The position numbers were made by a program, and so were the translations under genes. 64,000 nt of DNA, from IMG/VR virus record IMGVR_UViG_3300021255_002539, positions 350,061 through 414,060 of that record, one strand, 5' to 3'. Source of the stretch: a virus. Its lineage: Duplodnaviria; Caudoviricetes. The notes under the pieces were generated by a model that did no database searches, had not been told where the DNA came from, and was given only the letters and a program-made list of their open reading frames with translations. Below are positions 1 through 64,000 of the stretch, piece by piece; position 1 is the first letter of the stretch, and each line of letters starts with the position of its first letter.

Positions 1-1
1 C

Positions 2-265
2 ACATATGTTGGCGATTTCCAGCTGATCACGGCGGACCTCGTCTGCGACCCGTCAATTGGCAGATTCTGCGACGCCAAGTAGGAATCGAAGGCTGTTCAT
101 GGCATTCTGGAGTCGGTTGAATATCTAGTGGACTCCAATAGGCTGGTAGTTGAATCCAGGGTTGTTGACCAACTCAAGAAGGACTTGAAGGTTCTGCCAA
201 ACGATTCTGCCGAGAGGTACATGAAGATGAAGGGCGCAGTAGACAGGTTCTTGCGTGGGATTTAA
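2..265 (+). CDS. Prohead core protease (T4 gp21-like), 3' part, with one in-frame TAG
   Basis: Frame 2 reads TYVGDFQLITADLVCDPSIGRFCDAK*ESKAVHGILESVEY...; it resembles the gp21 DF.L.t.D.V.DPS...V.GI.E motif across the TAG at 80-82 and ends TAA at 265. Confidence 0.75.
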
Positions 266-302
266 TGCTGCATAGATGACAAGCAAACGAGGTAAAAGCG
301 AC

Positions 303-902
303 ATGATTACGATTCACAAATTGGTGGCGAACAGCATAACGATAACTACTGGACCAATTGTAAAGGCTGAGACGCACATCAAGTTCGTCGATGGAACAGA
401 AGACAACTACTTGATAGAAGGAGCTATGGACTGCCAAGCATTGATTGACGCAGGATTGATGCCACCTGGAAGTGGAATAGAAGAGCCACCATCTTGGATA
501 ACATATCCAGCTGAAGTCGAAATTGGAAGCGCGGTGACGAGCATTGGGGATAATGCGTTCTGGGAGTGCAGAAGTCTTACGAGTGTGACGATACCAGACA
601 GCGTGACGAGCGTTGGGAAGTTTGCGTTCTTGAGCTGTAGCGGGCTGACGAGTGTGACGATCCCCGACGGTGTTACGAGCATTGGATCTTCTGCTTTTCA
701 AGGTTGCAGCGGTCTTACGAGCGTGACGATTCCTGATTCGGTGACGAATATCGGGGATAATGCGTTTGACGGCAACATGAGGTTGATGAGCGCGACCTTC
801 TCTGGAAAGACCAAGGCAACTGTCCGAACCATGGCACACTACTATTGGGGGTTTCCTCCCGGCTGCACTATCCATTGCACAGATGATGATATTACAGTGT
901 AA
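303..902 (+). CDS. BspA-type leucine-rich repeat protein
   Basis: Repeats of LTSVTIPDSVTSIGxxAFxxC; SD GAGGT before ATG 303. Confidence 0.9.
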   Translation: MITIHKLVANSITITTGPIVKAETHIKFVDGTEDNYLIEGAMDCQALIDAGLMPPGSGIEEPPSWITYPAEVEIGSAVTSIGDNAFWECRSLTSVTIPDSVTSVGKFAFLSCSGLTSVTIPDGVTSIGSSAFQGCSGLTSVTIPDSVTNIGDNAFDGNMRLMSATFSGKTKATVRTMAHYYWGFPPGCTIHCTDDDITV

Positions 903-937
903 TATGAGCATTACAATGTAATGAGAACATCACATAG

Positions 938-972
938 AAAGAGACCACCATCAACTTGGTGGTCTCTTTCTT
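938..972. terminator. Bidirectional intrinsic terminator
   Basis: aaagagaccacca-tcaact-tggtggtctcttt hairpin between convergent genes; near-identical copy at 57412-57443. Confidence 0.8.
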
Positions 973-1084
973 CATTTAATCATCGTGACGATGACAACGC
1001 CAATGAAAACCAACCAAGCAATCAATGTTCCCCAAATGATTGTGGCGAACACCAATGCGAGAAAGACATTCTTCAATCGGTCAA

Positions 1085-2296
1085 TCATAATGTAATCAAG
1101 TCCTTGTTCTTGAGATACGGAGTTGGATCAAGCAGCCTCTTGTCCCTATCACCCTCAAGTTTCCAACCATCAAGGTGACAAGTCTCTGTGCGCAGTTCAA
1201 GGTGGAGCATCGCAACCGAGTGGTTCCTGATGTCGGGTCGATACTTCTCTGGCCTGAGGACGGGTGTGACACGTCCTACAATAGTAACTCCCCTAATCAC
1301 GCCTTCCCCAACCTTAATGGTTGGCTTCTTAAGCTCGCCATATGTGACCACGCCGGATTTGCCTTCGACCTTTACGCACCAAGTTGGGTTCCACCATGGG
1401 CAATCAGCCTTCTGGCCAGTGAACTCGTATACTGCCGTGACAATTCCATCTTCAACAGCATATACAGGGGCATCTGCATGGGTGTAGATGTCCACTCCCT
1501 CGTGGATGTCGAACTTGCGTATTGCGCCAAATGCACCTGGCTCGTAGAACCTCGGAATGTAGTCCCTGAACTTCTCCCTGCACTTTCCACGGACGAACTC
1601 GTTGCTGTTTGCGTCATACACGAATTTGCCGAACATGCCCTTGTCGTTCTCGGATTGTCCATTGTATACGGGCTTTCCAAGCAAGTCCTCCTGCTTGATG
1701 GGTTGATACCAGACATGTCCCTCAACGATGTTCTTGATTGTGGTGATGTCAGCGAGACCACCGATTCCAATTCCACCACATGCCAGGTTCTTGACAGTAG
1801 GCTCTATGAACCTGACGAAATCGAGTGAGTCGAGATATGTCCTGTTCTTCTGGTAAATCGGCCCTTGGTACATCATCGAGTTCATCGCCTCGCAAATGTA
1901 GAGCTTCTTTCCACAACCCATCCATGCAGCAAGGATACTGGACACGAAATCGTCGGCTACACCATTTGCCATCTTGCCAATGATGTTGTAGTCTGCTGGA
2001 CAGACAACGCAAACGTCGGCCCAACGAACAAGGTCTATGTGCTTGACTGGGTGGGATGGCTTGTCGTGCCAATCAAGTGCCTCCCGTTCAATTGAGATGT
2101 AGTTGGAGTAGTGGTTGGTGTAGAATGTCTGGCTTTCGTCGTCCTTTGAGTTGCTTCCCTTGCTCAACGCCATCATCTGACCTGCTGCCTTGGTCATGTA
2201 GTGCTTGACCTCGTGCCCATCTTCCTTGAGTTGATGCGCCAGCTTATGGGAGAGGTAGGCCGAGACAGAACCAGTGGATAGTAGAAGGATGTTCAT
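1085..2296 (-). CDS. coaC: CoaC-like flavoprotein (phosphopantothenoylcysteine decarboxylase) fused to an M23 peptidase-like domain
   Basis: TGSVSAY, HIDLVRWAD..CPADYNIIGKMANGVADD, AMNSMMY and LACGGIGIG motifs; C-terminal HEGVDIY...LHLE...DPTPYL. Confidence 0.85.
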   Translation of the reverse strand: MNILLLSTGSVSAYLSHKLAHQLKEDGHEVKHYMTKAAGQMMALSKGSNSKDDESQTFYTNHYSNYISIEREALDWHDKPSHPVKHIDLVRWADVCVVCPADYNIIGKMANGVADDFVSSILAAWMGCGKKLYICEAMNSMMYQGPIYQKNRTYLDSLDFVRFIEPTVKNLACGGIGIGGLADITTIKNIVEGHVWYQPIKQEDLLGKPVYNGQSENDKGMFGKFVYDANSNEFVRGKCREKFRDYIPRFYEPGAFGAIRKFDIHEGVDIYTHADAPVYAVEDGIVTAVYEFTGQKADCPWWNPTWCVKVEGKSGVVTYGELKKPTIKVGEGVIRGVTIVGRVTPVLRPEKYRPDIRNHSVAMLHLELRTETCHLDGWKLEGDRDKRLLDPTPYLKNKDLITL

Positions 2297-3042
2297 GCGT
2301 TGTGTTCCTTGAAGCACTCGTCCACGACATTCTTCGCAAGTGGATATACTGCACAATACTTTCGTTCTTCAGGTGGCGGAAGTGTATACAGTCTGGGGTC
2401 AAGATTGTGCTTGGACATGACGAGAAGCTGATGGTCGTCGTTCTTGATATCCCGAAGGTCGTTGCCTATAACGAGGTCAACATTGGACTCCTTGATTTGC
2501 TTCCTCATTGCGTCAAGCAATTCGTCCTTCGTTGAATCGACAAGCAACTTGAAACCGCAGATTGTGGCATTTGGGGCAAGTTCCCTCATAATGGGCAGAA
2601 TCTTTGGGAGCTTGACGAGCTTGATGCACATGTCGTCTTCCCTGGAGCGGTACTTGCCATTGTAGTAGTTGGCAACGCCATAGTCAGACACCGCGGCGGC
2701 CGCTACGATGATGTCGTATGTCTCCTTCTTAAGCAACTCCTCAATGCCAGACTTGTAGTCGTCGAAGGTGGAGTACTCGACATATTCAATCGGCCTGTAT
2801 CCATCTTCGTAGGTCTCGTTGGTCAAGGATTGGAGCGTTGGCTTCCTGCTGCCCTTCGCCATGAAGAAGGTGATCTTCTCTATTGGTGTTCCATGCTCGT
2901 TTCCTGCGGCGAATGCCCCAAGTCCCTTAGCGAAGAATGCATCTGCTATCCGTGAGCCAAATGTCCCTCGGCTCATGTTCGTTATCGACCTCACTCGGTC
3001 AATTGGTACCTTTGTCCCACCAGATGTTATGAGTATCTTCAT
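2293..3042 (-). CDS. coaB: CoaB phosphopantothenate-cysteine ligase
   Basis: KILITSGGTKVPIDRVRSITNMSRGTFG, AAAVSDY, GFKL and GNDL motifs. Confidence 0.9.
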   Translation of the reverse strand: MKILITSGGTKVPIDRVRSITNMSRGTFGSRIADAFFAKGLGAFAAGNEHGTPIEKITFFMAKGSRKPTLQSLTNETYEDGYRPIEYVEYSTFDDYKSGIEELLKKETYDIIVAAAAVSDYGVANYYNGKYRSREDDMCIKLVKLPKILPIMRELAPNATICGFKLLVDSTKDELLDAMRKQIKESNVDLVIGNDLRDIKNDDHQLLVMSKHNLDPRLYTLPPPEERKYCAVYPLAKNVVDECFKEHNA

Positions 3043-3456
3043 TTACTTGGTGATGTTGCGGGTGGATTCAAGTATGGGCAAGCCACCTTCGGTCGGGATG
3101 TAGATGATGGTCTTGTTGTTGAGATCGTTCTGCTGGCGCACCCAAAGATACCTAATGTAGGTCTCAGTGAGCTTGCCATTCTCAATCTCAATCGCTGCGG
3201 CAGCACCCTTTGCCCGCTCAACCTCAGCCTGGGCATTTAGCTTCTCGGCCTCCAGGTTCGCCTTTGCTTCCTCAATCTTGATCTGGCGATTCTGCTCGGC
3301 TCGGACGAACTCAGCGCGTCCCTCTAGCTCAGAAGACCACACCTTGTACTTGGGTATGACGAACATGAGGGTTGCGATGACCAATATGGCAACTGCAATC
3401 ACTCCAAACAGAATTCCAAGTTCACCCTCTCCACGGCGCATGTGCTTTGTGTTCAT
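3043..3456 (-). CDS. Membrane-anchored coiled-coil protein (band7/SPFH-associated-like)
   Basis: N-terminal TM helix, Ala/Glu coiled coil, YIPTEGGLPILE tail. Confidence 0.6.
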   Translation of the reverse strand: MNTKHMRRGEGELGILFGVIAVAILVIATLMFVIPKYKVWSSELEGRAEFVRAEQNRQIKIEEAKANLEAEKLNAQAEVERAKGAAAAIEIENGKLTETYIRYLWVRQQNDLNNKTIIYIPTEGGLPILESTRNITK

Positions 3457-3484
3457 AGTTTGTCTCCTTTTGTCATATTATACC

Positions 3485-4418
3485 TCACTTCATCGCATCT
3501 GTAAACTGCGCCATCATCACATTGAAGCAATCTCCGCATAGGTGATGCATTGTCGGACCTATGTTGAAGATGTGCGTCGCGTCATAGTGGTGGCAGACTT
3601 CGCATAGACCATTTCCACCATTGCAGTCAATGTCCAGATGGATGCCCTTTAGACACCTTGATTCAACCTTTGGCTGCTCCATCGGAAAGTCCCATATCTT
3701 CATGGTGTTGTCCTCCTTTCTATGGTTCCGTCAGGATTCCAGACGACATTGGAAACAAGAGTGCTTGATGTCACCTCTAGCCTTACCTGATACACCTCAA
3801 TGTCTCCCGACTGGTTCTCTGGCTCCTGCAGATACTTGGTTATGGCCGCCTCTGCCTCTGCTTGGGTCTTGTGACCGCCAAGGAAGTCCAGGCACCACCA
3901 CCCCTCCGTATTTGGCTTTGGATCATAGGCGTAGATTCTGTAAACGGACTCACAGTGAGTCGGGCTACCATCAATGTACTTCATGGGCTTGTTCTCCTTT
4001 GTTGTCGGGCGTATTTCAGCAGATATGCGTATTTCAGCAGTTATGCATATTCCAACTTCGATACCTTGATCTTGTTGCAGTCGACGATGTACCAGAAGTA
4101 GTGGTCAGAAAGGAAAGTGGCCTTCGCCAGGTCAAGGGTTCTGGCCCTCACCGTGAAGTGCCTGACCTCACCACCCCTGATGTTCTTGGCGTTCGCGTCG
4201 TTGTCGAGGGTCGCCCCAACAATCTCCACCGCAAACACGTCCCAAGTACAAAGTGGCATCCCAACCTTGTCATAGAGCTTGCCAATCTTCTTGAACACCT
4301 TCGCCCGATACTCAGGAGAGATACGGGTCGACCGAATCTCCTCAATCACCTTGTTCACCACTAGGCAAACAACGACTATGGAGACGAATCCCAATATTGA
4401 TAGTCCTACATATACCAT
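3485..4418 (-). CDS. Three small hypothetical ORFs (3485-3703, 3700-3984, 4041-4418)
   Basis: Co-oriented with GGAG RBS and ATGA overlap, behind a sigma70-like promoter at about 4465-4495. Confidence 0.6.
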
Positions 4419-4525
4419 TGCGAATCTCCTGTTTCTGTTTGGGGTGGTTTTCCACCACGCCAATATTATATCATATTCGAGATCAATGTGTCAATATACC
4501 CTATACCAAGCATGTTGTGTCTCTT

Positions 4526-5431
4526 TCAGTTCACGAGACTGGCCTTGCTGTCCCACTGCGAGTAGAGGTGGCAATTGGGGCGCAGGATGAGGTACTTCAG
4601 AACATCAGTCTCGGGGTTCTTGCCCATGCAGTCGTCGTCGAACATCACTGACATGCCATCCACATCGTGGCAAGTCGCGCCATATGGAGTCTTGCCGAGG
4701 ATTGGCTGATTTGCCAGAAATTCCTTGATTCTCTCAATGGTTTCTGCACTGACCATGTGTTCCTCAATCCACTTACCCTGTGGGGTCTCCTTGTCAGAAA
4801 CGTAGAGTTTTCTAAAGGTAATCTGGTTGGCATGCCACGCCTTTGCCCAATCAAACAGCTCCCAAGTGGTGTACTTGTCGAACTCGCTTGTCAAGTTGAA
4901 GCAAATTCGGATGTTGAAGTCGTAGTCCTTGAGGTTGTCGCAAAGCTGTCCAATGCGGAACTTGGGGATGACCTTGCCAGTTACAGGATGTTCGGTGCAA
5001 GGATGTCCCAGAATCTCGCAATTCGTGGCCGAGATGGGGGAGTTGATGGAGAGCGCGATTGTGTTCACTCCCACGAAGTTGCGCAGGAATCGGAGATAGT
5101 CCCTGTCCTTGTCCAATCCAAACCCTGTGGTCTGCATTTCTATGTTGGTGAATGGGGAACCGATGGTCTGGTGGAGCAGGGCGAAGGTGGCGAGGAACTG
5201 CTTGTTCTGCTGAGGTTCTGATGTGCCAGTGAGCATGATGGTCTGGCAACCATTGTCAGCAACGAACCTGAGTCTCTTCAGGTATTCCCTCACATTGATG
5301 TCGTAGTGTGGGTGGTTGATGTCCATCCGGTTCTCGTAGACATTGGAGTTCACCATGCGCGACACGCAGAACGGACACTTGTTGATGCACCCCTTGTTGG
5401 GAACCACGATTGACAGAGACTGAATCTTCAT
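4526..5431 (-). CDS. Radical SAM protein
   Basis: CINKCPFC (CxxxCxxC) motif followed by LTGTSEP. Confidence 0.85.
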   Translation of the reverse strand: MKIQSLSIVVPNKGCINKCPFCVSRMVNSNVYENRMDINHPHYDINVREYLKRLRFVADNGCQTIMLTGTSEPQQNKQFLATFALLHQTIGSPFTNIEMQTTGFGLDKDRDYLRFLRNFVGVNTIALSINSPISATNCEILGHPCTEHPVTGKVIPKFRIGQLCDNLKDYDFNIRICFNLTSEFDKYTTWELFDWAKAWHANQITFRKLYVSDKETPQGKWIEEHMVSAETIERIKEFLANQPILGKTPYGATCHDVDGMSVMFDDDCMGKNPETDVLKYLILRPNCHLYSQWDSKASLVN

Positions 5432-5546
5432 TTGCTATTCTCCTTCCTTCACAGAACACCTATATTATAGCATATTCTAATATGGAGAGTCAATACCCCC
5501 TTGGCGGTATTCTTATCAACTTTGTTGATACTCAATACCCCCTAGA

Positions 5547-5945
5547 TCACTTTTTTGAGGTTCCAGACACCCTGCCCATGGCGTCCCGATAGGTGGTTTT
5601 CCCATTCTTGTCGGTGGTAGATGTTCCTTGGATTCTCCCCATTGAATCCCTGTATGTGGTCTTGCCATTCTTGTCAGTAGTCGCTGTTCCTTGTGTCCTA
5701 CCCATTGCGTCCCTGTAGGTAGTCTTGTTGCCTTGGGTGGTTGCAGTGCCCTGAATCCTGCCCATGGCATCCCTGTATGTCGTCTTGCTCCCATTTGTGG
5801 TTCCAGTACCCTGGATGCGCCCCATCGAGTCCCGATAGGTTGTCTTGTTGCCTTGCGTGGTGGAGGAACCGGACACCCTTCCCATAGAATCACGGTAGGT
5901 TGCTGCCAGAACAGCAATCAGCAATATGTTCAATATGGACTTCAT
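5547..5945 (-). CDS. Secreted tandem-repeat protein
   Basis: Signal-like N-terminus followed by six ~20-aa repeats TTYRD(S/A)MGRxQGTxTT. Confidence 0.8.
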   Translation of the reverse strand: MKSILNILLIAVLAATYRDSMGRVSGSSTTQGNKTTYRDSMGRIQGTGTTNGSKTTYRDAMGRIQGTATTQGNKTTYRDAMGRTQGTATTDKNGKTTYRDSMGRIQGTSTTDKNGKTTYRDAMGRVSGTSKK

Positions 5946-5952
5946 GGTTCAA

Positions 5953-6456
5953 TTATACGCCTTTCCTCTGCTTCTTCAGCCCGAGTTCCTTCAAGGCAAT
6001 CTTGGCATTCTCGTAGTCCTCCCAATGGCACACGACATACTATACCCTCCCCATTTGGGTCTACGACAGGTCAATCACCTTACCCTGGAAAGTCGCACAT
6101 ACATGACCAGACGAACTGGTTGCCAGAGGGTGGATCAATTCAGAAGTAGCCAAAGCCACCCTCCACCTGGTCACTGGCTTCTTGAAGTATATCCGACGCC
6201 AACCCCTTCTCCTCAGCATCGTGTCCCAGAATTCTGCGCCATTCCACAACTCGTTGGCGGACTACGCCCACAGAATCTACTCGTTCTTGACTTGAAGATA
6301 CTCCATCCCCAGGCAATACGAGATGCATCTGGTGGAGCAATCGCCCTTCAACGTCTTCACTCCCTTTGGTCTGACATTCACATACTTGAAGACAGAACTA
6401 TGTGTCCGCTTATCGTCGCTCTAAACCTTGGCAGCAAATGTCAATCTCCTTTTCAT
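5953..6456 (-). CDS. Hidden 167-aa gene with five in-frame TAGs; phage Cys/His (C39/papain-like) protein
   Basis: With TAG read as sense: MKRRLTFAAKV*SDD..YVNVRPKGVKTLKGDCSTRCISYCLG...GHVCATFQGKVID...; GTAAATA motif upstream at 6511-6517. Confidence 0.75.
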
Positions 6457-6509
6457 GGCGGGTAGTCGTCACATAATGCGCCTCAACCGCAATTTGGGGG
6501 TTCTTGACA

Positions 6510-8760
6510 TTATTTACCATTTGTTGGCTTCGACATCAGCCAATTGCAGAACTCCCTGTAGTAGCCATCGTCTGATATGTCAAGACTGGGATGTTCCCTT
6601 TGGAATGCCTCGTCTGCCTCCACAATGTCCTTGTACAGTTCTGCGTTCTTGGTTGAGGATCCAGAAATGGCAACCCTCGCCCGATCAACCATGTCAGCCA
6701 AGTCGAATGTGTCGTACACAATACCCTCGGCCCCATCGTTCCATGCCTGCAGAACGACATCCTCAATCGAATCAACCACCACGGTGCTGTCCATCAATAT
6801 CCACCTCCACATACCCGGATCTTCTGCCTTGACGACGAGACATCCTCCAGCGTGTTGTCTTCGTTTGTGGAGGTTGTTGTCTTTCTTGACTTGTCGAATC
6901 GCATTGGACAAGGAATTACGCCCCAAGCCCCAAACAGGCGGTTGCACTTCTCGCACTTGCCGCAGAACTCCTTCACAGAATAGCCATCCTTGCTGAACTT
7001 CAACTTCAACCAACAAAGGACATCCCTCCAATGCCACCTACGCAACCTCATAGTTCAATTGTCTCCTGATTTACAATGGTCTTGGACTCTCCAACCACAT
7101 CCACATATTCAATTCTGCGAACTTCTCTGCTCACCAATCCAACGTAGTAGTGGTTTCCCTTTGAGTCCTTTACGATATACGCAAACACACCAGAATCGGT
7201 ACTGCAAGCAGCAACAATCTCCGTATTCTTTGGTATGGAATGCCTTGATGTATTGTCCACAAGATGTCCAACTATGCCATTGTCGGTCGTGGTATTCTTT
7301 GGATGGAAATTGATAATGATGTCAATGGCTATTCCAATGCCAATGGCAATGACTACCAACACCATCAATACGGCCTTAACGCAATTCCACAGTTCCCTTC
7401 CTTCTATCATGCTCGTTTCTCCTTTCGCTTCAGAAGTTCCCGAGCAGAGGCAAGCCAATTCTCGACATCCTTCGTGAACTGGTCGTTTGGATCATGCTTC
7501 TTCATCAGCTCAAGAAGCAGCGCCATCATCGGCTGCGCCTTGAACACCAACTCAATTGCCTTGACATGCTTCGCCATGATTCTTTTCCTTTCGCACAGTT
7601 ATCTGCAACCCATCGTAGTCGTCAAGTCCAGTTCCATGGTTGTCCCACCATTCACTGACCTGCTTGAGGACTTCCTTCTTCGTGAACTCGCCCTCTATGT
7701 GGCTTGCCACAGACGCCTCGCCACCTTTCTTGAAGGCAGTGACAGCAACCCGCTTTTTCCTCTTTTCTCCCATTCCAAACATCATTTCTCATCCTTTCCG
7801 TTTTCAGTGTGGGACGCAACATAATTGTACATTTCGCCCATTACTGCTTGAATGTTCATTTCGGCGTCCGACAACTTGCGCTTTGCCTCTGGCGAAAGCA
7901 AGTCATATGCCCCAACTCGATATATGTACTGTATGCCATCAGCAACGTTTATTAGATTGGCATATCCAATGCACATCACCCTGTCGCCATATGTCATGCC
8001 ATGGTCCCTTTCAAGTCCACGGCACCAACCATCTTGGACTCAATCACTGAAATCCACTTCTTCATCAAGTCGTTGTATGCCTTTTCTGCCTCTTCCTTGG
8101 TCTCGAAGAACCCAGTCCAATGCCTACTGCAGGTTATCTTGTCTATGTAGCCATACGATTCCAAACTGTTGTCGAATGGATTTGGATCTGAAGACCACAC
8201 GAATATGCCACCCCTATCCGCTTCAGCCTTTACAATCTTCACCTTCTTGAAGACGACCTTGTGCTGCTCTGGATCCCAAGGATTGAACTTGAACGTACAC
8301 ATCCACATTTCATCGAGAACAGGTGTGTATAGTTCCTTGATCGTCAGCTTCTTCTGCTTCTTGAATATGTCGAACAGTTTCATTTGCCTTCAGTCCTCCA
8401 TTCCTTGTACTTTCCCTTGTTTCGGTTCCAATGCTGTCTGCAATTGGATGCAAACATGGCATTTCTCGCCATCTGAAGTGGCTTGTTCATCCCCATCCAC
8501 GCCTTGTCGAACAACTCTGCATTCTTCTCGGTCTTTCTCTTCATGAACTTGAAGAAAGCCTTGTTAAAGTCGTCCATGACAATAGACATCGCAGACCTTG
8601 CAGCATTCCAATCATGGACAGTTCCAGTTGCTGGCGTTTTCCTGTTGAGGATGTCGTATGTATAGACAACTGACTCCCGAAACTCCATCGCGTCCTTGTA
8701 GAACGCATCCAACGGGTCACTGTGCTTTATATTCGCCCTGTAGTATTCCCACATGGTCAT
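6510..8760 (-). CDS. Run of small hypothetical early ORFs (including 7048-7410, 7552-7785, 7782-7997, 7994-8383, 8380-8760)
   Basis: Tightly coupled ATGA overlaps and RBSs; no recognisable domains. Confidence 0.55.
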
Positions 8761-8789
8761 TGGTTGTTCTCCTTGTTTGGTATATCATA

Positions 8790-9932
8790 TTATACAACTT
8801 CTGGAGATTCAAGTTTAGCCTGTTCAAGACGGTTTTCGGCAATCTTGAAGTACTCCGACTCCTTCTCAATGCCCAAGAACCTTCGTCCAATCTCAATGGC
8901 AGCAACACCAGTAGTCCCACTCCCCATGAAGGGGTCAAGAACCAATGCTCCCTTTGGAGTGACCAACTTGACAAGGTACTTCATCAACTCAATCGGCTTG
9001 ACTGTTGGATGTACATTATCCTTGCCCTTCTCCTTCTTGCTTGCCTTGGGGCAGTAGAAGAACCTTGCCGAATCGTTGGGGAACACTTCAAGAACTTCAT
9101 CTGACCCGTCGTGGATGATGTTGGCCGGGAAGCGTCCCTTCAAGTTTGCATGACCCACTTTCCCCTCTTCTCCTGTAATTCTCCAACTCGCACCTTTGTC
9201 TGCACCGTGGTTGTTCTTGCATCCACGCAGCTCCCTAATCAACGGGTTTGTCGCAGCCGTTCCACCTTCCTCATAGGGAACGCGGCACTCGTCTATGTTC
9301 AATCCACCAACACAGTTCTTCATCACGTTCTCGACAACCGTTCCCTCCACTGGTTTCCGTGCAAGAACAATAGGCTCAAATGCTGGCTTGAGGCAAGTTC
9401 CCCAACCACTCCACTTCTTGGCTTCGTCCGTAATCGGAACCAAGTCGTCCCTGGGGCATGTACAAGGATTGGCCGAGAAGAATGGCTTTCCACACTTCGG
9501 ACACCTGTTCTTCACTCCAAAGCCAATAATTCCTCCCTTGTCTCCAACTGCTTCCCTCACTGCCCTTTGCGCACCCAACTTCTTGTCTATTGCCTTTGAG
9601 ATGTCCATTGACTTCGGCATTCCTGAGCTGTAAATCCAACCCAAACAATCCCTGACCTCCCAACCAGCATCCTCTATGGCGCAAGCCAGCCGATGGTATG
9701 TGCGTGTTCCACCAAACGCCAGAAGATGCGCACCAGGCTTCGCAACCCTCAACGCACCCTTCCAGAACTCAATCCCAGGAACACCATGATCCCAGTTCTT
9801 CCCCATGAAGTCCAATCCATATGGGGGGTCAGTGACAATGGCATCAATGGAATTGTCCGACATGCGCTTCATCGCGTCCAGACAATCAGCATTCACCACG
9901 CCATACGGCTTTCCACTATTGTTTTCACTCAT
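8790..9932 (-). CDS. DNA N4-cytosine/N6-adenine methyltransferase (beta class)
   Basis: IVTDPPY, HPTVKP and VLDPFMGSGTTG motifs. Confidence 0.92.
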   Translation of the reverse strand: MSENNSGKPYGVVNADCLDAMKRMSDNSIDAIVTDPPYGLDFMGKNWDHGVPGIEFWKGALRVAKPGAHLLAFGGTRTYHRLACAIEDAGWEVRDCLGWIYSSGMPKSMDISKAIDKKLGAQRAVREAVGDKGGIIGFGVKNRCPKCGKPFFSANPCTCPRDDLVPITDEAKKWSGWGTCLKPAFEPIVLARKPVEGTVVENVMKNCVGGLNIDECRVPYEEGGTAATNPLIRELRGCKNNHGADKGASWRITGEEGKVGHANLKGRFPANIIHDGSDEVLEVFPNDSARFFYCPKASKKEKGKDNVHPTVKPIELMKYLVKLVTPKGALVLDPFMGSGTTGVAAIEIGRRFLGIEKESEYFKIAENRLEQAKLESPEVV

Positions 9933-10101
9933 TGGAATAATCCTTGTCTTTCTTGATCATCAACCACAGCGCAACCACTCCAATCAATATGCTGGCAACT
10001 GAGCATCCTGCGCCAATAGCCAACCAAAACACATTCTCAGTCATTTCTGCTTCTCTCCTTTCTCCTTTAACCGAATCAGAATCTGCCGAAGCAACTCGCC
10101 C

Positions 10102-11526
10102 TTAACCATCAGAGGATTTCCTTTTCTTTTTCTTTTCATATTCCTCCTCCTTTCGGGACTCGTATGTCTTCTCCTTCAGGACATTTACGCAATAGTCGTT
10201 CATCGTCAATATGGCAGAGACCTTCTTGGAGAGACTTTGGACCTCATCTTCACTCTTCGCAAACGCCCGAATGTCAGGAATCGCATCTTCCGGCCACTTG
10301 CCCTCTGTCCAAGGATAGTCGGGGTCGTCTTCGTCCTTGGTTTGCTCCTTCGTGGGCTTCGGCAACTTCTTGAACAGGGCGTTGCGCTTCTTCAAGTCAA
10401 CCTGAAGGTAAATAGCCAACTTGACCCAATCGTGGTCAGTGCTCTTTGCTGGCCTCTCAGACATAATCCTGTCCAAGAGCCACTTGTACCACTTCGTGTT
10501 CCATTTCCACATGTCATATTGGGAACCATATGGGATGAATGGATATGTCTTCCTCAATTCGTCTATTGTCATGACAACTTCCTTCCAATCTTTTTGGTTT
10601 TCTTGAGAATATCCTCGGTCTTAGTGACAGTGGAAAACACATTGAGCAGAAGCATAGTCGCGCCAAGAACACAATATAGAGCAACACCGCCGTGTACACT
10701 TCCATTGGCATCCCCTTCGATGAAGCAGAAGATGCCAAATGCCATAATGTACACAAACTTGAGGAATCCCTTCATCATCAATCTTCTGACAACGCGAATT
10801 GAGCAAAGCATTGCAGTATATTTCCACACTTCCAACTATCCCAATCCAACAAGTCGGTTATCTCGCCCCTTCTCCGAATACATCCCATTGGACATCTTTG
10901 TTCGCAATAGTTGCAATGTTCCACAAACGCCTTGACCAATTCCTGTGAGGCGTTGACAACATCGCATTTCCGTTTTGGTTTACTTGCCATGGTTCTCATT
11001 CTTCCTTATCGTGGTCAATCACCCGCCTGGTGTGTTTTCCAAGTATTCTCTGATAGTCTGCAATCTCCTTGTCCAAATGCCTGCTATATCTCCCGTACAA
11101 ATCATAATACATGTTCTTCCAAGACTCCTTCTCGCGCCACAATTTGCAGACAACCCCAATAATCTTCTGCATGTCGTTGTCAATTGGCTTGTTGTCCCTC
11201 TCCATCTTGTCCACAATTCCCAGAAGAAATCGCTCCAACTTGTCATGGTCGATCTGCTTGGATTCTGGATTCAGCGTGTTCGCAATCAAACTCTCCAGAA
11301 TGTTGTCGTCGTCTTCAAGCATTGTTGTCCTTCCTCCTCTCGTGTTCAATCTTGCATTTCCAATACTCCGTAGCAGAATCCAGAAGCTCCCCACGTCACC
11401 TCTGGCACAAATCCACCAATGCACCAATAGTATTTCCATCGGACACATCAAGCTTTCCAGCAACCTCTGCCATTACATGAATGGCTTCCTCGGCTTTCTT
11501 GATTAGGACTTCATCTTTGTTCTTCA
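10102..11526 (-). CDS. Run of small hypothetical ORFs (10102-10572, 10569-~10778, 10778-10990, 10996-~11322 and others)
   Basis: Coupled ORFs with RBS behind a promoter at about 11550-11578. Confidence 0.5.
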
Positions 11527-11621
11527 TATCATGATTTTCCTCTAAGAAATTATACCACTTTTGGCTGAATTGGTAAAGTTTCAATCAGAATTCAGAATGG
11601 ACTACTGTAGAAGACGACAAC

Positions 11622-11650
11622 AAAAAAGACGACATCCGAAGATGCCGTCT
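11622..11650 (-). terminator. Intrinsic terminator of the tRNA/ncRNA operon
   Basis: AGACGGCATC-TTCG-GATGTCGTCT followed by a U-run. Confidence 0.85.
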
Positions 11651-11903
11651 ATCAAAAAGATTCGAGGGTTTTCTCGCCCAAGGCAAGTCCCATATCGCAT
11701 ATCAATGGGAAGCCCTTTCAGGCGAAGGACACTATGCTGTGCGTGTATCGTCCATGCCAACCCTATACCCAACATAGACACGACCCACCGCCTGCCAATC
11801 CATTACAAAAGATGTTCCGGAAACACCCATTGGTGGATATGGCTGCGCATTGGGAAGATGTTTAGGACAGATTTAACAAGCCAATCGGGATATAGAAGGA
11901 AAC

Positions 11904-11992
11904 TGGAGCCACAGGTCCGATTTGAACGGACGCGACCATAAAGGTGCGGGTTTACAAAACCCGTGCAATCGACCTGGCTATGCGACTGTGGC
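11904..11992 (-). tRNA. tRNA-Thr(UGU) with a long variable arm
   Basis: CGGGT-TTTGTAA-ACCCG anticodon arm; CCA end. Confidence 0.8.
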
Positions 11993-12000
11993 CTCGAAAC

Positions 12001-12075
12001 TGGTGGACCGCCGGGGAGTTCAACCCCGCTATCTGCCGTGCAAAGGCAGTGTAATAAGCGATATACGAGCAGCCC
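12001..12075 (-). tRNA. tRNA-Ala(UGC)
   Basis: CTGCC-TTTGCAC-GGCAG; G3-U70; CCA. Confidence 0.9.
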
Positions 12076-12108
12076 ATTGTAAATCTTGTTATGTTCAATT
12101 ATACGAAA

Positions 12109-12864
12109 TCATTTAAGTAGAAGTGAATCATTCAGAACTATCTTGCCATCTACAAAGTCCTTATACTGTTTCTCACCAATAAAGTAGATTCTTATTCCTG
12201 GATTGTTTTCCAAGACAAGACGCATCTTTTCCTTGTCTTTGTCTGAATAATAACCCTTTACTTCAACATACTCGTTTGTATCTGGTAAGTAGAAATCTGG
12301 ATTATAGGTTTTGCGTATACCATCTTTAATGTATTTCAATGTTTTGTTCCTAATCCAATTTATACCATTTGCTGTCAATTTGTTGGCAACATTCTCCTCC
12401 CAATGACCCCTTACAGTATATTCAACACCATCTAAATTCTTCACTTTGTACCAACCAACATCTTTGAATCCCACTTTACACGAATCAAGATATTTAGAAC
12501 GAATTTCAGAAAGTTTCTCCCGCGTTTCTTTGGTATGATGGAAAGTTCTTCCTTTCTGCGAGATTTTGTTTTTCTCTGCTATTTGTCTTACTTTTGTTGA
12601 TGTTTCACTGGTCAATCCCTTGTTCCATGCCATTCCCTTCTTGAATCCATGTTTCTCTTTTCTGTGGATTTGCATTTCGTTTCTTGTATGAAAAAGACCT
12701 CCACAAATTGTACACTTCCAAGTGTGTTGTTGCCTATTCACATTAAAATTGCACACATGGTGCTTTACTTGCTTCGCAATATACGAACATCTACAATGCT
12801 TGGAGCAGAACCTTCCGCTTCCATACGAGCCATCATGCTCGTTTCCACATACTTCACATATCAT
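12109..12864 (-). mobile_element. Free-standing homing-endonuclease-like gene (Zn fingers, NUMOD3-like motif, PD-(D/E)XK nuclease) inside the tRNA cluster
   Basis: CEVC..CSKHC, CTIC..H, WNKGLT, HTKETREKLS, YNPDFYL..VEVKG; low GC; TATAAATA upstream at 12913-12920. Confidence 0.75.
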
Positions 12865-12985
12865 AATCTTTTTACCTTTAGTTTAATGTCGTTGTTCTAG
12901 CAACGACATATCTATTTATAATTATACGAAAAGTTGCCTCCCAACTTGTGTTGGCTAGAACCATGACGGTTGGGAAGCGCAATGT

Positions 12986-13061
12986 TGGTAGGAGGGGTGG
13001 TAGTTGCAACCACGACCCATTGCTTATAAGACAATCGCTCTTACTGCTGAGCTACCCTCCC
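12986..13061 (-). tRNA. tRNA-Ile(UAU)
   Basis: ATTGT-CTTATAA-GCAAT; CCA. Confidence 0.88.
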
Positions 13062-13176
13062 GTTGAAATGAAAAAGTTGAAGCCCAGGAAATGGGTCAAA
13101 GACACCGGTTTTCTTCCGGAGTGAAATTCCCATCTTCGCCGTTTGGACATTTCTGCTTTACACCTCCTGGACTTCT

Positions 13177-13337
13177 GGGAGTTGCATCCAGTGCGTTCAA
13201 TCACTCCGCCACTATGCTGCGGGCTGCAACAAGGAGGGATTCAAACCCCCGGTCGAGTATCCTATATAGGAGCATGGGTGGCAGAAAGCAACCGGTGCGC
13301 GATTGCCACCACTCGACTCTGAATGCTGTTATCTCCC
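13177..13337 (-). ncRNA. YrlA-like circularly permuted tRNA mimic (candidate Y RNA)
   Basis: Order is long arm, T-arm (GGGGG TTTGAAT CCCTC), closed acceptor-like hairpin, D-arm; ends pair GGGAG/CTCCC and GCATTCAG/CTGGATGC. Confidence 0.72.
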
Positions 13338-13354
13338 ATTTAACTTGAAAAACT

Positions 13355-13429
13355 TGGAGCGAACGATGGGTGCTGCCCCCACTTGATCCAACCTGGCAGA
13401 TTGGTGTACTGCTGATGTACCACGTTCGC
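13355..13429 (-). tRNA. tRNA-Gly(GCC)
   Basis: CCAAT-CTGCCAG-GTTGG; UCCA. Confidence 0.88.
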
Positions 13430-13580
13430 ATTGAAATGGTGTGAGATTCGAGGACTCTTACCCCCATTACCATCAACTTGGAATGCGGACTTGACGTCCT
13501 AATCCACATTCTGCTTGATGACCAAGCGGACTCACCGGCCGAATGGCATTCTACCAAGGAGCGACCTTGGCATTGAAACT

Positions 13581-13663
13581 TGGAGCCCCGATACAAGTAC
13601 GACTTGATCCAATCCTCCATTACTGGGTGGGATTGACATTCCCCGTTATGGAATTACCGAAGC
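13581..13663 (-). ncRNA. CCA-ended tRNA-like RNA with an elongated anticodon arm
   Basis: GCTTCGGT/ATCGGGGC-TCCA stem; CAATCC...GGATTG long arm. Confidence 0.55.
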
Positions 13664-13687
13664 ATGTTGAAATCGTCTATATGAAAT

Positions 13688-13761
13688 TGGTTGTCCCGCC
13701 TGGGTTCGGACCAGGTCTAAGGGTATCAAAAACCCCTGTGCAGCCGATACACCACGGGACA
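13688..13761 (-). tRNA. tRNA-Gln(UUG)
   Basis: GGGGT-TTTTGAT-ACCCT; U1-A72; CCA. Confidence 0.9.
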
Positions 13762-13770
13762 TTTTGAAAT

Positions 13771-14027
13771 TGGCGGTGGCGTTGGGTTCGCACCAACAGT
13801 CTCGTGGGGCTTTGGGGAATTTTTAGTACGCACGAATGCAAGGCGAGAGCCTATAGTCAACTGAGGCAGAACTTGACATTCCAACCCCAATCCAAACTCG
13901 CCAACCCCAGGGTCACCTGGCTCCCTGCATGGAAGTTGTCAAGACCTCCACGCAACTTCTGTGACACTACTTGCTCCTCGTTCCCTTGGAACATGCCCTT
14001 TGTTCTTTTGTGTTTGAACTATCCACC
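13771..14027 (-). ncRNA. 257-nt tRNA-like RNA with a ~180-nt structured domain in place of the anticodon loop
   Basis: GGTGG/CCACC-GCCA acceptor, GTTC..GAAC D-arm, GGGC/GCCC stem, GTTGG-TGCGAAC-CCAAC T-arm. Confidence 0.6.
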
Positions 14028-14034
14028 ATTGAAA

Positions 14035-14340
14035 GGGTCTGCAGACTGTCTTTACATTGGAATCTCTGCAGGGAAACCAACAACCAGACCTGACTAGCAG
14101 GGTTTCGTTTCTCGTCTGGTATGCCATCTAGCATAGCGATACACGCAGTGGGCTACGCTGCTCCCTGGGTCTGCTTTCCTCCCAGCTCAGCCCAACACGT
14201 TCTTGGGACTTGCATATGGCGTCTGTGATATCCCACAATTGACTTCAATCAGCACATCGGGATTCGGACCACGGTTTCACTCTTCGTGTATTCTACCTTT
14301 TTGAACTATTTGTGCCTAATCTTCATGTGACAGACGCACA
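14035..14340 (-). ncRNA. Structured ncRNA containing an embedded tRNA-like core
   Basis: GCGTCTGT/ACAGACGC stem enclosing D-arm, short arm and T-arm; bounded by TTTCAA spacers. Confidence 0.5.
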
Positions 14341-14346
14341 TTGAAA

Positions 14347-14625
14347 TGCTTGAAGCGGAGATTGCTTATGTTTGACCGGTGCACCGGCAAGTTCATCGTG
14401 TTTACGGACCAGGAAAGAACCAGCTGACCCCTGAATCCTATTTGTTAAGTGTCATGACACTTAACAACCCACTGGACGCTTGTTATGTCCTCTCCGCAGA
14501 ATCTATCCAGGGGAAATCCACTTGTGGCATGCGATATATTTGGCGCAGGTGCCGTCGGCGCATATACTTTGTTTGCCGCACATATTCCCATATGAACCAA
14601 TTGATCCACATGTGCCATAAGGGGA
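14347..14625 (-). ncRNA. Putative structured ncRNA with a 26-bp perfect palindrome
   Basis: ttgttaagtgtcatgacacttaacaa at about 14442-14467; non-coding unit between spacers. Confidence 0.4.
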
Positions 14626-14628
14626 AAG

Positions 14629-14718
14629 TGGTGTGGAACGCCGGATTCGGACCGGCAATGTCCCGTTGGGGACGCAGGATTAGGAATCCTGTCGAGTGTC
14701 CAATTGTCGCAGTCCCAC
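14629..14718 (-). tRNA. tRNA-Arg(CCU) with a long variable arm
   Basis: CAGGA-TTCCTAA-TCCTG; V-arm GTCCC-CAAC-GGGAC; CCA. Confidence 0.82.
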
Positions 14719-14728
14719 ATGTTGAAAT

Positions 14729-14846
14729 TGGTGGCTGTCTTGCGGGTATCAACCCCGCTGTCTCCCCAACGGGCGATGCATCAACCCATCTTGTCAGGGA
14801 ACCCGTTTTACGCACAGGCCAGGACCAAATACCTGAGTATCAAGCC
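14729..14846 (-). ncRNA. CCA-ended 118-nt tRNA-like RNA
   Basis: GGCT/AGCC-ACCA terminus; T-like arm GCGGG-GTTGATA-CCCGC; no normal anticodon arm. Confidence 0.5.
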
Positions 14847-14855
14847 ATTGAAATC

Positions 14856-14930
14856 TGGCGGGGTAACGGGTAGTCGAAACCCGATAGTCTGCTCGACAGG
14901 CAGATGAACTAGCCGTTGTTCTATTACCCC
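14856..14930 (-). tRNA. tRNA-Asp(GUC)
   Basis: TCTGC-CTGTCGA-GCAGA; GCCA. Confidence 0.9.
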
Positions 14931-14934
14931 GAAA

Positions 14935-15074
14935 TGGTGTGGTCTACCGAGATTGATTTCTCAATCTCGGCTTCATGCTTCATCGTCCCAACCGTGCTTG
15001 GTTTTCGCTAATCTATTATTGGTCGGAACTCCACATGCATGTCGTTCGCAACGCGAACGATCCCTGCGACCCAC
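14935..15074 (-). ncRNA. CCA-ended 140-nt multi-hairpin RNA
   Basis: GTGGGTC/GACCAC-ACCA; hairpins TCGTTCGC/GCGAACGA and CCGAGATTGA/TCAATCTCGG. Confidence 0.55.
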
Positions 15075-15097
15075 AGGTACTGAAACCAAATCGTCCA

Positions 15098-15182
15098 ATT
15101 GTCAAAGAACAACCTTTGTCTAATGCGCAAGCATTATTCAAAGAGCATATCCAATTATACAACACATCCAGTCAAATGTAAA
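15098..15182 (-). promoter_or_regulatory. Internal sigma70-type promoter with boxA-like antitermination sites
   Basis: TTTACA-N17-TATAAT followed by GCTCTTTGAAT and GTTCTTTGACAA. Confidence 0.75.
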
Positions 15183-15231
15183 GTGGTTTCCGATGTTGGA
15201 TTTGAACCAACGACTCCAATCGGAATCAAAC

Positions 15232-15307
15232 TGGTAGATGTGGAGAGAATCGAACTCCCGACGCATACCATGTGAAGGTATCGCTCTAGCCACTGAGCTA
15301 CACATCC
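15232..15307 (-). tRNA. tRNA-Val(CAC)
   Basis: ATACC-TTCACAT-GGTAT; CCA. Confidence 0.92.
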
Positions 15308-15316
15308 ATTTGAAAC

Positions 15317-15395
15317 TGGGTCGCCGTGCAGAATTCGAATCTGCGATTTCCTCGTTCACAGCGAGGCGTCTTAACCAGGCTCGACTAACGGCAAC
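15317..15395 (-). tRNA. tRNA-His(GUG)
   Basis: CCTCG-CTGTGAA-CGAGG; G-1:C73. Confidence 0.92.
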
Positions 15396-15402
15396 ATCTA
15401 AA

Positions 15403-15495
15403 TGGCGGATGAGGCGCGTCCCGGCCGCGCATGCCCGATTTCTCGGAGCCATTCGCTTTCCAAGCGAAGCTGTTTGCCAATTCCAGCACTCATCC
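15403..15495 (-). tRNA. tRNA-Ser(GGA)
   Basis: TTCGC-TTGGAAA-GCGAA; long V-arm; GCCA. Confidence 0.88.
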
Positions 15496-15501
15496 ATAAA
15501 C

Positions 15502-15595
15502 TGCGGAGCAAGCAGGCTCTGCCCCTGCGGGGGACATTTCTGCCCCACGACGGATTAGCAATCCGCGCCCTTATGACTGACTTGGGTATTGCTCC
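15502..15595 (-). tRNA. tRNA-Ser(GCU)
   Basis: GCGGA-TTGCTAA-TCCGT; long V-arm; no encoded CCA. Confidence 0.85.
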
Positions 15596-15606
15596 ATGTT
15601 GAAATC

Positions 15607-15690
15607 CGGATGCGGAGCGACTCGAACGCCCAATCCCGTGAAGGACACCTGAGTTCAAATCAGGCCGACTACCAATTATCACACGCATCC
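15607..15690 (-). tRNA. tRNA-Ser(UGA)
   Basis: CCTGA-TTTGAAC-TCAGG; long V-arm; no encoded CCA. Confidence 0.85.
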
Positions 15691-15705
15691 ATAAATTGAA
15701 ATCTG

Positions 15706-15791
15706 CAGATGGAGCTGGAATTGCACCAACATGTGACTTTCGCCACCCCGACTTTCGAGGTCGGACCTTTACTGTTTAGGAGAATCCATCC
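15706..15791 (-). tRNA. tRNA-Ser(CGA)
   Basis: CCGAC-CTCGAAA-GTCGG; long V-arm. Confidence 0.82.
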
Positions 15792-15837
15792 ATCTTGTGA
15801 AATTGAAAAGGATATGGCGTTCCTGTTTCGCAAGATT

Positions 15838-16432
15838 ATGAACCTTGGACGACATGGACTCAAAGAACTACTCCTGGTGGCTGGCAACATCTTCCGGAAG
15901 TTTTATGTGCTTGGCTGTTTCAGCACCTCCAGTTGGCAGATATTTCGTTCTTAAGGCAAGCCATCTTGCCTTGGTATTTTTCTTTCCTCACGAAAGAAAA
16001 ACAACCAACAAAAAGAAATCATCTATTAAATCAAAAGAACCATCCGATTGGGAGTTGCTTCACCTTGCGGTTCATCAACCATCGCAGGACTTCCCACGAC
16101 TTTTCAATATATCCCATTTATCTGCATCCAAATGCCAGCAATTGCCATCTTGTTGAGAGTTATCACCTTCGTATGTTCTAGTTTATCAGAACACACCTCT
16201 CGGTGGTTGCCGTGGTGAACATTGCATTTGGGTAGCCTTTCTTTCGGGTATGCACTCAATGGAAGGACTTGAACACTTCATGGTAATGGGCTTTTGCTCA
16301 TCTACATTAAGATGAACATCGCCAGCCAACCTACCATCATGGCGAATGACCGAACGAGTTGCCACTACTCTCGTCACTGAGCTGCCGTTGAAGCATTAAG
16401 CATACTGGGTTTAACTCCCCATCTGGTTCATT
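15838..16432 (-). ncRNA. Large (~595 nt) structured ncRNA, in the ROOL/GOLLD size class or novel
   Basis: 5' ATGAACC pairs with 3' GGTTCAT; GGTTGGCTGGCGATGT pairs with ATGTTGCCAGCCACC; many hairpins; no credible ORF. Confidence 0.65.
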
Positions 16433-16436
16433 TAAA

Positions 16437-16514
16437 TGGCACCTCTGGTCGGACTTGCACCGGCAAATATCCTGGATGAAAACCAGGTGACTCTACTAAT
16501 TTGTCTACAGAGGC
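16437..16514 (-). tRNA. tRNA-Glu(UUC)
   Basis: CCTGG-TTTTCAT-CCAGG; GCCA. Confidence 0.9.
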
Positions 16515-16521
16515 ATTGAAA

Positions 16522-16597
16522 TGGCAGTCTTAATGTGATTTGAACACATGTTTCGGGAGTGAGGTTCCCGCGTCCTAACCAACTAGACGATAAGACC
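16522..16597 (-). tRNA. tRNA-Glu(CUC), C33 variant
   Basis: CGGGA-ACCTCAC-TCCCG; GCCA. Confidence 0.85.
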
Positions 16598-16604
16598 ATT
16601 CATT

Positions 16605-16701
16605 TGGCAATATTCAACCAATGTTCCAAGGGGGAATCGGACCCGTTGTTGCCTATCGTCATACTTCTCACCAGAGTAGGAACATCGGTCATGGAATTGC
16701 C
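16605..16701 (-). ncRNA. tRNA-elbow mimic on a long extended stem
   Basis: GGCAAT/ATTGCC and ACCGATGTTCC/GGAACATTGGT stems enclosing D-like and T-like (GGG TCCGATT CCC) arms. Confidence 0.5.
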
Positions 16702-16721
16702 CAACCATCTTGCAAGTCATT

Positions 16722-16798
16722 TGGAGAGCAAGGTGGGAATCGAACCCACATTTGCGGATTTGCAGTCCGCCGCCAAGACCACTATTGGCAACTCGCCC
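16722..16798 (-). tRNA. tRNA-Cys(GCA)
   Basis: GCGGA-CTGCAAA-TCCGC; UCCA. Confidence 0.92.
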
Positions 16799-16879
16799 AT
16801 AAAAATGTGGAAGGTGGGTCTGGTTACCCACAACTTGTTCCTGGACAGGATTGTTTTTGCTGAAGACTACTTCCACAAA

Positions 16880-16953
16880 TGGCAAGGGCGATGCGAATCG
16901 AACACATGTCTTCAGTTTTGGAGACTGAGATACTACCACTGTATGACGCCCTT
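16880..16953 (-). tRNA. tRNA-Trp(CCA)
   Basis: TCAGT-CTCCAAA-ACTGA; GCCA. Confidence 0.92.
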
Positions 16954-16961
16954 ATTGAAAC

Positions 16962-17041
16962 TGGTAGGACTGGCGAGACTCGAACTCGCAAATCTCTTCG
17001 TTCGTAGCGAAGTGCAGTAGATCCGATTTTGCTACAGTCCC
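16962..17041 (-). tRNA. tRNA-Arg(ACG)
   Basis: CTTCG-CTACGAA-CGAAG; CCA. Confidence 0.92.
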
Positions 17042-17049
17042 ATTGAAAT

Positions 17050-17123
17050 TGGTTGGGGATGATGGTATTGCGCCACCTCTAAGAGGTTCAGAGCCTCCTG
17101 TACCACTTTTATACGAATCCCCA
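17050..17123 (-). tRNA. tRNA-Gln(CUG)
   Basis: GGAGG-CTCTGAA-CCTCT; U1-A72; CCA. Confidence 0.88.
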
Positions 17124-17133
17124 ATTGAAATCC

Positions 17134-17319
17134 TCAAACTTCCTCGCAGAAGTGCTTGCTTATCCTGAAACCCACTCCCTTGAGTTGATACACAGGCTTG
17201 CCATCGTTTCCAGTGCATTCGCCAATCACCTTGAAAGTCTCCCCTTGGTGTTCCCTAATCCACCTCTTGAAGTCCTCTGATTGCCAGGACGCGCTTGATT
17301 CAACTACCTTTACGAACAT
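17134..17319 (-). CDS. Small hypothetical protein within the tRNA operon
   Basis: Strong AAGGAGG RBS; 61 aa. Confidence 0.65.
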   Translation of the reverse strand: MFVKVVESSASWQSEDFKRWIREHQGETFKVIGECTGNDGKPVYQLKGVGFRISKHFCEEV

Positions 17320-17348
17320 GTCTTTCCTCCTTGTTCTTCTTGATGAAA

Positions 17349-17501
17349 TGGTGGCAACATCCGATTCTCACGGAACCTGCGACCACCAATGTCGCTGCGC
17401 TCATATGACCACCCTATCTAGAGTCAGATGGTCAAGTCCCTGTTTCTGGTGGAAGGCGAATTCAATTCCCTTCATACCCTTTGGGATTATACTATATTGC
17501 C
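17349..17501 (-). ncRNA. Oversized (153 nt) tRNA-like RNA with CT-CTA-GA near the tip of its anticodon-position arm
   Basis: GGCAATA/TGTTGCC-ACCA acceptor, expanded D region, TGACCAT/GTGGTCA arm, GCGAC/GTCGC V-arm, TCCG-TGAGAAT-CGGA T-arm. Confidence 0.6.
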
Positions 17502-17545
17502 TAAATTGGTGGACTAGTGCCGCACAAGGCGACATTGACCATAAA

Positions 17546-17620
17546 TGGTGGACCGGCGGGGTAACGCTCCCCGACTCTTTCGTTGCGAACGAAAAGTGCT
17601 GCTTCTATCACTATCGGCCC
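17546..17620 (-). tRNA. tRNA-Ala(CGC)
   Basis: TTTCG-TTCGCAA-CGAAA; G3-U70; CCA. Confidence 0.88.
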
Positions 17621-17632
17621 ATTGAAAGGGAA

Positions 17633-17780
17633 TGTTCAAGTTATCGGGCCCAGCCCTCTGGCTTCTGCAAGGTTGGAACTTGCGAGAACTTTGCTGCGTG
17701 GGGAAACCCCCTTGGCAACCGTAGCCAGTTTGTCATTTGTTAACTATGGTGGAAAGTTCCGACTTGAATGAACTTGAACA
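17633..17780 (-). ncRNA. ~150-nt structured RNA
   Basis: TGTTCAAGTT/AACTTGAACA closing stem with internal hairpins. Confidence 0.45.
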
Positions 17781-17794
17781 AAAGCGCACACCTA

Positions 17795-17864
17795 CCACAT
17801 GGCTGGACTCGAACCAACACCTCCGCCCTATGACGGGCGGTGTGCCACCATTACACTACACATG
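17795..17864 (-). ncRNA. tRNA-like RNA with a non-canonical anticodon loop and no CCA
   Basis: Normal D and T arms (GTTGG TTCGAGT CCAGC); CCGCCC-GTCATA-GGGCGG arm. Confidence 0.55.
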
Positions 17865-17976
17865 ATTTCGACCACTGCAAGATGGTCTTGCCCGGTGTCT
17901 GGCAAAATGTTCTCAATTATACGAAATAATCACCCTCAAATCTGTTGGCTGCAACCATGAGTTTGGGGGTTGAAAT

Positions 17977-18309
17977 TGGTGGAGCGGAGGGGAATCGAAC
18001 CCCTGTCCGAAACAGTCCTGTTGGACGCTTTCTACAACAGTTTCCTATGTCATTTAACCTCTCATCATAATAGGAATCAGATGACAGGCGAGAATCCCCA
18101 TTGTAATGTTCCATCGGGTGGGGAAACCAGACCCAATGGACATGCCAGACAATGAATTCCCTACTCAAGCCCCATCTGGCGTCAGGCTTTTTTGGTAGGC
18201 TTAAGCAGCCATTCTGTAATCGTTGCCGTTTACTTGTTTTGGAATTTACGCCTCCCGGCATGGTGCTGCGTCTTTGGGATATTGCTCCGTCGAATACCTG
18301 AACCGCCCC
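17977..18309 (-). ncRNA. ssrA: tmRNA, tag (A)GNDYRMAA*
   Basis: 5' GGGGCGGTTCAGGTATTCGAC; 3' GGGGTTCGATTCCCCTCCGCTCCACCA; GTAAAC-GGC resume codon; tag ends GCT GCT TAA. Confidence 0.95.
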
Positions 18310-18319
18310 ATTGTCAAAT

Positions 18320-18395
18320 TGGTGGGAGGATGTGGGATCGAACCACAACCTTCGGATTTTCAGTCCGTAGTACACACCAAGTATACGATCCTCCC
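18320..18395 (-). tRNA. tRNA-Phe(GAA)
   Basis: CGGA-CTGAAAA-TCCG; CCA. Confidence 0.92.
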
Positions 18396-18402
18396 GATGA
18401 AA

Positions 18403-27557: not shown

Positions 27558-29021
27558 TCATCCAACCTTGAAATTCCAAATCTTGGACTTGGCTCGGGGC
27601 GTTGTCTTGAACTCCACATCAACGACGATTGGATTGGTCTTCTCGTTTGGCGCAGAAACCTTTGTCTTGTATTCGACAAGCATTCCCTCCAGTCGAGCGC
27701 GTTCAAACATGCGACTTATTGACAGTTCGATTTCATCAATGTTCTTCTTGGTTCTGTCCTCGTATCCCCAACGCATAAGATATCCGGAAATTGCACATCT
27801 CATGCCCAGTTTAATGTCGTTCCATGTTGTTTTCTTTGTTGCTTTCTTCATTGTTGTTTCCCTTTCGTCAAGTCAGTCCATGTCCTCACCAACGAGCTTG
27901 TCGAGGTTCTTGGCAGGCTTCTGTTCCTCGACTTCCCGCTCTTCATGCTCTTCTTCTGGTTCTGCGTCTTCTGGTGCCTCGTCAAGTGGAGCAGGCTCGT
28001 TGTTTGGCGTCAGAATCAGCTCGGTGACGATTGCCAACATCTCCTGGTTCTTGGAGTTCTCGTGGTGCTTGTCGCACTGCTTCTCCACGATGTCAGTGGC
28101 CTTCTCGGCATCTCCATTCATGGAGAGTTCGTCGGTCTTCGCCTGGAGATCTGCCAATGCTGAGAACTGGGCTTTCTTGATGCCCTTGGGGTTGCTCTCC
28201 GAGTACTTCATGTTGTCAGGGATGTTCTCGAATATGACATCCTCAATCTCTGCGTTCTTCTCGAACATGTCGTTCTTGACGTCGGCGGCCCGTGTAATGT
28301 AGTCCGTGATTGTCTTCTTGTCATCCTCGTTGTTCGCCAAGTCGAGGTTCGTGATTGGCTTGGTGAACCGAATCTCGATGCCAGCGTCAAACAACGCCCG
28401 CTTCACCTCTGGGATGAGCCTGGCCGCATAGAGGTTGGTGATGATGTCCAGGGCGTAGGTGTCTGCCTTTGGCGGCGTGTTCTCCTTTGGCTTTCCACCC
28501 TTCTTGAGGTACTCGAAGTCAGCAGATTTGCCGAACATCTTCCCAAAGAAGGACTTGAGCGCACCCTCAATCTTCTTCTCGCGCTTCTTCTTGTCCTCGA
28601 CATCGGCGAAGCCGTTGAACAAGCCAAGCCTCTCTGCGATCATCTTGAACTCGTCTGCCACATTGTCGTACATGAACTCAGAGAATTCCCGCTTCATGTT
28701 CTTGAGCGATTCCTTGCAGGTGGAGTTGATGTCTGTCTTGACCCTGGCGGCGTCGTTGATTACGGTCTTGAGGTTGTCGTACTGATTGTTGATTTCGTTC
28801 TGTTCTTCTGACATTTGGTGTTTTCCTTTCAATTAGAAATCTGTGTATATTGGCTTCACTATGTATATCCCCTTTGCCTCTGACTTTATGCTTTGGCTTT
28901 TGTTCCTGTCCTCGGCGAATTCGTTTGCGATTCCTTCGTCCCGAAACACCCCAATTACCTCATGGTTTCCACTGATGTGGTTGATGAATTGCACCGAATA
29001 CAATTTGTTGATGTTGTCCAT
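27558..29021 (-). CDS. Hypothetical proteins (27558-27851, 27873-28814 with an acidic tail, 28833-29021)
   Basis: Co-oriented ORFs with RBS and phage-like codon usage. Confidence 0.6.
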
Positions 29022-29070
29022 TATCCAAGATGCCTTTCGTTTGAAAGATGCCTTTCGTTTGATGGTTCAA

Positions 29071-29523
29071 TTATACGCCATCCAGTTTGACGAATCTGAG
29101 GCACACGCCAGCTTCCTTGAACATTTGGCTGGTGAGTTCTGTGCTTTCCTTCCACCGCTCCGGTATCTCGGCATCTGGGACATACACGAACTTAATTCCA
29201 CTTTGGATAATCAAGGCGGCGCAATGGGCGCAAGGTGGCATCTTGGTGACATAGATGGAGCAGCCATTCAGATTCTGCTTTGCGAACATTATGGCGTTTT
29301 CCTCAGCATGCAGAATCATCTTGTACTTGGTTGCCCTGTCTCCCAGTCGGTCGTTGGTATCCTGCACCCCAACAGGCAGCCCATTGAACCCCGTGGAGAT
29401 GACCCTGTTCTGGGAATCCACTATCACAGCCCCAATTTGGGAAGACGGGTCCTTGCTCCAAGACGCAACCAAGTACGCCATGTCAAAGAACCGCTTCTGC
29501 CATTTCGTAGCCAGTTCAGCCAT
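29071..29523 (-). CDS. dCMP deaminase
   Basis: SKDPSSQIGAVI, GFNG, HAEENA and PCAHC motifs. Confidence 0.93.
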   Translation of the reverse strand: MAELATKWQKRFFDMAYLVASWSKDPSSQIGAVIVDSQNRVISTGFNGLPVGVQDTNDRLGDRATKYKMILHAEENAIMFAKQNLNGCSIYVTKMPPCAHCAALIIQSGIKFVYVPDAEIPERWKESTELTSQMFKEAGVCLRFVKLDGV

Positions 29524-29788
29524 TGTCCAATCCCCCAATCTTGAGCAGATCTGAAAGCGAGGAATTGGTCTCCTTCATCAAGTTGGACAAGTCCGACACG
29601 GCAGAATACAATGCCATCTCCTGCTCCACAGTGAACTTCTTGGTCTCGCCATCGACGCAATCGTAGATGCGGTCGTCGTCGAACACGCCTGCCCTTTCTG
29701 CCTCATCGCGATCCCTTGCCATCTCGGCCAGTTCATCCTCGGGCAAGTCCTTCAATATGCCCTCTATGTCGTCTACTTGATATGCCAT
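29516..29788 (-). CDS. Hypothetical acidic protein
   Basis: AAGGAG RBS and upstream sigma70-like promoter. Confidence 0.6.
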   Translation of the reverse strand: MAYQVDDIEGILKDLPEDELAEMARDRDEAERAGVFDDDRIYDCVDGETKKFTVEQEMALYSAVSDLSNLMKETNSSLSDLLKIGGLDNG

Positions 29789-29873
29789 TGGTTTTCTCCT
29801 TTTGCTATATTATACCACTTCGCGGTCAAATGGTAAATATATCCAAACATCAACATTCATCTTCATCATCACC

Positions 29874-30113
29874 ATGGTATACGACGCACAGACATACAAG
29901 GTTTTCCACCAACTCACTGAGAATGGGCAGTTCCACTATTTCGCAATGCTTGAACACAAGGCAGACGAACTCTTGTTCAAGAAAAAGCACTTTTTCCTGT
30001 ATTGGTGGTAGAGGTTCCGCAATTGGGTGAGGACTGGGGATTCAGAATGGATTGGACCAGAATACCCAGACGAGAAGCAGTACCAAGATGGCTTTTCCTA
30101 CTCAGAATCCTGA
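29874..30113 (+). CDS. Small late protein with 1 in-frame TAG
   Basis: GTAAATA at 29833; frame MVYDAQTY...LYWW*RFRNWVRTGD...ES TGA. Confidence 0.6.
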
Positions 30114-30392
30114 TTTGTGGTTACAACTACGCAAGTGATCCACTACCTTTTGCAGGTTGTCGGCGTCCTCTTTGCGCAGAATCACCTCGTCGAACGCGCC
30201 ATATCGGCTCTTGTGGCCGAATACATACTTCACGGCATGCCAAAGCCTCTTCCAAAAGCCCATGTAGTTGGCGAGATGCACCGACACATACACCTCGTTG
30301 TCCTCGTCGTCCCATCGTACAATCAACTGGTGCTCTACTGACGAGCAATCGCAAAGCAACAGAATCTCGTTGTCGTTCTTCATGTCTGTCAT
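30102..30392 (-). CDS. Hypothetical protein (CxC..H motif)
   Basis: LLCDCSSVEH..FWKRLWHAVKYVFG; ATGA-coupled. Confidence 0.6.
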   Translation of the reverse strand: MTDMKNDNEILLLCDCSSVEHQLIVRWDDEDNEVYVSVHLANYMGFWKRLWHAVKYVFGHKSRYGAFDEVILRKEDADNLQKVVDHLRSCNHKSGF

Positions 30393-31321
30393 CCTTCGTG
30401 CATGTTCCAGGTCATCGTTGCTTCCTTCAAGTCCCTCCATGTGATTCTTTTGCCATTCAGGAAGTCGTATATCTCGCCGCGCATCTTGTCCTTCTCGGAA
30501 AGATACTTGTCGTCAATCTTCATGAACTCCAGGAACTTGGGGTCGTTGGGGTTGACCTTGCCCAGATTCACCAGATTGCGCAGAAGAACCTCGCACAACC
30601 TGTCGAATGTCCAGGACTCGGTGTCGAACTCCTCGGTTTGATCTATTGAATCGCCATAGGGCATCTGATTGTCGTCAGCATGGACGAAGAACCTGGCCAC
30701 CTTGGACTTAATCACATCCAGGTTGGTCATGATGCCTGCCTCGGTCCTCAAGTCTCTGAGGAACTTCCCAACATAGTCTGGCATAGGCTCGTAGTGTCCA
30801 AACTCCCCGGTCTTTGGATCCCGCTTGTTCGACCGGATGAACCTATCCACCTTGCACTTCGCAGACTTTGACGATTCGCGCAACTCCCACCTGGAGACAT
30901 CCAGTATGTCCGAGACGCCATCTATTATGTTGTTGAACTTGGATATGGCGTTGGTGCCGAACAGCACTTCTTCCTTTTTCTTGCCATTGCAGACATAGTG
31001 GCAGTTGTTGGCGTCCCACTCCCCCAGAAGCCTACCCCAACGCTCAATGGCCTCCTTCTTGTCATCCTTGTCCCACAGGTCGTATACCCAAATGGGCCCG
31101 AACGAGCCGAACTTGATCTCGTCCTCGTGCCACTCAGGTTGCTTTGCTACGGACCTCGCGACAGATTTGACCTCCTCGTTGTAGGACTTCCTGCCATATG
31201 CCTCGATGATGGCGTCCATTATGTCGGCCTTCGTGATGTTGAAGAACTCGAACAGCTCGTTCTGAGCAAGAACGAAGCTCGATGAACTTGAATTCGAAAC
31301 ATAGTCTGTGCGTATCTTCAT
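30389..31321 (-). CDS. NSSSSS-tag family protein 1
   Basis: Starts MKIRTDYVSNSSSSSFV. Confidence 0.8.
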   Translation of the reverse strand: MKIRTDYVSNSSSSSFVLAQNELFEFFNITKADIMDAIIEAYGRKSYNEEVKSVARSVAKQPEWHEDEIKFGSFGPIWVYDLWDKDDKKEAIERWGRLLGEWDANNCHYVCNGKKKEEVLFGTNAISKFNNIIDGVSDILDVSRWELRESSKSAKCKVDRFIRSNKRDPKTGEFGHYEPMPDYVGKFLRDLRTEAGIMTNLDVIKSKVARFFVHADDNQMPYGDSIDQTEEFDTESWTFDRLCEVLLRNLVNLGKVNPNDPKFLEFMKIDDKYLSEKDKMRGEIYDFLNGKRITWRDLKEATMTWNMHEG

Positions 31322-31788
31322 TTGTGAATCCTTTCCAGCCAGTTGATGATGTCCTTTGGACGACTTGGCGAATGGTCGTCTACAATCCAGCAGGAGATGC
31401 GTTCACCCCGCTTCTTGGGAATGTCCTCCAACTCCATCTTCTCTCCCTTTGAACAACCACCCCAATCAGATGCGTCGTAGACGAACTCAGTGGCCCAATC
31501 GTCGCTCCTCCACTTGCGAACTTTCCATATGGTCACATTGTCAGAATATGTGTCAATCACAATGGGGGTTGGGCGCATGTCGAAGTCCATCATCAACTCT
31601 GGCGTCAACTTGAACACATAGTCTCCATCGCAAATGTTGGGGAACACGACGAAGAACGCCTCGCCATCCTCCAGGTTGTCGAAGTCCTCTATAGTCAATC
31701 TATAGCCATCCCTGGGCGTATACTTCGACCCAAGCACCATGAAAGAGCTTGAACTGGAGTTTGAAACGAAGTCAGAGCGAATCTTCAT
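31318..31788 (-). CDS. NSSSSS-tag family protein 2
   Basis: Starts MKIRSDFVSNSSSSSFM. Confidence 0.8.
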   Translation of the reverse strand: MKIRSDFVSNSSSSSFMVLGSKYTPRDGYRLTIEDFDNLEDGEAFFVVFPNICDGDYVFKLTPELMMDFDMRPTPIVIDTYSDNVTIWKVRKWRSDDWATEFVYDASDWGGCSKGEKMELEDIPKKRGERISCWIVDDHSPSRPKDIINWLERIHK

Positions 31789-32091
31789 CGGAAGCAAATC
31801 CCCATTTGGTCAGTATAATCCCCCAGGAGCTTCAACGAACCATCAGGCTCCAGAACCATGATGTCGTTGAACTTGTCCGAGTCAGTTATCGTCTCATTTC
31901 CAACACCCGTGTAGATGGACACTTGAGCATGGCCGGAAAGACCCGGAGTGTTCTCTGCCTTGACTGCCACGACTTGCGTTGCTGTGCAAGCATCCTCGTA
32001 TCTATCCCGAAACAGAATTGTTTTCCCCACCAGGAAACTCAGCTTCGCTGCAACACCCCTTGTGTCAATGCCAATCTTCTCAATACCCATA

Positions 32092-32601
32092 TCAATACTC
32101 ATAGTCAACCTCCACTTCCTTCAACAGATCCTTCAAGTCGTCAGTCATGTCGTCCCACTTCACGATGCGTTCCAACTCCCAACTAGTGGGTGGCGCATAT
32201 GTATCGCGCATTCTCTTCACAGCATCCTCGGGAACACCATGTATGTTCTGAAACTGGGTCTTCATGTGGATGAACACCACATTGTAGCCATGTTCATCTG
32301 CCAGGTGGAAGTAGACCTTCCTGTCTGCCCTCTTGACATTCGTGTTGGACACAATCAAGTTCTGCCCCTTGTTCATGACCATCGTGGCTTGATCACAACA
32401 CCACTTGTGCGCCTTCCAAAGCAACTTGGGGTCGAATGCATACTGCCCATTGCCCCGAATGTACCAGAACTCGTCGGCCTCGCAAATCTCGGCGATTGGG
32501 GAGATGTACATCGGCGCAACCTCCTGAATCCTCTGCGCCAAGGTGGACTTGCCAGAGCCAGCTGCCCCAGTTATGATGAAGATGTACTTTGAGTTATCCA
32601 T
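32092..32601 (-). CDS. AAA_33 P-loop kinase (polynucleotide kinase/N4BP2-like)
   Basis: GAAGSGKST, EADEF, AHKWC, VSNTN and NIHGVP motifs. Confidence 0.85.
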   Translation of the reverse strand: MDNSKYIFIITGAAGSGKSTLAQRIQEVAPMYISPIAEICEADEFWYIRGNGQYAFDPKLLWKAHKWCCDQATMVMNKGQNLIVSNTNVKRADRKVYFHLADEHGYNVVFIHMKTQFQNIHGVPEDAVKRMRDTYAPPTSWELERIVKWDDMTDDLKDLLKEVEVDYEY

Positions 32602-33230
32602 TGTCAATAATCCCACTTGAAATATGTGTCCCTGCCAGTCTGACGGCCATCTTGCCACGCATCTTCTATAATGTCGGAAATGTCGTCCTTAAGTGCTTCT
32701 CTGTTTTCAACAATGCCATACTTGTCCAGAATAGCATCAAGTTTCTTCATCCACTCATCCATTGCCAGACTTCCTTTCAATCTTCAATGCCTGTTTTACC
32801 AGCTCTTCCATGTCCTTCTCGAACTTGTATATTTCCACCTTGGACAACCAACCTTCGGAAATCCCATCCATGCAGTCGCGATAACAGCACTCTAAACGCA
32901 AGGAACCGAATTCCTTGACTCGCTTCTTCATGGCAAGGAGTGTTTTGTGCAATTCCTTGTTATCCATTATACGCCTTTCTGAGATTGTCTCCAACCTCGT
33001 CAGCAAGGGCTTTCATCTTCTTGTAGATGTCATCGCACATGGTATGGTTGCTCTCCATGGTGACTTGCTGAAGTTCCTCCATGAAGGAATTCCAAGCCTT
33101 GCAAGCCCTCTGAGCCCGCATCTTCACCCTAGCCTGGTCAATCCTGTGGTATGTCATAATCAATCGCCTTCTTTGATACTTACAACACCTATATTATACC
33201 ATATTGAAGGATGGTCTGTCAATAGACCAC

Positions 33231-33893
33231 TCACAACGAATTCGTCTTGCCATTCAACCGCTTTTCCAGTGCGTCGAACACAATGAGCAAGGCGTTCAGG
33301 TCATCTTTCAATGGCTCGATGTAGGGCAGGAGGTTGGGGAGATTCACCCAGCGCTTCTCCTTGGGATTGAAGAACAACAGACCCTTGTCGTCATCCCCAG
33401 CATACTTCATGTTGAGGGAATCGCCAATGTAGATGTTGATGTCTGTCCCGAAGATGTAGATCAACTTGGCGACATTGGAGAACTGAAATTCTGTGAAGTA
33501 GTGGAGCTTCGGAAGCCAGACCTTCGTGATCCAGGCATTCACCTTCTTCTCGTCCACACCCATCTTGATGAACTTGTCGTGCAGCTTGCGCATCAGGCGA
33601 ATCGAGAACTGCCCGCAACCGGCACAAGCATCACAAGTCGTGGATGTCAAGGTCAGATTCGGAATCTCCGGCTCAAGCATCTCGTCAACCAACCAAAGGG
33701 GCGTACATACCCAGCCAAAATCCTTGAATTGCTGTTTGGTCGTCTTTTGTTGTTGATCATCCCCACGCTCGAAGTGTGGCGTGGACAAGTCAAGGTGAGT
33801 CAAGCCAGTGACTTCCTTAAAGCGAGATTCTGTGGTTGCGATGTCCATTTGCTTGTAAATAGGCAATTCATTCAATGCGAATGAATTGCCCAT
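33231..33893 (-). CDS. SAM-binding DNA methyltransferase-like protein lacking an evident NPPY motif
   Basis: GWVCTP..VDEML, DACAGCGQF and NIYIGDSL motifs. Confidence 0.65.
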   Translation of the reverse strand: MGNSFALNELPIYKQMDIATTESRFKEVTGLTHLDLSTPHFERGDDQQQKTTKQQFKDFGWVCTPLWLVDEMLEPEIPNLTLTSTTCDACAGCGQFSIRLMRKLHDKFIKMGVDEKKVNAWITKVWLPKLHYFTEFQFSNVAKLIYIFGTDINIYIGDSLNMKYAGDDDKGLLFFNPKEKRWVNLPNLLPYIEPLKDDLNALLIVFDALEKRLNGKTNSL

Positions 33894-33905
33894 TCTAAGT
33901 ATGGT

Positions 33906-35063
33906 TTAGTTCAACGAACCACCCTTCGTTCGGTTGCACTTCTTACAAAGCATTTGGAGGTTTTCCTGAACCGTCTTGCCGCCGTTCCACCAAGGCACGA
34001 TGTGGTCGCCCTCCATTTCACCAATCAAAAAGTGCTTTCCGCAAACGGGGCAAATTCCCTTTTGCTGCTCATATGCAGTGGTTTTCTGGGCAACGGAGAA
34101 TTGGCGACGAGAGAGTTCACGAGCCACATCTTCACTTTCACCAGACAAGACATACTCATAGATGCCTTTCTTGTCGGTAATCTCCTCATTCGCCATGTGC
34201 TTGGCAACGAGTTCTTCCAACTTTGTCGGGTTATACTTGTTTTTGCCATACTTTGCAACCATTTTGCCCCAATTGACCCCCTTCATTGACGGGCGATAGT
34301 TCGGGAAAAGATACTTCACCCACTCAAGTACTGCCGTGTAGTATTTTTGGAGTTCCTCCGAATTCATATCGTTCTGGTGCTTTGCCATGTAATTGCAAAT
34401 GCGAGTGTCAAAGTCCTCCTCTGGGATTGCACTTGTAATCCAATCAAGCGCTGTCTCCAAGAAGTCCTGGCGAATTGTATTGCCAGTCACATAGTCTTCT
34501 CCAAGCAAGTATGCTGCGCAATTTCGCTTGGAGAAATACTTTTTTGCATCCTCAAGCCAAGTTCCAGTGTAGACAGAGTTGCGAAGCTCCTGGTCAGTCA
34601 ACTTTTCGCCAGCAATGTTGATGGTCTTGAACCAATCGTGTCGATCTTGCAGTGTTCCACCCTTGCACACAAAGATGAAAAGCTCGTAGTCAAGGATGTC
34701 GTTCGCCAGTTCAGGACAACTTGCCTGAATGTTATGGAAATACATCGGCTTGCCGTTCACAAGCACCGTGTAGTCACCATTGATGAATGTGCAAATTGAG
34801 AGACTGCGCTGCTGTCCATCCAACAACTCGTAGGTGCCGTTTTCAAGCTCGGCCCAATATACACTGCCAAGCGGAAATCCCTTCATCACAGAGGCAATCA
34901 CCGCCTTCTTTTCCTTTTCCTTGTAAACAAACTCGCGCTGATATGCGGGCCGAATGTCAAGTTTTCCATCGAAGCCGACGACGCCAAGTTCCCCATTGTC
35001 CTTGAAGCCGTTAGTTAGCTCACGAATTGTGACTACCTTGCGCTCGATTTGCATTTTTTTCAT
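33906..35063 (-). CDS. DUF262 plus HNH nuclease (GmrSD-like)
   Basis: PAYQREFVY, LDGQQR, F..IN and CPVC..DHIVPW..GGKT..NLQMLCKKCN motifs. Confidence 0.9.
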   Translation of the reverse strand: MKKMQIERKVVTIRELTNGFKDNGELGVVGFDGKLDIRPAYQREFVYKEKEKKAVIASVMKGFPLGSVYWAELENGTYELLDGQQRSLSICTFINGDYTVLVNGKPMYFHNIQASCPELANDILDYELFIFVCKGGTLQDRHDWFKTINIAGEKLTDQELRNSVYTGTWLEDAKKYFSKRNCAAYLLGEDYVTGNTIRQDFLETALDWITSAIPEEDFDTRICNYMAKHQNDMNSEELQKYYTAVLEWVKYLFPNYRPSMKGVNWGKMVAKYGKNKYNPTKLEELVAKHMANEEITDKKGIYEYVLSGESEDVARELSRRQFSVAQKTTAYEQQKGICPVCGKHFLIGEMEGDHIVPWWNGGKTVQENLQMLCKKCNRTKGGSLN

Positions 35064-35185
35064 TTTTTGTGTTCTTTCTTTTGTTTGAGGAGTTCAGGCG
35101 TCCTCTTTTCCTTGAAGGAGAACAATCCCCCTCAAAACATTGATATTATATCATAATTTGTTTAATGATGTAAAGCCCCCTTGGA

Positions 35186-36175
35186 CTAGTTTTTGAAAAA
35201 CATGTCAAATGATACCTCGTTCGATTCAGACTTTCCGTCGTTTGGCTTTCTCGGCATCTTGTTTTTAATGAAAATTATAGCTGACTTCCGCTGTCCATTC
35301 AAATAGGGTCGGTCATAGTGCTTGAATCCATCCACATACAAGTTTTCCACACCAGGAATCCCAGTAAGCCCAAGAATCTCAAACTGTTGGGGACAAAATT
35401 TTCCAACAAATGTTATGGGAACGCCCATCACGCCATCATAGTCACAGGGAATATCACAAACCTTCTGAACTTTGATGCAATTGAAGTTGTCATACTTTGG
35501 ATAGTGTCTCTCGGAATACTCTCTGAACAAAACCATCTTTTCCTCGCGCTTGCGATGTGTAATGTTGGTGTACCATACCGAATTCACCTTCACGAGTTTT
35601 CCCGAGGGGTCAACAAATTGGGCAGAATCTCTAGGAGATACACCCCACCACAGTTTGTTGTTGAGGAACAACGGAAATATCTTGGTATAAGATATGGCAA
35701 GCGCCGAACCGATGATTATGAACGACTTTCCATAATCAATCAATGTCTGAAGATACTCCTTGAAAATTGGGAACGGCGGATTTGTCACAACAATGTCGGC
35801 TTGACGAATAAGCTCCAACCCCTCCTTGGAATCATAAGACCCATTTCCTTCAAGTTCAGTAGCCCTCGTCACTCCTCCAGGAAGCACTTCATACTTCATT
35901 GCGCGGCCATTTGGGTTGTATGAGGTGCAAATCAGACGAGTCAATCCAAACACATCAAAATTCATCTTGAAATACTGATAGAAGTTTGAATCCTCGTCGT
36001 CACCGCAATTGCACAATATAGTCTTTCCCTTGAAATGTGGTCGATAGTTCTTCAACTCCACCTCAATGTCAGGCAATCTCGTAACGAAATCACCGCGCTT
36101 TAACCTTCTTGCCTCACACAACTTTGTGTTTTTCTGCATTTTTTTCCTTATCTTGAGGAACTCAGGTATCCTCAT
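35186..36175 (-). CDS. Adenine-specific methyltransferase, EcoRI-methylase family
   Basis: ILCNCGD, ADIVVTNPPF and MGVPITF motifs. Confidence 0.88.
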   Translation of the reverse strand: MRIPEFLKIRKKMQKNTKLCEARRLKRGDFVTRLPDIEVELKNYRPHFKGKTILCNCGDDEDSNFYQYFKMNFDVFGLTRLICTSYNPNGRAMKYEVLPGGVTRATELEGNGSYDSKEGLELIRQADIVVTNPPFPIFKEYLQTLIDYGKSFIIIGSALAISYTKIFPLFLNNKLWWGVSPRDSAQFVDPSGKLVKVNSVWYTNITHRKREEKMVLFREYSERHYPKYDNFNCIKVQKVCDIPCDYDGVMGVPITFVGKFCPQQFEILGLTGIPGVENLYVDGFKHYDRPYLNGQRKSAIIFIKNKMPRKPNDGKSESNEVSFDMFFKN

Positions 36176-36265
36176 TGACCTTGAGGTAGAACAATCTCCT
36201 CAAACCAATGATATTATAGCAAAAAATTTTTGCTGTGTAAAGGGGGTTGGCGAGAAAAATCACTT

Positions 36266-37153
36266 CTACCTTATTCGTATAAGTAGACGAGGATACATTC
36301 TGCGACCCTCGAGATATGGTCTATCATACTTTGTGCATCCAGGCAAGTACAGCTCTTTGAGTTCAGAATAGTTTCCGGTTATGCCAACAATCTCAAATTG
36401 ACTTGGATTATACTTATCCAAAAAAGTAATCGGAACACCCATGACACTCATATAGTCTTTGGGAATCAATGCCGTCCTCTTAACATTTATGGCAGCATAG
36501 TTGTCAAACATAGGATACTCGCTCGTAATGTATGATTCAACCAATTTCAATTCTTTATGGCGTTTACCGTGGTCGAGGTTGGTAAACCAGCAAGCATTAA
36601 CATTCCATAATTCACCAGACGGTAATAGAAAATCCATGCTCCTTTTTCCACAGCCCATCCATATCTTGTTGTCTCGAATTAGGGGAAATATTTCTTTGTA
36701 TGTGATGGCGTTCACATTCCCAATAATTAGAAATTTCTTGTTATACCTCATCAAAGTGCTAAAATAGTCTCGAAATAGACTGAAAGGTGGATTAGTCACC
36801 ACTATATCCGCTTCCTCCAAAAACGCCAAGCATTCTGGAGAATTGTATGAACCATTTCCCTCAAGCTCAACTACACCTGTATTGCTATATAGTGTCAACT
36901 CCAGCTTGATACCACGTGCGTTCTCCTTATAGCCGGTGCATATGAGCTTTTTCAATCCCAGGCGTTTGAAATTCAAAATGAAATATCGTGTAAAATTAGA
37001 TACTCTTGGATCGTCACAATTACAATACACGACTTTGTTTAGAAAGTGAGATGTGTAATTGCTCATCTCAGAATCTATATCATCAAACAAAGTATAGAAC
37101 TCATCATTCTTCGCCTTTTTCGCCTTGTTCAAATTATTGTTTTTCCTCTTCAT
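36266..37153 (-). CDS. Adenine-specific methyltransferase, EcoRI-methylase family (paralog)
   Basis: AKKAKNDEFYT, YCNCDDP, NPPFSLFR and MGVPITFLDKYNP motifs. Confidence 0.92.
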   Translation of the reverse strand: MKRKNNNLNKAKKAKNDEFYTLFDDIDSEMSNYTSHFLNKVVYCNCDDPRVSNFTRYFILNFKRLGLKKLICTGYKENARGIKLELTLYSNTGVVELEGNGSYNSPECLAFLEEADIVVTNPPFSLFRDYFSTLMRYNKKFLIIGNVNAITYKEIFPLIRDNKIWMGCGKRSMDFLLPSGELWNVNACWFTNLDHGKRHKELKLVESYITSEYPMFDNYAAINVKRTALIPKDYMSVMGVPITFLDKYNPSQFEIVGITGNYSELKELYLPGCTKYDRPYLEGRRMYPRLLIRIR

Positions 37154-37748
37154 GATGCAAACACACCTCATTTACTATATATTATACAAGAATCAACGAT
37201 GTGTGTAAAGCCCCAAGTAAAAGTCAAATAAAATTTGTAAATTCTATTTAACGCGCATTCATAAAAGTGTATAATTTCTTTAGTCATACTCAATACCTCG
37301 AATATTGTTTGTGATTAGATGCTTCAAGAAACGCCAATTCCTTGGAGCATCGTTCTTTTCTATTTACAATTATACAAAAATTAAAACGGTCTTAAAATAC
37401 ACTTAATAAATTGCTTCCAATTATTTTCAAACTTTAATATATCATCAACAGATAATCCTTCATCAACTAGTTTTTTCGTCGTTGGATTTTCCATAATACC
37501 AATTTTTACATCACCACTAGTTTATGGGTCATTAGCAATTTTAGCCATGGTTCGCGCATGTTCTTTGTGTTTGTCTTTCAATAAATTGAATTTATTTGCC
37601 GCAATTGTTAACCACACACTAAAGACACAACATCCTCCACACACAAGACCATTTATTACATTACCTATTATTATTTCTTTCATTTGAGCACTCCTATTAT
37701 GGGAATATAGTATTTCATATACTCCCATGCAATAACAAACACAACGAG

Positions 37749-37955
37749 TCAACCCACCTTGTGGTATTTTTCCATCATCTCTTTCTTGGCAAACAACACC
37801 ACAGCAACATCCTTAAAATGTCCCCGGACGCCCAATGGGGGGTCAGTGTCGAGACATTCAAGACAATATCGGGAACCAACATCGGATTTGACGATGTACT
37901 TCAAGTCGGAACCTTCCTCCGACACGATGTCTCCAACCTTGAACTTGCTTTCCAT
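37749..37955 (-). CDS. Small KOW/SH3-like protein
   Basis: MESKFKVGDIV...; AAGGAGG RBS. Confidence 0.6.
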   Translation of the reverse strand: MESKFKVGDIVSEEGSDLKYIVKSDVGSRYCLECLDTDPPLGVRGHFKDVAVVLFAKKEMMEKYHKVG

Positions 37956-37969
37956 TTTAACCTCCTTGT

Positions 37970-38162
37970 TTAGTTGCCGACCTTGCGCCACTTCTCCGCA
38001 AACCCCTTCTTGGGGGTGGCAATTGCTGAATGTATCCCCAGCTTGGGATCAATCTCCGTGGACTTGAGGCGAAACCAGAAGTCGTCCTCTCCCCCAGATT
38101 TGGTACTTCGTGTCCGAACCTTCGGGCGTCACGATGTCGCCCACCTTGATTTCATTTTCCAT
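37970..38162 (-). pseudogene. Frameshifted paralog of 37749-37955
   Basis: MENEIKVGDIVTPEGSDTKYQI is followed in another frame by ..DPKLG..EKWRKVGN; one extra G in a G5 run. Confidence 0.7.
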
Positions 38163-38194
38163 TTGTTGTCTCTCCTTGTATTTGTTGTTAAAAG

Positions 38195-39067
38195 TCAACC
38201 ACCCTTCTTGAGGATCTCGTTCTTGATGTCCAGCAGGGACTTCCCATTGAAGCTCCAGAACCTCAGGCAATTCCCCACATTCCTTCCAGCAATCTTGTTC
38301 GTCAAATTCTTGAGGTTGCCAATGCTGCCATTGACCTTGATCCCGTCAACATCGTTCGTGGTGGTTGCGACTATCGACTCGTCGGCAATGTACTCCAACT
38401 GTCCCCCAACCGGAACCCCAAGTCTGCTGAACGGGAACCAGTTCTTGGGATACTTCTTCGTGGCTGTCTTCTTGGTGGCTGCCGTAGCGACCTTCTTTGG
38501 AGGAACAGAGGTTGTTCCCGCAGACACTGAACCATCCACCACAGGAACCTCCACCTTGTCGCCAAATGGCATTTCCACTGATATCTGCTTCGTTGGAATC
38601 TTCGGTTTCTCATCCTCATTCTTGGCGTTCTCATGACGGCTGTCATCCCCACCTGGAACCTTGTTCAGAACCCCAGACTCAACCAGGAACCTGTCGTTGA
38701 CGACATATGCCTCCATCGCAAGCGCAGCTTCCCTGGTTCTGAAGAACTCAAGTATCGTGGTGTTGAGTTCCACGCCAGCGTCCTGGTACTTCCGAATCTC
38801 GTCACCAGAGCCATGGTAGTCGTCGTCAAGATCCAGTGTCGAGTGGATGCCGATGTAGATTTCCCCCTTGGGCGTAGTGGTGATGTAGAGATAGTGGTAC
38901 AGACCACCGACTCCCTTTACTGGCGACTGATGGACAGTCCATGGATTCTCCTCTGGAAACTGAGACAACCACCAGTTCCTGTAGATTTCGCGTTCGCCCA
39001 TGTGGGGGCAGAGACCCTTGAGATCCCTTCTGTACTTTGCGTAGTTCGTTGTGTTGAATGGTGACAT
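38195..39067 (-). CDS. GIY-YIG (Seg-like) nuclease-domain protein
   Basis: YLYITT..IYIGIHST.DLDDDYHGSG...REAALAME...LNKVPGG. Confidence 0.75.
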   Translation of the reverse strand: MSPFNTTNYAKYRRDLKGLCPHMGEREIYRNWWLSQFPEENPWTVHQSPVKGVGGLYHYLYITTTPKGEIYIGIHSTLDLDDDYHGSGDEIRKYQDAGVELNTTILEFFRTREAALAMEAYVVNDRFLVESGVLNKVPGGDDSRHENAKNEDEKPKIPTKQISVEMPFGDKVEVPVVDGSVSAGTTSVPPKKVATAATKKTATKKYPKNWFPFSRLGVPVGGQLEYIADESIVATTTNDVDGIKVNGSIGNLKNLTNKIAGRNVGNCLRFWSFNGKSLLDIKNEILKKGG

Positions 39068-39085
39068 TATGTACTTCCTTCCGTA

Positions 39086-40000
39086 TTAAGATATGCAAAT
39101 TTCATATTTGTGTTTGCCAATCTTCTTGGCATACACCATTCCCTTGATACTTTTCAAAGTTTTCAAGGTCTCGTCGTTGGTTTCATCTGACTCCAACACC
39201 ATGGATGTCAAATCCAAGGTTTCAATCTTCTTGAATGGTCCGTATTTCCGATTGAAGTCTTTATCCAAATGATATACCCAAATGCTCATTCCTCTACTTG
39301 GGCGAACCACCTTCAATTCAATTGACTTTGGATTGTTTGATGCAAGTATCACGACTTTCTTGTACCCGCGTTCCTTCAATATGGACAGACATTTGTCCTT
39401 ATTCTTTGCAAGTGTCTTGAATATCTGAAGAGTACCATCGTTGGTTTTTCCAACCTGAATAAACAGTTCCTTGTTCAGCATGTCTTTTACTTTTTTGTTG
39501 TCCATGTCAACTCCGTGTTCAGTCCTGCATGTTTTTGAAACACTAAACCCAAATTTCTTGAATCGTTTCCCCTCCTTCATGAACCAATCACCATGTGCAT
39601 CGTATTTACTGTCATCAAAGTGTTGTGGGAAATTGACATAATCGCATATGTGAATCATTTCATGCAGAATCGTCTCCATCCAATTGTGTATCGTAAGCGT
39701 GAATATGCCATTCAATACAAGTTTCTTGACAGTAATTTCTCTAGTAATCGCATCCCTTTCAGCAAAAGTTAATCCAACAAATCCACCCCTTATCTGATTT
39801 GCCACCTCAAACTTAATTTCATTCTCGCTCGGAAGACAACCAAAGAAGAATTCCTTGTTCATCTTGTTGTAGACAACCTTCATGAATTCCACTGTTGGGG
39901 TGAACTTCTCGTCAGACACATCCTTGTTGAAGGAAGCATTGATGGACTCCATATCAGATGGGGTCTTGCTTGCTTCTGTTATCAACCTAATCCATTTCAT
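39086..40000 (-). CDS. SprT-like zinc metalloprotease
   Basis: YNKMNKEFF, TILHEMIH and HGDWF motifs. Confidence 0.85.
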   Translation of the reverse strand: MKWIRLITEASKTPSDMESINASFNKDVSDEKFTPTVEFMKVVYNKMNKEFFFGCLPSENEIKFEVANQIRGGFVGLTFAERDAITREITVKKLVLNGIFTLTIHNWMETILHEMIHICDYVNFPQHFDDSKYDAHGDWFMKEGKRFKKFGFSVSKTCRTEHGVDMDNKKVKDMLNKELFIQVGKTNDGTLQIFKTLAKNKDKCLSILKERGYKKVVILASNNPKSIELKVVRPSRGMSIWVYHLDKDFNRKYGPFKKIETLDLTSMVLESDETNDETLKTLKSIKGMVYAKKIGKHKYEICIS

Positions 40001-40007
40001 GTTTCAA

Positions 40008-42455
40008 TTATACTCCCATATTGGGGATTTCGGAAATACCACTGAAGTCCATCTTGTCCAAGTCCTCGGGGAACAGGACATTTGGATGCCGCTCCCTGTC
40101 TGAAAGTCCATCTATCCGTTCAAGCTCCCTGCAGAACGCATCATATGCCTTTGCGAAGTCGAAGTTACCATGCGCAGAACCATCCACGAGATAGCCACCA
40201 TCAACCTTGAAGCCGAACTGGGATTCGACCTTTGCGAACGCATGCTCAATGACTTCCCTGTCCGCATCCAACAAGTTGCATATACTGTTGTGGAGGCGGC
40301 TCCTTCTCATGCCATAGTCGCAATGTTCGGCGTAGCTCAGCTCGTCTATTGGCAGAAGTCTGAGTCTGCAATATTGGTGGGCTGTGTGGAACAGCACTTC
40401 TCGCTTCCAATCAGGCATTGTCACCATCCTCCTTCATTGTCGTTTCCATTATGAAATGAGCTTCCTCAATGTCTCTATCACCTCAGGGGTGATGTTCGTC
40501 TGACCATCCTTCGAGTCATCTATCTGAATGAAATATCCAAGAACATCCCCATTCTGGGACGCCCTTATGCGCTCTATCGACGAGATGTACCCGACGAGAC
40601 TCCAATCGAATAGATGTTGAACCAACTCGTCCTCGTCCTTCGCGATCCTGCCATCCCACCTGTCAACGAAGTCTGCGGATACAATGCGAATGTATGGAAA
40701 TCCGGAACCATCGTGGAACGCCTCGTTAGCAATGTCGTTTTCGACCAATTCGATGATGTCCTTAGAAGATAGATATATGTCGTGAATGTCAGACATTGGC
40801 ATCATCGTCCTTCCTTGCCGAATATGCGGCGACTACCATCAATCCAGACACAACTGTGGTTGCGGTGTGGCACAGAACCCTCCCAACAAGTGGGACATTG
40901 GGATCAGACGCAATCCACCTAATCCCAAATGCGAAGAAGCATATTGCGAATAGAACAATGCAAATGGACTTCATGCCTTGCTCTCCTTCTCCAACTGCTT
41001 CGTGAACAGGTCAGCAAGCTCGTTCAAGTCCCTATATGGGTCGTTGGTGGGGTGGATATGGTATCTGCGCTCGTACTCTTCGCAGGAAGTCCTCAATGCA
41101 TCCTCCACCTGCTTCCTCGTCAAGCCATATTCCTTCGCAACCTCGCCATGCACCCGAATCCTGGTTTCGTCCGCGAACTCAAACAAGTCGTTCTCGAAAT
41201 CCCTCACCGAGCATGGGTCAAGGACAATGGAGGCATATTGGTATGGAAGGTCCCGTCTCACTTCGAAACCTTTCTGAGGATGTTCCTGCCCTTGCGAGTG
41301 ATCTTGTATTCAAACTTCTCGTTGTAGTCGAGGATATCGTGGTAGAGCATCTGGGCGAACAGAGTGGAATTGCTCTTCTTGTGGTTGCCCCAGACCCCAA
41401 ACTGGATGTCAGAACGCTTGCATCCGGGGTGCTTCTCCACGAACCTCAGAACCTTGACATATACCCTGTCCTTGGTTGGGGACGAGAAGTTGTAGGTGTG
41501 GTAATCCCAAGCTCCATGATATGGGTGGTTGTCGATGTAATTGGGTATGTTCACATGGCGCATATTTGTCCTCCTTTGCTTTGTTTGCCATTATTATAAC
41601 ATATTGTGGGTCAAATTGTCAAGTGGTTCAAATCGACCTTCCGTGGATGGTTGAATCTATAGAATCCCACAAGATGGTGGGTTCGTCCTGGTCGTCTTTC
41701 TCCAACGATATCATCAGAAGGTCAGACGCCTTGTATATGCAATTCCTCAACATCGTTACCTTGTTTGGTATATATGTTGACTTGATGTACGAAGTCCTTT
41801 CCACCGTAAAGAACACAGGTGGGACAGAAAGCCACTTCTCGTAGCCCTCGGGTGGACAGGGTAAATATGGTCTTGCCACCTTCACCATGTCGTAGTTGAG
41901 TGGCAAGTATTTGACAGCATCTTGGGAATCCCCAACCTTGATGACATCCTGGCAATATTCAACCCAGCTCTTGATGCCCTTCCACCGAGACGAATCCATT
42001 GTCCTGCCACCTATGCAATCGTCGTTGTAGTTGTACATTGAAAACTGCTTCATCAACTCTGGGGATGGGTGGCCGCTTCCAAGAAGTGAACACGGAGGCA
42101 TCCACTCGCCACTTGGGGCCTTCAACCCAGACTTCACATACAACGAGGTAAGCTTTGGCTTCTTCTCCACAGTAACGCAAGAGACCTCCTTGAAGCCATA
42201 TTCAACAGTTCCATCGTCCATTGCGAACTGAACTGGCCACATGCCAGTCTCGTCTGAGGTTTTTCTCGTGTTGAACTTGAATGTGTGTATCCTCCTTGTG
42301 AACACATCGCCAGAATCAGACGAGAACATGAAGTCCAGGTTCTTTGGATAGAGCTTTACCCAAAGCGACTTCAGGATATCACGCATCAGATGATCCTTCA
42401 CATATATCCCCTCAGTGAGGAATTGGATTTGCTTGATTCGCCTTTGCTTTGACAT
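40008..42455 (-). CDS. Hypothetical ORFs (40008-40427, 40449-40799, 40789-40974, 40971-41261, 41258-41563, 41628-42455)
   Basis: Coupled, co-oriented ORFs behind sigma70-like promoters. Confidence 0.55.
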
Positions 42456-42517
42456 ACGCCCATATTATACCACAAACCGCGCCAATTATAAAGGCGCGTT
42501 GTTGAGGCATACAAGAA

Positions 42518-42596
42518 GAGCCAGGGGAAATTGTGGATTGTATAGTTGATTCAATTTAACAGATTGAGAAGTATCAATCCACTCACCACTGGCTAC
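42518..42596 (-). ncRNA. Y-RNA-like RNA downstream of Ro60, with its own promoter
   Basis: AGCCAG-TGGTGA-GTGGATTG-ATACTTC-loop-CAATCCAC-AATTTCCC-CTGGCT; TTTACA-N17-TATAAT at 42631-42603. Confidence 0.75.
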
Positions 42597-42640
42597 ATTC
42601 TAATTATACAACAAATTGGTCTGCGTGTAAAGCTTCAATT

Positions 42641-44299
42641 TCAGATGGACATGTTCTCAATGTCCTCCACCATGGACTTCAGCTTGCCAGCCTTGTACAT
42701 GGAGATTATGTCAAAGATGTTGTTCGACCAGCCCGAGACATTGAGCAGCTTGAGGTTGGGGTTGAACACGGAGGTGCCACTCTGGCCCCTGATGTTGCAG
42801 CACACCGTAAGGCAATTGGGGTTGATCTTCCTGAATTCCTTGAACAAGTCCTGGAACTTGACTCTGGATGTGCTGGTGCAGTCCCAACCACCCTCGCCAC
42901 CATCGCCAATCTCCATGTCAGAGAACACGATGAAGTTGTCGATGTGCTTCTTCTCCTTGATGACATTCTTGAGGAACTCGTATAGTCCATTCTCGGTCGC
43001 TCCACCACACTTGTCGCCCTCGTCGTAAGTGTGCTTGTTGAACTCAAGCAGACCAATGCCCCTGTCCATTGCAGGAGAGATTAGCCTGTCTCCGAACATG
43101 CCAATGTAGACATCCTTCTGCTTGAACGCCACGATGGAGCCGAAGAGATTGCCAATGTGCGCCGTATTGACGCTGCTCCAAGGCGAGACGCCCGAAGATG
43201 CCCAAGAATCCCCCCTCACAGAGCCAGAGTGGTCGATGAGGACAGCGCAGTTGCCCTCCAGGTCAGGGACATTCTCGCAGGCGATGTTCATCGCCTGTTC
43301 AAGTGCCTTTGACACCTTGGACTTCAGCTCAGAGAGCTTGCTTGCGGTCATGTTGGAGGATTTCGCTTCGTCTGACTCGAACTTAATCTTCGTGTCGGTT
43401 TCGTCCCCATTAATGTAGTCAGACATCTCCAACTTGTTCACAGCATCGTATGCAGACATGAACCTGAATGGCAGGAGCCTGCTGTTCACAACCTTGTCGT
43501 GGTTCGTGAGCTGCTTGGTTGCCTCGTCAATCAAGTCAGGAGCATAGAGCATGATGTTCCTGAGGTTGCGGAGCAGGTTCATTATTGGCATTCCCTTCTC
43601 AAGCACAGCCTTGATTGCGTCGTGCTTCGCCAGAACCAGCTCCTGCTCGTTGCTTGCGTTCTGGCCCGTAGCTGCCATCTCCTTCTCCAGAATCTTGGAG
43701 TCGTATGTCCCATCAAGGGACTCCCCATGCATCAGGCGGCGATATGCCTCCCTGTTCTTGTCAGTTGGGGTTGGATGGAGCAGATTCACGATGTCCACCA
43801 AGGACAGGTACTTGCCCTTCATCTTGTACTTGTCAATCTGATATGGCGAGAGATTGGAAAGCACAGTGCCAAAGCCCCTCTTCATGGCGTTGGGTACCTT
43901 GCGAATCTTGCCATCGGTGGCATTCATCTTGGCATAGCAAGACAGAATCTCGGAAATGTCGTCTGGCCGAAGGACAATATGCTCGTAGAAGGACTTGAGC
44001 CAGGTTGGGTGCGTGGAGTCCTTACAGACCAATGCAGCAAGAAGATGGCTCACCGAGCGGAGGTTTCCCTTCGTCCTGGCATAGAGGGCCAACTTCGCAG
44101 TGAACTCGTAGCCACACTTTTGGGCAAGCTCAACGATGTTCTGCGTCAACTGATTCTCGGTGACATAGTATGCGTCAGTGAGGAAAGTGGTCATGACCAT
44201 GGAAGTCAAGGCTTCCTTGTCAGACAGAACATATGCGTCCTCGCCCATGAAGTTCTGCTCCATTTGTGCGCCAGCCTTCTTCTCGTTGAACTTGCTCAT
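42641..44299 (-). CDS. rsr: Ro60/TROVE-domain RNA-binding protein with a vWA domain
   Basis: KLALYARTKGNLRSVSH, RPDD, YQIDKY, DIVNLLHP, LLRNLRN, SRLLPFRFMSAY and DHSGS MIDAS-like motifs. Confidence 0.93.
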   Translation of the reverse strand: MSKFNEKKAGAQMEQNFMGEDAYVLSDKEALTSMVMTTFLTDAYYVTENQLTQNIVELAQKCGYEFTAKLALYARTKGNLRSVSHLLAALVCKDSTHPTWLKSFYEHIVLRPDDISEILSCYAKMNATDGKIRKVPNAMKRGFGTVLSNLSPYQIDKYKMKGKYLSLVDIVNLLHPTPTDKNREAYRRLMHGESLDGTYDSKILEKEMAATGQNASNEQELVLAKHDAIKAVLEKGMPIMNLLRNLRNIMLYAPDLIDEATKQLTNHDKVVNSRLLPFRFMSAYDAVNKLEMSDYINGDETDTKIKFESDEAKSSNMTASKLSELKSKVSKALEQAMNIACENVPDLEGNCAVLIDHSGSVRGDSWASSGVSPWSSVNTAHIGNLFGSIVAFKQKDVYIGMFGDRLISPAMDRGIGLLEFNKHTYDEGDKCGGATENGLYEFLKNVIKEKKHIDNFIVFSDMEIGDGGEGGWDCTSTSRVKFQDLFKEFRKINPNCLTVCCNIRGQSGTSVFNPNLKLLNVSGWSNNIFDIISMYKAGKLKSMVEDIENMSI

Positions 44300-44328
44300 C
44301 TACTGTGCCTTTCCTTTCTATACATCAA

Positions 44329-44420
44329 GAATGTTGCGAGGGAAAGTCTGTGAAAGTCTGTTTAGTGCGAATTTCCTATTTGCGTTAGAAGTAACTTCCA
44401 CATCACCACTCGCAACATCC
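44329..44420 (-). ncRNA. Y-RNA-like RNA in the Ro60 leader
   Basis: GATGTTGCGAG-TGGTGA-TGTGGAAG-TTACTTC-loop-CTTTCACA-GACTTTCC-CTCGCAACATT; starts right after TTTACA-N17-TATAAT (44451-44423). Confidence 0.78.
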
Positions 44421-44462
44421 TAATTATACATCAAACCCCAAATGTTGTAAAGGGGTTTCTGC

Positions 44463-46169
44463 TTACATTTGCGTCTGTACTGGCATTGGCTTCACTGGGG
44501 TGTTGACGACGCCAGAGAGGGAGAGCAACTGGCCCGCTGCAGACGCACCATTTTTCATCGTCTCAATCACGGCGGCAGCCGAATCAACGATGCCCTTCTC
44601 CATCAAGTCAATCATCTCGCCAGTGCCCAGATCCACGCACCTGGTCCAAGCAGAAATCGGAATCTTGTATGCCTCCGTTTCCTTGTGGGTAAGATGTTCC
44701 TCCCTGTTGGCTGCCTGAACCACACCAAGCGCGTAGTGGGCGTTCTGCTTGCCAGAATTGCCACACACCGTGAGGAATGGCTTGCTCAAGGCGTCTGCGA
44801 ACACTCGGAATCCTGAAGCCTCCTCGGATGTCAGCTCTGCAATGTGCTCTGCAAGCCACGCATACAGTTCGTCCTGAATCGTGAGGTATGTCAAGCCACA
44901 TCCAGGGACGATTCCATGCTTCTGGGAACTTGATACGCTTGCAAAAGCGTCATCCACCAAGTCCTTCTTCTCGTGCATCTCAGCCTCGGTCGCTCCACCA
45001 ACAGATATGATGCCGATTCCAGACACCATGCGGGCCTTCCTCGTCTTGTTGATGTTGCGATCATAGTCAGTGGCCTTCTCGTCGGCAAGCTCAGACTCAA
45101 TCTCGGCAACCCTCTTGTCGAACCTGTCCTTGACTATAACAGATGGGTCGGCTATGATGGAGGTGGATTCCGAGGTCACAATCACCTGCTTTGCAGAACC
45201 AAGGATTGTCATGTCTGAACAGACACTCTCAAGCGTCAACCCGGTCTCAGGTGAGATTACCTTGCCACCCGTTACTACTGCCAAGTCCTCCATCATCTTC
45301 GTGCGCCACTCGCCATAGTTCGGTCCAAGGATTGCGCAAATTGGCAGACCGCGAATCTTGTTCACGATGAAGGTGTTGAGGATGTCTGGGTCGTAGTTCT
45401 CTGCCACCACCAATATCGGGCGGTTCAACTTGCTCAATGCCTCGAATGGCTTGAGAAGCTCGCCAAGCACCGACAGCCTCTTGTTGACAAGCAAGATGAT
45501 TGGATTGTCAAGCACAGCCTCCCCATGCTCGTTGGTTGCGAAGTAGGGGGACTCGAAGCCACGGTCGATGGTCATGCCATACACAATCTTGGAAGTCGTC
45601 TTGTCTGTGTTGGAAAGCTCGACTCGCGCCATTCCATCCTTGCCAATCTTGGAGAACACATCGGTGAGGATCTTCGCAATCTCGTCGGAGCCATTGGCAG
45701 AGACCTTCGCCACATTGTAGATGTCCTGGTCAGTCTTGACTGGGGTGGACAAGTTCTCAGCAACCAGCTTTTGCGCGAGTTCGCTGGCCTTGTTGATGCC
45801 CTTCCTGAGCAAGTTGCCATTTACCCCGGCTGTGAGGAATGTATGCCCCTGTTGGAAGATCTCGTTCGCCAAGATGCAGGTGGCGGTCGTTCCATCGCCA
45901 GCCTTCCTGTTCGTCTCGTCTGATGCTGACCTAATCACGCTCAACGCGATGAAGTCTGACTCGGTCTCTGGCTCTGTCATCGAGCGCAAGACGGAGATTC
46001 CGTCCTTCGTCACCCTGGCAGTCTTGCCATTGAGCAGGAACACATTGTGCCCATATGGACCAGCGGTCTGAGCCACTATGTCCGAAATCTTCTGCGCCGA
46101 CTTCTTGACGCCAAGCAACACTTCCTCGGTATTGCCATGAATCTGTGTAGAATAGTTGTTGTTATCCAT
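44463..46169 (-). CDS. groEL: Chaperonin GroEL-like protein
   Basis: TAGPYG, VTKDG, AGDGTTAT, DRGFESPYF and VGGATEAEMHEKKD motifs. Confidence 0.95.
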   Translation of the reverse strand: MDNNNYSTQIHGNTEEVLLGVKKSAQKISDIVAQTAGPYGHNVFLLNGKTARVTKDGISVLRSMTEPETESDFIALSVIRSASDETNRKAGDGTTATCILANEIFQQGHTFLTAGVNGNLLRKGINKASELAQKLVAENLSTPVKTDQDIYNVAKVSANGSDEIAKILTDVFSKIGKDGMARVELSNTDKTTSKIVYGMTIDRGFESPYFATNEHGEAVLDNPIILLVNKRLSVLGELLKPFEALSKLNRPILVVAENYDPDILNTFIVNKIRGLPICAILGPNYGEWRTKMMEDLAVVTGGKVISPETGLTLESVCSDMTILGSAKQVIVTSESTSIIADPSVIVKDRFDKRVAEIESELADEKATDYDRNINKTRKARMVSGIGIISVGGATEAEMHEKKDLVDDAFASVSSSQKHGIVPGCGLTYLTIQDELYAWLAEHIAELTSEEASGFRVFADALSKPFLTVCGNSGKQNAHYALGVVQAANREEHLTHKETEAYKIPISAWTRCVDLGTGEMIDLMEKGIVDSAAAVIETMKNGASAAGQLLSLSGVVNTPVKPMPVQTQM

Positions 46170-46230
46170 TGTTGTCGTAAACCTTTCCATGTGTTGTAAT
46201 TATACGAAAACCACATTTGCTCCACAAATG

Positions 46231-46237
46231 GTAAATA
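46231..46237 (+). promoter_or_regulatory. Late-promoter motif GTAAATA (representative copy)
   Basis: The same motif precedes structural or TAG-containing genes at about 6511, 21517, 25935, 27100, 29833, 50055, 50130, 52318, 55345, 56141 and 59785; T4 late promoter is TATAAATA. Confidence 0.7.
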
Positions 46238-46280
46238 GAGTCAAATGCGACAAAGACACAAAGGACTTTGAGATAACAGG

Positions 46281-48275
46281 ATGTCAGACGATAGCAAGAG
46301 ATATACATTGACCCTTGATTCGGATGGTGGATTCGGACAAGATGGAATGCCATTGTTCGAGCGGAGGAAGGTCGAGTACGACAAGCCAGTTGGGACATTG
46401 CCACACCCCAGGAAAGTCGGATTCAGATTCAATGGGTGGTTCAGGCGTCTGCCATCGTTGGTCAAGAACGAGCTTGTGGACGGCATGAAGTACCCATCCA
46501 GGAGGGACTTGACATACACCGCCATGTGGAGTGCCAACAAATCGTACACGATAACCTGGATGAATGGGGATCAAAGGGTGGACAGATGGCCCAACAAGCC
46601 CTATGGCTCCTACTATGGCAAATTGCCAGATGCAGTTCCACCAAGCGTACACTACGAGTTCGTGGGTTGGTATCTGGATTCAGAATCTGATGTCAAGGCA
46701 GACCCCATGACGATGGTCGAGTGCGACAGAACCTGGCATGCGAGGTGGAGCAGGAAACAGTACACGATATCGTTCAAGGACAGGCAGTTCAAGAACGAGT
46801 TTCCAGAAATTGTGGTTCAAGCTGGCGATGCAGTTGGTCAGCTCCCAGACCCCCGTGTGATTGGATATGTGTTGGATGGGTGGTATGTTGGGGATGTGAA
46901 GATAGACGGCGAGTACATTCCATCTGGGGATGCAGTGGCCGAAGCCAAGTGGCATCCAATTGAATATGGCATAACGTGGAATGCGGACCATTGTCAAGAA
47001 GTCCCCAAAACCGACGACTATCCCAGGAAATACACTGTGGAGTCCAACGACATAGTGCCACCACCACTGGACCAGAACCTCGTCGACGACGACTACTACT
47101 TCAACAGATGGGTTCCAGAATCAATCGCCCATGGTTCAACTGGAAACAGGATGTTCACTGCGGTCGTGGAGAAGCTGCCAGACCCACCGACATTCGTTTT
47201 GATGTTCGATGCGAACCAAGGTCAGGTTACCCCCAGCAAGCAGGATGTAGTGCAGTGGAAGGAACTGGGTGAATTGCCAATACCAGAAAGGGAGGGGCAT
47301 GTGTTCCTGGGGTGGTTCGTTGGGGATCAACAGATATCAAGCGAAACCAAGTACATTTGGAGTCAGAACATAACTGCCCAGGCGCATTGGAGGCCAAACA
47401 TGTATACTGTGGTATACAACGGAAACCTGGCATCGTCTGGGGACATGCCATCAGAGACCCACTATTGGGGTGAGTGGTTTGACCTGCCAAAGAACACATA
47501 CGCCAGACAGTTCTCGGTGACATTCAACTGGAACGACGGGAGGGCAGAGAGCAGTCAATCTGGCTTGGCGAACGGCATGTGGCACAGCACAGACGATGGC
47601 TACATAGACTACACTCAGGACGACGATGGCAACCCAGTGTACAGAGAGGACATAACGCAGGTGTTCGTGGAGGACATGGCGTTTGCTGGGTGGTCGAGAT
47701 CGCCAGTGGATGTCGTTGACGAGCATGTTGATGGGGAGAGGGTCGTGAATCTGGCGGTTGAGGATGGCGCAGTCGTCACCCTGTACGCCATGTGGGAGAC
47801 GCAATACCTCGAAATGCCAGTCGCCCAGAGGAAGGGATTCATCTTCCTGGGGTGGTCGTTCGAGAGGCAAGACGACTTCCCCCACCCAGGGTACAACACC
47901 AAGGACAAGGTGAAGTCCCTGAGGATTGGAAAGACAGTTGGTCCACTCAACGACTCTGACCCAATAGCAGACAGGGAGAACTACTTGATTTGGAAGCCCA
48001 GCACCCACAGGAGGTTGAACGAGCAATACGAACTGAGTGGGATGTGGTACCCAATAGTACCAACGGTTGATCCAGACAACACCACGTCCAGAGATGAAGA
48101 AGAAGGGGAAGGGGATACAGACGCGACATTGTACGCCATGTGGTATGGAAACACGCCATATGTCCCACCAGACATCAACATCGTAATCGACGACAACCAC
48201 GAGAACTTCGTCGAGGCCAGGATAGACAACAACTTCGAGAACTTCATAGACATCATAACGAACAACAATTCGTAA
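46281..48275 (+). CDS. Listeria-Bacteroides repeat (InlB B-repeat) protein, probably virion-exposed
   Basis: Multiple LP.P.R.GY.F.GW...T.YA.W repeats. Confidence 0.88.
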   Translation: MSDDSKRYTLTLDSDGGFGQDGMPLFERRKVEYDKPVGTLPHPRKVGFRFNGWFRRLPSLVKNELVDGMKYPSRRDLTYTAMWSANKSYTITWMNGDQRVDRWPNKPYGSYYGKLPDAVPPSVHYEFVGWYLDSESDVKADPMTMVECDRTWHARWSRKQYTISFKDRQFKNEFPEIVVQAGDAVGQLPDPRVIGYVLDGWYVGDVKIDGEYIPSGDAVAEAKWHPIEYGITWNADHCQEVPKTDDYPRKYTVESNDIVPPPLDQNLVDDDYYFNRWVPESIAHGSTGNRMFTAVVEKLPDPPTFVLMFDANQGQVTPSKQDVVQWKELGELPIPEREGHVFLGWFVGDQQISSETKYIWSQNITAQAHWRPNMYTVVYNGNLASSGDMPSETHYWGEWFDLPKNTYARQFSVTFNWNDGRAESSQSGLANGMWHSTDDGYIDYTQDDDGNPVYREDITQVFVEDMAFAGWSRSPVDVVDEHVDGERVVNLAVEDGAVVTLYAMWETQYLEMPVAQRKGFIFLGWSFERQDDFPHPGYNTKDKVKSLRIGKTVGPLNDSDPIADRENYLIWKPSTHRRLNEQYELSGMWYPIVPTVDPDNTTSRDEEEGEGDTDATLYAMWYGNTPYVPPDINIVIDDNHENFVEARIDNNFENFIDIITNNNS

Positions 48276-48291
48276 TTGGAGGGCAACAGAC

Positions 48292-49335
48292 ATGTCAGAG
48301 ATAAGGACAATAGTTGGGCAAAAGGGGGTGGAGACTGTTATACCACCATGCCCATACCAACGCGAGAACTTCACCTTCGTTGGGTGGAACACGGACAGGA
48401 ACGCATCCACCGCAGAGTTCCCCAAGGACCAGGATGGGAACACCAAGGTGACTCTGGACGAGGACACGACCTTGTACGCAATATGGAAGAGAACCACTTT
48501 CAGGGTGGAGTTCGATCCAAATGGAGGGGATTCTGACGTAGACGACAAATACATCGAAACTGGGCACAGATTGGGTGGATTGCCACAGGCCGTCAGGGAA
48601 AACTACGACTTCGATGGGTGGTATTCGCAATCAATTGGTGGCACAAAGGTCTCAGAGGACACCATCGTCAACCACGACATGACATTGTTCGCCCAATGGA
48701 TTGCCAGAACGCAACCAGAGCCATAGCCACCACAACCAGAACCCGAGCCTGCGCCAATCCCACCAGCACCACCACCAATTTCAACACCACCAGTAGTGGT
48801 ATTCGATGTCAACGAATTGGTTCCAACAGGGAAGACGAAGAAGGTATACCACAGATGGGAGTCCCCTCCTGGCACAAAGGCGCGCTTGGAGCACTTGTCC
48901 AACGACAGAAAGACTGGGTGCAGGACATATTGGGCGCACAACACAGGGGAGCTCTACACCCATTCCATCTTCACCGACCACACATATGTGAAGACCGAAA
49001 TAGTCCCAGGCAGGAACATGAGGACTGGCAGTCAGATACTGTTGTTCCAAGACTACCCACCCATCTTCGAATACCCTGCGCACGACATTCTGTGTTGGTA
49101 TTTGATGAAGAGCGCGTCTCCAAAGGGAATATCGCAAGAGACTGGAATCGTCGAGACAGAGATCTCGTCCAGATTCACGCCAATAGTCAACTCCATACAA
49201 AGTCAAAGCATATTCGACTACAAGTCGATATATGTCTACATAGACATAACCTACATGCAGTCGTTCAAGTATCCTGGATTGGACAACAAGGTTTGGGGCT
49301 TCATCTTCTGGCCATTGGTGAGTCCATTGCCATGA
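48292..49335 (+). CDS. InlB B-repeat protein with a Pro-rich linker and C-terminal domain; 1 in-frame TAG
   Basis: 48292-48726 continues TQPEP*PPQPEPEPAP into 48796-49335 in frame. Confidence 0.85.
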
Positions 49336-49338
49336 CGG

Positions 49339-50001
49339 TCAGAGTGAGTTGACGTCATAGGGGCCAACATGCCTCTTCCTGAACCTCATAGTGAACCTGC
49401 CATCAACAGGTGCTATATCCCACACTATGTCCGTCAAATAGCCACAGTACAACCTGGTTGGCGACACATGACCATAGGCGTGGCACCCACACCCAATCTG
49501 CCCAGTGACAGAACCCCGCATTGTCTTGACAATATCCTTCCTCAAGGTTCCATGCCCAGACAAGTTCAATATGAGCGTGTTGTCCTCACCCAAGTCGCCT
49601 ATGTTGTACGAGGGGTTCGCCATGAACGAGAACTTGACCCCACCTTGATTGAACTTGAGTGTCTTGTTGCTGCCAACGCCAACAGCCAAAACCCCATTGT
49701 CATCATAGAGACTTTCAGAACACTCGTATGTTACCCTCTTGCCCCCTATCTTGTGGGTTATGTTCTCCAAACCGTTGACTTTGACAAGGGTTTCTTGATC
49801 ATCCGTGTAGATGACGAACAATGTCCCCTTCAAGGTCTGTGGTTGGTACTTGCGATATCCCAGCGACTGCATGTTGTCGTAGACCCTCGGGACATACAAC
49901 CTCATCGTGAAGTCATATTTGTCTATTACATGGGCGAAAGAAGCAAGGGAAACCAAGCCGGCGAACATGCCAACAACAACTGTCTTGATAATGGCGTTCA
50001 T
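49339..50001 (-). CDS. Secreted hypothetical protein
   Basis: Signal peptide ending ASFA; CGCHAYGHVSPTR motif; GGAGGTG RBS. Confidence 0.7.
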   Translation of the reverse strand: MNAIIKTVVVGMFAGLVSLASFAHVIDKYDFTMRLYVPRVYDNMQSLGYRKYQPQTLKGTLFVIYTDDQETLVKVNGLENITHKIGGKRVTYECSESLYDDNGVLAVGVGSNKTLKFNQGGVKFSFMANPSYNIGDLGEDNTLILNLSGHGTLRKDIVKTMRGSVTGQIGCGCHAYGHVSPTRLYCGYLTDIVWDIAPVDGRFTMRFRKRHVGPYDVNSL

Positions 50002-50141
50002 CGTATCACCTCCCCCAAATGGGCATTTGTAGATGAATCATCGTTGTTCAAGCATATTTACCATTCCGAAAAGATGACAAGTAGCAAGTTTTTCAACTAT
50101 TTGCCAAATGTCATATATTGGCGTGAATGGTAAATAGCAAT

Positions 50142-51995
50142 ATGGCTATAATACAAAGCAAAGAACCAAATGGATTGAGGATAGGCAGCCTGCAGAATGT
50201 GTATGCAGAGTCTATAATTCAAGAAGGATACATGAGGGACATGATACGTAGCTATGGCACGGACATCCGCTACTTCAAGCTCAAGACCCCATATCCAGAT
50301 CTGTTCAAGCCCATACTCGACACCAACAACCTGGCGATACATGCGTATGGCGAGGGCTATGTCCAGGAATGGGAGGACCCCATCAACATGATTGCGTTCC
50401 TGAAGTGGGACTCTGATGGCATCATATTGAACGCCTATGGCATCCAGCCAGACTCCAACCTCACGATGTGGCTGGATCAAACTGACTTCGCAATAGCACT
50501 CGCAAAGAAGCTCTCGCAATGGAGGGAATACAAGGTCACCGGGCATTCTGAGTTCATATTGGACTTCGACAGTGACGAGGATCTTATCAAGAACCGTGAC
50601 AACATTTCCATTGAGTTCAAGACAGACCTGTTCGATGGCGTGTTGACCGCACAGATCACCGACAGAGTACTTGACCAATTGCTGATTCCACAACCTTGCG
50701 AACAGATTAAGTCGCCATTGCCAATATCCATCCCATGCGTACTCCTGGATCACGGTGGACTCAAGATTGACACCGGGCGCATCAACCCACTGCTCTACAA
50801 GGGAAACCACTACGACCCATTTGAGGACGAGATGGTGGATTGCCATCTGCATCTGGAGGTGTTCTCAGTATAGAAGGACAGAATGGGGCGCATCAAGATA
50901 ATGGGTGGCATTCGGGGTGGCGTAATCTACCACGACACCACCGTGATTGGCAAGTACATCGACAAGATTCGCCCAGAGGTTGGGGACTTGATAGATGTCC
51001 CGGTCCCATCGGGCGACCCCAACAAGATTGAGGTATACAGGCAGAAGTACGAGATTGTCCAGATAGTCGAGACTGGGGCGAACGAGTCCACGATGAACCC
51101 ATTCCTGCGCAAGTACATATACGAGATATCGCTTCGGGCGTACATCTCCAGTGGATCTACAGAACCAGAAGAGACAGAGCAGAAGAAGGAAAAGCAAGAC
51201 CACCTGGACTTGATATCCCAGGCAGCAGAGGACGCGGCCAAGAAGTTGAGTCTGTACGAGGACGAGGAACACAATGTCTATGGTGGCTACCAGAGGGTAA
51301 ACAAGCGCACGACATCAAGTGTCCAAAGGGATGCATCCAAATCCACAATCAACGACTTCTACCCACCAGACAGCAAAACGGCGAAGACCCTCCCGAAGAA
51401 GCAAACAATCCCAGTGTTCGTGTTCAAGGACATGGGCATGGTGCTTTCGGTGGTTTCCGATCCCAAGAAGAACGAGAGCAGTCTGAAGCTATCCCCATTG
51501 AAGAAGTCCACCAAGAAGCCCTCCAACCACTTGGAGTACATCAGGGCAGACGACGACACCCTGTGCCTGGTGGACGGCACCCGCGCATACTTGCTTGCCG
51601 ACAGGTTCAAGATCCCAGTTATGGACGAAAACACCTACTGCATAACCCCAACAAAACTGATAACCCCAACCAGACTCAAGCATGAGGTATATGCGCAGAA
51701 GGGTGGATGGGCAGACCAACCATTCAACCTAGTCGACAGGGACGACGACCATCCATTGGACATGAACATCCAAGACTTGATTGGTAAGAACACCACTCCG
51801 GACGATTGGAAGAACCCATCAGAGAACAGACTTTGCTTCCCATACACCAACACCTACATGGAAGTGAAGTACGAAAGGGTTCACGGGACAGAATATCTCC
51901 CAGACATGGAGGTTTGGACTTGCTATGTCGTACTGGCGGGCGACGAAAAACATACCCAGATGCCAATTTGCGCCTACTTCAAGACGCCCCAATAA
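50142..51995 (+). CDS. Neck/head-completion protein (T4 gp14-like) with extensions; 1 in-frame TAG
   Basis: IRSYGTDIRYF, YGIQPDSNLTMW, RPEVGDLI and YEIVQIVE..YIYEISLRAY; the two track ORFs join at TAG 50871. Confidence 0.7.
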
Positions 51996-52310
51996 TCAAG
52001 CCTTCCCTGAGAGCTGCATTATCGCGTCAGACAACCTGTCCACGAACTCCTGATTCTGACCTCTGTCAATCACTTCGTTCAAGTCGTTGTAGACGGCCGT
52101 TATATTTGCCTTGTCTGACCCCCTCAACTGGCAAGACACGGCATTCCCTTGTGTATCCAATACTTGGCATTGTGGGTCGTTGTGCAAGACAGAGTGGCTC
52201 AACACCCCTCCAGCATCATGCCCAAGCACGCCGTAGATGTCCCCGCAGCCAATGTACTCCAGGTAGTCCTTGACTTCCTCAAGCAATACAATTAAATCCG
52301 AATTTGTCAT
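51996..52310 (-). CDS. Hypothetical late protein
   Basis: GTAAATA immediately upstream. Confidence 0.55.
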   Translation of the reverse strand: MTNSDLIVLLEEVKDYLEYIGCGDIYGVLGHDAGGVLSHSVLHNDPQCQVLDTQGNAVSCQLRGSDKANITAVYNDLNEVIDRGQNQEFVDRLSDAIMQLSGKA

Positions 52311-52329
52311 ACACATGTATTTACACAAA

Positions 52330-53448
52330 TTATGTCTTTCTACGGTCGGACGGAAACACCATCGTGTTCAGAATTTCACGTATGTACCATAGACCCTTTG
52401 TGAAGTTGTCCTTGCCGACCTTCCGCTTCTCGTTCGCGTCCTTTTCCTCAGTTGTCTGAATCTGCTTTACGAGTGTCTATAGATCGTTGTAGGTCATGGT
52501 GGACTCGTCCGAGAATATGCTTGCGCCATATTTCCACAGACACAGGCACTCCATCTGTACCACCAGGCCGTATATGCTTCTCAACATGCCATAGAACATG
52601 GAGTAGAACACATTCGAGTTGGGGATACCATAGCCAGTGTCAGCACCACATTGGGGGCAGCGCTCGGACGAAAAGCAATTCTCCAATCTGTTCACGAAGT
52701 AGCCAGTCACCTTCGAGAATATGCCACTTTCCTCGTCGAACATCACCATAGAGGGAATTGCGTTCAAACAGTCCAATCTGTCCTTGAACTCGTCCAGTTC
52801 GTCCATCTGAACAGACGCCTCTACCTGTCCAGACATCTCGTTCACGACATCCACTGAACGCACAAACGACAATATGTAGTGTATGCCCAATTGGGTCTGC
52901 TCCATCTGCTCGGTGACAGTCCCCAGTTCGTTGTAGAAATGCCGATACATGATGGAGACATCGTGCGTGGTAGGCCATCCCAGTCTGAACCTGTATATCC
53001 TGTGGCTCTTGTGCGGGATGTCAACAACCTGCTCGTCCACATATGCGTCTGGAATCTTCGCTATGTACTTGAACAAGTCGTATCTGTAGTTGATGTCCAC
53101 GCCGCACTTCGGGCACTTGAACTGAACAGAATCGCGGAAGAACGACACTTGGAAGAACACCATGAGGCAATACAGCCTGTCCAGGTCCGTGAACTTCGAC
53201 ACATCAACGCCGTCGGTCAGGAACATCGCCTACAGGTACTCTGTCACGGCGTCGTATATGACATCCATCTGCCTTCTGTTGAAGTTGTCTATGATGGTCT
53301 TGGCCACAGACTTCAACTCTGTCACGGTGGTCTCCCTCATCACCACTGTCCTTCCAGTGCTGGGAATGGTAACGGGGATTCTGTTCGTTGGCAATCCCTT
53401 GCTGAACAGAACCCCTCGCTGGTTCGGCTATGTCAGGTCTATTGCCAT
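52330..53448 (-). CDS. Baseplate hub protein (T4 gp26-like); 3 in-frame TAGs
   Basis: IPSTGRTVVMRETTVTE.K, T..DRLY, FKCPKCG, GWPT and CPQCG; TGATG-coupled to the upstream paralog. Confidence 0.75.
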
Positions 53449-54440
53449 CAGCCTCCAAGGAAGTCGGTGAGGTTCGCCACCTGACCCTCTTGCTCCGCTC
53501 CACAATATGCGCAGTCCCTGTGCTTGAACACCTTGTTCATCGGCTCCACGTATTCAGCGATGATCTTGGAGACCACGCCGGTGGAATCGTCGAACATGAC
53601 GCTTTGTGGGAGGCAATCCACTATCTGCACCCTCTCGCCATATGTCATGTCCTCGACATCTGCTGTCATCGAGTCCTCTGGGTCGTCCACATCGGAAACA
53701 GTCACAGACTTGACGAACATCGTGATGTACTCAATCTGAGAGAGGTTGTCCATGGACTCCTTGATTGCCTTGCCAGAGTTGTCGTACTTCCTGTAGTAGT
53801 TCTTGAAGAAGTCCTCCACAGAAGCAACCTTCGGCCAACCTGTGGTGAAGGTGAACTTGCGTATCCCAGACTCGATTTCAAACGCCTTGTCTGGCCTATA
53901 GGTCTTGGAGAACTCCCTGAGCATCTTCGCCGTGTCGAGCGTGTATGCGTTCTCCCTACCGCACTTTGGGCATGTGTACTTGATTTCTGGGTTCAACTTG
54001 TTCATCTGCTGGAGGTTCAAGGTAACCAATATGCGCTCGAACTCAGTGTAGTTCCTGATGTCAAAACCCTTCTCTGTCGCCAGCTTGTTGATTAGGTTCA
54101 ACATGGCGCAGTACATCAAGTCTGAGCGGGAATTGCTCTGCATCGCAATCTTCGACATCTCCTTCTGCTCAGATGTCGAGATTTCCCTGAACTCCACCGT
54201 CTTGCCGATGCTTTGCATCTCGATGGGGGTGGTCGCGTTCGCCATCTTCTGGCGGAATGCGTTTACGATGTTGCTTGCGCTGGTTGGCTTCTTCTTGGTC
54301 TTCTCCACGGGAATCGTCTTGAGCGGTTCACTGGGTCTCGCCGAGGATACCTCCTTGTTCAGTTCCTCGTTCACCAGGTTCTTCGTCATGTCGGCGTCCT
54401 AGGTGGCCTCGTCCTTGTAGTGTGTAATTGGTGGTTGCAT
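53448..54440 (-). CDS. Baseplate hub protein (T4 gp26-like) paralog; N-terminal extension through 1 TAG
   Basis: SIGKTVEFREISTSEQK, YTCPKCG, GWPKV and DCAYCG motifs. Confidence 0.75.
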
Positions 54441-54480
54441 GTTGTATATGTCCTCTTCTTTGCTGTTTTAATGGTTGTTG

Positions 54481-55272
54481 TTATTTGCCAGCCTTCTGCC
54501 TCTTTGCTGGCTTCGCCTTCTGGGGTTTTGCCTTCTGCTTGCTGTTCCCCTCGTCTGCCTTTTCGTCTGCGTCAGACTTGCCATCGCCAGAACCTTCTGG
54601 TGGCTGGTTGGTGGCAATCTTCTGCTGCTCCATGTTCTGAAGTTCTGACATGAAGGAATTGAGCTTCCTCATGTGCTCCCGCTTCGCCTTGTTGTTCTCA
54701 CGGTTGATGATGTCCACCCTCCGCTTGAACCTCTCCATGACCTCCTCTGAGCGGAGCCACATGTCGGTGCCATTCAGAACCGACTGAATCTCCTTCTTCG
54801 TGAGGAAGTGCTTGTAGATCTCGTTGAAGAAGTCCTCCAGCCAGGGGTTGAAGAACTCCTCGCTCTTCTTCAGGTCGGACTGCTTGCCAATCTGAATCCC
54901 AGACGATGTGTGAATCATCATGTGCGCGAACGGATAGCAATACATGCCATCGCAAGCCAGAGCAACCATCGTGGCGGCAGAGCAACACGAGGACTCGATT
55001 TGGCAAAGCACCTGCGCCTGACACATCTTGATTTGCGTGACGATTTGAAGCGCGGTCCACAGGCTCCCTCCCGGCGAGTTGATGTGGACGACCACTACAT
55101 CGTCCTCGCTGGCTGACTGAAGTATGTCGAACCACTTCATGAAGCTCCTCGGTTCGCCAATCTCGTCAATCAGCCACAGGTGAAATACATTCTTCGTCTG
55201 CTTCCCGAACGACACAAGGTTGTCCTTGTCGAAGTCGGTGTCAATGTCCAGTCCTGGCAATATTCCCTTCAT
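54481..55272 (-). CDS. clpP: ClpP-like protease
   Basis: VHINSPGG, CCSAAT, MMIH and DMWL motifs. Confidence 0.88.
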   Translation of the reverse strand: MKGILPGLDIDTDFDKDNLVSFGKQTKNVFHLWLIDEIGEPRSFMKWFDILQSASEDDVVVVHINSPGGSLWTALQIVTQIKMCQAQVLCQIESSCCSAATMVALACDGMYCYPFAHMMIHTSSGIQIGKQSDLKKSEEFFNPWLEDFFNEIYKHFLTKKEIQSVLNGTDMWLRSEEVMERFKRRVDIINRENNKAKREHMRKLNSFMSELQNMEQQKIATNQPPEGSGDGKSDADEKADEGNSKQKAKPQKAKPAKRQKAGK

Positions 55273-55381
55273 ATATTTGTGATCTCCCTCTTTTGGGTGT
55301 TGTTTAATTTCCTTGCTACAATTATACAAGAAAACGCAAACAAGGTAAATATAACAAGGGAGGAAGGAAGAAAAACATTCG

Positions 55382-55819
55382 ATGAGAAAGCGAAAAAACC
55401 CAAAGGAAGAGTTCAGAAAGTCGGACGAATGGTTGGACTTCCGCAGAAAGATTGCAGAGTCCTTCGCCAACAAGGATCCAATCACCAGGAAAAGGCTGGC
55501 AAAGGGCTTCAATATCCACCACATGAGGACAAATCAGGATTTGGAGGGCTATTGCGACCTGTCCAGGGAGGACGAATTCGTGCCATTGAACAGATACACC
55601 CACAAGCTCCTCCACTACCTGTTCACGTACTACAAGCAGGACAAGGACATTCTGAACAGAGTGAAAGATGCCCTGGACAGAATGTGCGAATTGGCGTCTG
55701 ACGCCACAACAACACCAAAACACAACACAGAATATGTCGAAGAAAAGCAAACTCGAACGCAAGGAGAGGAAACAGCAAAGGAAACAGGAGCAAGTGGAGG
55801 AGAACAAGCAGGTATTTGA
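55382..55819 (+). CDS. HNH-like protein
   Basis: W.DFR...DPIT...NIHH...FVPLN..THKLLH. Confidence 0.6.
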   Translation: MRKRKNPKEEFRKSDEWLDFRRKIAESFANKDPITRKRLAKGFNIHHMRTNQDLEGYCDLSREDEFVPLNRYTHKLLHYLFTYYKQDKDILNRVKDALDRMCELASDATTTPKHNTEYVEEKQTRTQGEETAKETGASGGEQAGI

Positions 55820-56144
55820 CGTTATGACCCTGCTCAGAGACGAGAAACTGGACACAAAACCGAATTTCGCCAAGTTCCTGGAGACATATGTCAGGGATGT
55901 GCGGGTTTGCGTTGGGAGCAAGATACAGTTCTACCCAACATTGAAGTACGACACGCGGAAGATCTTCGTCACCTTCTTGGATGGTCACGAGTTGGTGATG
56001 TTCGTATAGCTGGACTTCCCAACGCAAGAGAGGTACTATCTGGAGTACGATTTCGAGTCAATTGAACTGAAGCCCAAGGAAAGGGAATTGGTGGAGGCGT
56101 TCTTCCAGAAGTTGATTGAGTTCAAATTCGTGAGGATTGTGTAA
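55734..56144 (+). CDS. Hypothetical protein with 1 in-frame TAG
   Basis: MSKKSKLE...LVMFV*LDFPTQERYYLEY...IV TAA. Confidence 0.65.
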
Positions 56145-56173
56145 ATATATATAATCAATTGAGGTAAAACGAC

Positions 56174-57382
56174 ATGATTAATATTAACAAATTGGTGACG
56201 AGCAGCATTGTAATAACAACGGGTCCTGTGGATGATGGAAAAACCAGGGTCAAGTACACTACAGAAAGTGGACACTCTGACTGGGAAGGAGACATTGTTG
56301 GAGAGTTGACAAGCAGTTCAATCCCAAACAAGGAACATATAGAAGAAGTAGAGATTGGAAGCCATGTGACGAGCATCGGGCATGAAGCGTTCTATGAGTG
56401 CACCGGGCTTACGAGTGTGACGATACCTGATAGTGTGACAAACATCGGGGAGTGGGCGTTCTAGCTTTGCAGCGGTTTGACGAGCGTGACGATTGGCAAC
56501 AATGTTAAACGCATCGAGGAGGGTGTGTTCTTTAATTGCAACGGGCTTACGAGCGTAACGATATCCGATAGTGTTACAAGCATCTGGAATAAAGCGTTCG
56601 CATGGTGTAGCAGACTTACAAGTGCAACATTTGAAGGAAAGACGATTGCCCAAATATAGGCAATGGATTATTATGATAAATGGTTTGCAAATTCTGGGCC
56701 AAACGGTTCTGTGACATTGATATGCACAGATGGTTCAATCACAGTAACGCAGTCTTGCTTCCTCAAAGGCACTGACATCCTTCTTGCAGACAATACCACG
56801 AAGAAGATTGAAGACCTCACATACGACGACATTCTCAAAGTCTGGGACTTCGACGAAGGTCAATTGGGTTCTGCAAAGGTATGCTGGCTGACGAGACCTG
56901 GACTTACAAGCGACCACTACTACCAGCTCACATTTGACAATGGAACCGTCCTCAAAACCACAGGAATCAACTCCAACCACAGGATATTCTCTGTTGACCA
57001 AAGCAAGTTCACGAATGTTGCTGATGCGAAGGTCGGGGACAAGGTGTTCTCAATAGACGGAACGCTGACCATAACGGATGTCAAGTATGTGGAAGAGGAA
57101 TGCGAGTACTACAATGTCATGACCTCTGGCAAGATAAACTGCTTCGCAAATGGCATCTTGACTTCCGACAGATATGGCAACCTCTATCCAATAGTTGACA
57201 TGAAGTATGTCAAGGATGGGAGAAGCATTCGTCCATACAGCGAGTATGAAGCTGCTGGCATTGACAAGTACTGGTATGACAACCTCAGGCTTGGTGAAAA
57301 CACCGAGACCGTTGAGAAGTCCAAGGAATATGTCTGGAAGTGCCTTGGTCAGATGCTTCCTTTGCCAGAAGCGAAGAATTGA
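56174..57382 (+). CDS. BspA LRR fused to a Hint (intein/Hedgehog-like) autoprocessing domain; 2 in-frame TAGs
   Basis: Three track ORFs join at TAG 56462 and 56657; QSCFLKGTDILLAD, NHRI and EYYNV..NCFANGILT motifs. Confidence 0.85.
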
Positions 57383-57411
57383 AAACAGGAACAGTACAAT
57401 CCCAACAAAGA

Positions 57412-57443
57412 AGACCACCATCAACTTGGTGGTCTCTCTTTTT
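57412..57443. terminator. Bidirectional intrinsic terminator
   Basis: agaccacca-tcaact-tggtggtct-ctttttt. Confidence 0.8.
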
Positions 57444-57449
57444 GTCGCG

Positions 57450-57785
57450 TCACCTGGAATGTGATCTCAATATCCTGATGTTGATGCTTCTGCCCGGCAT
57501 CTCGAATCCAAGTTGATCTGCACCAGAACCCATGGCAGCAACACCCATGCTGTCCCCATACCCCTTTTCGTTCAGCTCTGCCACCATTCTGTCCAATTCC
57601 ATGTCAGAATATGTAAAGTCGGTGTTGTTCTCGTCAGCCAGCCAGTCGAAGCCACCCAAAGAGTCATCGTAAAGCCCGATATGGATTCCAAGTTCAGAAT
57701 TTGGCAATGGCGTGTCCTGCGAACAAGCCTTGAACAACCCGGGTCTCAGGTTTCTGTCCCACGCCAATGGGTTTCGATATGCCAT
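57450..57785 (-). CDS. Hypothetical protein downstream of the portal
   Basis: GAGG RBS; co-oriented with the portal. Confidence 0.55.
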   Translation of the reverse strand: MAYRNPLAWDRNLRPGLFKACSQDTPLPNSELGIHIGLYDDSLGGFDWLADENNTDFTYSDMELDRMVAELNEKGYGDSMGVAAMGSGADQLGFEMPGRSINIRILRSHSR

Positions 57786-57804
57786 CCTCAATCAACCTCC
57801 ATCA

Positions 57805-59748
57805 TCAACCAAATGGATTCTCGTCTCCCCCACCTTCGTCATCTTCTTCTGCTCCACCACCATCGTCTGCTCCACCTTCATCTTCTTCTCCCTCGCCACC
57901 TTCCCCGTCAGCATTCTGCTCATCCTCGGTGTTGACGGTTATCCTGCCAGGCGTGAGCATGTTGGCAGTCAGGATGTTCTCCAGGGAGGATATGGAGAGA
58001 GTCTTCATCTTCGTGAGCATCGTTTCGTTGAACTCGCCGCCCATGTACTTCTCGCCAATGCCCTCGACCAAGGCAGCCATTATCGCGTCGAACAACCTGT
58101 ACTTGTTCATGTCGCTTATCTCGTCGTCGGTCATGCCGAGGATGTTCTTCTGCGCCCAGGTCTTGGAGAACTCGTCCCGGTCTGCGTACTTCGCGTACAA
58201 GTCCATCTTCTGGGAAATCTCCTGGTTTGAGATGAACTTGGAGTAGACATATGGTGGCGTGAACTCCACATAGAAGTCGCTTTCCTTCAACTGATGCTGC
58301 TGCCAAATGCCCCGAAGCTTCAAATGTACTATGAAGGAATCCTGCAGAGCCTTTGCGAACTTCATCTGGATGCCCAATATCAACTTCGAGAACGAGAATT
58401 CCTCCTGAGTTATCTCTGTGGATGCCCTGTACGAATTGGATTCCAGGTTGTCGTATCTGGTGTAGGGGACGCCAAACTGCTTGATGAGCCTTTTGAGGAA
58501 GTACTTCAAGTCCTCGATCTGGTCATATTGGGCGGTGGATTCGACTGTGCTTACAGTAGTGCCCTCGTTCGCATTCGGCTTCGGGAACACCCAACTGTCC
58601 AACATCGAGCTGGGGTTGTAGGTCTTGCCAATCATGGAGTTGTTGGACTGACGGTCAATCTTGGCAACCTTCTTCTCAGAGAGCTTGTTGGCGAACCTTC
58701 TCACGTACTCGTGCGCGACCTTGTCTGCCATGCCACCAGTCGCGATGTTGAAAAGCAGTCTCTGTGGTGCCCTGGTGACCCTCAATATCACGGCAGCATC
58801 CTGAAGCAGCACCAATTGGTAGTATGCCTGCTTCACGCCCTCAATGATGGAGTATGTCACTCGGCCATTAGGGGACTTCTTGTCGTGGGAGAAGTAGGTG
58901 ATTTGCGGGAACAGGAAGGGAACCACATTCTGGGCAGAGCTGAAGTCCAATCCCCTGTAGCCATTCGTGTAAATGGTGTTGAATATGGCAGAGTTCTGAG
59001 AGTAGTATGCCGACAAAGTGTACTGCAGTTCTTGCGCGTACTTGTCCAGATCGAAGTAGATGCCACAATTGTCTCCAGTGGCTTGGTTGATGAGGATGTC
59101 GTAGAAGTCGTTGCGCAGACGTTTCACGCCAATGATGCCCAGCGACGGAATCTCGTGGTTGATGATGTTCTCCCATGCAACCTCGCCCTCAATCACATAT
59201 GTCCTGATGATGTCGACGATGTTGTTCCTGATGTCGAAGAGCTTGATGAAGTTGTCGAATTCCTTCTATATGAGGTTCTGAGTCTGTTGGTTCAGCTTGT
59301 CAGATATGTCCTGGGAGAAGTTGAGGCGGATGAATTCGCCAGTAGAGGACACAGTGAGGAAGTCAGACGCAATCTCGTTGATGCACCAGTTGCACTCTGG
59401 GAACTCGGAAATCGCCCGATATTGCCACAGCCTCTGCTGCTTGTCTGTTATGAGTGGGATGTAGTTGTGGTCGAATTCGTCCGAGACATACCCAAAGAAG
59501 GCGGTCGATATCCCAGGGTTCTAAAGCGAGACAATCCCCTGCTTGTCCACAATCTTCTCGATCTTGGAGGTGTATGCCTTGAAGGTCTCGAAGTTCCGGT
59601 TCTAGGCGAGTATCTGTATTCTGTCCTGGGTTTCTTGGTTCGTGCCAGCAACATTCGATGTCCCCTGAGCCTAGAGGGTGAGCTTGTTCGCCCTGTCAAC
59701 CGGGGACGCTGAATTGGTCAATACGCTATGGTTTGTGTTCGTCGACAT
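57805..59748 (-). CDS. Portal vertex protein (T4 gp20-like), 647 aa, 4 in-frame TAGs
   Basis: YRAISEFPEC..INEI, LLQDAAVILRVTRAPQR..F.I, GTTVST, IEDLKYF and EITQEE..FSK; the N-terminal third is recovered only by TAG readthrough. Confidence 0.92.
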
Positions 59749-59796
59749 CTCAATGTACTTTCCTTATGTCAATTATACGAACTCTATTTACCATTA

Positions 59797-60609
59797 TTAT
59801 CCACATTCGCTCGTCAGTATCTCGACATTGGCGTACTTGTTGAAGTCGGAATCCCATCCAGACACTGCGTATATGGAATTGGCGTCCTCCCCATTGCCCG
59901 CGTGGTTTACCTCTATTCCAAAGATTCTGTCCCCATTCTCCAGTCTGCGCCTCAAAGCACCTAAGTCAGAACACCAGGGTTCAAGGTAGAGGTCCTGACA
60001 CACGCCAGACGCAATCAAGTCCTCGGTGTTCTTGATGGTGTCCAGGGTTATCTCGTACAGGGAGGAACTCAAGTCGTTGGTGAAACTGAACCTTTCCGAA
60101 CTCCCACAGCACTTCACTATGTTCTGAACCACATCCCTTCTGTAGTCGTCGTCGGACACGCCACGTGCATGCCAAGGCCGTATTCTGCCCATGGTGGATT
60201 CTGGCACAGTCACATGCGAGGTGTAGAGGGGGACATCCACAACGATTTCGTCGGGCTTCGAGGAAACGATGGTGTCTTGGGGGATGTGCCAACTGGGATC
60301 CCACCTCATGATATACTGCCTGAACTTGTTGCATTCCTCGACCCCAGTTATTGTATCCCTCCTGACGCCATATGTCAACCTGCCCAGAAACAGAAGGACA
60401 TAGTTGTTGAGGCAATACTCCATGTTCGTGATGTTGCGCCTCTTGACGCCATTCAAGTACGACTTCTTGTTCTGCTCCTCGTACTCTGGGTTCTCTATGC
60501 ATGCCCTCGCCACATCCTTCACGAACTTGGAGAACTTGTACCCCTTCTGCAGAACAACGATGAACGAGCTGGAACTGGAATTGCTTACATAGTCAGTGCG
60601 TATCTTCAT
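59797..60609 (-). CDS. NSSSSS-tag family protein 3
   Basis: Starts MKIRTDYVSNSSSSSFI. Confidence 0.8.
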   Translation of the reverse strand: MKIRTDYVSNSSSSSFIVVLQKGYKFSKFVKDVARACIENPEYEEQNKKSYLNGVKRRNITNMEYCLNNYVLLFLGRLTYGVRRDTITGVEECNKFRQYIMRWDPSWHIPQDTIVSSKPDEIVVDVPLYTSHVTVPESTMGRIRPWHARGVSDDDYRRDVVQNIVKCCGSSERFSFTNDLSSSLYEITLDTIKNTEDLIASGVCQDLYLEPWCSDLGALRRRLENGDRIFGIEVNHAGNGEDANSIYAVSGWDSDFNKYANVEILTSECG

Positions 60610-61087
60610 GGGATTCAGAAACCTCCAATTTGTCCAGAATCTTGCCAAAGAAGGAGTCGTTTTTCTCGGGTGGGAATGTCTGCTCGGAATCGCTGGCGTC
60701 TGGCTCAAACCCAAACTTCTTGAAGTACTTGTAGAGGAACACGAGGTACATCATGCCAGTGTGATCCCAATCTGAGCAATTGAAAGACAGCGAAACGATG
60801 TCCTCGGGGTTCTTGGGTGTGGCATGGGTGTCGGTTTCGCAATCGTACTCACCCTGAATGTAGATTTCACCAAAGTGATCTGGCGACATCCAGTCATGCC
60901 ACTCGTCCTCTGAGCCCCTCTCGATGACGCCAACATTGAAAGTCTCGCCCAAAGAGTCTGCGCCATAACAGTTGTTCAAGTATTCGCCGAAGTCGTCCAG
61001 GAACATCTTGGCGGCCTTCGCAGCATCTTTGTTGATGACGAAAGACGAAGATGAGCTGTTGCTGACATAGTCTGTGCGTACCTTCAT
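60593..61087 (-). CDS. NSSSSS-tag family protein 4
   Basis: Starts MKVRTDYVSNSSSSSFV. Confidence 0.8.
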   Translation of the reverse strand: MKVRTDYVSNSSSSSFVINKDAAKAAKMFLDDFGEYLNNCYGADSLGETFNVGVIERGSEDEWHDWMSPDHFGEIYIQGEYDCETDTHATPKNPEDIVSLSFNCSDWDHTGMMYLVFLYKYFKKFGFEPDASDSEQTFPPEKNDSFFGKILDKLEVSESHEDTH

Positions 61088-61147
61088 TCTGATACCTCCT
61101 CTACATCCATATTATACCACTTTTGGCGCAATATGTAAAGCAACCTA

Positions 61148-61639
61148 TCAATTGTCTCTGTCCAGGTCAGTTCCCCGGATTGAGTTGTAGTCCAGATGAT
61201 CCTCGCCCTCAATCTCGATGTCCTTGTACTTGAACTCCAGGATTGTGGCGGTCTGAATGGCATTCGACAAGTCGTCACCCCAATCGTCTCCACAACCAAC
61301 GCTGAATCCTGGGTTCTTCAATGCGAGAATGTCCTTGATAAGCTTAATCTGTTTCTGGTTGTCGGGCTTGATGTCCTTTGCATTAGAATAGATGCAAATG
61401 CCTGGCTCGTCGTCGTCGCTCCAACCTTCGTCAAGGCACTTCTTTCCGAACTCGTCGATAATGCGCTTCTTGAACTCGTCGTACTGAGCCTTGTCCTTGC
61501 AATTTCCCCTGACGCTGATGGTGTTGCAGCGCTTGAGGATGGTCATGAACCTTTCGTCAATGCACTTTCCACAATCGCTGAACATTATGATGAACGAGCT
61601 GGAACTAGAGTTGCTTACATAGTCTGTTCTGATCTTCAT
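61148..61639 (-). CDS. NSSSSS-tag family protein 5
   Basis: Starts MKIRTDYVSNSSSSSFI. Confidence 0.8.
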   Translation of the reverse strand: MKIRTDYVSNSSSSSFIIMFSDCGKCIDERFMTILKRCNTISVRGNCKDKAQYDEFKKRIIDEFGKKCLDEGWSDDDEPGICIYSNAKDIKPDNQKQIKLIKDILALKNPGFSVGCGDDWGDDLSNAIQTATILEFKYKDIEIEGEDHLDYNSIRGTDLDRDN

Positions 61640-61654
61640 GTCGATTGTCTCCCA

Positions 61655-62227
61655 TCAGCCATTGTCGTTTCCACCTCGGATGTAGGACTCGTCGAACCTG
61701 AGGAAGTCGTATAGCGTATCCTCCGACTCGAACATCTCCATGCACTCTCCCTCTGAGGAAGCAGATTGGTGGTCGATGTAGTAGCCAGTCGCCAATGTGG
61801 TGTAGCCATAGTAGCCACCCCTGTCCTCGCTGAACCCAATGTTCGTCTCGATGACATCTGGATTCAGCTTGACATTGAACCCAAACCTCTCCTTGCAGAC
61901 ATGCTTGAGCATGTCGTAGAGTCGGTCGAAGTCCTTGCCAGTATAGGGTCTCTTGTACTCGCGCTTCCTGTTGGACATCTTCTCCATGAAGAGATACAGC
62001 AACTGAAGTCCAACGAAATTCAACTTGCCCTCGAAACTGCTGGTGTCCTCCCACTCCCAACCAAACTCGTGCTTGCCCTTGGTGTTCGGAATTGGATATG
62101 ATGTCCAATCGTCAGAATACGGCTGGAAATTGGACTTGATTTCGTCAGTTTTGTCAGTTCCCGCATTCGCTATTATGATGAAGGAACTGGAGCTGGAGTT
62201 GCTTACATAGTCAGTTCTGAGTTTCAT
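61655..62227 (-). CDS. NSSSSS-tag family protein 6
   Basis: Starts MKLRTDYVSNSSSSSFI; C-terminal YIDHQS...GGNDN. Confidence 0.8.
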   Translation of the reverse strand: MKLRTDYVSNSSSSSFIIIANAGTDKTDEIKSNFQPYSDDWTSYPIPNTKGKHEFGWEWEDTSSFEGKLNFVGLQLLYLFMEKMSNRKREYKRPYTGKDFDRLYDMLKHVCKERFGFNVKLNPDVIETNIGFSEDRGGYYGYTTLATGYYIDHQSASSEGECMEMFESEDTLYDFLRFDESYIRGGNDNG

Positions 62228-62230
62228 GTA

Positions 62231-62626
62231 TCAGTCGTCCCTTCCACCATCGACCAGGCAGCTCACCTTGGTTATTTCGGTTCCAGTCATATCTGTCAAC
62301 TGCTTTGCGACACGAGCCTCGAAGTCCTTCCTCGTCTCGTCGGGCTTCATGCCACCATATCCAATTCCAACGCAATATTCGTCGTAGTAGCTCTCCAATC
62401 CACGATTGAACTCCAAGTCAGGGAACTTGTTCTCCAGTTCAGATATGATGTCCCAGGAGTCCCAATCCTCGTAGTCTGGCTCCTCACCATCCTCCACTTG
62501 GTGGTACTTGGATGTCAGCTTGTTGTGCTTCGCAATGGCAACGAGATCGTCCCAAGTGAATGCCTTGCCAACCACCATGAAGGAGCTGGAGCTGGAATTG
62601 CTAACGTAGTCTGTGCGTATCTTCAT
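62231..62626 (-). CDS. NSSSSS-tag family protein 7
   Basis: Starts MKIRTDYVSNSSSSSFM. Confidence 0.8.
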   Translation of the reverse strand: MKIRTDYVSNSSSSSFMVVGKAFTWDDLVAIAKHNKLTSKYHQVEDGEEPDYEDWDSWDIISELENKFPDLEFNRGLESYYDEYCVGIGYGGMKPDETRKDFEARVAKQLTDMTGTEITKVSCLVDGGRDD

Positions 62627-62647
62627 GTCTGTTTTCCCTTCGCAATA

Positions 62648-63853
62648 TTATACCACTTTGTTTTCGTCCTGTAAAGCCACAAGCTTGCTCCTGACTTCAG
62701 TCAATGCCTTGCCAAGAAGGTTCTGGCCCTTCCAATTCCTTTCGTCAAGAACTCCCTGGTCCTGGATGCCCCAAATGCCATCAGACGGGGATGCCTCGAC
62801 AAAGGTCTTGCCATCAAACTCTGGGTCGAGTAACTTGTTGTGGTGGTAGGTACATTGGCTGAATCTGGCGAAGTTCACATCCCGCATCACCTCGTATCTT
62901 ACTGACCACTTCTCGTCGTCGTAGTTCTTCACCATACGCCCCAACTTCTTGCACTCCATCGGGTCATCGGTAACGGCCAGAATCTTCTTTGCAATATCAA
63001 CATCTCCAAAGAACATCGCCTTTGCCCACATGAACGCTTGCTCTGTGCAGAAGAACTCATGCTCCTCGCCATCAAAGGACCAGCGGAACTTGCATCTTGA
63101 GAAGTTGGAGAGGAAGCTGCCATAGAAAAACACGTACTTGTCAGTGACCCTATAGCCCTTCTCGTACATCTTGTCAGTAGTCTGAACCGGGTCAGGATAA
63201 GTGGGCTTCACAGAATCTTGCGCGGCGTCGAATATGCCCTGCGCCCCAATCAACTCGATGAACTTGGACACCCTCTCGTCCCTGGTACCGAAGATGGCGT
63301 CAGATACCTTGTCCACAGGAAGAACGCCAGACAGAAGAAGCTTCAACAATGTGTCACTGAACAACCAATCTATCTCCTGACGGTACTCCAGGTTCGTGTC
63401 CCGGAACTTGTCATCCACGACCACCACATTGCCGCACTTGTCGAGATCAAGGAACACAATCTTGTCGTACCTGCCAATCTCGCAGCAAAGCTTGTTGAAC
63501 ATGTTCTGCAAATCGTCCTCGGTTATGCCCAATTTGGGATTGTGCGCCTTGAGATACCTCGTATATACATATGCGTCAATTGGGGAACGGTCGGTCAAGT
63601 AGCAACCATCTGGCATCTGGTCGATGATGTCAAGCTGCTCAACCAAGGTGTCGAAGATGATCTTCTGAGATTCAAGGTTGCCCTCCCTGTTGATCTTGAG
63701 ACCCCTTTCCTCAATCTTCTTCCTGTAGTCGCAACCAACCGTCTGGAATTCCATCGCCGTCCCCTTGAACTTCTCCAATATGTCCCCTATGAATGTGGAC
63801 TTCCCTGTGTTCTGCGTTCCAATCACCCCAATAGTCAATTTCCCATTTGCCAT
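62648..63853 (-). CDS. AAA_28 P-loop kinase fused to a NADAR (YbiA-like) hydrolase
   Basis: GTQNTGKST and DRSPID; FLSNF, TEQAFMWAKA, KKLGR, VEASPSDGIWGI and GQNLLGKAL motifs. Confidence 0.9.
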   Translation of the reverse strand: MANGKLTIGVIGTQNTGKSTFIGDILEKFKGTAMEFQTVGCDYRKKIEERGLKINREGNLESQKIIFDTLVEQLDIIDQMPDGCYLTDRSPIDAYVYTRYLKAHNPKLGITEDDLQNMFNKLCCEIGRYDKIVFLDLDKCGNVVVVDDKFRDTNLEYRQEIDWLFSDTLLKLLLSGVLPVDKVSDAIFGTRDERVSKFIELIGAQGIFDAAQDSVKPTYPDPVQTTDKMYEKGYRVTDKYVFFYGSFLSNFSRCKFRWSFDGEEHEFFCTEQAFMWAKAMFFGDVDIAKKILAVTDDPMECKKLGRMVKNYDDEKWSVRYEVMRDVNFARFSQCTYHHNKLLDPEFDGKTFVEASPSDGIWGIQDQGVLDERNWKGQNLLGKALTEVRSKLVALQDENKVV

Positions 63854-64000
63854 TTCAATATCCTCCATCAATAGTTGTTGCTTGGACTGTACTTCCCAGT
63901 ATGAACATCGTCCAAATACCTGTCGTATCTGAGTTCCCAACTCTCCAATGGCTCGTCCTTGTGCCTCCTGTAGAACTCCATCATCCAATCCTTGGTGAGG

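What the first reader, a model, noticed from the sequence alone, without database searches (positions are those of the whole stretch)
13771..14027. tRNA scaffold carrying a ~180-nt folded domain in place of the anticodon loop
Seen: tRNA 5' and 3' halves (D-arm, T-arm, GCCA) flank nested helices GAAGTTG/CAACTTC, ATGCAGGG/CCTTGCAT, CCAGG/CCTGG, GGCGAG/CTCGCC and GTCAA/TTGAC. No terminal omega-G or recognisable group I core is visible. Inference: a natural tRNA-scaffolded cargo RNA or an unknown intron type.
Basis: partly seen in the sequence, partly recalled or inferred. Interest (0 to 1): 0.7.

Follow-up and report, generated by a model that had tools for sequence, protein, structure and literature searches.

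The report
tRNA-shaped phage RNA with large insert
A 257-base RNA in the tRNA gene cluster of a 414-kb gut phage has the outer arms of a tRNA but carries a conserved ~180-base folded domain where the anticodon loop should be; it is found unspliced in gut RNA samples, so it looks like a new tRNA-framed non-coding RNA and not a tRNA gene with an intron.

Summary
On the minus strand, 14027→13771 is a tRNA-like frame: a 5-bp acceptor stem ending in GCCA, a D arm, a 4-bp neck and a T arm. It encloses a 184-nt insert. Four distinct copies exist in related gut and rumen jumbo phages, always inside tRNA arrays but next to different tRNAs. Frame and insert helices covary (17 pairs changed on both sides; shuffles 6.7±1.9; 0/500).

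RNA contigs from three metatranscriptome runs (two studies) cover the element as one unspliced piece. They stop within 2-3 nt of the CCA end. Spacers and canonical tRNAs have no cover.

The intron reading fails every test I could run. No copy gives a group I hit. Omega is not G in three of four copies. The implied anticodon drifts (GUU, GUU, GCU, AUU). None of 32 hypothetical spliced products passes ARAGORN. The phage encodes no RtcB or splicing endonuclease.

It is not tmRNA or YrlA, and it does not co-occur with Ro60.

Best reading: a stable, tRNA-framed cargo RNA cut out by tRNA-processing enzymes. Cargo function is unknown.

Unchecked first-reader notes from this scan describe what looks like the same RNA in another genome.

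The parts
13771..14027 (-). Whole 257-nt tRNA-framed RNA (G1 = 14027, A of CCA = 13771)
   Evidence: Sequence. Model R1 scores 292.7 bits over exactly 13771-14027. RNA contigs cover 13773-14012, 13774-14005 and 13781-13975.
14023..14027 (-). Acceptor stem, 5' strand GGUGG. U14028 could add a U·R pair with position 73.
   Evidence: Pairs with 13775-13779. It reads GUCGC/GCGAC in L014, with three pairs changed on both sides.
13771..13779 (-). Acceptor 3' strand CCACC (13779-13775), discriminator G (13774) and encoded CCA (13773-13771)
   Evidence: All copies end in RCCA followed by AUUU. RNA contigs of two studies stop at 13773/13774.
14002..14019 (-). D arm: stem GUUC/GAAC with an A-rich 10-nt loop that has no GG
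   Evidence: The stem is kept in all copies (G-C becomes G·U in L023). By contrast, 107 of 122 array tRNAs have GG there.
13995..13998 (-). Neck (anticodon-stem equivalent), 5' strand GGGC
   Evidence: Pairs with GCCC at 13807-13810. C-G becomes A-U in L014.
13807..13810 (-). Neck, 3' strand GCCC
   Evidence: As above.
13811..13994 (-). 184-nt insert (cargo domain) in place of the anticodon loop
   Evidence: It is 168-184 nt long in the four copies. It is as conserved as the frame: 86-90% identity among close copies and 60% to L014.
13972..13993 (-). Hairpin H1: UGUUCC/GGAGCA, with a loop containing the invariant GGGAACGA
   Evidence: Covaries with L014. The U·G pair becomes C-G in L052, where AUGUU reads AUGCU.
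13960..13969 (-). Invariant block UAGUGUCACA. Its GUCAC can pair with GUGAC at 13912-13916.
   Evidence: Identical in all copies. The pairing is invariant, so it is neither supported nor refuted by covariation.
13925..13955 (-). Hairpin H2: 12-bp stem with a 7-nt loop CUUGACA
   Evidence: Five pairs change on both sides across copies. Four of the five differences in the X9 transcript variant keep pairing.
13911..13923 (-). GAGCC (H3 5' strand) followed by the invariant CAGGUGACC
   Evidence: GAGCC/GGCUC in the window type against GAGGC/GCCUU in L014. This is one compensatory pair in a candidate pseudoknot.
13859..13892 (-). Hairpin H4 (GAUUGGGG-UGGAAU ... GUUCUG-CCUCAGUU)
   Evidence: Four pairs change on both sides. 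The outer 5 bp read GAUUG/CAAUC in L014.
13847..13851 (-). GGCUC, H3 3' strand
13781..13797 (-). T arm: GUUGG / loop UGCGAAC / CCAAC
   Evidence: The stem covaries in three versions. The loop is UGNRANY in all copies, with G where U55 is expected.
14029..14034 (-). Upstream TTTCAA punctuation motif
   Evidence: 36 minus-strand against 2 plus-strand matches inside the array. The motifs lie at unit boundaries.
13764..13769 (-). Downstream TTTCAA punctuation motif, shared with the next gene, tRNA-Gln
   Evidence: tRNA-Gln lies at 13688-13761.
13903..13975 (-). 73-nt segment that forms a cyclic unitig in one RNA run (U13903 joined to A13975); unexplained
   Evidence: table 8, X3 record 7. Seen in one run only; X6 and X9 give linear contigs.

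Best explanation
This is a gene for a stable non-coding RNA built as a tRNA-like shell around a ~180-nt cargo domain.

It is transcribed with the minus-strand tRNA array. It is cut out at the same TTTCAA-marked boundaries as the tRNAs, presumably by RNase P at the 5' side and by 3' trimming to the encoded CCA. It then persists as a ~257-nt molecule.

The shell (acceptor stem, D arm, 4-bp neck, T arm, RCCA) serves as a processing and stability handle. It is not a decoder: it has no anticodon loop, no D-loop GG, a G at position 55 and a short acceptor stem.

The working part is the insert. It folds into hairpins H1, H2 and H4 plus long-range pairings, and it displays invariant unpaired blocks (GGGAACGA, UAGUGUCACA, CAGGUGACC). 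I infer that these blocks bind a host or phage factor.

Shown: the structure, its conservation and its presence unspliced in RNA. Inferred: the processing enzymes, the handle role and the binding role.
For: Conservation and covariation. There are four distinct copies in related phages. 17 of 67 model pairs change on both sides, against 6.7±1.9 in shuffles (0/500), and 90.9% of cells are paired against 39-52% when partners are slid.

Cargo under selection. The insert is as conserved as the frame, and long invariant blocks sit in loops.

Expression. RNA contigs from X3 and X9 (one study) and X6 (another study) cover 13773/13774/13781 to 13975/14005/14012 with no joint across either junction. RNA cover is zero at 13402-13736 and 14675-15000, where DNA cover is flat. 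Two studies stop at 13773/13774, next to the CCA.

Punctuation. TTTCAA flanks both ends and is 36:2 strand-biased in the array.

Gene-like mobility. The element sits between different tRNAs in each genome.

Not a decoder or intron. The AUGUU to AUGCU change in L052 restores a C-G pair in H1.
Against: The cargo has no known function or partner, and no family match gives a lead.

Contig data cannot show exact ends, strand or abundance, and cannot see a ~80-nt spliced tRNA, so partial splicing is not excluded.

Only four sequences exist, three of them close. The invariant pairings (GUCAC/GUGAC, GGGG/CCCC) and the H3 pseudoknot are weakly tested.

The acceptor/T stack is one layer short of the canonical 12 unless U-1·R73 pairs, so efficient RNase P or CCA-enzyme handling is assumed, not shown.

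The complete relative G003 lacks the element, so it is dispensable.

MFE stability is not unusual (z = -0.92).

One RNA run shows a 73-nt internal back-join, which hints at further processing that this model does not predict.
Confidence: 0.6

Rival explanations
1. It is a tRNA gene (originally Asn, anticodon GUU) interrupted in the anticodon loop by an unusually small or degenerate self-splicing intron, or by an intron removed by proteins. The 257-nt RNA seen would then be the precursor.
For: The position of the insert, with loop remnants AUGUU...AA, gives a 7-nt loop with GUU in two copies. H1 resembles a P1 hairpin with a U·G in the window and in L023. No ARAGORN tRNA-Asn is found in any fetched array. 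At a relaxed threshold ARAGORN accepts the joined halves as a cloverleaf.
Against: There is no Intron_gpI or other ribozyme hit in any of four copies, even at E≤10. The omega base is C or A in three of four copies. The implied anticodon is GUU, GUU, GCU, AUU, and U33 is G in L014. The U·G becomes C-G in L052. None of 32 spliced products is called a tRNA at default stringency. The D and T loops lack the elbow nucleotides. All RNA contigs are unspliced. The phage has no RtcB or splicing endonuclease. G003 lacks both the element and tRNA-Asn in its fetched array, so the 'missing Asn' argument is weak.
Confidence: 0.12
2. It is a Y-RNA-like partner of the phage Ro60 (TROVE) protein, tethering Ro60 to another factor through its tRNA-like part.
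For: The phage encodes a TROVE protein at 42641-44299. Known bacterial and phage Y RNAs contain tRNA-like modules (PMC4201824; PMC12135203).
Against: The topology is opposite to YrlA: the acceptor ends are open and there is no terminal Ro-binding stem. No copy has a GNCGAAN0-1G motif. There is no RF02553 hit. There is no co-occurrence: G003 has Ro60 but no element, and G004 has the element but no Ro60. The neighbouring unit at 13075-13347 does carry GGCGAAG and a terminal stem, so it is the better Y-RNA candidate.
Confidence: 0.07
3. It is a chargeable tRNA-like RNA that acts on the ribosome or on tRNA-handling enzymes. It could be tmRNA-like, or a decoy for tRNA-targeting host defences or tRNA-binding proteins.
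For: It has an encoded RCCA end and a covarying acceptor/T helix. Architecturally it is parallel to tmRNA, with tRNA-like ends around a large internal domain. H2 carries a 7-nt anticodon-like loop, CUUGACA or CUUGCAG.
Against: There is no G3·U70 and no conserved ORF: the frame is lost in L014 and the differences follow RNA pairing. There is no tmRNA model hit, and the phage already has a standard tmRNA at 17977-18309. The elbow nucleotides are missing, and the acceptor/T stack is short.
Confidence: 0.08
4. It is a precursor from which a smaller RNA is released. The 73-nt GUCAC/GUGAC-closed H2 domain, which appears as a circle in one RNA run, would be one such product.
For: X3 record 7 is a cyclic unitig joining U13903 to A13975 at depth 17.9. 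The adjacent unit at 13075-13347 also assembles as a circle in two runs, so circular RNAs may be made from this array.
Against: It is seen in one run only, with a 30-letter side. X6 and X9 give plain linear full-length contigs. The 5' break lies inside the H1 stem. The phage encodes no RtcB. It could be a library artefact or a strain variant.
Confidence: 0.08

Closest known systems
tmRNA (Rfam RF00023)
   Same: The 5' and 3' ends form a tRNA-like acceptor/T-arm module with a CCA end, and a large structured domain replaces the anticodon arm. It is encoded in the same phage array.
   Different: There is no G3·U70, no tag ORF and no model match. It keeps a D stem and a 4-bp neck, its T loop is non-canonical, and its insert is much smaller (184 nt).
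YrlA / bacterial and phage Y RNAs (RF02553; PMC4201824, PMC12135203)
   Same: A tRNA-mimicking non-coding RNA in a genome that encodes Ro60. YrlA of M. smegmatis is cut by RNase P and receives CCA.
   Different: YrlA is 80-130 nt and permuted (T arm, closed acceptor hairpin, D arm). It has a terminal Ro-binding stem and a GNCGAA motif, and canonical D and T loop nucleotides. None of these holds here, and there is no co-occurrence with Ro60 among relatives.
Group I intron-interrupted bacterial tRNA genes (Williams 2020, doi 10.1101/2020.01.27.920355)
   Same: A long insert at the anticodon loop of a tRNA-shaped gene, beginning with a hairpin that contains a U·G in two copies.
   Different: There is no catalytic-core match and no omega-G in three of four copies. 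The exons do not join into a regular tRNA, the anticodon is not conserved, and the insert (168-184 nt) is shorter than the roughly 200-250-nt bacterial tRNA group I introns (sizes from my own knowledge). The RNA is seen unspliced.
Engineered tRNA scaffold for recombinant RNA (Ponchon and Dardel; PMC3753655)
   Same: The same design: the cargo replaces the anticodon loop on top of the anticodon stem, and the tRNA shell gives processing by tRNA enzymes and protection from nucleases.
   Different: That is a laboratory construct with a fully canonical tRNA shell. Here the shell is natural, degenerate at the elbow and co-evolving with its cargo.
Non-canonical tRNAs of bacteria and phages (for example 8/4 and 9/3 tRNAs; PMC5389517)
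   Same: Unusual acceptor/T geometry in phage-associated tRNA-like genes found in metagenomes and metatranscriptomes.
   Different: Those keep an anticodon arm and decode. This RNA has no anticodon arm.

Membership tests
Group I intron in a tRNA anticodon loop | Catalytic core recognised by the Intron_gpI covariance model (hits of at least ~18-20 bits were used by Williams 2020) | tested here: not met
   No RF00028 hit at E≤10 in the element, in the whole 414-kb genome, in the array or in the three other copies.
Group I intron in a tRNA anticodon loop | G at the omega position before the 3' splice site | tested here: not met
   For all 8 possible splice sites, omega is U, C or A in the window, L023 and L052. 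It is G only in L014, at two sites.
Group I intron in a tRNA anticodon loop | U (or C) at -1 forming a wobble pair in P1 | tested here: inconclusive
   H1 has a U·G in the window and L023, C-G in L052 and U-A in L014 at that position. This pattern is what an ordinary helix would show.
Group I intron in a tRNA anticodon loop | Exons join into a regular tRNA with a conserved anticodon | tested here: not met
   0 of 32 hypothetical products are called at default ARAGORN stringency. The implied anticodons are GUU, GUU, GCU and AUU.
Group I intron in a tRNA anticodon loop | Spliced product or excised intron present in RNA | tested here: inconclusive
   Only unspliced contigs span both junctions. 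Contigs cannot show a short spliced tRNA.
Canonical tRNA | Recognised by ARAGORN or the Rfam tRNA model | tested here: not met
   The joined halves pass only at a relaxed threshold.
Canonical tRNA | Elbow nucleotides G18 G19 and T54 Psi55 C56 | tested here: not met
   The D loop is A-rich without GG. The T loop is UGNRANY in all four copies. Most array tRNAs have both features.
tmRNA | G3·U70 in the acceptor stem, and a tag reading frame | tested here: not met
   Pair 3:70 is U-A or C-G. No ORF is conserved across copies. There is no RF00023 hit on the element.
YrlA / Y RNA | 5' and 3' ends pair into a Ro-binding stem with a GNCGAAN0-1G (CGAA) motif | tested here: not met
   The motif is absent from all four copies. 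The ends form an acceptor stem with a free RCCA tail.
YrlA / Y RNA | Permuted tRNA-like module (T arm, closed acceptor hairpin, D arm), 80-130 nt, model RF02553 | tested here: not met
   The order here is acceptor, D, insert, T, acceptor, and the length is 245-257 nt. There is no RF02553 hit on it.
YrlA / Y RNA | Encoded with or near a Ro60 gene | tested here: not met
   Ro60 lies 29 kb away. G003 has Ro60 without the element, and G004 has the element without Ro60.
tRNA-scaffolded RNA (functional analogy, not a family) | Cargo on the anticodon stem, released by tRNA-processing enzymes and stable in cells | tested here: inconclusive
   The architecture is met. A discrete RNA unit ends next to the CCA in two studies, and the TTTCAA boundaries fit. 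The enzymes and the exact ends were not testable.

The most novel reading that the evidence does not exclude
The element is the founding member of an undescribed class of phage non-coding RNAs: natural 'tRNA-shelled' cargo RNAs. They would be excised from tRNA arrays by the host tRNA-processing machinery, and their conserved cargo would act in trans on a host or phage factor. They may also be processed further into a small circular RNA. The same array holds several other stable non-tRNA units, so this could be one of a wider set.
Probability: 0.5. Interest if true: 0.75.

Novelty: new variant of a known kind. Interest (0 to 1): 0.6.

Why it matters
If this holds, phages have evolved the trick that RNA engineers use: hiding a functional RNA inside a tRNA shell so that the cell processes and protects it. 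It would add a third architecture, beside tmRNA and YrlA, to the tRNA-mimic non-coding RNAs. It would also show that the tRNA arrays of huge phages are operons for structured RNAs in general, not only for translation. The invariant loops of the cargo give a direct handle for pull-down of its partner. Practically, it warns that tRNA-flanked inserts should not be annotated as introns by default.

Tried and rejected
- **tRNA and family detectors.** ARAGORN with introns up to 400 nt found nothing at the locus. Rfam gave nothing relevant at gathering threshold or at E≤10 on the element, the array or the three other copies; the lncRNA hits are noise. RF00028 over the whole genome found nothing.
- **Similarity searches.** BLAST against GenBank phages gave no match. 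An exact T-arm/acceptor pattern in viral contigs gave none.
- **Pattern scans.** Most hits of the pattern scans were chance: 25 of 27 viral, 10 of 15 metagenome and 6 of 6 genome loci showed no similarity beyond the pattern, by nhmmer or by model R1. The tmRNA-tag pattern and two further motif scans added no new copies.
- **Paralogs.** A weak R1 hit at G000:312171-312315 (E = 0.05) was not pursued.
- **Coding.** The 45-65-aa frame from the 'anticodon' AUG is open only in the three close copies.
- **Phage enzymes.** RtcB, tRNA splicing endonuclease, CCA-adding enzyme and reverse transcriptase are all absent.
- **Origin of the frame.** No clear nearest isotype among the array tRNAs.
- **RNase P resemblance.** From memory, CAGGUGACC resembles RNase P J11/12 (the double T-loop elbow-docking module). 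The paper's text gives no sequence signature, so this was not testable and is left as a lead only.
- **Stability.** The MFE z-score is not significant.
- **Missing RNA cover.** The lack of RNA-contig cover over canonical tRNAs and spacers is not used as evidence of absence.

Full report
**Setting.** The window is the last 64 kb of a 414,060-bp virus record with direct terminal repeats, that is, a jumbo phage. It encodes a T4-like portal, a Cpn60 chaperonin and a TROVE/Ro60 protein. On the minus strand, between about 11.9 and 20.9 kb, lies an array of 27 tRNA genes plus a tmRNA. The finding sits in this array between tRNA-Arg(CCU) and tRNA-Gln(UUG). It must be read on the minus strand, with G1 at 14027 and CCA at 13773-13771.

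**Relatives.** A portal-protein scan found related phages of 418-434 kb. nhmmer, motif scans and a covariance model then recovered three further distinct copies:
- L014:16136-16380 (the 434-kb G002; identical copies in L038, L041, L043 and L054)
- L023:7766-8021 (the 291-kb G004; also L046)
- L052:1611-1865 (a 2-kb metagenome contig)

One expressed strain variant was also seen in RNA. The complete relative G003 has no copy. No copy was found in GenBank phages, in the rest of IMG/VR, in the metagenome scan or in prokaryote genomes. In each genome the element lies inside the tRNA array but beside different tRNAs, like an independent gene.

**Covariation.** The helices compare as follows:
- Acceptor: GGUGG/CCACC against GUCGC/GCGAC, with three pairs changed on both sides.
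- T stem: GUUGG/CCAAC, GAGGG/CCCUC or GGCGG/CCGUC.
- Neck: C-G against A-U.
- H1: UGUUCC/GGAGCA against a UGCA-based stem.
- H2: a 12-bp hairpin that is largely rewritten in L014 yet still pairs.

On the model alignment, 17 of 67 pairs change on both sides, against 6.7±1.9 in column shuffles (0/500). Paired cells are 90.9%, against 39-52% when partners are slid. That automatic alignment uses a shifted acceptor register for the window-type rows. The hand table gives the register that is consistent across copies and leaves an RCCA tail.

Three exist only in the window copy. One (GGCGAG/CUCGCC) is an optional extension that is deleted in L014. One (CCAGG/CCUGG) is absent from L014 and overlaps the invariant GUCAC/GUGAC pairing.

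**Expression.** Eight of the twenty listed runs holding parts of this stretch are on record as RNA. I laid three RNA runs and the probable source DNA run. RNA contigs cover only discrete units:
- 13075/13080 to 13341/13347
- the element: X9 13773-14012, X6 13774-14005, X3 13781-13932 plus 13903-13975
- 14105/14111 to 14328/14351
- 14330/14386 to 14597/14610

The DNA run is flat at about 19x. RNA cover is zero over 13402-13736 and over 14675-15000, so this is not DNA carry-over.

The element's contigs run unbroken through both frame-insert junctions, and no joint was reported there. Contigs from two studies end at 13773/13774, two to three bases from the CCA end. The tool itself rates such an agreement as a weak hint of a real end. 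The unit boundaries coincide with the motif TTTCAA, which occurs 36 times on the minus strand and twice on the plus strand within the array and flanks the element on both sides. The X9 contig differs at six positions. Five lie in H2, and four of those keep pairing.

**Intron test.** I used the operational criteria of Williams 2020.
- No core match in any of the four copies at E≤10, and none in the genome.
- The omega base is not G in three of four copies at any of the eight possible sites.
- The joined halves are not called tRNA at default stringency in any of 32 constructs.
- The implied anticodon is GUU, GUU, GCU and AUU, with G at position 33 in L014.
- The GUU to GCU change in L052 converts the H1 U·G into C-G. 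These bases therefore evolve as a helix strand, not as an anticodon or a splice-site wobble.
- The D loop lacks GG and the T loop has G at position 55 in all copies, unlike most of the 122 array tRNAs.
- The phage encodes no RtcB and no splicing endonuclease.
- The absence of tRNA-Asn from the arrays is not informative, because the fetched G003 array lacks both tRNA-Asn and the element.

Caveat: contigs cannot reveal an 80-nt spliced product, so a spliced minority is not excluded.

**Other families.**
- tmRNA: there is no G3·U70, no conserved ORF and no model hit. The 45-65-aa frame is open only in the three close copies, its differences follow RNA pairing, and it is lost in L014.
- YrlA / Y RNA (criteria from PMC4201824 and PMC12135203): the topology is wrong, there is no GNCGAA motif and no model hit. 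The element is present without Ro60 in G004, and Ro60 is present without the element in G003.
- Reverse transcriptase and CCA-adding enzyme: neither is encoded by the phage.

**What it most likely is.** It is a stable tRNA-framed non-coding RNA. The frame keeps what tRNA-processing enzymes read (the acceptor/T helix, the RCCA tail and the array's punctuation). It has lost what decoding needs.

The insert is at least as conserved as the frame among the close copies. It presents invariant unpaired blocks on a covarying helical framework, which is the signature of a functional cargo. This is the natural counterpart of the engineered tRNA scaffold (PMC3753655) and is architecturally nearest to tmRNA. 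The cargo's partner is unknown. I infer a binding or decoy role.

**Unexplained.** In run X3, one contig is a 73-nt cycle joining U13903 to A13975, which encloses the GUCAC/GUGAC-closed H2 domain (table 8). It occurs in one run only and has a 30-letter overlap. It may be a circular processing product, an artefact or a variant, and I could not re-test it.

**Prior notes of this scan.** These are unchecked. They describe the TTTCAA punctuation and many CCA-ended non-cloverleaf units in this array, and what appears to be the same 256-nt RNA in another genome. I tested the punctuation. My L023 copy has the same T loop as that note reports.

**Verdict.** The family is undescribed in Rfam and in the literature I could search. 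It is confined so far to a small clade of gut and rumen jumbo phages.

Noticed in passing
window 13075-13347 (minus strand): The neighbouring unit assembles as a circle of about 267-269 nt in two RNA runs of one sample (X3 'goes back 268'; X9 wraps with a 30-nt overlap) but not in the DNA run. It carries the Y-RNA motif GGCGAAG at 13140, a terminal stem AAAUGGG/CCCAUUU and a canonical-looking T arm followed by a closed hairpin. It may be a circular or circularly processed YrlA-like RNA.
   Followed up: partly
window 14105-14351 and 14330-14610 (minus strand): Two more discrete RNA-contig units without a tRNA call lie here. Their DNA is conserved in the relatives G002 and G003 (71-94% identity), but at other places in those arrays. 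The first contains a D-arm-like AUAGUUCAAA...GAAU similar to the element's.
   Followed up: no
window 13063-20902: TTTCAA occurs 36 times on the minus strand and twice on the plus strand in the array (about 4 expected per strand). It sits at the boundaries of tRNAs and of the RNA-contig units, so it looks like a processing or punctuation signal.
   Followed up: partly
window 42641-44299 (minus strand): A TROVE/Ro60-like protein of 552 aa. Homologs are present in G002 and G003 but not in G004.
   Followed up: partly
window 12109-12864 (minus strand): A 251-aa ORF inside the tRNA array with an endonuclease I-like domain (also hits PHROG endonuclease and homing-endonuclease families) and a zinc finger. 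It may be a free-standing homing endonuclease.
   Followed up: no
window 17793-17866 (minus strand): ARAGORN calls a tRNA with an undetermined two-base anticodon ('ca'). Rfam scores it 43 bits as tRNA.
   Followed up: no
L058 348-411 and 2499-2566 (G004 array): Sub-threshold YrlA model hits (31 and 36 bits, partial model) occur in a phage that has no TROVE gene. They may be adjacent-tRNA false positives, as the YrlA paper warns.
   Followed up: no
window 33906-35063 and 62648-63988 (minus strand): A GmrSD-N plus HNH endonuclease-like protein and an AAA_28 plus NADAR domain protein. These may be conflict-related phage genes.
   Followed up: no

Follow-up and report, generated by a model that had tools for sequence, protein, structure and literature searches.

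Comparative data indicate that a gap separating two tRNA genes in a phage genome of 414 kb, originally predicted to hold one RNA of about 595 nt closed by its termini and a long helix, encodes two self-contained structured RNAs, here called elements A and B. We are highly confident that these are two separate RNAs and not one giant RNA. They are read as separate, often neighbouring RNAs because each closes on itself, because they also occur apart and because no pairing between them is conserved.

Genomic setting of the gap

The window, i.e. the whole stretch of 64,000 nt that was analysed, forms the final 64 kb of an IMG/VR phage record 414,060 bp long, in which direct terminal repeats are present. 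Its ORFs are long and use the standard code, and among them are a T4-like portal protein, a Cpn60 chaperonin and a TROVE/Ro60 protein. ARAGORN and Rfam together place 27 tRNA genes and a tmRNA gene at 11.9-20.9 kb, all on the minus strand, giving an array of about 9 kb. Long tRNA operons are typical of huge phages and the non-tRNA spacers within them are usually overlooked. The gap lies, as first proposed, between genes for serine and glutamate tRNAs, both on the minus strand:

16437-16514, minus strand: tRNA-Glu(UUC), complete gene flanking the gap
15792-16436, minus strand: gap between tRNA-Glu(UUC) and tRNA-Ser(CGA), 645 nt
15802-15808, minus strand: UUUCAAU punctuation motif, between B and tRNA-Ser(CGA)
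15705-15791, minus strand: tRNA-Ser(CGA), complete gene flanking the gap

On the minus strand, strong promoter-like sites are found only at 21163, 20790 and 15182, and transcription past the gap would meet no strong terminator-like site before 11650-11627; given these positions, the simplest interpretation is that the gap is transcribed with the tRNA operon. Relatives carry a TATAAT box and a motif resembling boxA, GATCTTTGA, with A as the first unit to follow. The model of A has many G-U pairs; read from the plus strand these would turn into C-A mismatches, which identifies the minus strand as the one transcribed. The heptamer UUUCAAU occurs in 19 minus-strand copies within the array (13430-20299), mostly immediately before tRNA 5′ ends, and the window as a whole contains 39 copies against 18.7 expected, a number that no shuffle attains; from this placement it is likely a processing or leader signal. 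A near-copy, UUUAAAU, is the leader that follows tRNA-Glu and directly precedes the terminal stem (P0) of A.

Other members of the array are unusual in their own right. ARAGORN calls a tRNA at 17793-17866 (minus strand) with a two-base anticodon that is not determined (Rfam tRNA score of 43 bits), and this adjoins the tmRNA gene at 17977-18309 (tag GNDYRMAA). A 251-aa ORF at 12109-12864 (minus strand), within the array, carries a zinc-finger-like N-terminus, MICEVCGNEHDGSYGSGRFCSKHC, and an endonuclease I-like domain (PF05367), and a paralogue with the same N-terminus is found just upstream of the promoter of A in a 434-kb relative (L016, about 8800-9550, minus strand). The ORF looks to be a free-standing homing endonuclease that moves about in the array.

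The gap has no credible ORF, as originally predicted, be it under the standard code (table 11) or with recoded stops. The longest minus-strand ORFs are of 51-73 aa and none is conserved among homologues, whilst recoding (TAG=Q, table 4) gives only frames that run into tRNAs. Moreover, homologues of the gap differ by frame-breaking indels and whole inserts. The claim that the gap forms structured RNA agrees with its folding energy, which for the minus strand is -197 kcal/mol (z = -3.4 against shuffles). However, folding energy alone proves little because the plus strand folds about as well (z = -3.7).

Homologues and alignments

Via the portal protein (86-92% identical) two complete relatives, 434 kb and 418 kb long, were reached, and BLAST in both returned conserved blocks with stretches between them that could not be aligned. 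Scanning for patterns drawn from the invariant blocks then added other contigs of viral and metagenome origin, from which chance matches were removed; additional short-pattern matches in IMG/VR (L023-L028, L076-L077 and L079-L084) were chance, and L078 was kept. In total there are 14 distinct copies of the 5′ block (A) and nine of the 3′ block (B), and invariant blocks of 46 and 22 nt stand next to unalignable inserts. In the 414-kb genome both A and B are single copy. Distant-mode blastn against GenBank phages found nothing similar to the gap. The invariant 18-mer used as a probe gave 16 matches in 185,579 prokaryote genomes, all of them chance, and no host or prophage copy was found at that stringency.

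Base pairs were counted on a nine-sequence alignment for A (A2; RNAalifold plus inspection) and on a second alignment for B (A6). MAFFT alignments of all 13 homologues of A and of the five shortest were set aside, as a strand of helix P5 was misplaced in them. The covariation counts below come from 9-14 sequences of a narrow clade, with portal proteins 86-92% identical, which is below the size for a formal test of the R-scape type, and the sequence invariance among these relatives may partly reflect shared ancestry.

Element A

The features of A, listed 5′ to 3′ on the transcribed strand, are:

16034-16432, minus strand: element A, whole structured RNA, 399 nt, with terminal stem P0 in all 13 homologues checked
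16424-16432, minus strand: P0 5′ strand AAUGAACCA, directly after the UUUAAAU leader
16406-16423, minus strand: junction GAU and hairpin P1 (UGGG/CCCA) with a conserved 8-nt loop, GAGUYARA; P1 covaries
16400-16405, minus strand: P2 5′ strand GUAUGC, pairing with GCAUAC at 16248-16253; compensatory changes in two pairs
16383-16399, minus strand: UUAA and hairpin P2a (UGC-UUCAACG-GCA), invariant in all homologues
16257-16382, minus strand: helix P3, GCUCAGUG / CAUUGAGU in the window, closing expansion I1
16244-16256, minus strand: 3′ strands of P3 and P2 and 5′ strand of P4 (AGU-GCAUAC-CCGA); P4 covaries
16117-16243, minus strand: expansion I2, 127 nt in the window and 7 nt in minimal forms
16044-16116, minus strand: 3′ domain, P5 (UGGGA/UCCCA) around Px and Py; P5, Px and Py covary
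16082-16099, minus strand: hairpin Px, covarying
16054-16080, minus strand: hairpin Py with expansion I3, covarying
16044-16047, minus strand: P4 3′ strand UCGG, pairing with the P4 5′ strand CCGA
16034-16042, minus strand: P0 3′ strand UGGUUCUUU, with covarying complementarity

The terminal stem is formed by 6-12 contiguous pairs in all 13 homologues checked, in sequences that are unrelated. In the window the P0 5′ strand AUGAACCA (16424-16432) has UGGUUC (16034-16042) as its partner, a pairing that is conserved and covaries, and relatives carry CAUCUCA/UGAGAUG, CUGGCCA/UGGCCAG, GAGAGAGCCA/UGGCUCUCUC, CUAUGCA/UGCAUAG, GCUCAUGUA/UAUGUGAGC or UUCUAUGCA/UGCAUAGAA. The internal helices vary in the same way. 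P1 exists as UGGG/CCCA, UAGG/CCUA, UGAG/CUCA and GAGG/CCUC, P2 has the consensus GURUGC/GCAYAC, and P5 (consensus UGRRA/UYYCA) has the variants GGG/CCC, GAG/CUC, GGA/UCC and GGG/CUC. P4 follows CYGA/UCRG, with CCGA/UCGG replaced by CUGA/UCAG in L035 and L032. These are the only two sequences with U-A for C-G in P4 and also the only two in which the P1 loop ends in AGA and not AAA; the joint change could mark a tertiary contact or shared ancestry. Hairpin P2a is invariant in every homologue and covariation therefore speaks neither for nor against it.

On alignment A2, 97.0% of cells are paired as against 84.1% in shuffles, and double changes are seen in 24 of the 48 pairs (56 cells). None of 500 shuffles matches any of the five measures used, and sliding the partners by 1-3 columns reduces pairing to only 33-41%.

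Around these freely changing helices, A keeps some 60 near-invariant nucleotides in its junctions and loops. The length of A is 140-430 nt in relatives, with minimal forms of about 140 nt (L049 and L050), and the window version reaches 399 nt because of inserts at I1 (~120 nt), I2 (127 nt) and I3 (~17 nt). All three sites carry different inserts in other lineages. L049 and L050 have just 6 nt at I1 where other copies have 73-137 nt, and the I1 sequence in the window lineage is unrelated, being a lineage-specific insert that contains the 5′ arm of the predicted long helix (16316-16331). Invariant nucleotides in the junctions and loops, together with helices that covary and expansions that are tolerated, suggest a specific tertiary core in A, which would be a binding or active site.

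The alignment-derived fold of the core reads as a four-way junction of P0, P1, P2 and P4 with cloverleaf topology, in which P1 is a D-arm-like hairpin of 4 bp with an 8-nt loop, the P2 arm bears P2a and I1, and the P4-P5 arm terminates in Px and Py. The arrangement is consistent with the P5, P4 and P0 strands forming a near-continuous helix, where P4-P5 would stack on P0 as the T stem does on the acceptor stem, and the 7-nt loop of P2a, UUCAACG, would read like a T-loop. One contig, L043 (AUXO014225957.1, 1379 nt), begins exactly at the first base of P0 and ends at the last base of a tRNA-Ser; such ends could come from breaks in the assembly or from a template derived from RNA.

Element B

Downstream of A, and following a short spacer with a motif that may be read as boxA, lies element B:

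16005-16018, minus strand: spacer between A and B with boxA-like UCUUUGU, a motif conserved before B in relatives
about 15810-16001, minus strand: element B, structured RNA of about 190 nt, single copy; pair counts from alignment A6
15977-16001, minus strand: hairpin H1 (alignment A6)
15954-15971, minus strand: hairpin H2, GGCAAG-AUGG-CUUGCC, covarying from AA/UU to UU/AA to UA/UA
15863-15952, minus strand: nested helices H7 (AAGAAC/GUUCUU), H6 (CUG/CAG) and H5 (CUGG/CCAG), from outside to inside, with covariation
15907-15926, minus strand: hairpin H3, enclosed by H7/H6/H5, six sequence versions with compensatory changes
15885-15906, minus strand: invariant 22-mer AUAAAACUUCCGGAAGAUGUUG, enclosed by H7/H6/H5
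15810-15861, minus strand: 3′ domain with GAGUCCAUG..CAAGGYUC, CYUG-CGAAA-CAGG and GAACGCCRUAU; one-sided changes only, weak pair support

On A6, 99.1% of cells are paired, double changes occur in 10 of 36 pairs and none of 500 shuffles reaches as high a covariation score; over A and B together, slid controls are paired in 25-43% of cells. The closing helix H7 alone has five complementary versions (AAGAAC/GUUCUU, AUGAC/GUCAU, AGGU/ACCU, AGAC/GUCU and GAGC/GCUC), H6 likewise has five, and H5 changes from CUGG/CCAG to UUGG/CCAA. Much of the 3′ domain and the 22-nt AUAAAACUUCCGGAAGAUGUUG never vary. P2a in A, and H4 and the 3′-domain helices in B, show no compensatory variation and are thus without covariation support.

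One RNA or two

The alternative to two RNAs is a single bipartite giant RNA of the GOLLD or ROOL type, with A as its 5′ domain, B as a conserved 3′ domain, a variable linker that can hold a tRNA and possibly assembly into a multimeric cage. We consider this unlikely, although the arrangement of the two elements lends it some support. A precedes B in the window and in six other lineages (seven in all), and in five arrangements (L016/L020, L021/L043, L022, L042 and L036) a tRNA-Pro(UGG) gene sits between them, the order of A, sometimes tRNA-Pro, and B being kept throughout. GOLLD and ROOL are both found near phage tRNA islands (bioRxiv 10.1101/2024.12.08.627333; PMC5737381). The window also contains the long-range helix of the original prediction, GGTTGGCTGGCGATGT (16316-16331) with ATGTTGCCAGCCACC (15876-15890), which joins A to B by 15 bp at -27.4 kcal/mol and is equalled by only 2 of 200 shuffles.

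However, this helix is not conserved. None of the five relatives with both elements has a counterpart, 73-195 of 200 shuffles being as good there. Its 5′ arm belongs to an expansion found only in the window and in its 97%-identical relative, and its 3′ arm (15876-15890) includes the H5 strand CCAG, which is locally paired with covariation. The same holds for the paired termini that had been proposed to close the RNA: ATGAACC (16426-16432, minus-strand reading) and GGTTCAT (15838-15844) are both present but are not conserved as a structure. GGUUCAU at 15838-15844 sits inside the invariant GAGUCCAUG..CAAGGYUC hairpin of B, and its equivalent in relatives is GGCUCAU, whatever the sequence of P0. 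Pairing of the P0 5′ strand with this GGYUCAU was considered and rejected, as it is broken in three of the seven lineages. Of the two edges originally drawn, the right one (16432) is the true 5′ end of A, whereas the left one (15838) falls inside B. Over the whole length of the elements, complementarity between A and B (RNAduplex) is not above that of shuffles.

The two elements moreover close separately, A by its covarying P0 and B by its own nested helices, and they occur apart. A different tRNA directly follows A in L049, L035 and L078, and other tRNAs lie 150-270 nt after A in L050, L051 and L054 (with a near-identical copy, L037). In the contig sequence of these seven, several of which are short downstream, B was not found next to A. 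In L050 the order is inverted, with B placed 4.4 kb upstream of A. Where tRNA-Pro lies between A and B its excision would separate the two halves of a bipartite RNA, and there is no match to a GOLLD or ROOL model even at E<=10. A GOLLD-like RNA stays a minority possibility because GOLLD is reported with tRNAs in its linker. Setting aside a single molecule, a functional partnership between separate A and B RNAs is conceivable, because their order is kept in seven lineages and the helix in the window is better than chance.

The stretch between A and B holds further conserved sequence in some relatives. Some relatives, two of the arrangements with tRNA-Pro among them, have there a third non-coding module, conserved and about 230 nt long (L017 7703-7937, minus strand; L021 about 1690-1900; L036), which is absent from the window. 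A conserved element of about 95 nt lies right after tRNA-Pro in L016 (about 7990-8100, minus strand) and L021 (about 1900-1995, minus strand). It has a 7-bp acceptor-like stem and a T-arm, GUGGGYCCGAAUCCCAC, ends in UGCUUCCA and is not called by ARAGORN; by these features it may be an unusual tRNA or a tRNA mimic.

Relation to known RNA families

The original prediction held that a stretch with covariation in its homologues and no hit among the Rfam models, ROOL, GOLLD, OLE and the group I and II introns in particular, would indicate a new class. Searches with Rfam 15 on the gap, three longer relatives and a minimal A of 158 nt, at gathering thresholds and at E<=10, returned only the flanking tRNAs and chance-level matches, and covariation is abundant; by that reasoning A and B would be new RNA classes. 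The GOLLD model had no match at its gathering score, nor at E<=10 on the gap and the L021 and L017 relatives, and the ROOL model had none on the gap, the relatives or the minimal A. The OLE, group I and group II intron models did not match the gap, and the flanking tRNA-Glu and tRNA-Ser genes are uninterrupted. A and B are thus families new with respect to Rfam 15, and are set apart there and not against the 10,006 candidate structured RNAs, many of them tRNA-like, that were identified by covariation in viral contigs of IMG/VR (PMC10690425), a catalogue that shares both data source and approach with this work.

GOLLD resembles the gap RNAs in that it is large and structured, has no assigned function and lies in the tRNA islands of phages and prophages. 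Its 3′ part is conserved, its 5′ part varies more and the linker sometimes contains tRNAs (bioRxiv 10.1101/2024.12.08.627333), which parallels the succession of A, tRNA-Pro and B in five relatives. However, GOLLD is one RNA of >800 nt, whereas A (140-430 nt) and B (about 190 nt) are each self-closing and are also found apart. ROOL shares with the gap a place near phage tRNAs, many multistem junctions and the size class of the gap as a whole; ROOL averages 581 nt and has 10 highly conserved nucleotides (PMC5737381). A by comparison has about 60, and the gap comprises two RNAs.

With tRNA, YrlA and the tRNA-like domain of tmRNA, A shares a 5′/3′ terminal stem, cloverleaf wiring and a D-arm-like hairpin. 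The T-loop-like hairpin UUCAACG, the tRNA-type leader motif and the place in a tRNA operon are further tRNA-like traits. Unlike tRNA, A has no anticodon loop, no encoded CCA and arm expansions of about 100 nt, and its T-loop-like hairpin is on the arm that matches the anticodon arm, not on a T arm. Neither ARAGORN nor the Rfam tRNA model calls A a tRNA, no CCA follows P0 in any homologue and the tmRNA model has no match to A.

Proposed explanation and its rivals

We regard it as probable that A and B are two independent structured non-coding RNAs of a tRNA/tmRNA operon, each of a family absent from Rfam. Both would be freed from the precursor by the enzymes that excise the flanking tRNAs. On topology and sequence pattern, P0 resembles an acceptor stem, at whose base RNase P would cleave. 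The products would persist as compact, stable RNAs and may serve in the infected cell as trans-acting scaffolds, for specific binding or for catalysis, that are linked to tRNA or to translation. The constant company of tRNAs suggests tRNA metabolism or translation as the target, and we put such a role forward tentatively. A more specific reading, possible but doubtful, is that huge phages have in A a new functional RNA machine, which would be a ribozyme or else an RNA of tRNA shape with a T-loop that specifically binds or processes tRNAs or a translation factor, built on a catalytic or binding core of about 140 nt with lineage-specific expansions, and that B is a second independent class.

Taken by itself, the proposal that A is a ribozyme, self-cleaving or acting in trans, that matures the long tRNA precursor and has its active site in the invariant junction, seems to us improbable. 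Some 60 near-invariant junction and loop nucleotides with covarying helices and variable expansions form a pattern typical of ribozyme cores, and A is always within tRNA arrays. A related array, moreover, contains a near-threshold match to the Pistol ribozyme (L050 3162-3228, plus strand; 32.8 bits against a gathering score of 34.5; E = 0.01). However, A itself matches no Rfam ribozyme family at E<=10 and no cleavage-site signature was identified in it. Its conserved CAGUCGGAU strand is mostly base-paired in P4 and P5, and the narrow phylogeny inflates the apparent invariance. RNase P RNA was considered and rejected, as the string that resembles GGGAAGUCC belongs to a plain hairpin with covariation and is not a P4 strand, and so were hammerhead and hairpin ribozyme cores, whose junction layout differs. 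Mimicry of SRP RNA or rRNA, for which word matches were only 8-9 nt, can presumably be set aside.

We give little credence to A being a Y-RNA-like partner of a phage Ro60, a role in which it would link this protein to a nuclease in the manner of bacterial YrlA RNAs. The genome does encode a TROVE-domain protein (PF05731, E = 2.6e-20; 42641-44299, minus strand), 26 kb away, and Y RNAs pair their 5′ and 3′ ends, carry tRNA-like modules and are reported in phages (PMC4201824), which the terminal stem and cloverleaf-like junction of A recall. However, the YrlA model has no match to A at E<=10. The 5′ strand of A reads P0-GAU-GGGGAGU, without the proposed Rsr-binding motif GNCGAAN0-1G (PMC4201824), and A is 140-430 nt long as against 80-130 nt for Y RNAs. 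A phage Ro60 implies a Y-RNA partner, perhaps among the unannotated RNAs of the array. Sub-threshold YrlA matches of 29-32 bits (cut-off 69) are found outside A, at L050 4558-4666 (plus strand) and L051 2133-2205 (minus strand), and one of them is just upstream of the tRNA-Thr that precedes A. The TROVE/Ro60 gene adjoins the Cpn60 chaperonin gene (44463-46190, minus strand).

Lastly, a non-functional spacer or decayed tRNA genes, with structure arising from chance and shared ancestry, is scarcely credible: both strands do fold about equally better than shuffles and the homologues are from closely related phages, but P0 sequences are wholly replaced with complementarity kept, compensatory changes affect 24/48 pairs in A and 10/36 in B where slid controls are only 25-43% paired, and the 46- and 22-nt invariant blocks adjoin inserts that cannot be aligned.

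Implications

In summary, two spacers of one tRNA operon prove to be well-defined RNA families with covariation-supported folds, and A combines an unusually large invariant core with tolerance of expansions. Few large phage RNAs without an assigned function are on record, among them GOLLD and ROOL, and the two families extend that list; the minimal A of about 140 nt (L049 and L050) suits structure and activity assays. These data suggest that in megaphages a tRNA array is an operon for stable RNAs of diverse kinds, beyond a supplement for decoding. Moreover, should A bind tRNA or act on it, this would be relevant to the ways in which phages seize translation or escape defences that target tRNA.

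Follow-up and report, generated by a model that had tools for sequence, protein, structure and literature searches.

A conserved 153-nt RNA with a tRNA-like frame in the tRNA operon of a TAG-recoding megaphage

A 153-nt unit in the tRNA operon of an uncultured megaphage is probably a stable, tRNA-framed non-coding RNA, which would be excised like a tRNA and would offer an invariant loop to a binding partner, and is probably not a decoder of TAG codons. A preliminary description of the locus had proposed an oversized tRNA-like RNA acting as an unconventional amber decoder. The tRNA-like RNA and its conserved CTA stood up to analysis; the decoding role became unlikely, given the separate tRNA(CUA) genes in the phage itself (genome G000) and in two complete relatives (G001 and G002). 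The 153-nt RNA is a new family within a known kind, the tRNA-framed RNAs of phage tRNA operons, and TAG reading is probably the job of the separate, stand-alone tRNA(CUA), which has an ordinary shape.

Setting, architecture and conservation of the 153-nt RNA

The window analyzed here, a 64-kb stretch, forms the end of a phage record of 414,060 bp that carries direct terminal repeats. Within it, a 9-kb minus-strand array of tRNA genes and a tmRNA gene houses the 153-nt RNA. The operon around the unit comprises ~35 tRNAs and one tmRNA (17977-18309, the sole tmRNA call by ARAGORN), the latter lying 480 nt upstream of the 153-nt RNA, and contains many irregular units. Immediately upstream on the same strand are tRNA-Ala(CGC) and a short CCACCA-ended hairpin. 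Downstream comes a 61-aa ORF and then, two units away as first described, tRNA-Gln(CUG) at 17050-17123. The spacers flanking the unit, AATTTA upstream and TTTCATC (TTTCA-type) downstream, are the usual punctuation of the operon.

The features originally described at 17349-17501 on the minus strand, namely a 7-bp acceptor with ACCA, a T-arm, a variable arm, an expanded D region and an elongated arm with a CT-CTA-GA tip, were all found in the sequence. The parts of the RNA are listed below; G006 is a third relative.

17349-17501, minus strand: whole tRNA-framed RNA, 153 nt, defined by sequence and context, with homologs in G001, G002 and G006
17495-17501, minus strand: 5' strand of the acceptor-like stem, GGCAAUA, pairing with 17353-17359
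17437-17486, minus strand: H1, a branched 50-nt hairpin with an outer stem (UCCC/GGGA), middle and inner stems and a GAAUUGAAUUC tip, also predicted by RNAalifold
17406-17434, minus strand: H2, a 9-bp stem under an apical loop, 100% paired in four sequences
17415-17425, minus strand: apical loop of H2, 11 nt, GACUCUAGAUA, invariant, with CUA at 17421-17419 and the palindrome UCUAGA
17397-17405, minus strand: conserved joining strand UAUGAGC(GC), with a possible pairing to 17488-17491 as a 4-bp D-stem-like helix
17378-17396, minus strand: H3, a 5-6-bp hairpin with a loop of 7, 5 or 6 nt and variable sequence
17360-17374, minus strand: T-arm-like hairpin UCCG-UGAGAAU-CGGA with a 4-bp stem, read from the sequence; the loop is UGGAAAU in G001
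17349-17359, minus strand: 3' strand of the acceptor-like stem, UGUUGCC, and the ACCA tail, read from the sequence

The T-arm-like hairpin lies directly 5' of the acceptor 3' strand. It contains the equivalents of G53-C61, U54 and A58, with G55 and A56 replacing Psi55 and C56. Six of the seven pairs of the acceptor-like stem are invariant and the seventh is A-U, G-U or A.C, and the 3' tail reads ACCA in the window phage, GCCA in G002 and G006, and GACA in G001. H1 occupies the place where a D-arm would be, and its tip contains GAAUUC. The initial caveat that the central loop is not a clean 7-mer was correct: the H2 loop has 11 nt, and becomes a 7-nt CUCUAGA if an A-U pair (A78-U86) above a G.A layer closes. 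The D-stem-like helix (alignment columns 11-14 with 97-100) was 100% paired, with one A-U to G-U change, and was not predicted by RNAalifold from the four sequences. Two junction topologies are thus possible, one with H2 as the central arm and the other with H1 and H2 branching from a D-like stem.

A search with the phage chaperonin yielded the two complete relatives, G001 (434 kb) and G002 (418 kb), and a motif scan yielded the third, a 202-kb fragment covering half a genome (G006). Each of the three carries one homolog of the 153-nt RNA, at 69-72% identity to the window sequence, and model R1 scored all four sequences at E values of 1e-45 to 1e-49. The RNA is single-copy in each of the three complete genomes (G000, G001 and G002), with no paralog. 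In the relatives, the homolog is located at or shortly after the pair formed by tRNA-Ala(CGC) and the minihelix-like hairpin, with other units intervening between the pair and the RNA in G001 and G002.

The proposed structure is well supported by this alignment, in which 96.5% of the cells are paired across the four sequences. Seven compensatory pairs were counted (four in H2, two in H3 and one in H1, at columns 26/52), versus 0-1 in slid controls; the four sequences are effectively two lineages, and all of the compensatory changes fall on one branch. H2 also shows two one-sided changes. RNAalifold independently recovered the same helices, and no helix was lost across ~30% divergence. Moreover, alignment columns 76-90, which comprise the H2 loop and its closing G-U pairs (15 nt), are identical in 4/4 sequences, so the tip of H2 is constant while the stem below it differs at four to six pairs. 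At ~28% divergence, we estimate that such 15-column identity would arise by chance about once in 100 cases. The homologs, the seven compensatory pairs and the invariant 11-nt loop together indicate that the 153-nt RNA is a genuine structured RNA.

These data also bear on whether the unit is a decayed pseudo-tRNA or a mere spacer without a function of its own. Its single-sequence fold is unremarkable, no better than those of shuffled sequences (z = -1.54), and it resides in an operon rich in irregular units, as would be expected of such a remnant. However, the compensatory pairs, the retention of every helix over ~30% divergence, the 15-column invariant tip and the presence of one copy in each of G000, G001 and G002 make this explanation scarcely credible, and we disfavor it.

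The RNA appears to have a narrow distribution. It matched no family in Rfam and nothing among the INPHARED phages, and no homolog was found in prokaryote genomes, where all 13 matches to a 17-mer were unrelated. Exact-word scans of viral contigs, with either the T-arm 18-mer or the odd T-loop of the neighboring tRNAs, returned unrelated contigs only. Loop-independent scans of viral and metagenome contigs, using the T-arm plus acceptor or the joining strand plus T-arm, revealed no further variants, and the neighboring 997-aa protein as a query led to no related loci. As a separate observation, the identical 18-mer, GGTTCCGTGAGAATCGGA, occurs in an unrelated 13.5-kb phage tRNA array (L003:9202-9219, minus strand; also L002), where, within a non-tRNA unit of another kind, it folds into a hairpin whose loop is likewise UGAGAAU; nothing else is shared. 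This 18-mer may be a shared T-loop-type module.

The architecture suggests how the RNA would be produced. The acceptor-like stem stacked on the T-arm would form a tRNA-like top half, and RNase P recognizes the acceptor/T-arm stack. The tRNA-processing enzymes of the host (RNase P for the 5' end, 3' trimming and CCA repair) would then release the unit from the long transcript of the operon, using the TTTCA-type punctuation that it shares with the neighboring tRNAs, and the same enzymes would give it a protected end. We thus infer from the tRNA top half and the tRNA-type spacers that the 153-nt RNA is cut out and stabilized like a tRNA. The invariant 11-nt loop on the covarying H2 would be the working part, most likely a binding site for a protein or an RNA, with H1 and H3 having structural roles. 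The loop keeps TCTAGA although CTAG is depleted about eightfold in the genome, which counts in favor of this reading. Several points weigh against this explanation: the compensatory changes come from one branch of what are effectively two lineages, the H2 loop has no antisense target in the G000 genome, and no Y RNA or tmRNA model matches the unit. In addition, an invariant loop on a covarying stem also resembles an anticodon arm.

TAG recoding and the stand-alone tRNA(CUA)

The premise that the phage needs to decode TAG was upheld. Reading through TAG raised the greedy coding density of G000 from 0.896 to 0.937, and yielded ORFs of 3888, 3450 and 2416 aa with 20, 7 and 14 TAGs, respectively. 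Such read-through ORFs are spread over the whole genome. ARAGORN likewise agreed that the window is devoid of a tRNA(CUA), and neither ARAGORN nor Rfam called one anywhere in the G000 genome. Nevertheless, the possibility raised at the outset, that a normal suppressor lies outside the window, proved to be right: a 79-nt tRNA(CUA) is encoded ~52 kb ahead of the window, at G000:297902-297980 on the minus strand (L001:203-281, minus strand).

The minimum-energy fold of this tRNA(CUA) is a complete cloverleaf. The acceptor has 7 bp and starts from U1-A72, the D-stem has 4 bp and includes G10, the anticodon stem has 5 bp under a CUCUAAC loop, the variable loop has 4 nt and the T-stem 5 bp, and G73 and CCA are present. 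The T-loop is 8 nt long (GUGGCAAA), and in the D-loop GG is replaced by UGCC, the complement of GGCA in the T-loop. ARAGORN and Rfam miss the gene because of these two deviations. The tRNA(CUA) gene stands alone: it has its own promoter-like motif (GTATAATTGA) and its own terminator, a hairpin with a T-run, and its TTTCAAT spacer is that of the operon.

A tRNA(CUA) is encoded in both complete relatives as well. In G002 (L088:1424-1500, minus strand), the gene is syntenic and is preceded by a homologous promoter and leader, and the tRNA is of class I with a canonical T-loop, G73 and a CCC tail. In G001 (L093:1369-1458, minus strand), the gene lies behind the same GTATAATTGA promoter motif and encodes a 90-nt class II tRNA with a long variable arm, a canonical T-loop and A73. 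The suppressors of the three phages are thus unlike one another: class I with an odd elbow in G000, class I and canonical in G002, and class II in G001. These differences suggest either that the suppressor gene was replaced or that G001 inserts another amino acid at TAG.

With respect to charging, the G000 genome encodes neither a Glu/Gln-tRNA synthetase domain nor a release factor. Since no such synthetase is encoded, the TAG decoder must rely on a host enzyme for charging. In the G000 tRNA(CUA), U1-A72, G2-C71, G10, G73 and U35 fit the known identity elements of glutaminyl-tRNA synthetase. Ortholog alignments offered too few sites to assign the amino acid inserted at TAG.

We also considered a bootstrapping idea, in which a suppressor behind a late promoter would make an earlier decoder necessary. 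The GTATAATTGA motif has 29 copies in the genome, and 20 of the 28 downstream ORFs are TAG-free. The bootstrapping idea was rejected because the motif mostly precedes TAG-free genes, so that the suppressor can be made before the TAG-rich genes.

Taken together, the tRNA(CUA) genes in G000 and both complete relatives remove the reason for an exotic decoder. The recoded megaphage has no need of one, as its suppressor is a tRNA(CUA) of ordinary shape, overlooked by both ARAGORN and Rfam. This result is in line with the view of Borges et al. that suppressors escaping detection are in many cases just non-canonical (10.1101/2021.08.26.457843).

Possible roles of the invariant loop

In the amber-decoder explanation, the 153-nt RNA would be aminoacylated at its NCCA end, and H2 would be an extended anticodon arm showing CUA to UAG. 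The loop places U-CUA-G-A in the register of a 7-nt loop if A78-U86 closes, and this sequence is invariant in the four sequences. The H2 stem covaries as anticodon stems do, and the 7-bp acceptor is followed by a single-stranded ACCA or GCCA in three of the four sequences (the tail is GACA in G001). Moreover, H2 consists of 11 layers (9 bp, the G.A layer and the A-U pair), about the combined length of a D-stem and an anticodon stem, so a tRNA-size L-shape would be geometrically possible; this point also counts against our preferred reading of a tRNA-framed RNA with a binding loop. Borges et al. detected suppressors in only 40% of the TAG-recoded phages and allowed for novel RNA molecules (10.1101/2021.08.26.457843).

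The conservation of the CUA, proposed earlier as a check on decoding, was confirmed in 4/4 sequences, but as part of the 15 invariant columns. Since the whole 15-nt tip is invariant, the conservation of the CUA is not specific to decoding. An alternative AUCU/AGAU fold that had been thought to bury the CUA was not conserved: it is 75% paired, with one pair broken in 3/4 sequences. A U-CUA in register would arise by chance in about 1/256 hairpins with a 7-nt loop, and the operon holds dozens of hairpins.

The body of the RNA departs from a tRNA in many respects. Instead of the 5-bp anticodon stem and 7-nt loop of a tRNA, H2 has 9 bp and an 11-nt loop, with 9-11 stacked pairs under the loop in place of five. 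A D-loop with GG is absent and two extra arms are present, the T-stem has 4 bp, and the T-loop is UGAGAAU, with positions 55/56 other than Psi-C. tRNAs reading UNN codons normally carry A37, but here G37 follows A36. The G001 tail lacks CCA, and charging would depend on a host synthetase tolerating a 153-nt RNA with G1-C72, A73 or G73 and no D-arm. ARAGORN made no call on the unit at the default, 90%, 85% or 80% thresholds, with or without introns, and Rfam RF00005 gave no match to it at E up to 10 over 11000-22000. The Rfam models for tRNA-Sec (RF01852), tmRNA (RF00023) and YrlA (RF02553) also failed to match at the 153-nt RNA at E up to 10. H3 was considered as the real anticodon arm (UGG) and rejected, since its loop varies in length (7, 5 or 6 nt) and sequence.

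Furthermore, the 153-nt RNA is not the only CUA-bearing adaptor of its genome, as separate cloverleaf tRNA(CUA) genes were found in the three complete genomes examined for them, G000, G001 and G002. The RNA shares with the Sup-CUA tRNAs of TAG-recoded code-15 phages a U-CUA hairpin loop, a 7-bp acceptor, a mostly NCCA end and residence in a TAG-recoding phage (10.1101/2021.08.26.457843). Unlike them, it has 153 nt versus ~76, 9-11 stacked pairs versus 5, G37, two extra hairpins, no D-loop and a 4-bp T-stem with G55/A56, and the true Sup-CUA genes are elsewhere. Overall, it is unlikely that the 153-nt RNA is a TAG decoder, and the specific proposal of an aminoacylated RNA with H2 as its anticodon arm is very unlikely.

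The loop might instead serve TAG reassignment as an accessory. It could mimic the suppressor anticodon loop, or its UAG-A could pair with the CUA anticodon, and the RNA would thereby titrate or protect the suppressor or a factor such as a synthetase, a modification enzyme or a nuclease. CUAG holds both the amber anticodon and the amber codon, and the first five loop bases (CUCUA) are those of all three suppressors (CUCUAAC and CUCUAAA). The RNA is also confined to one clade, in which G001 and G002 carry a tRNA(CUA) and TAG recoding was measured in G000 only. However, five shared bases are a resemblance alone, and the great divergence of the suppressors, while the 153-nt RNA stays the same, argues against co-evolving contacts beyond the anticodon. 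We regard such an accessory role as improbable. For the broader claim that the CUCUAGA loop takes some direct part in TAG reassignment, either as a second, elongated UAG adaptor or as an anticodon-loop or codon mimic controlling the suppressor, the likelihood is low.

Another property of the loop is its 6-nt palindrome, invariant within the 11 nt. In a self-associating scaffold, the UCUAGA core, possibly together with GAAUUC at the H1 tip, would engage in kissing contacts to form dimers or multimers. The predicted 6-bp duplex has an energy of -5.2 to -6.8 kcal/mol. In addition, CTAG is depleted about eightfold throughout the G000 genome (201 observed vs ~1617 expected) and TCTAGA occurs 16 times vs ~101 expected, and the H2 loop retains TCTAGA in spite of this avoidance. 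On the other hand, the predicted interaction is weak, any loop that holds CUAG is automatically palindromic, and nothing in the data requires dimers. A scaffold of this type is therefore quite unlikely in our estimation.

As a side observation on these motifs, the 9.5-kb RNA array contains 16 of the CTAG sites of the genome and three of its TCTAGA sites.

Finally, we considered whether the RNA is a Y-RNA-like ligand, with a tRNA-like module, of the phage Ro60 (TROVE) protein. The gene for this protein, which has a TROVE domain, is 25 kb away, at 42641-44434 on the minus strand, and bacterial Y RNAs (YrlA) carry tRNA-like domains. The 153-nt RNA indeed resembles YrlA (RF02553) in being a tRNA-like non-coding RNA of a genome that encodes Ro60. 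However, the YrlA model of Rfam has no match here and the topology is reversed, as the free ends form the acceptor in the 153-nt RNA and the Ro-binding stem in YrlA. The sequence of the H2 stem also varies, so it would not provide a sequence-specific Ro site. This explanation is highly improbable.

The TROVE gene adjoins that of a Cpn60-type chaperonin (44463-46190, minus strand). All three TAGs of the TROVE ORF are within its first 45 codons, so its true start may be further downstream.

Related RNAs and other units of the operon

The nearest analogues of the 153-nt RNA are the T4 species I and II RNAs and tmRNA, although by the tests applied it belongs to neither. T4 species I and II are two stable RNAs made from the precursor transcript of a tRNA cluster, and their function is not known (PMC2330249). 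Likened by description only, they share with the 153-nt RNA the nature of a non-tRNA unit co-transcribed with phage tRNAs and, as we propose for the 153-nt RNA, freed from the common precursor. The 153-nt RNA itself lies inside the tRNA transcription unit, with the strand and punctuation of its neighbors. Unlike them, the 153-nt RNA is found in an uncultured 414-kb phage, in an operon of ~35 tRNAs and a tmRNA.

The resemblance to tmRNA (RF00023) lies in the acceptor and T-arm that frame a larger RNA, with an inner part replacing the anticodon arm. tmRNA is processed like a tRNA, and we propose the same for the 153-nt RNA. However, the features that identify a tmRNA are missing from it: the third acceptor pair is C3-G70 instead of G3-U70, there is no tag reading frame and there are no pseudoknots, and RF00023 does not match. 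As in class II tRNAs and tRNA-Sec, an additional hairpin (H3) separates the central arm from the T-arm. Unlike them, the 153-nt RNA has an expanded D-region and central arm as well, and neither RF01852 nor RF00005 matches.

The 153-nt RNA thus adds a conserved member to a little-known class, the folded RNAs that use a tRNA frame for excision from phage tRNA operons, whose function is a question dating back to T4 species I and II. Its small size, its four natural variants and its sharply defined invariant loop make it convenient for pull-down and mutational work.

Several neighbors of the 153-nt RNA are also unusual. The short CCACCA-ended hairpin directly after tRNA-Ala(CGC) (17502-17545, minus strand) is kept in G001, G002 and G006 with a varying stem (GUCGC/GCGGC vs AUCGCA/UGCGAU), and may be a minihelix-like unit. 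On the other side, the 61-aa ORF (17137-17319, minus strand) has an AAGGAGG ribosome-binding site and lies inside the RNA operon right after the 153-nt RNA; it is missing at that place in the relatives, and its one match is a weak one to a PHROG.

Elsewhere in the array, a tRNA at 17793-17866 (minus strand; 43 bits with Rfam) has the anticodon arm CCGCCC-GUCAUA-GGGCGG, which presents CAU in a 6-nt loop, or in an 8-nt loop with the last pair open. ARAGORN gave the same odd call in G002 (L089 10472-10551). By eye, further tRNA-shaped units are visible in the gaps between the called tRNAs (18396-18585 and 19224-19586, both minus strand), such as a Thr(CGU)-like unit with a ~100-nt insert and a Lys(CUU)-like tRNA with an odd T-loop. 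A promoter-like TTTCGTATAATTGA is present within the array at 17913-17921 (minus strand), 420 nt upstream of the 153-nt RNA; its motif is the one with 29 copies in the genome, mostly before TAG-free ORFs, that also precedes the suppressor gene.
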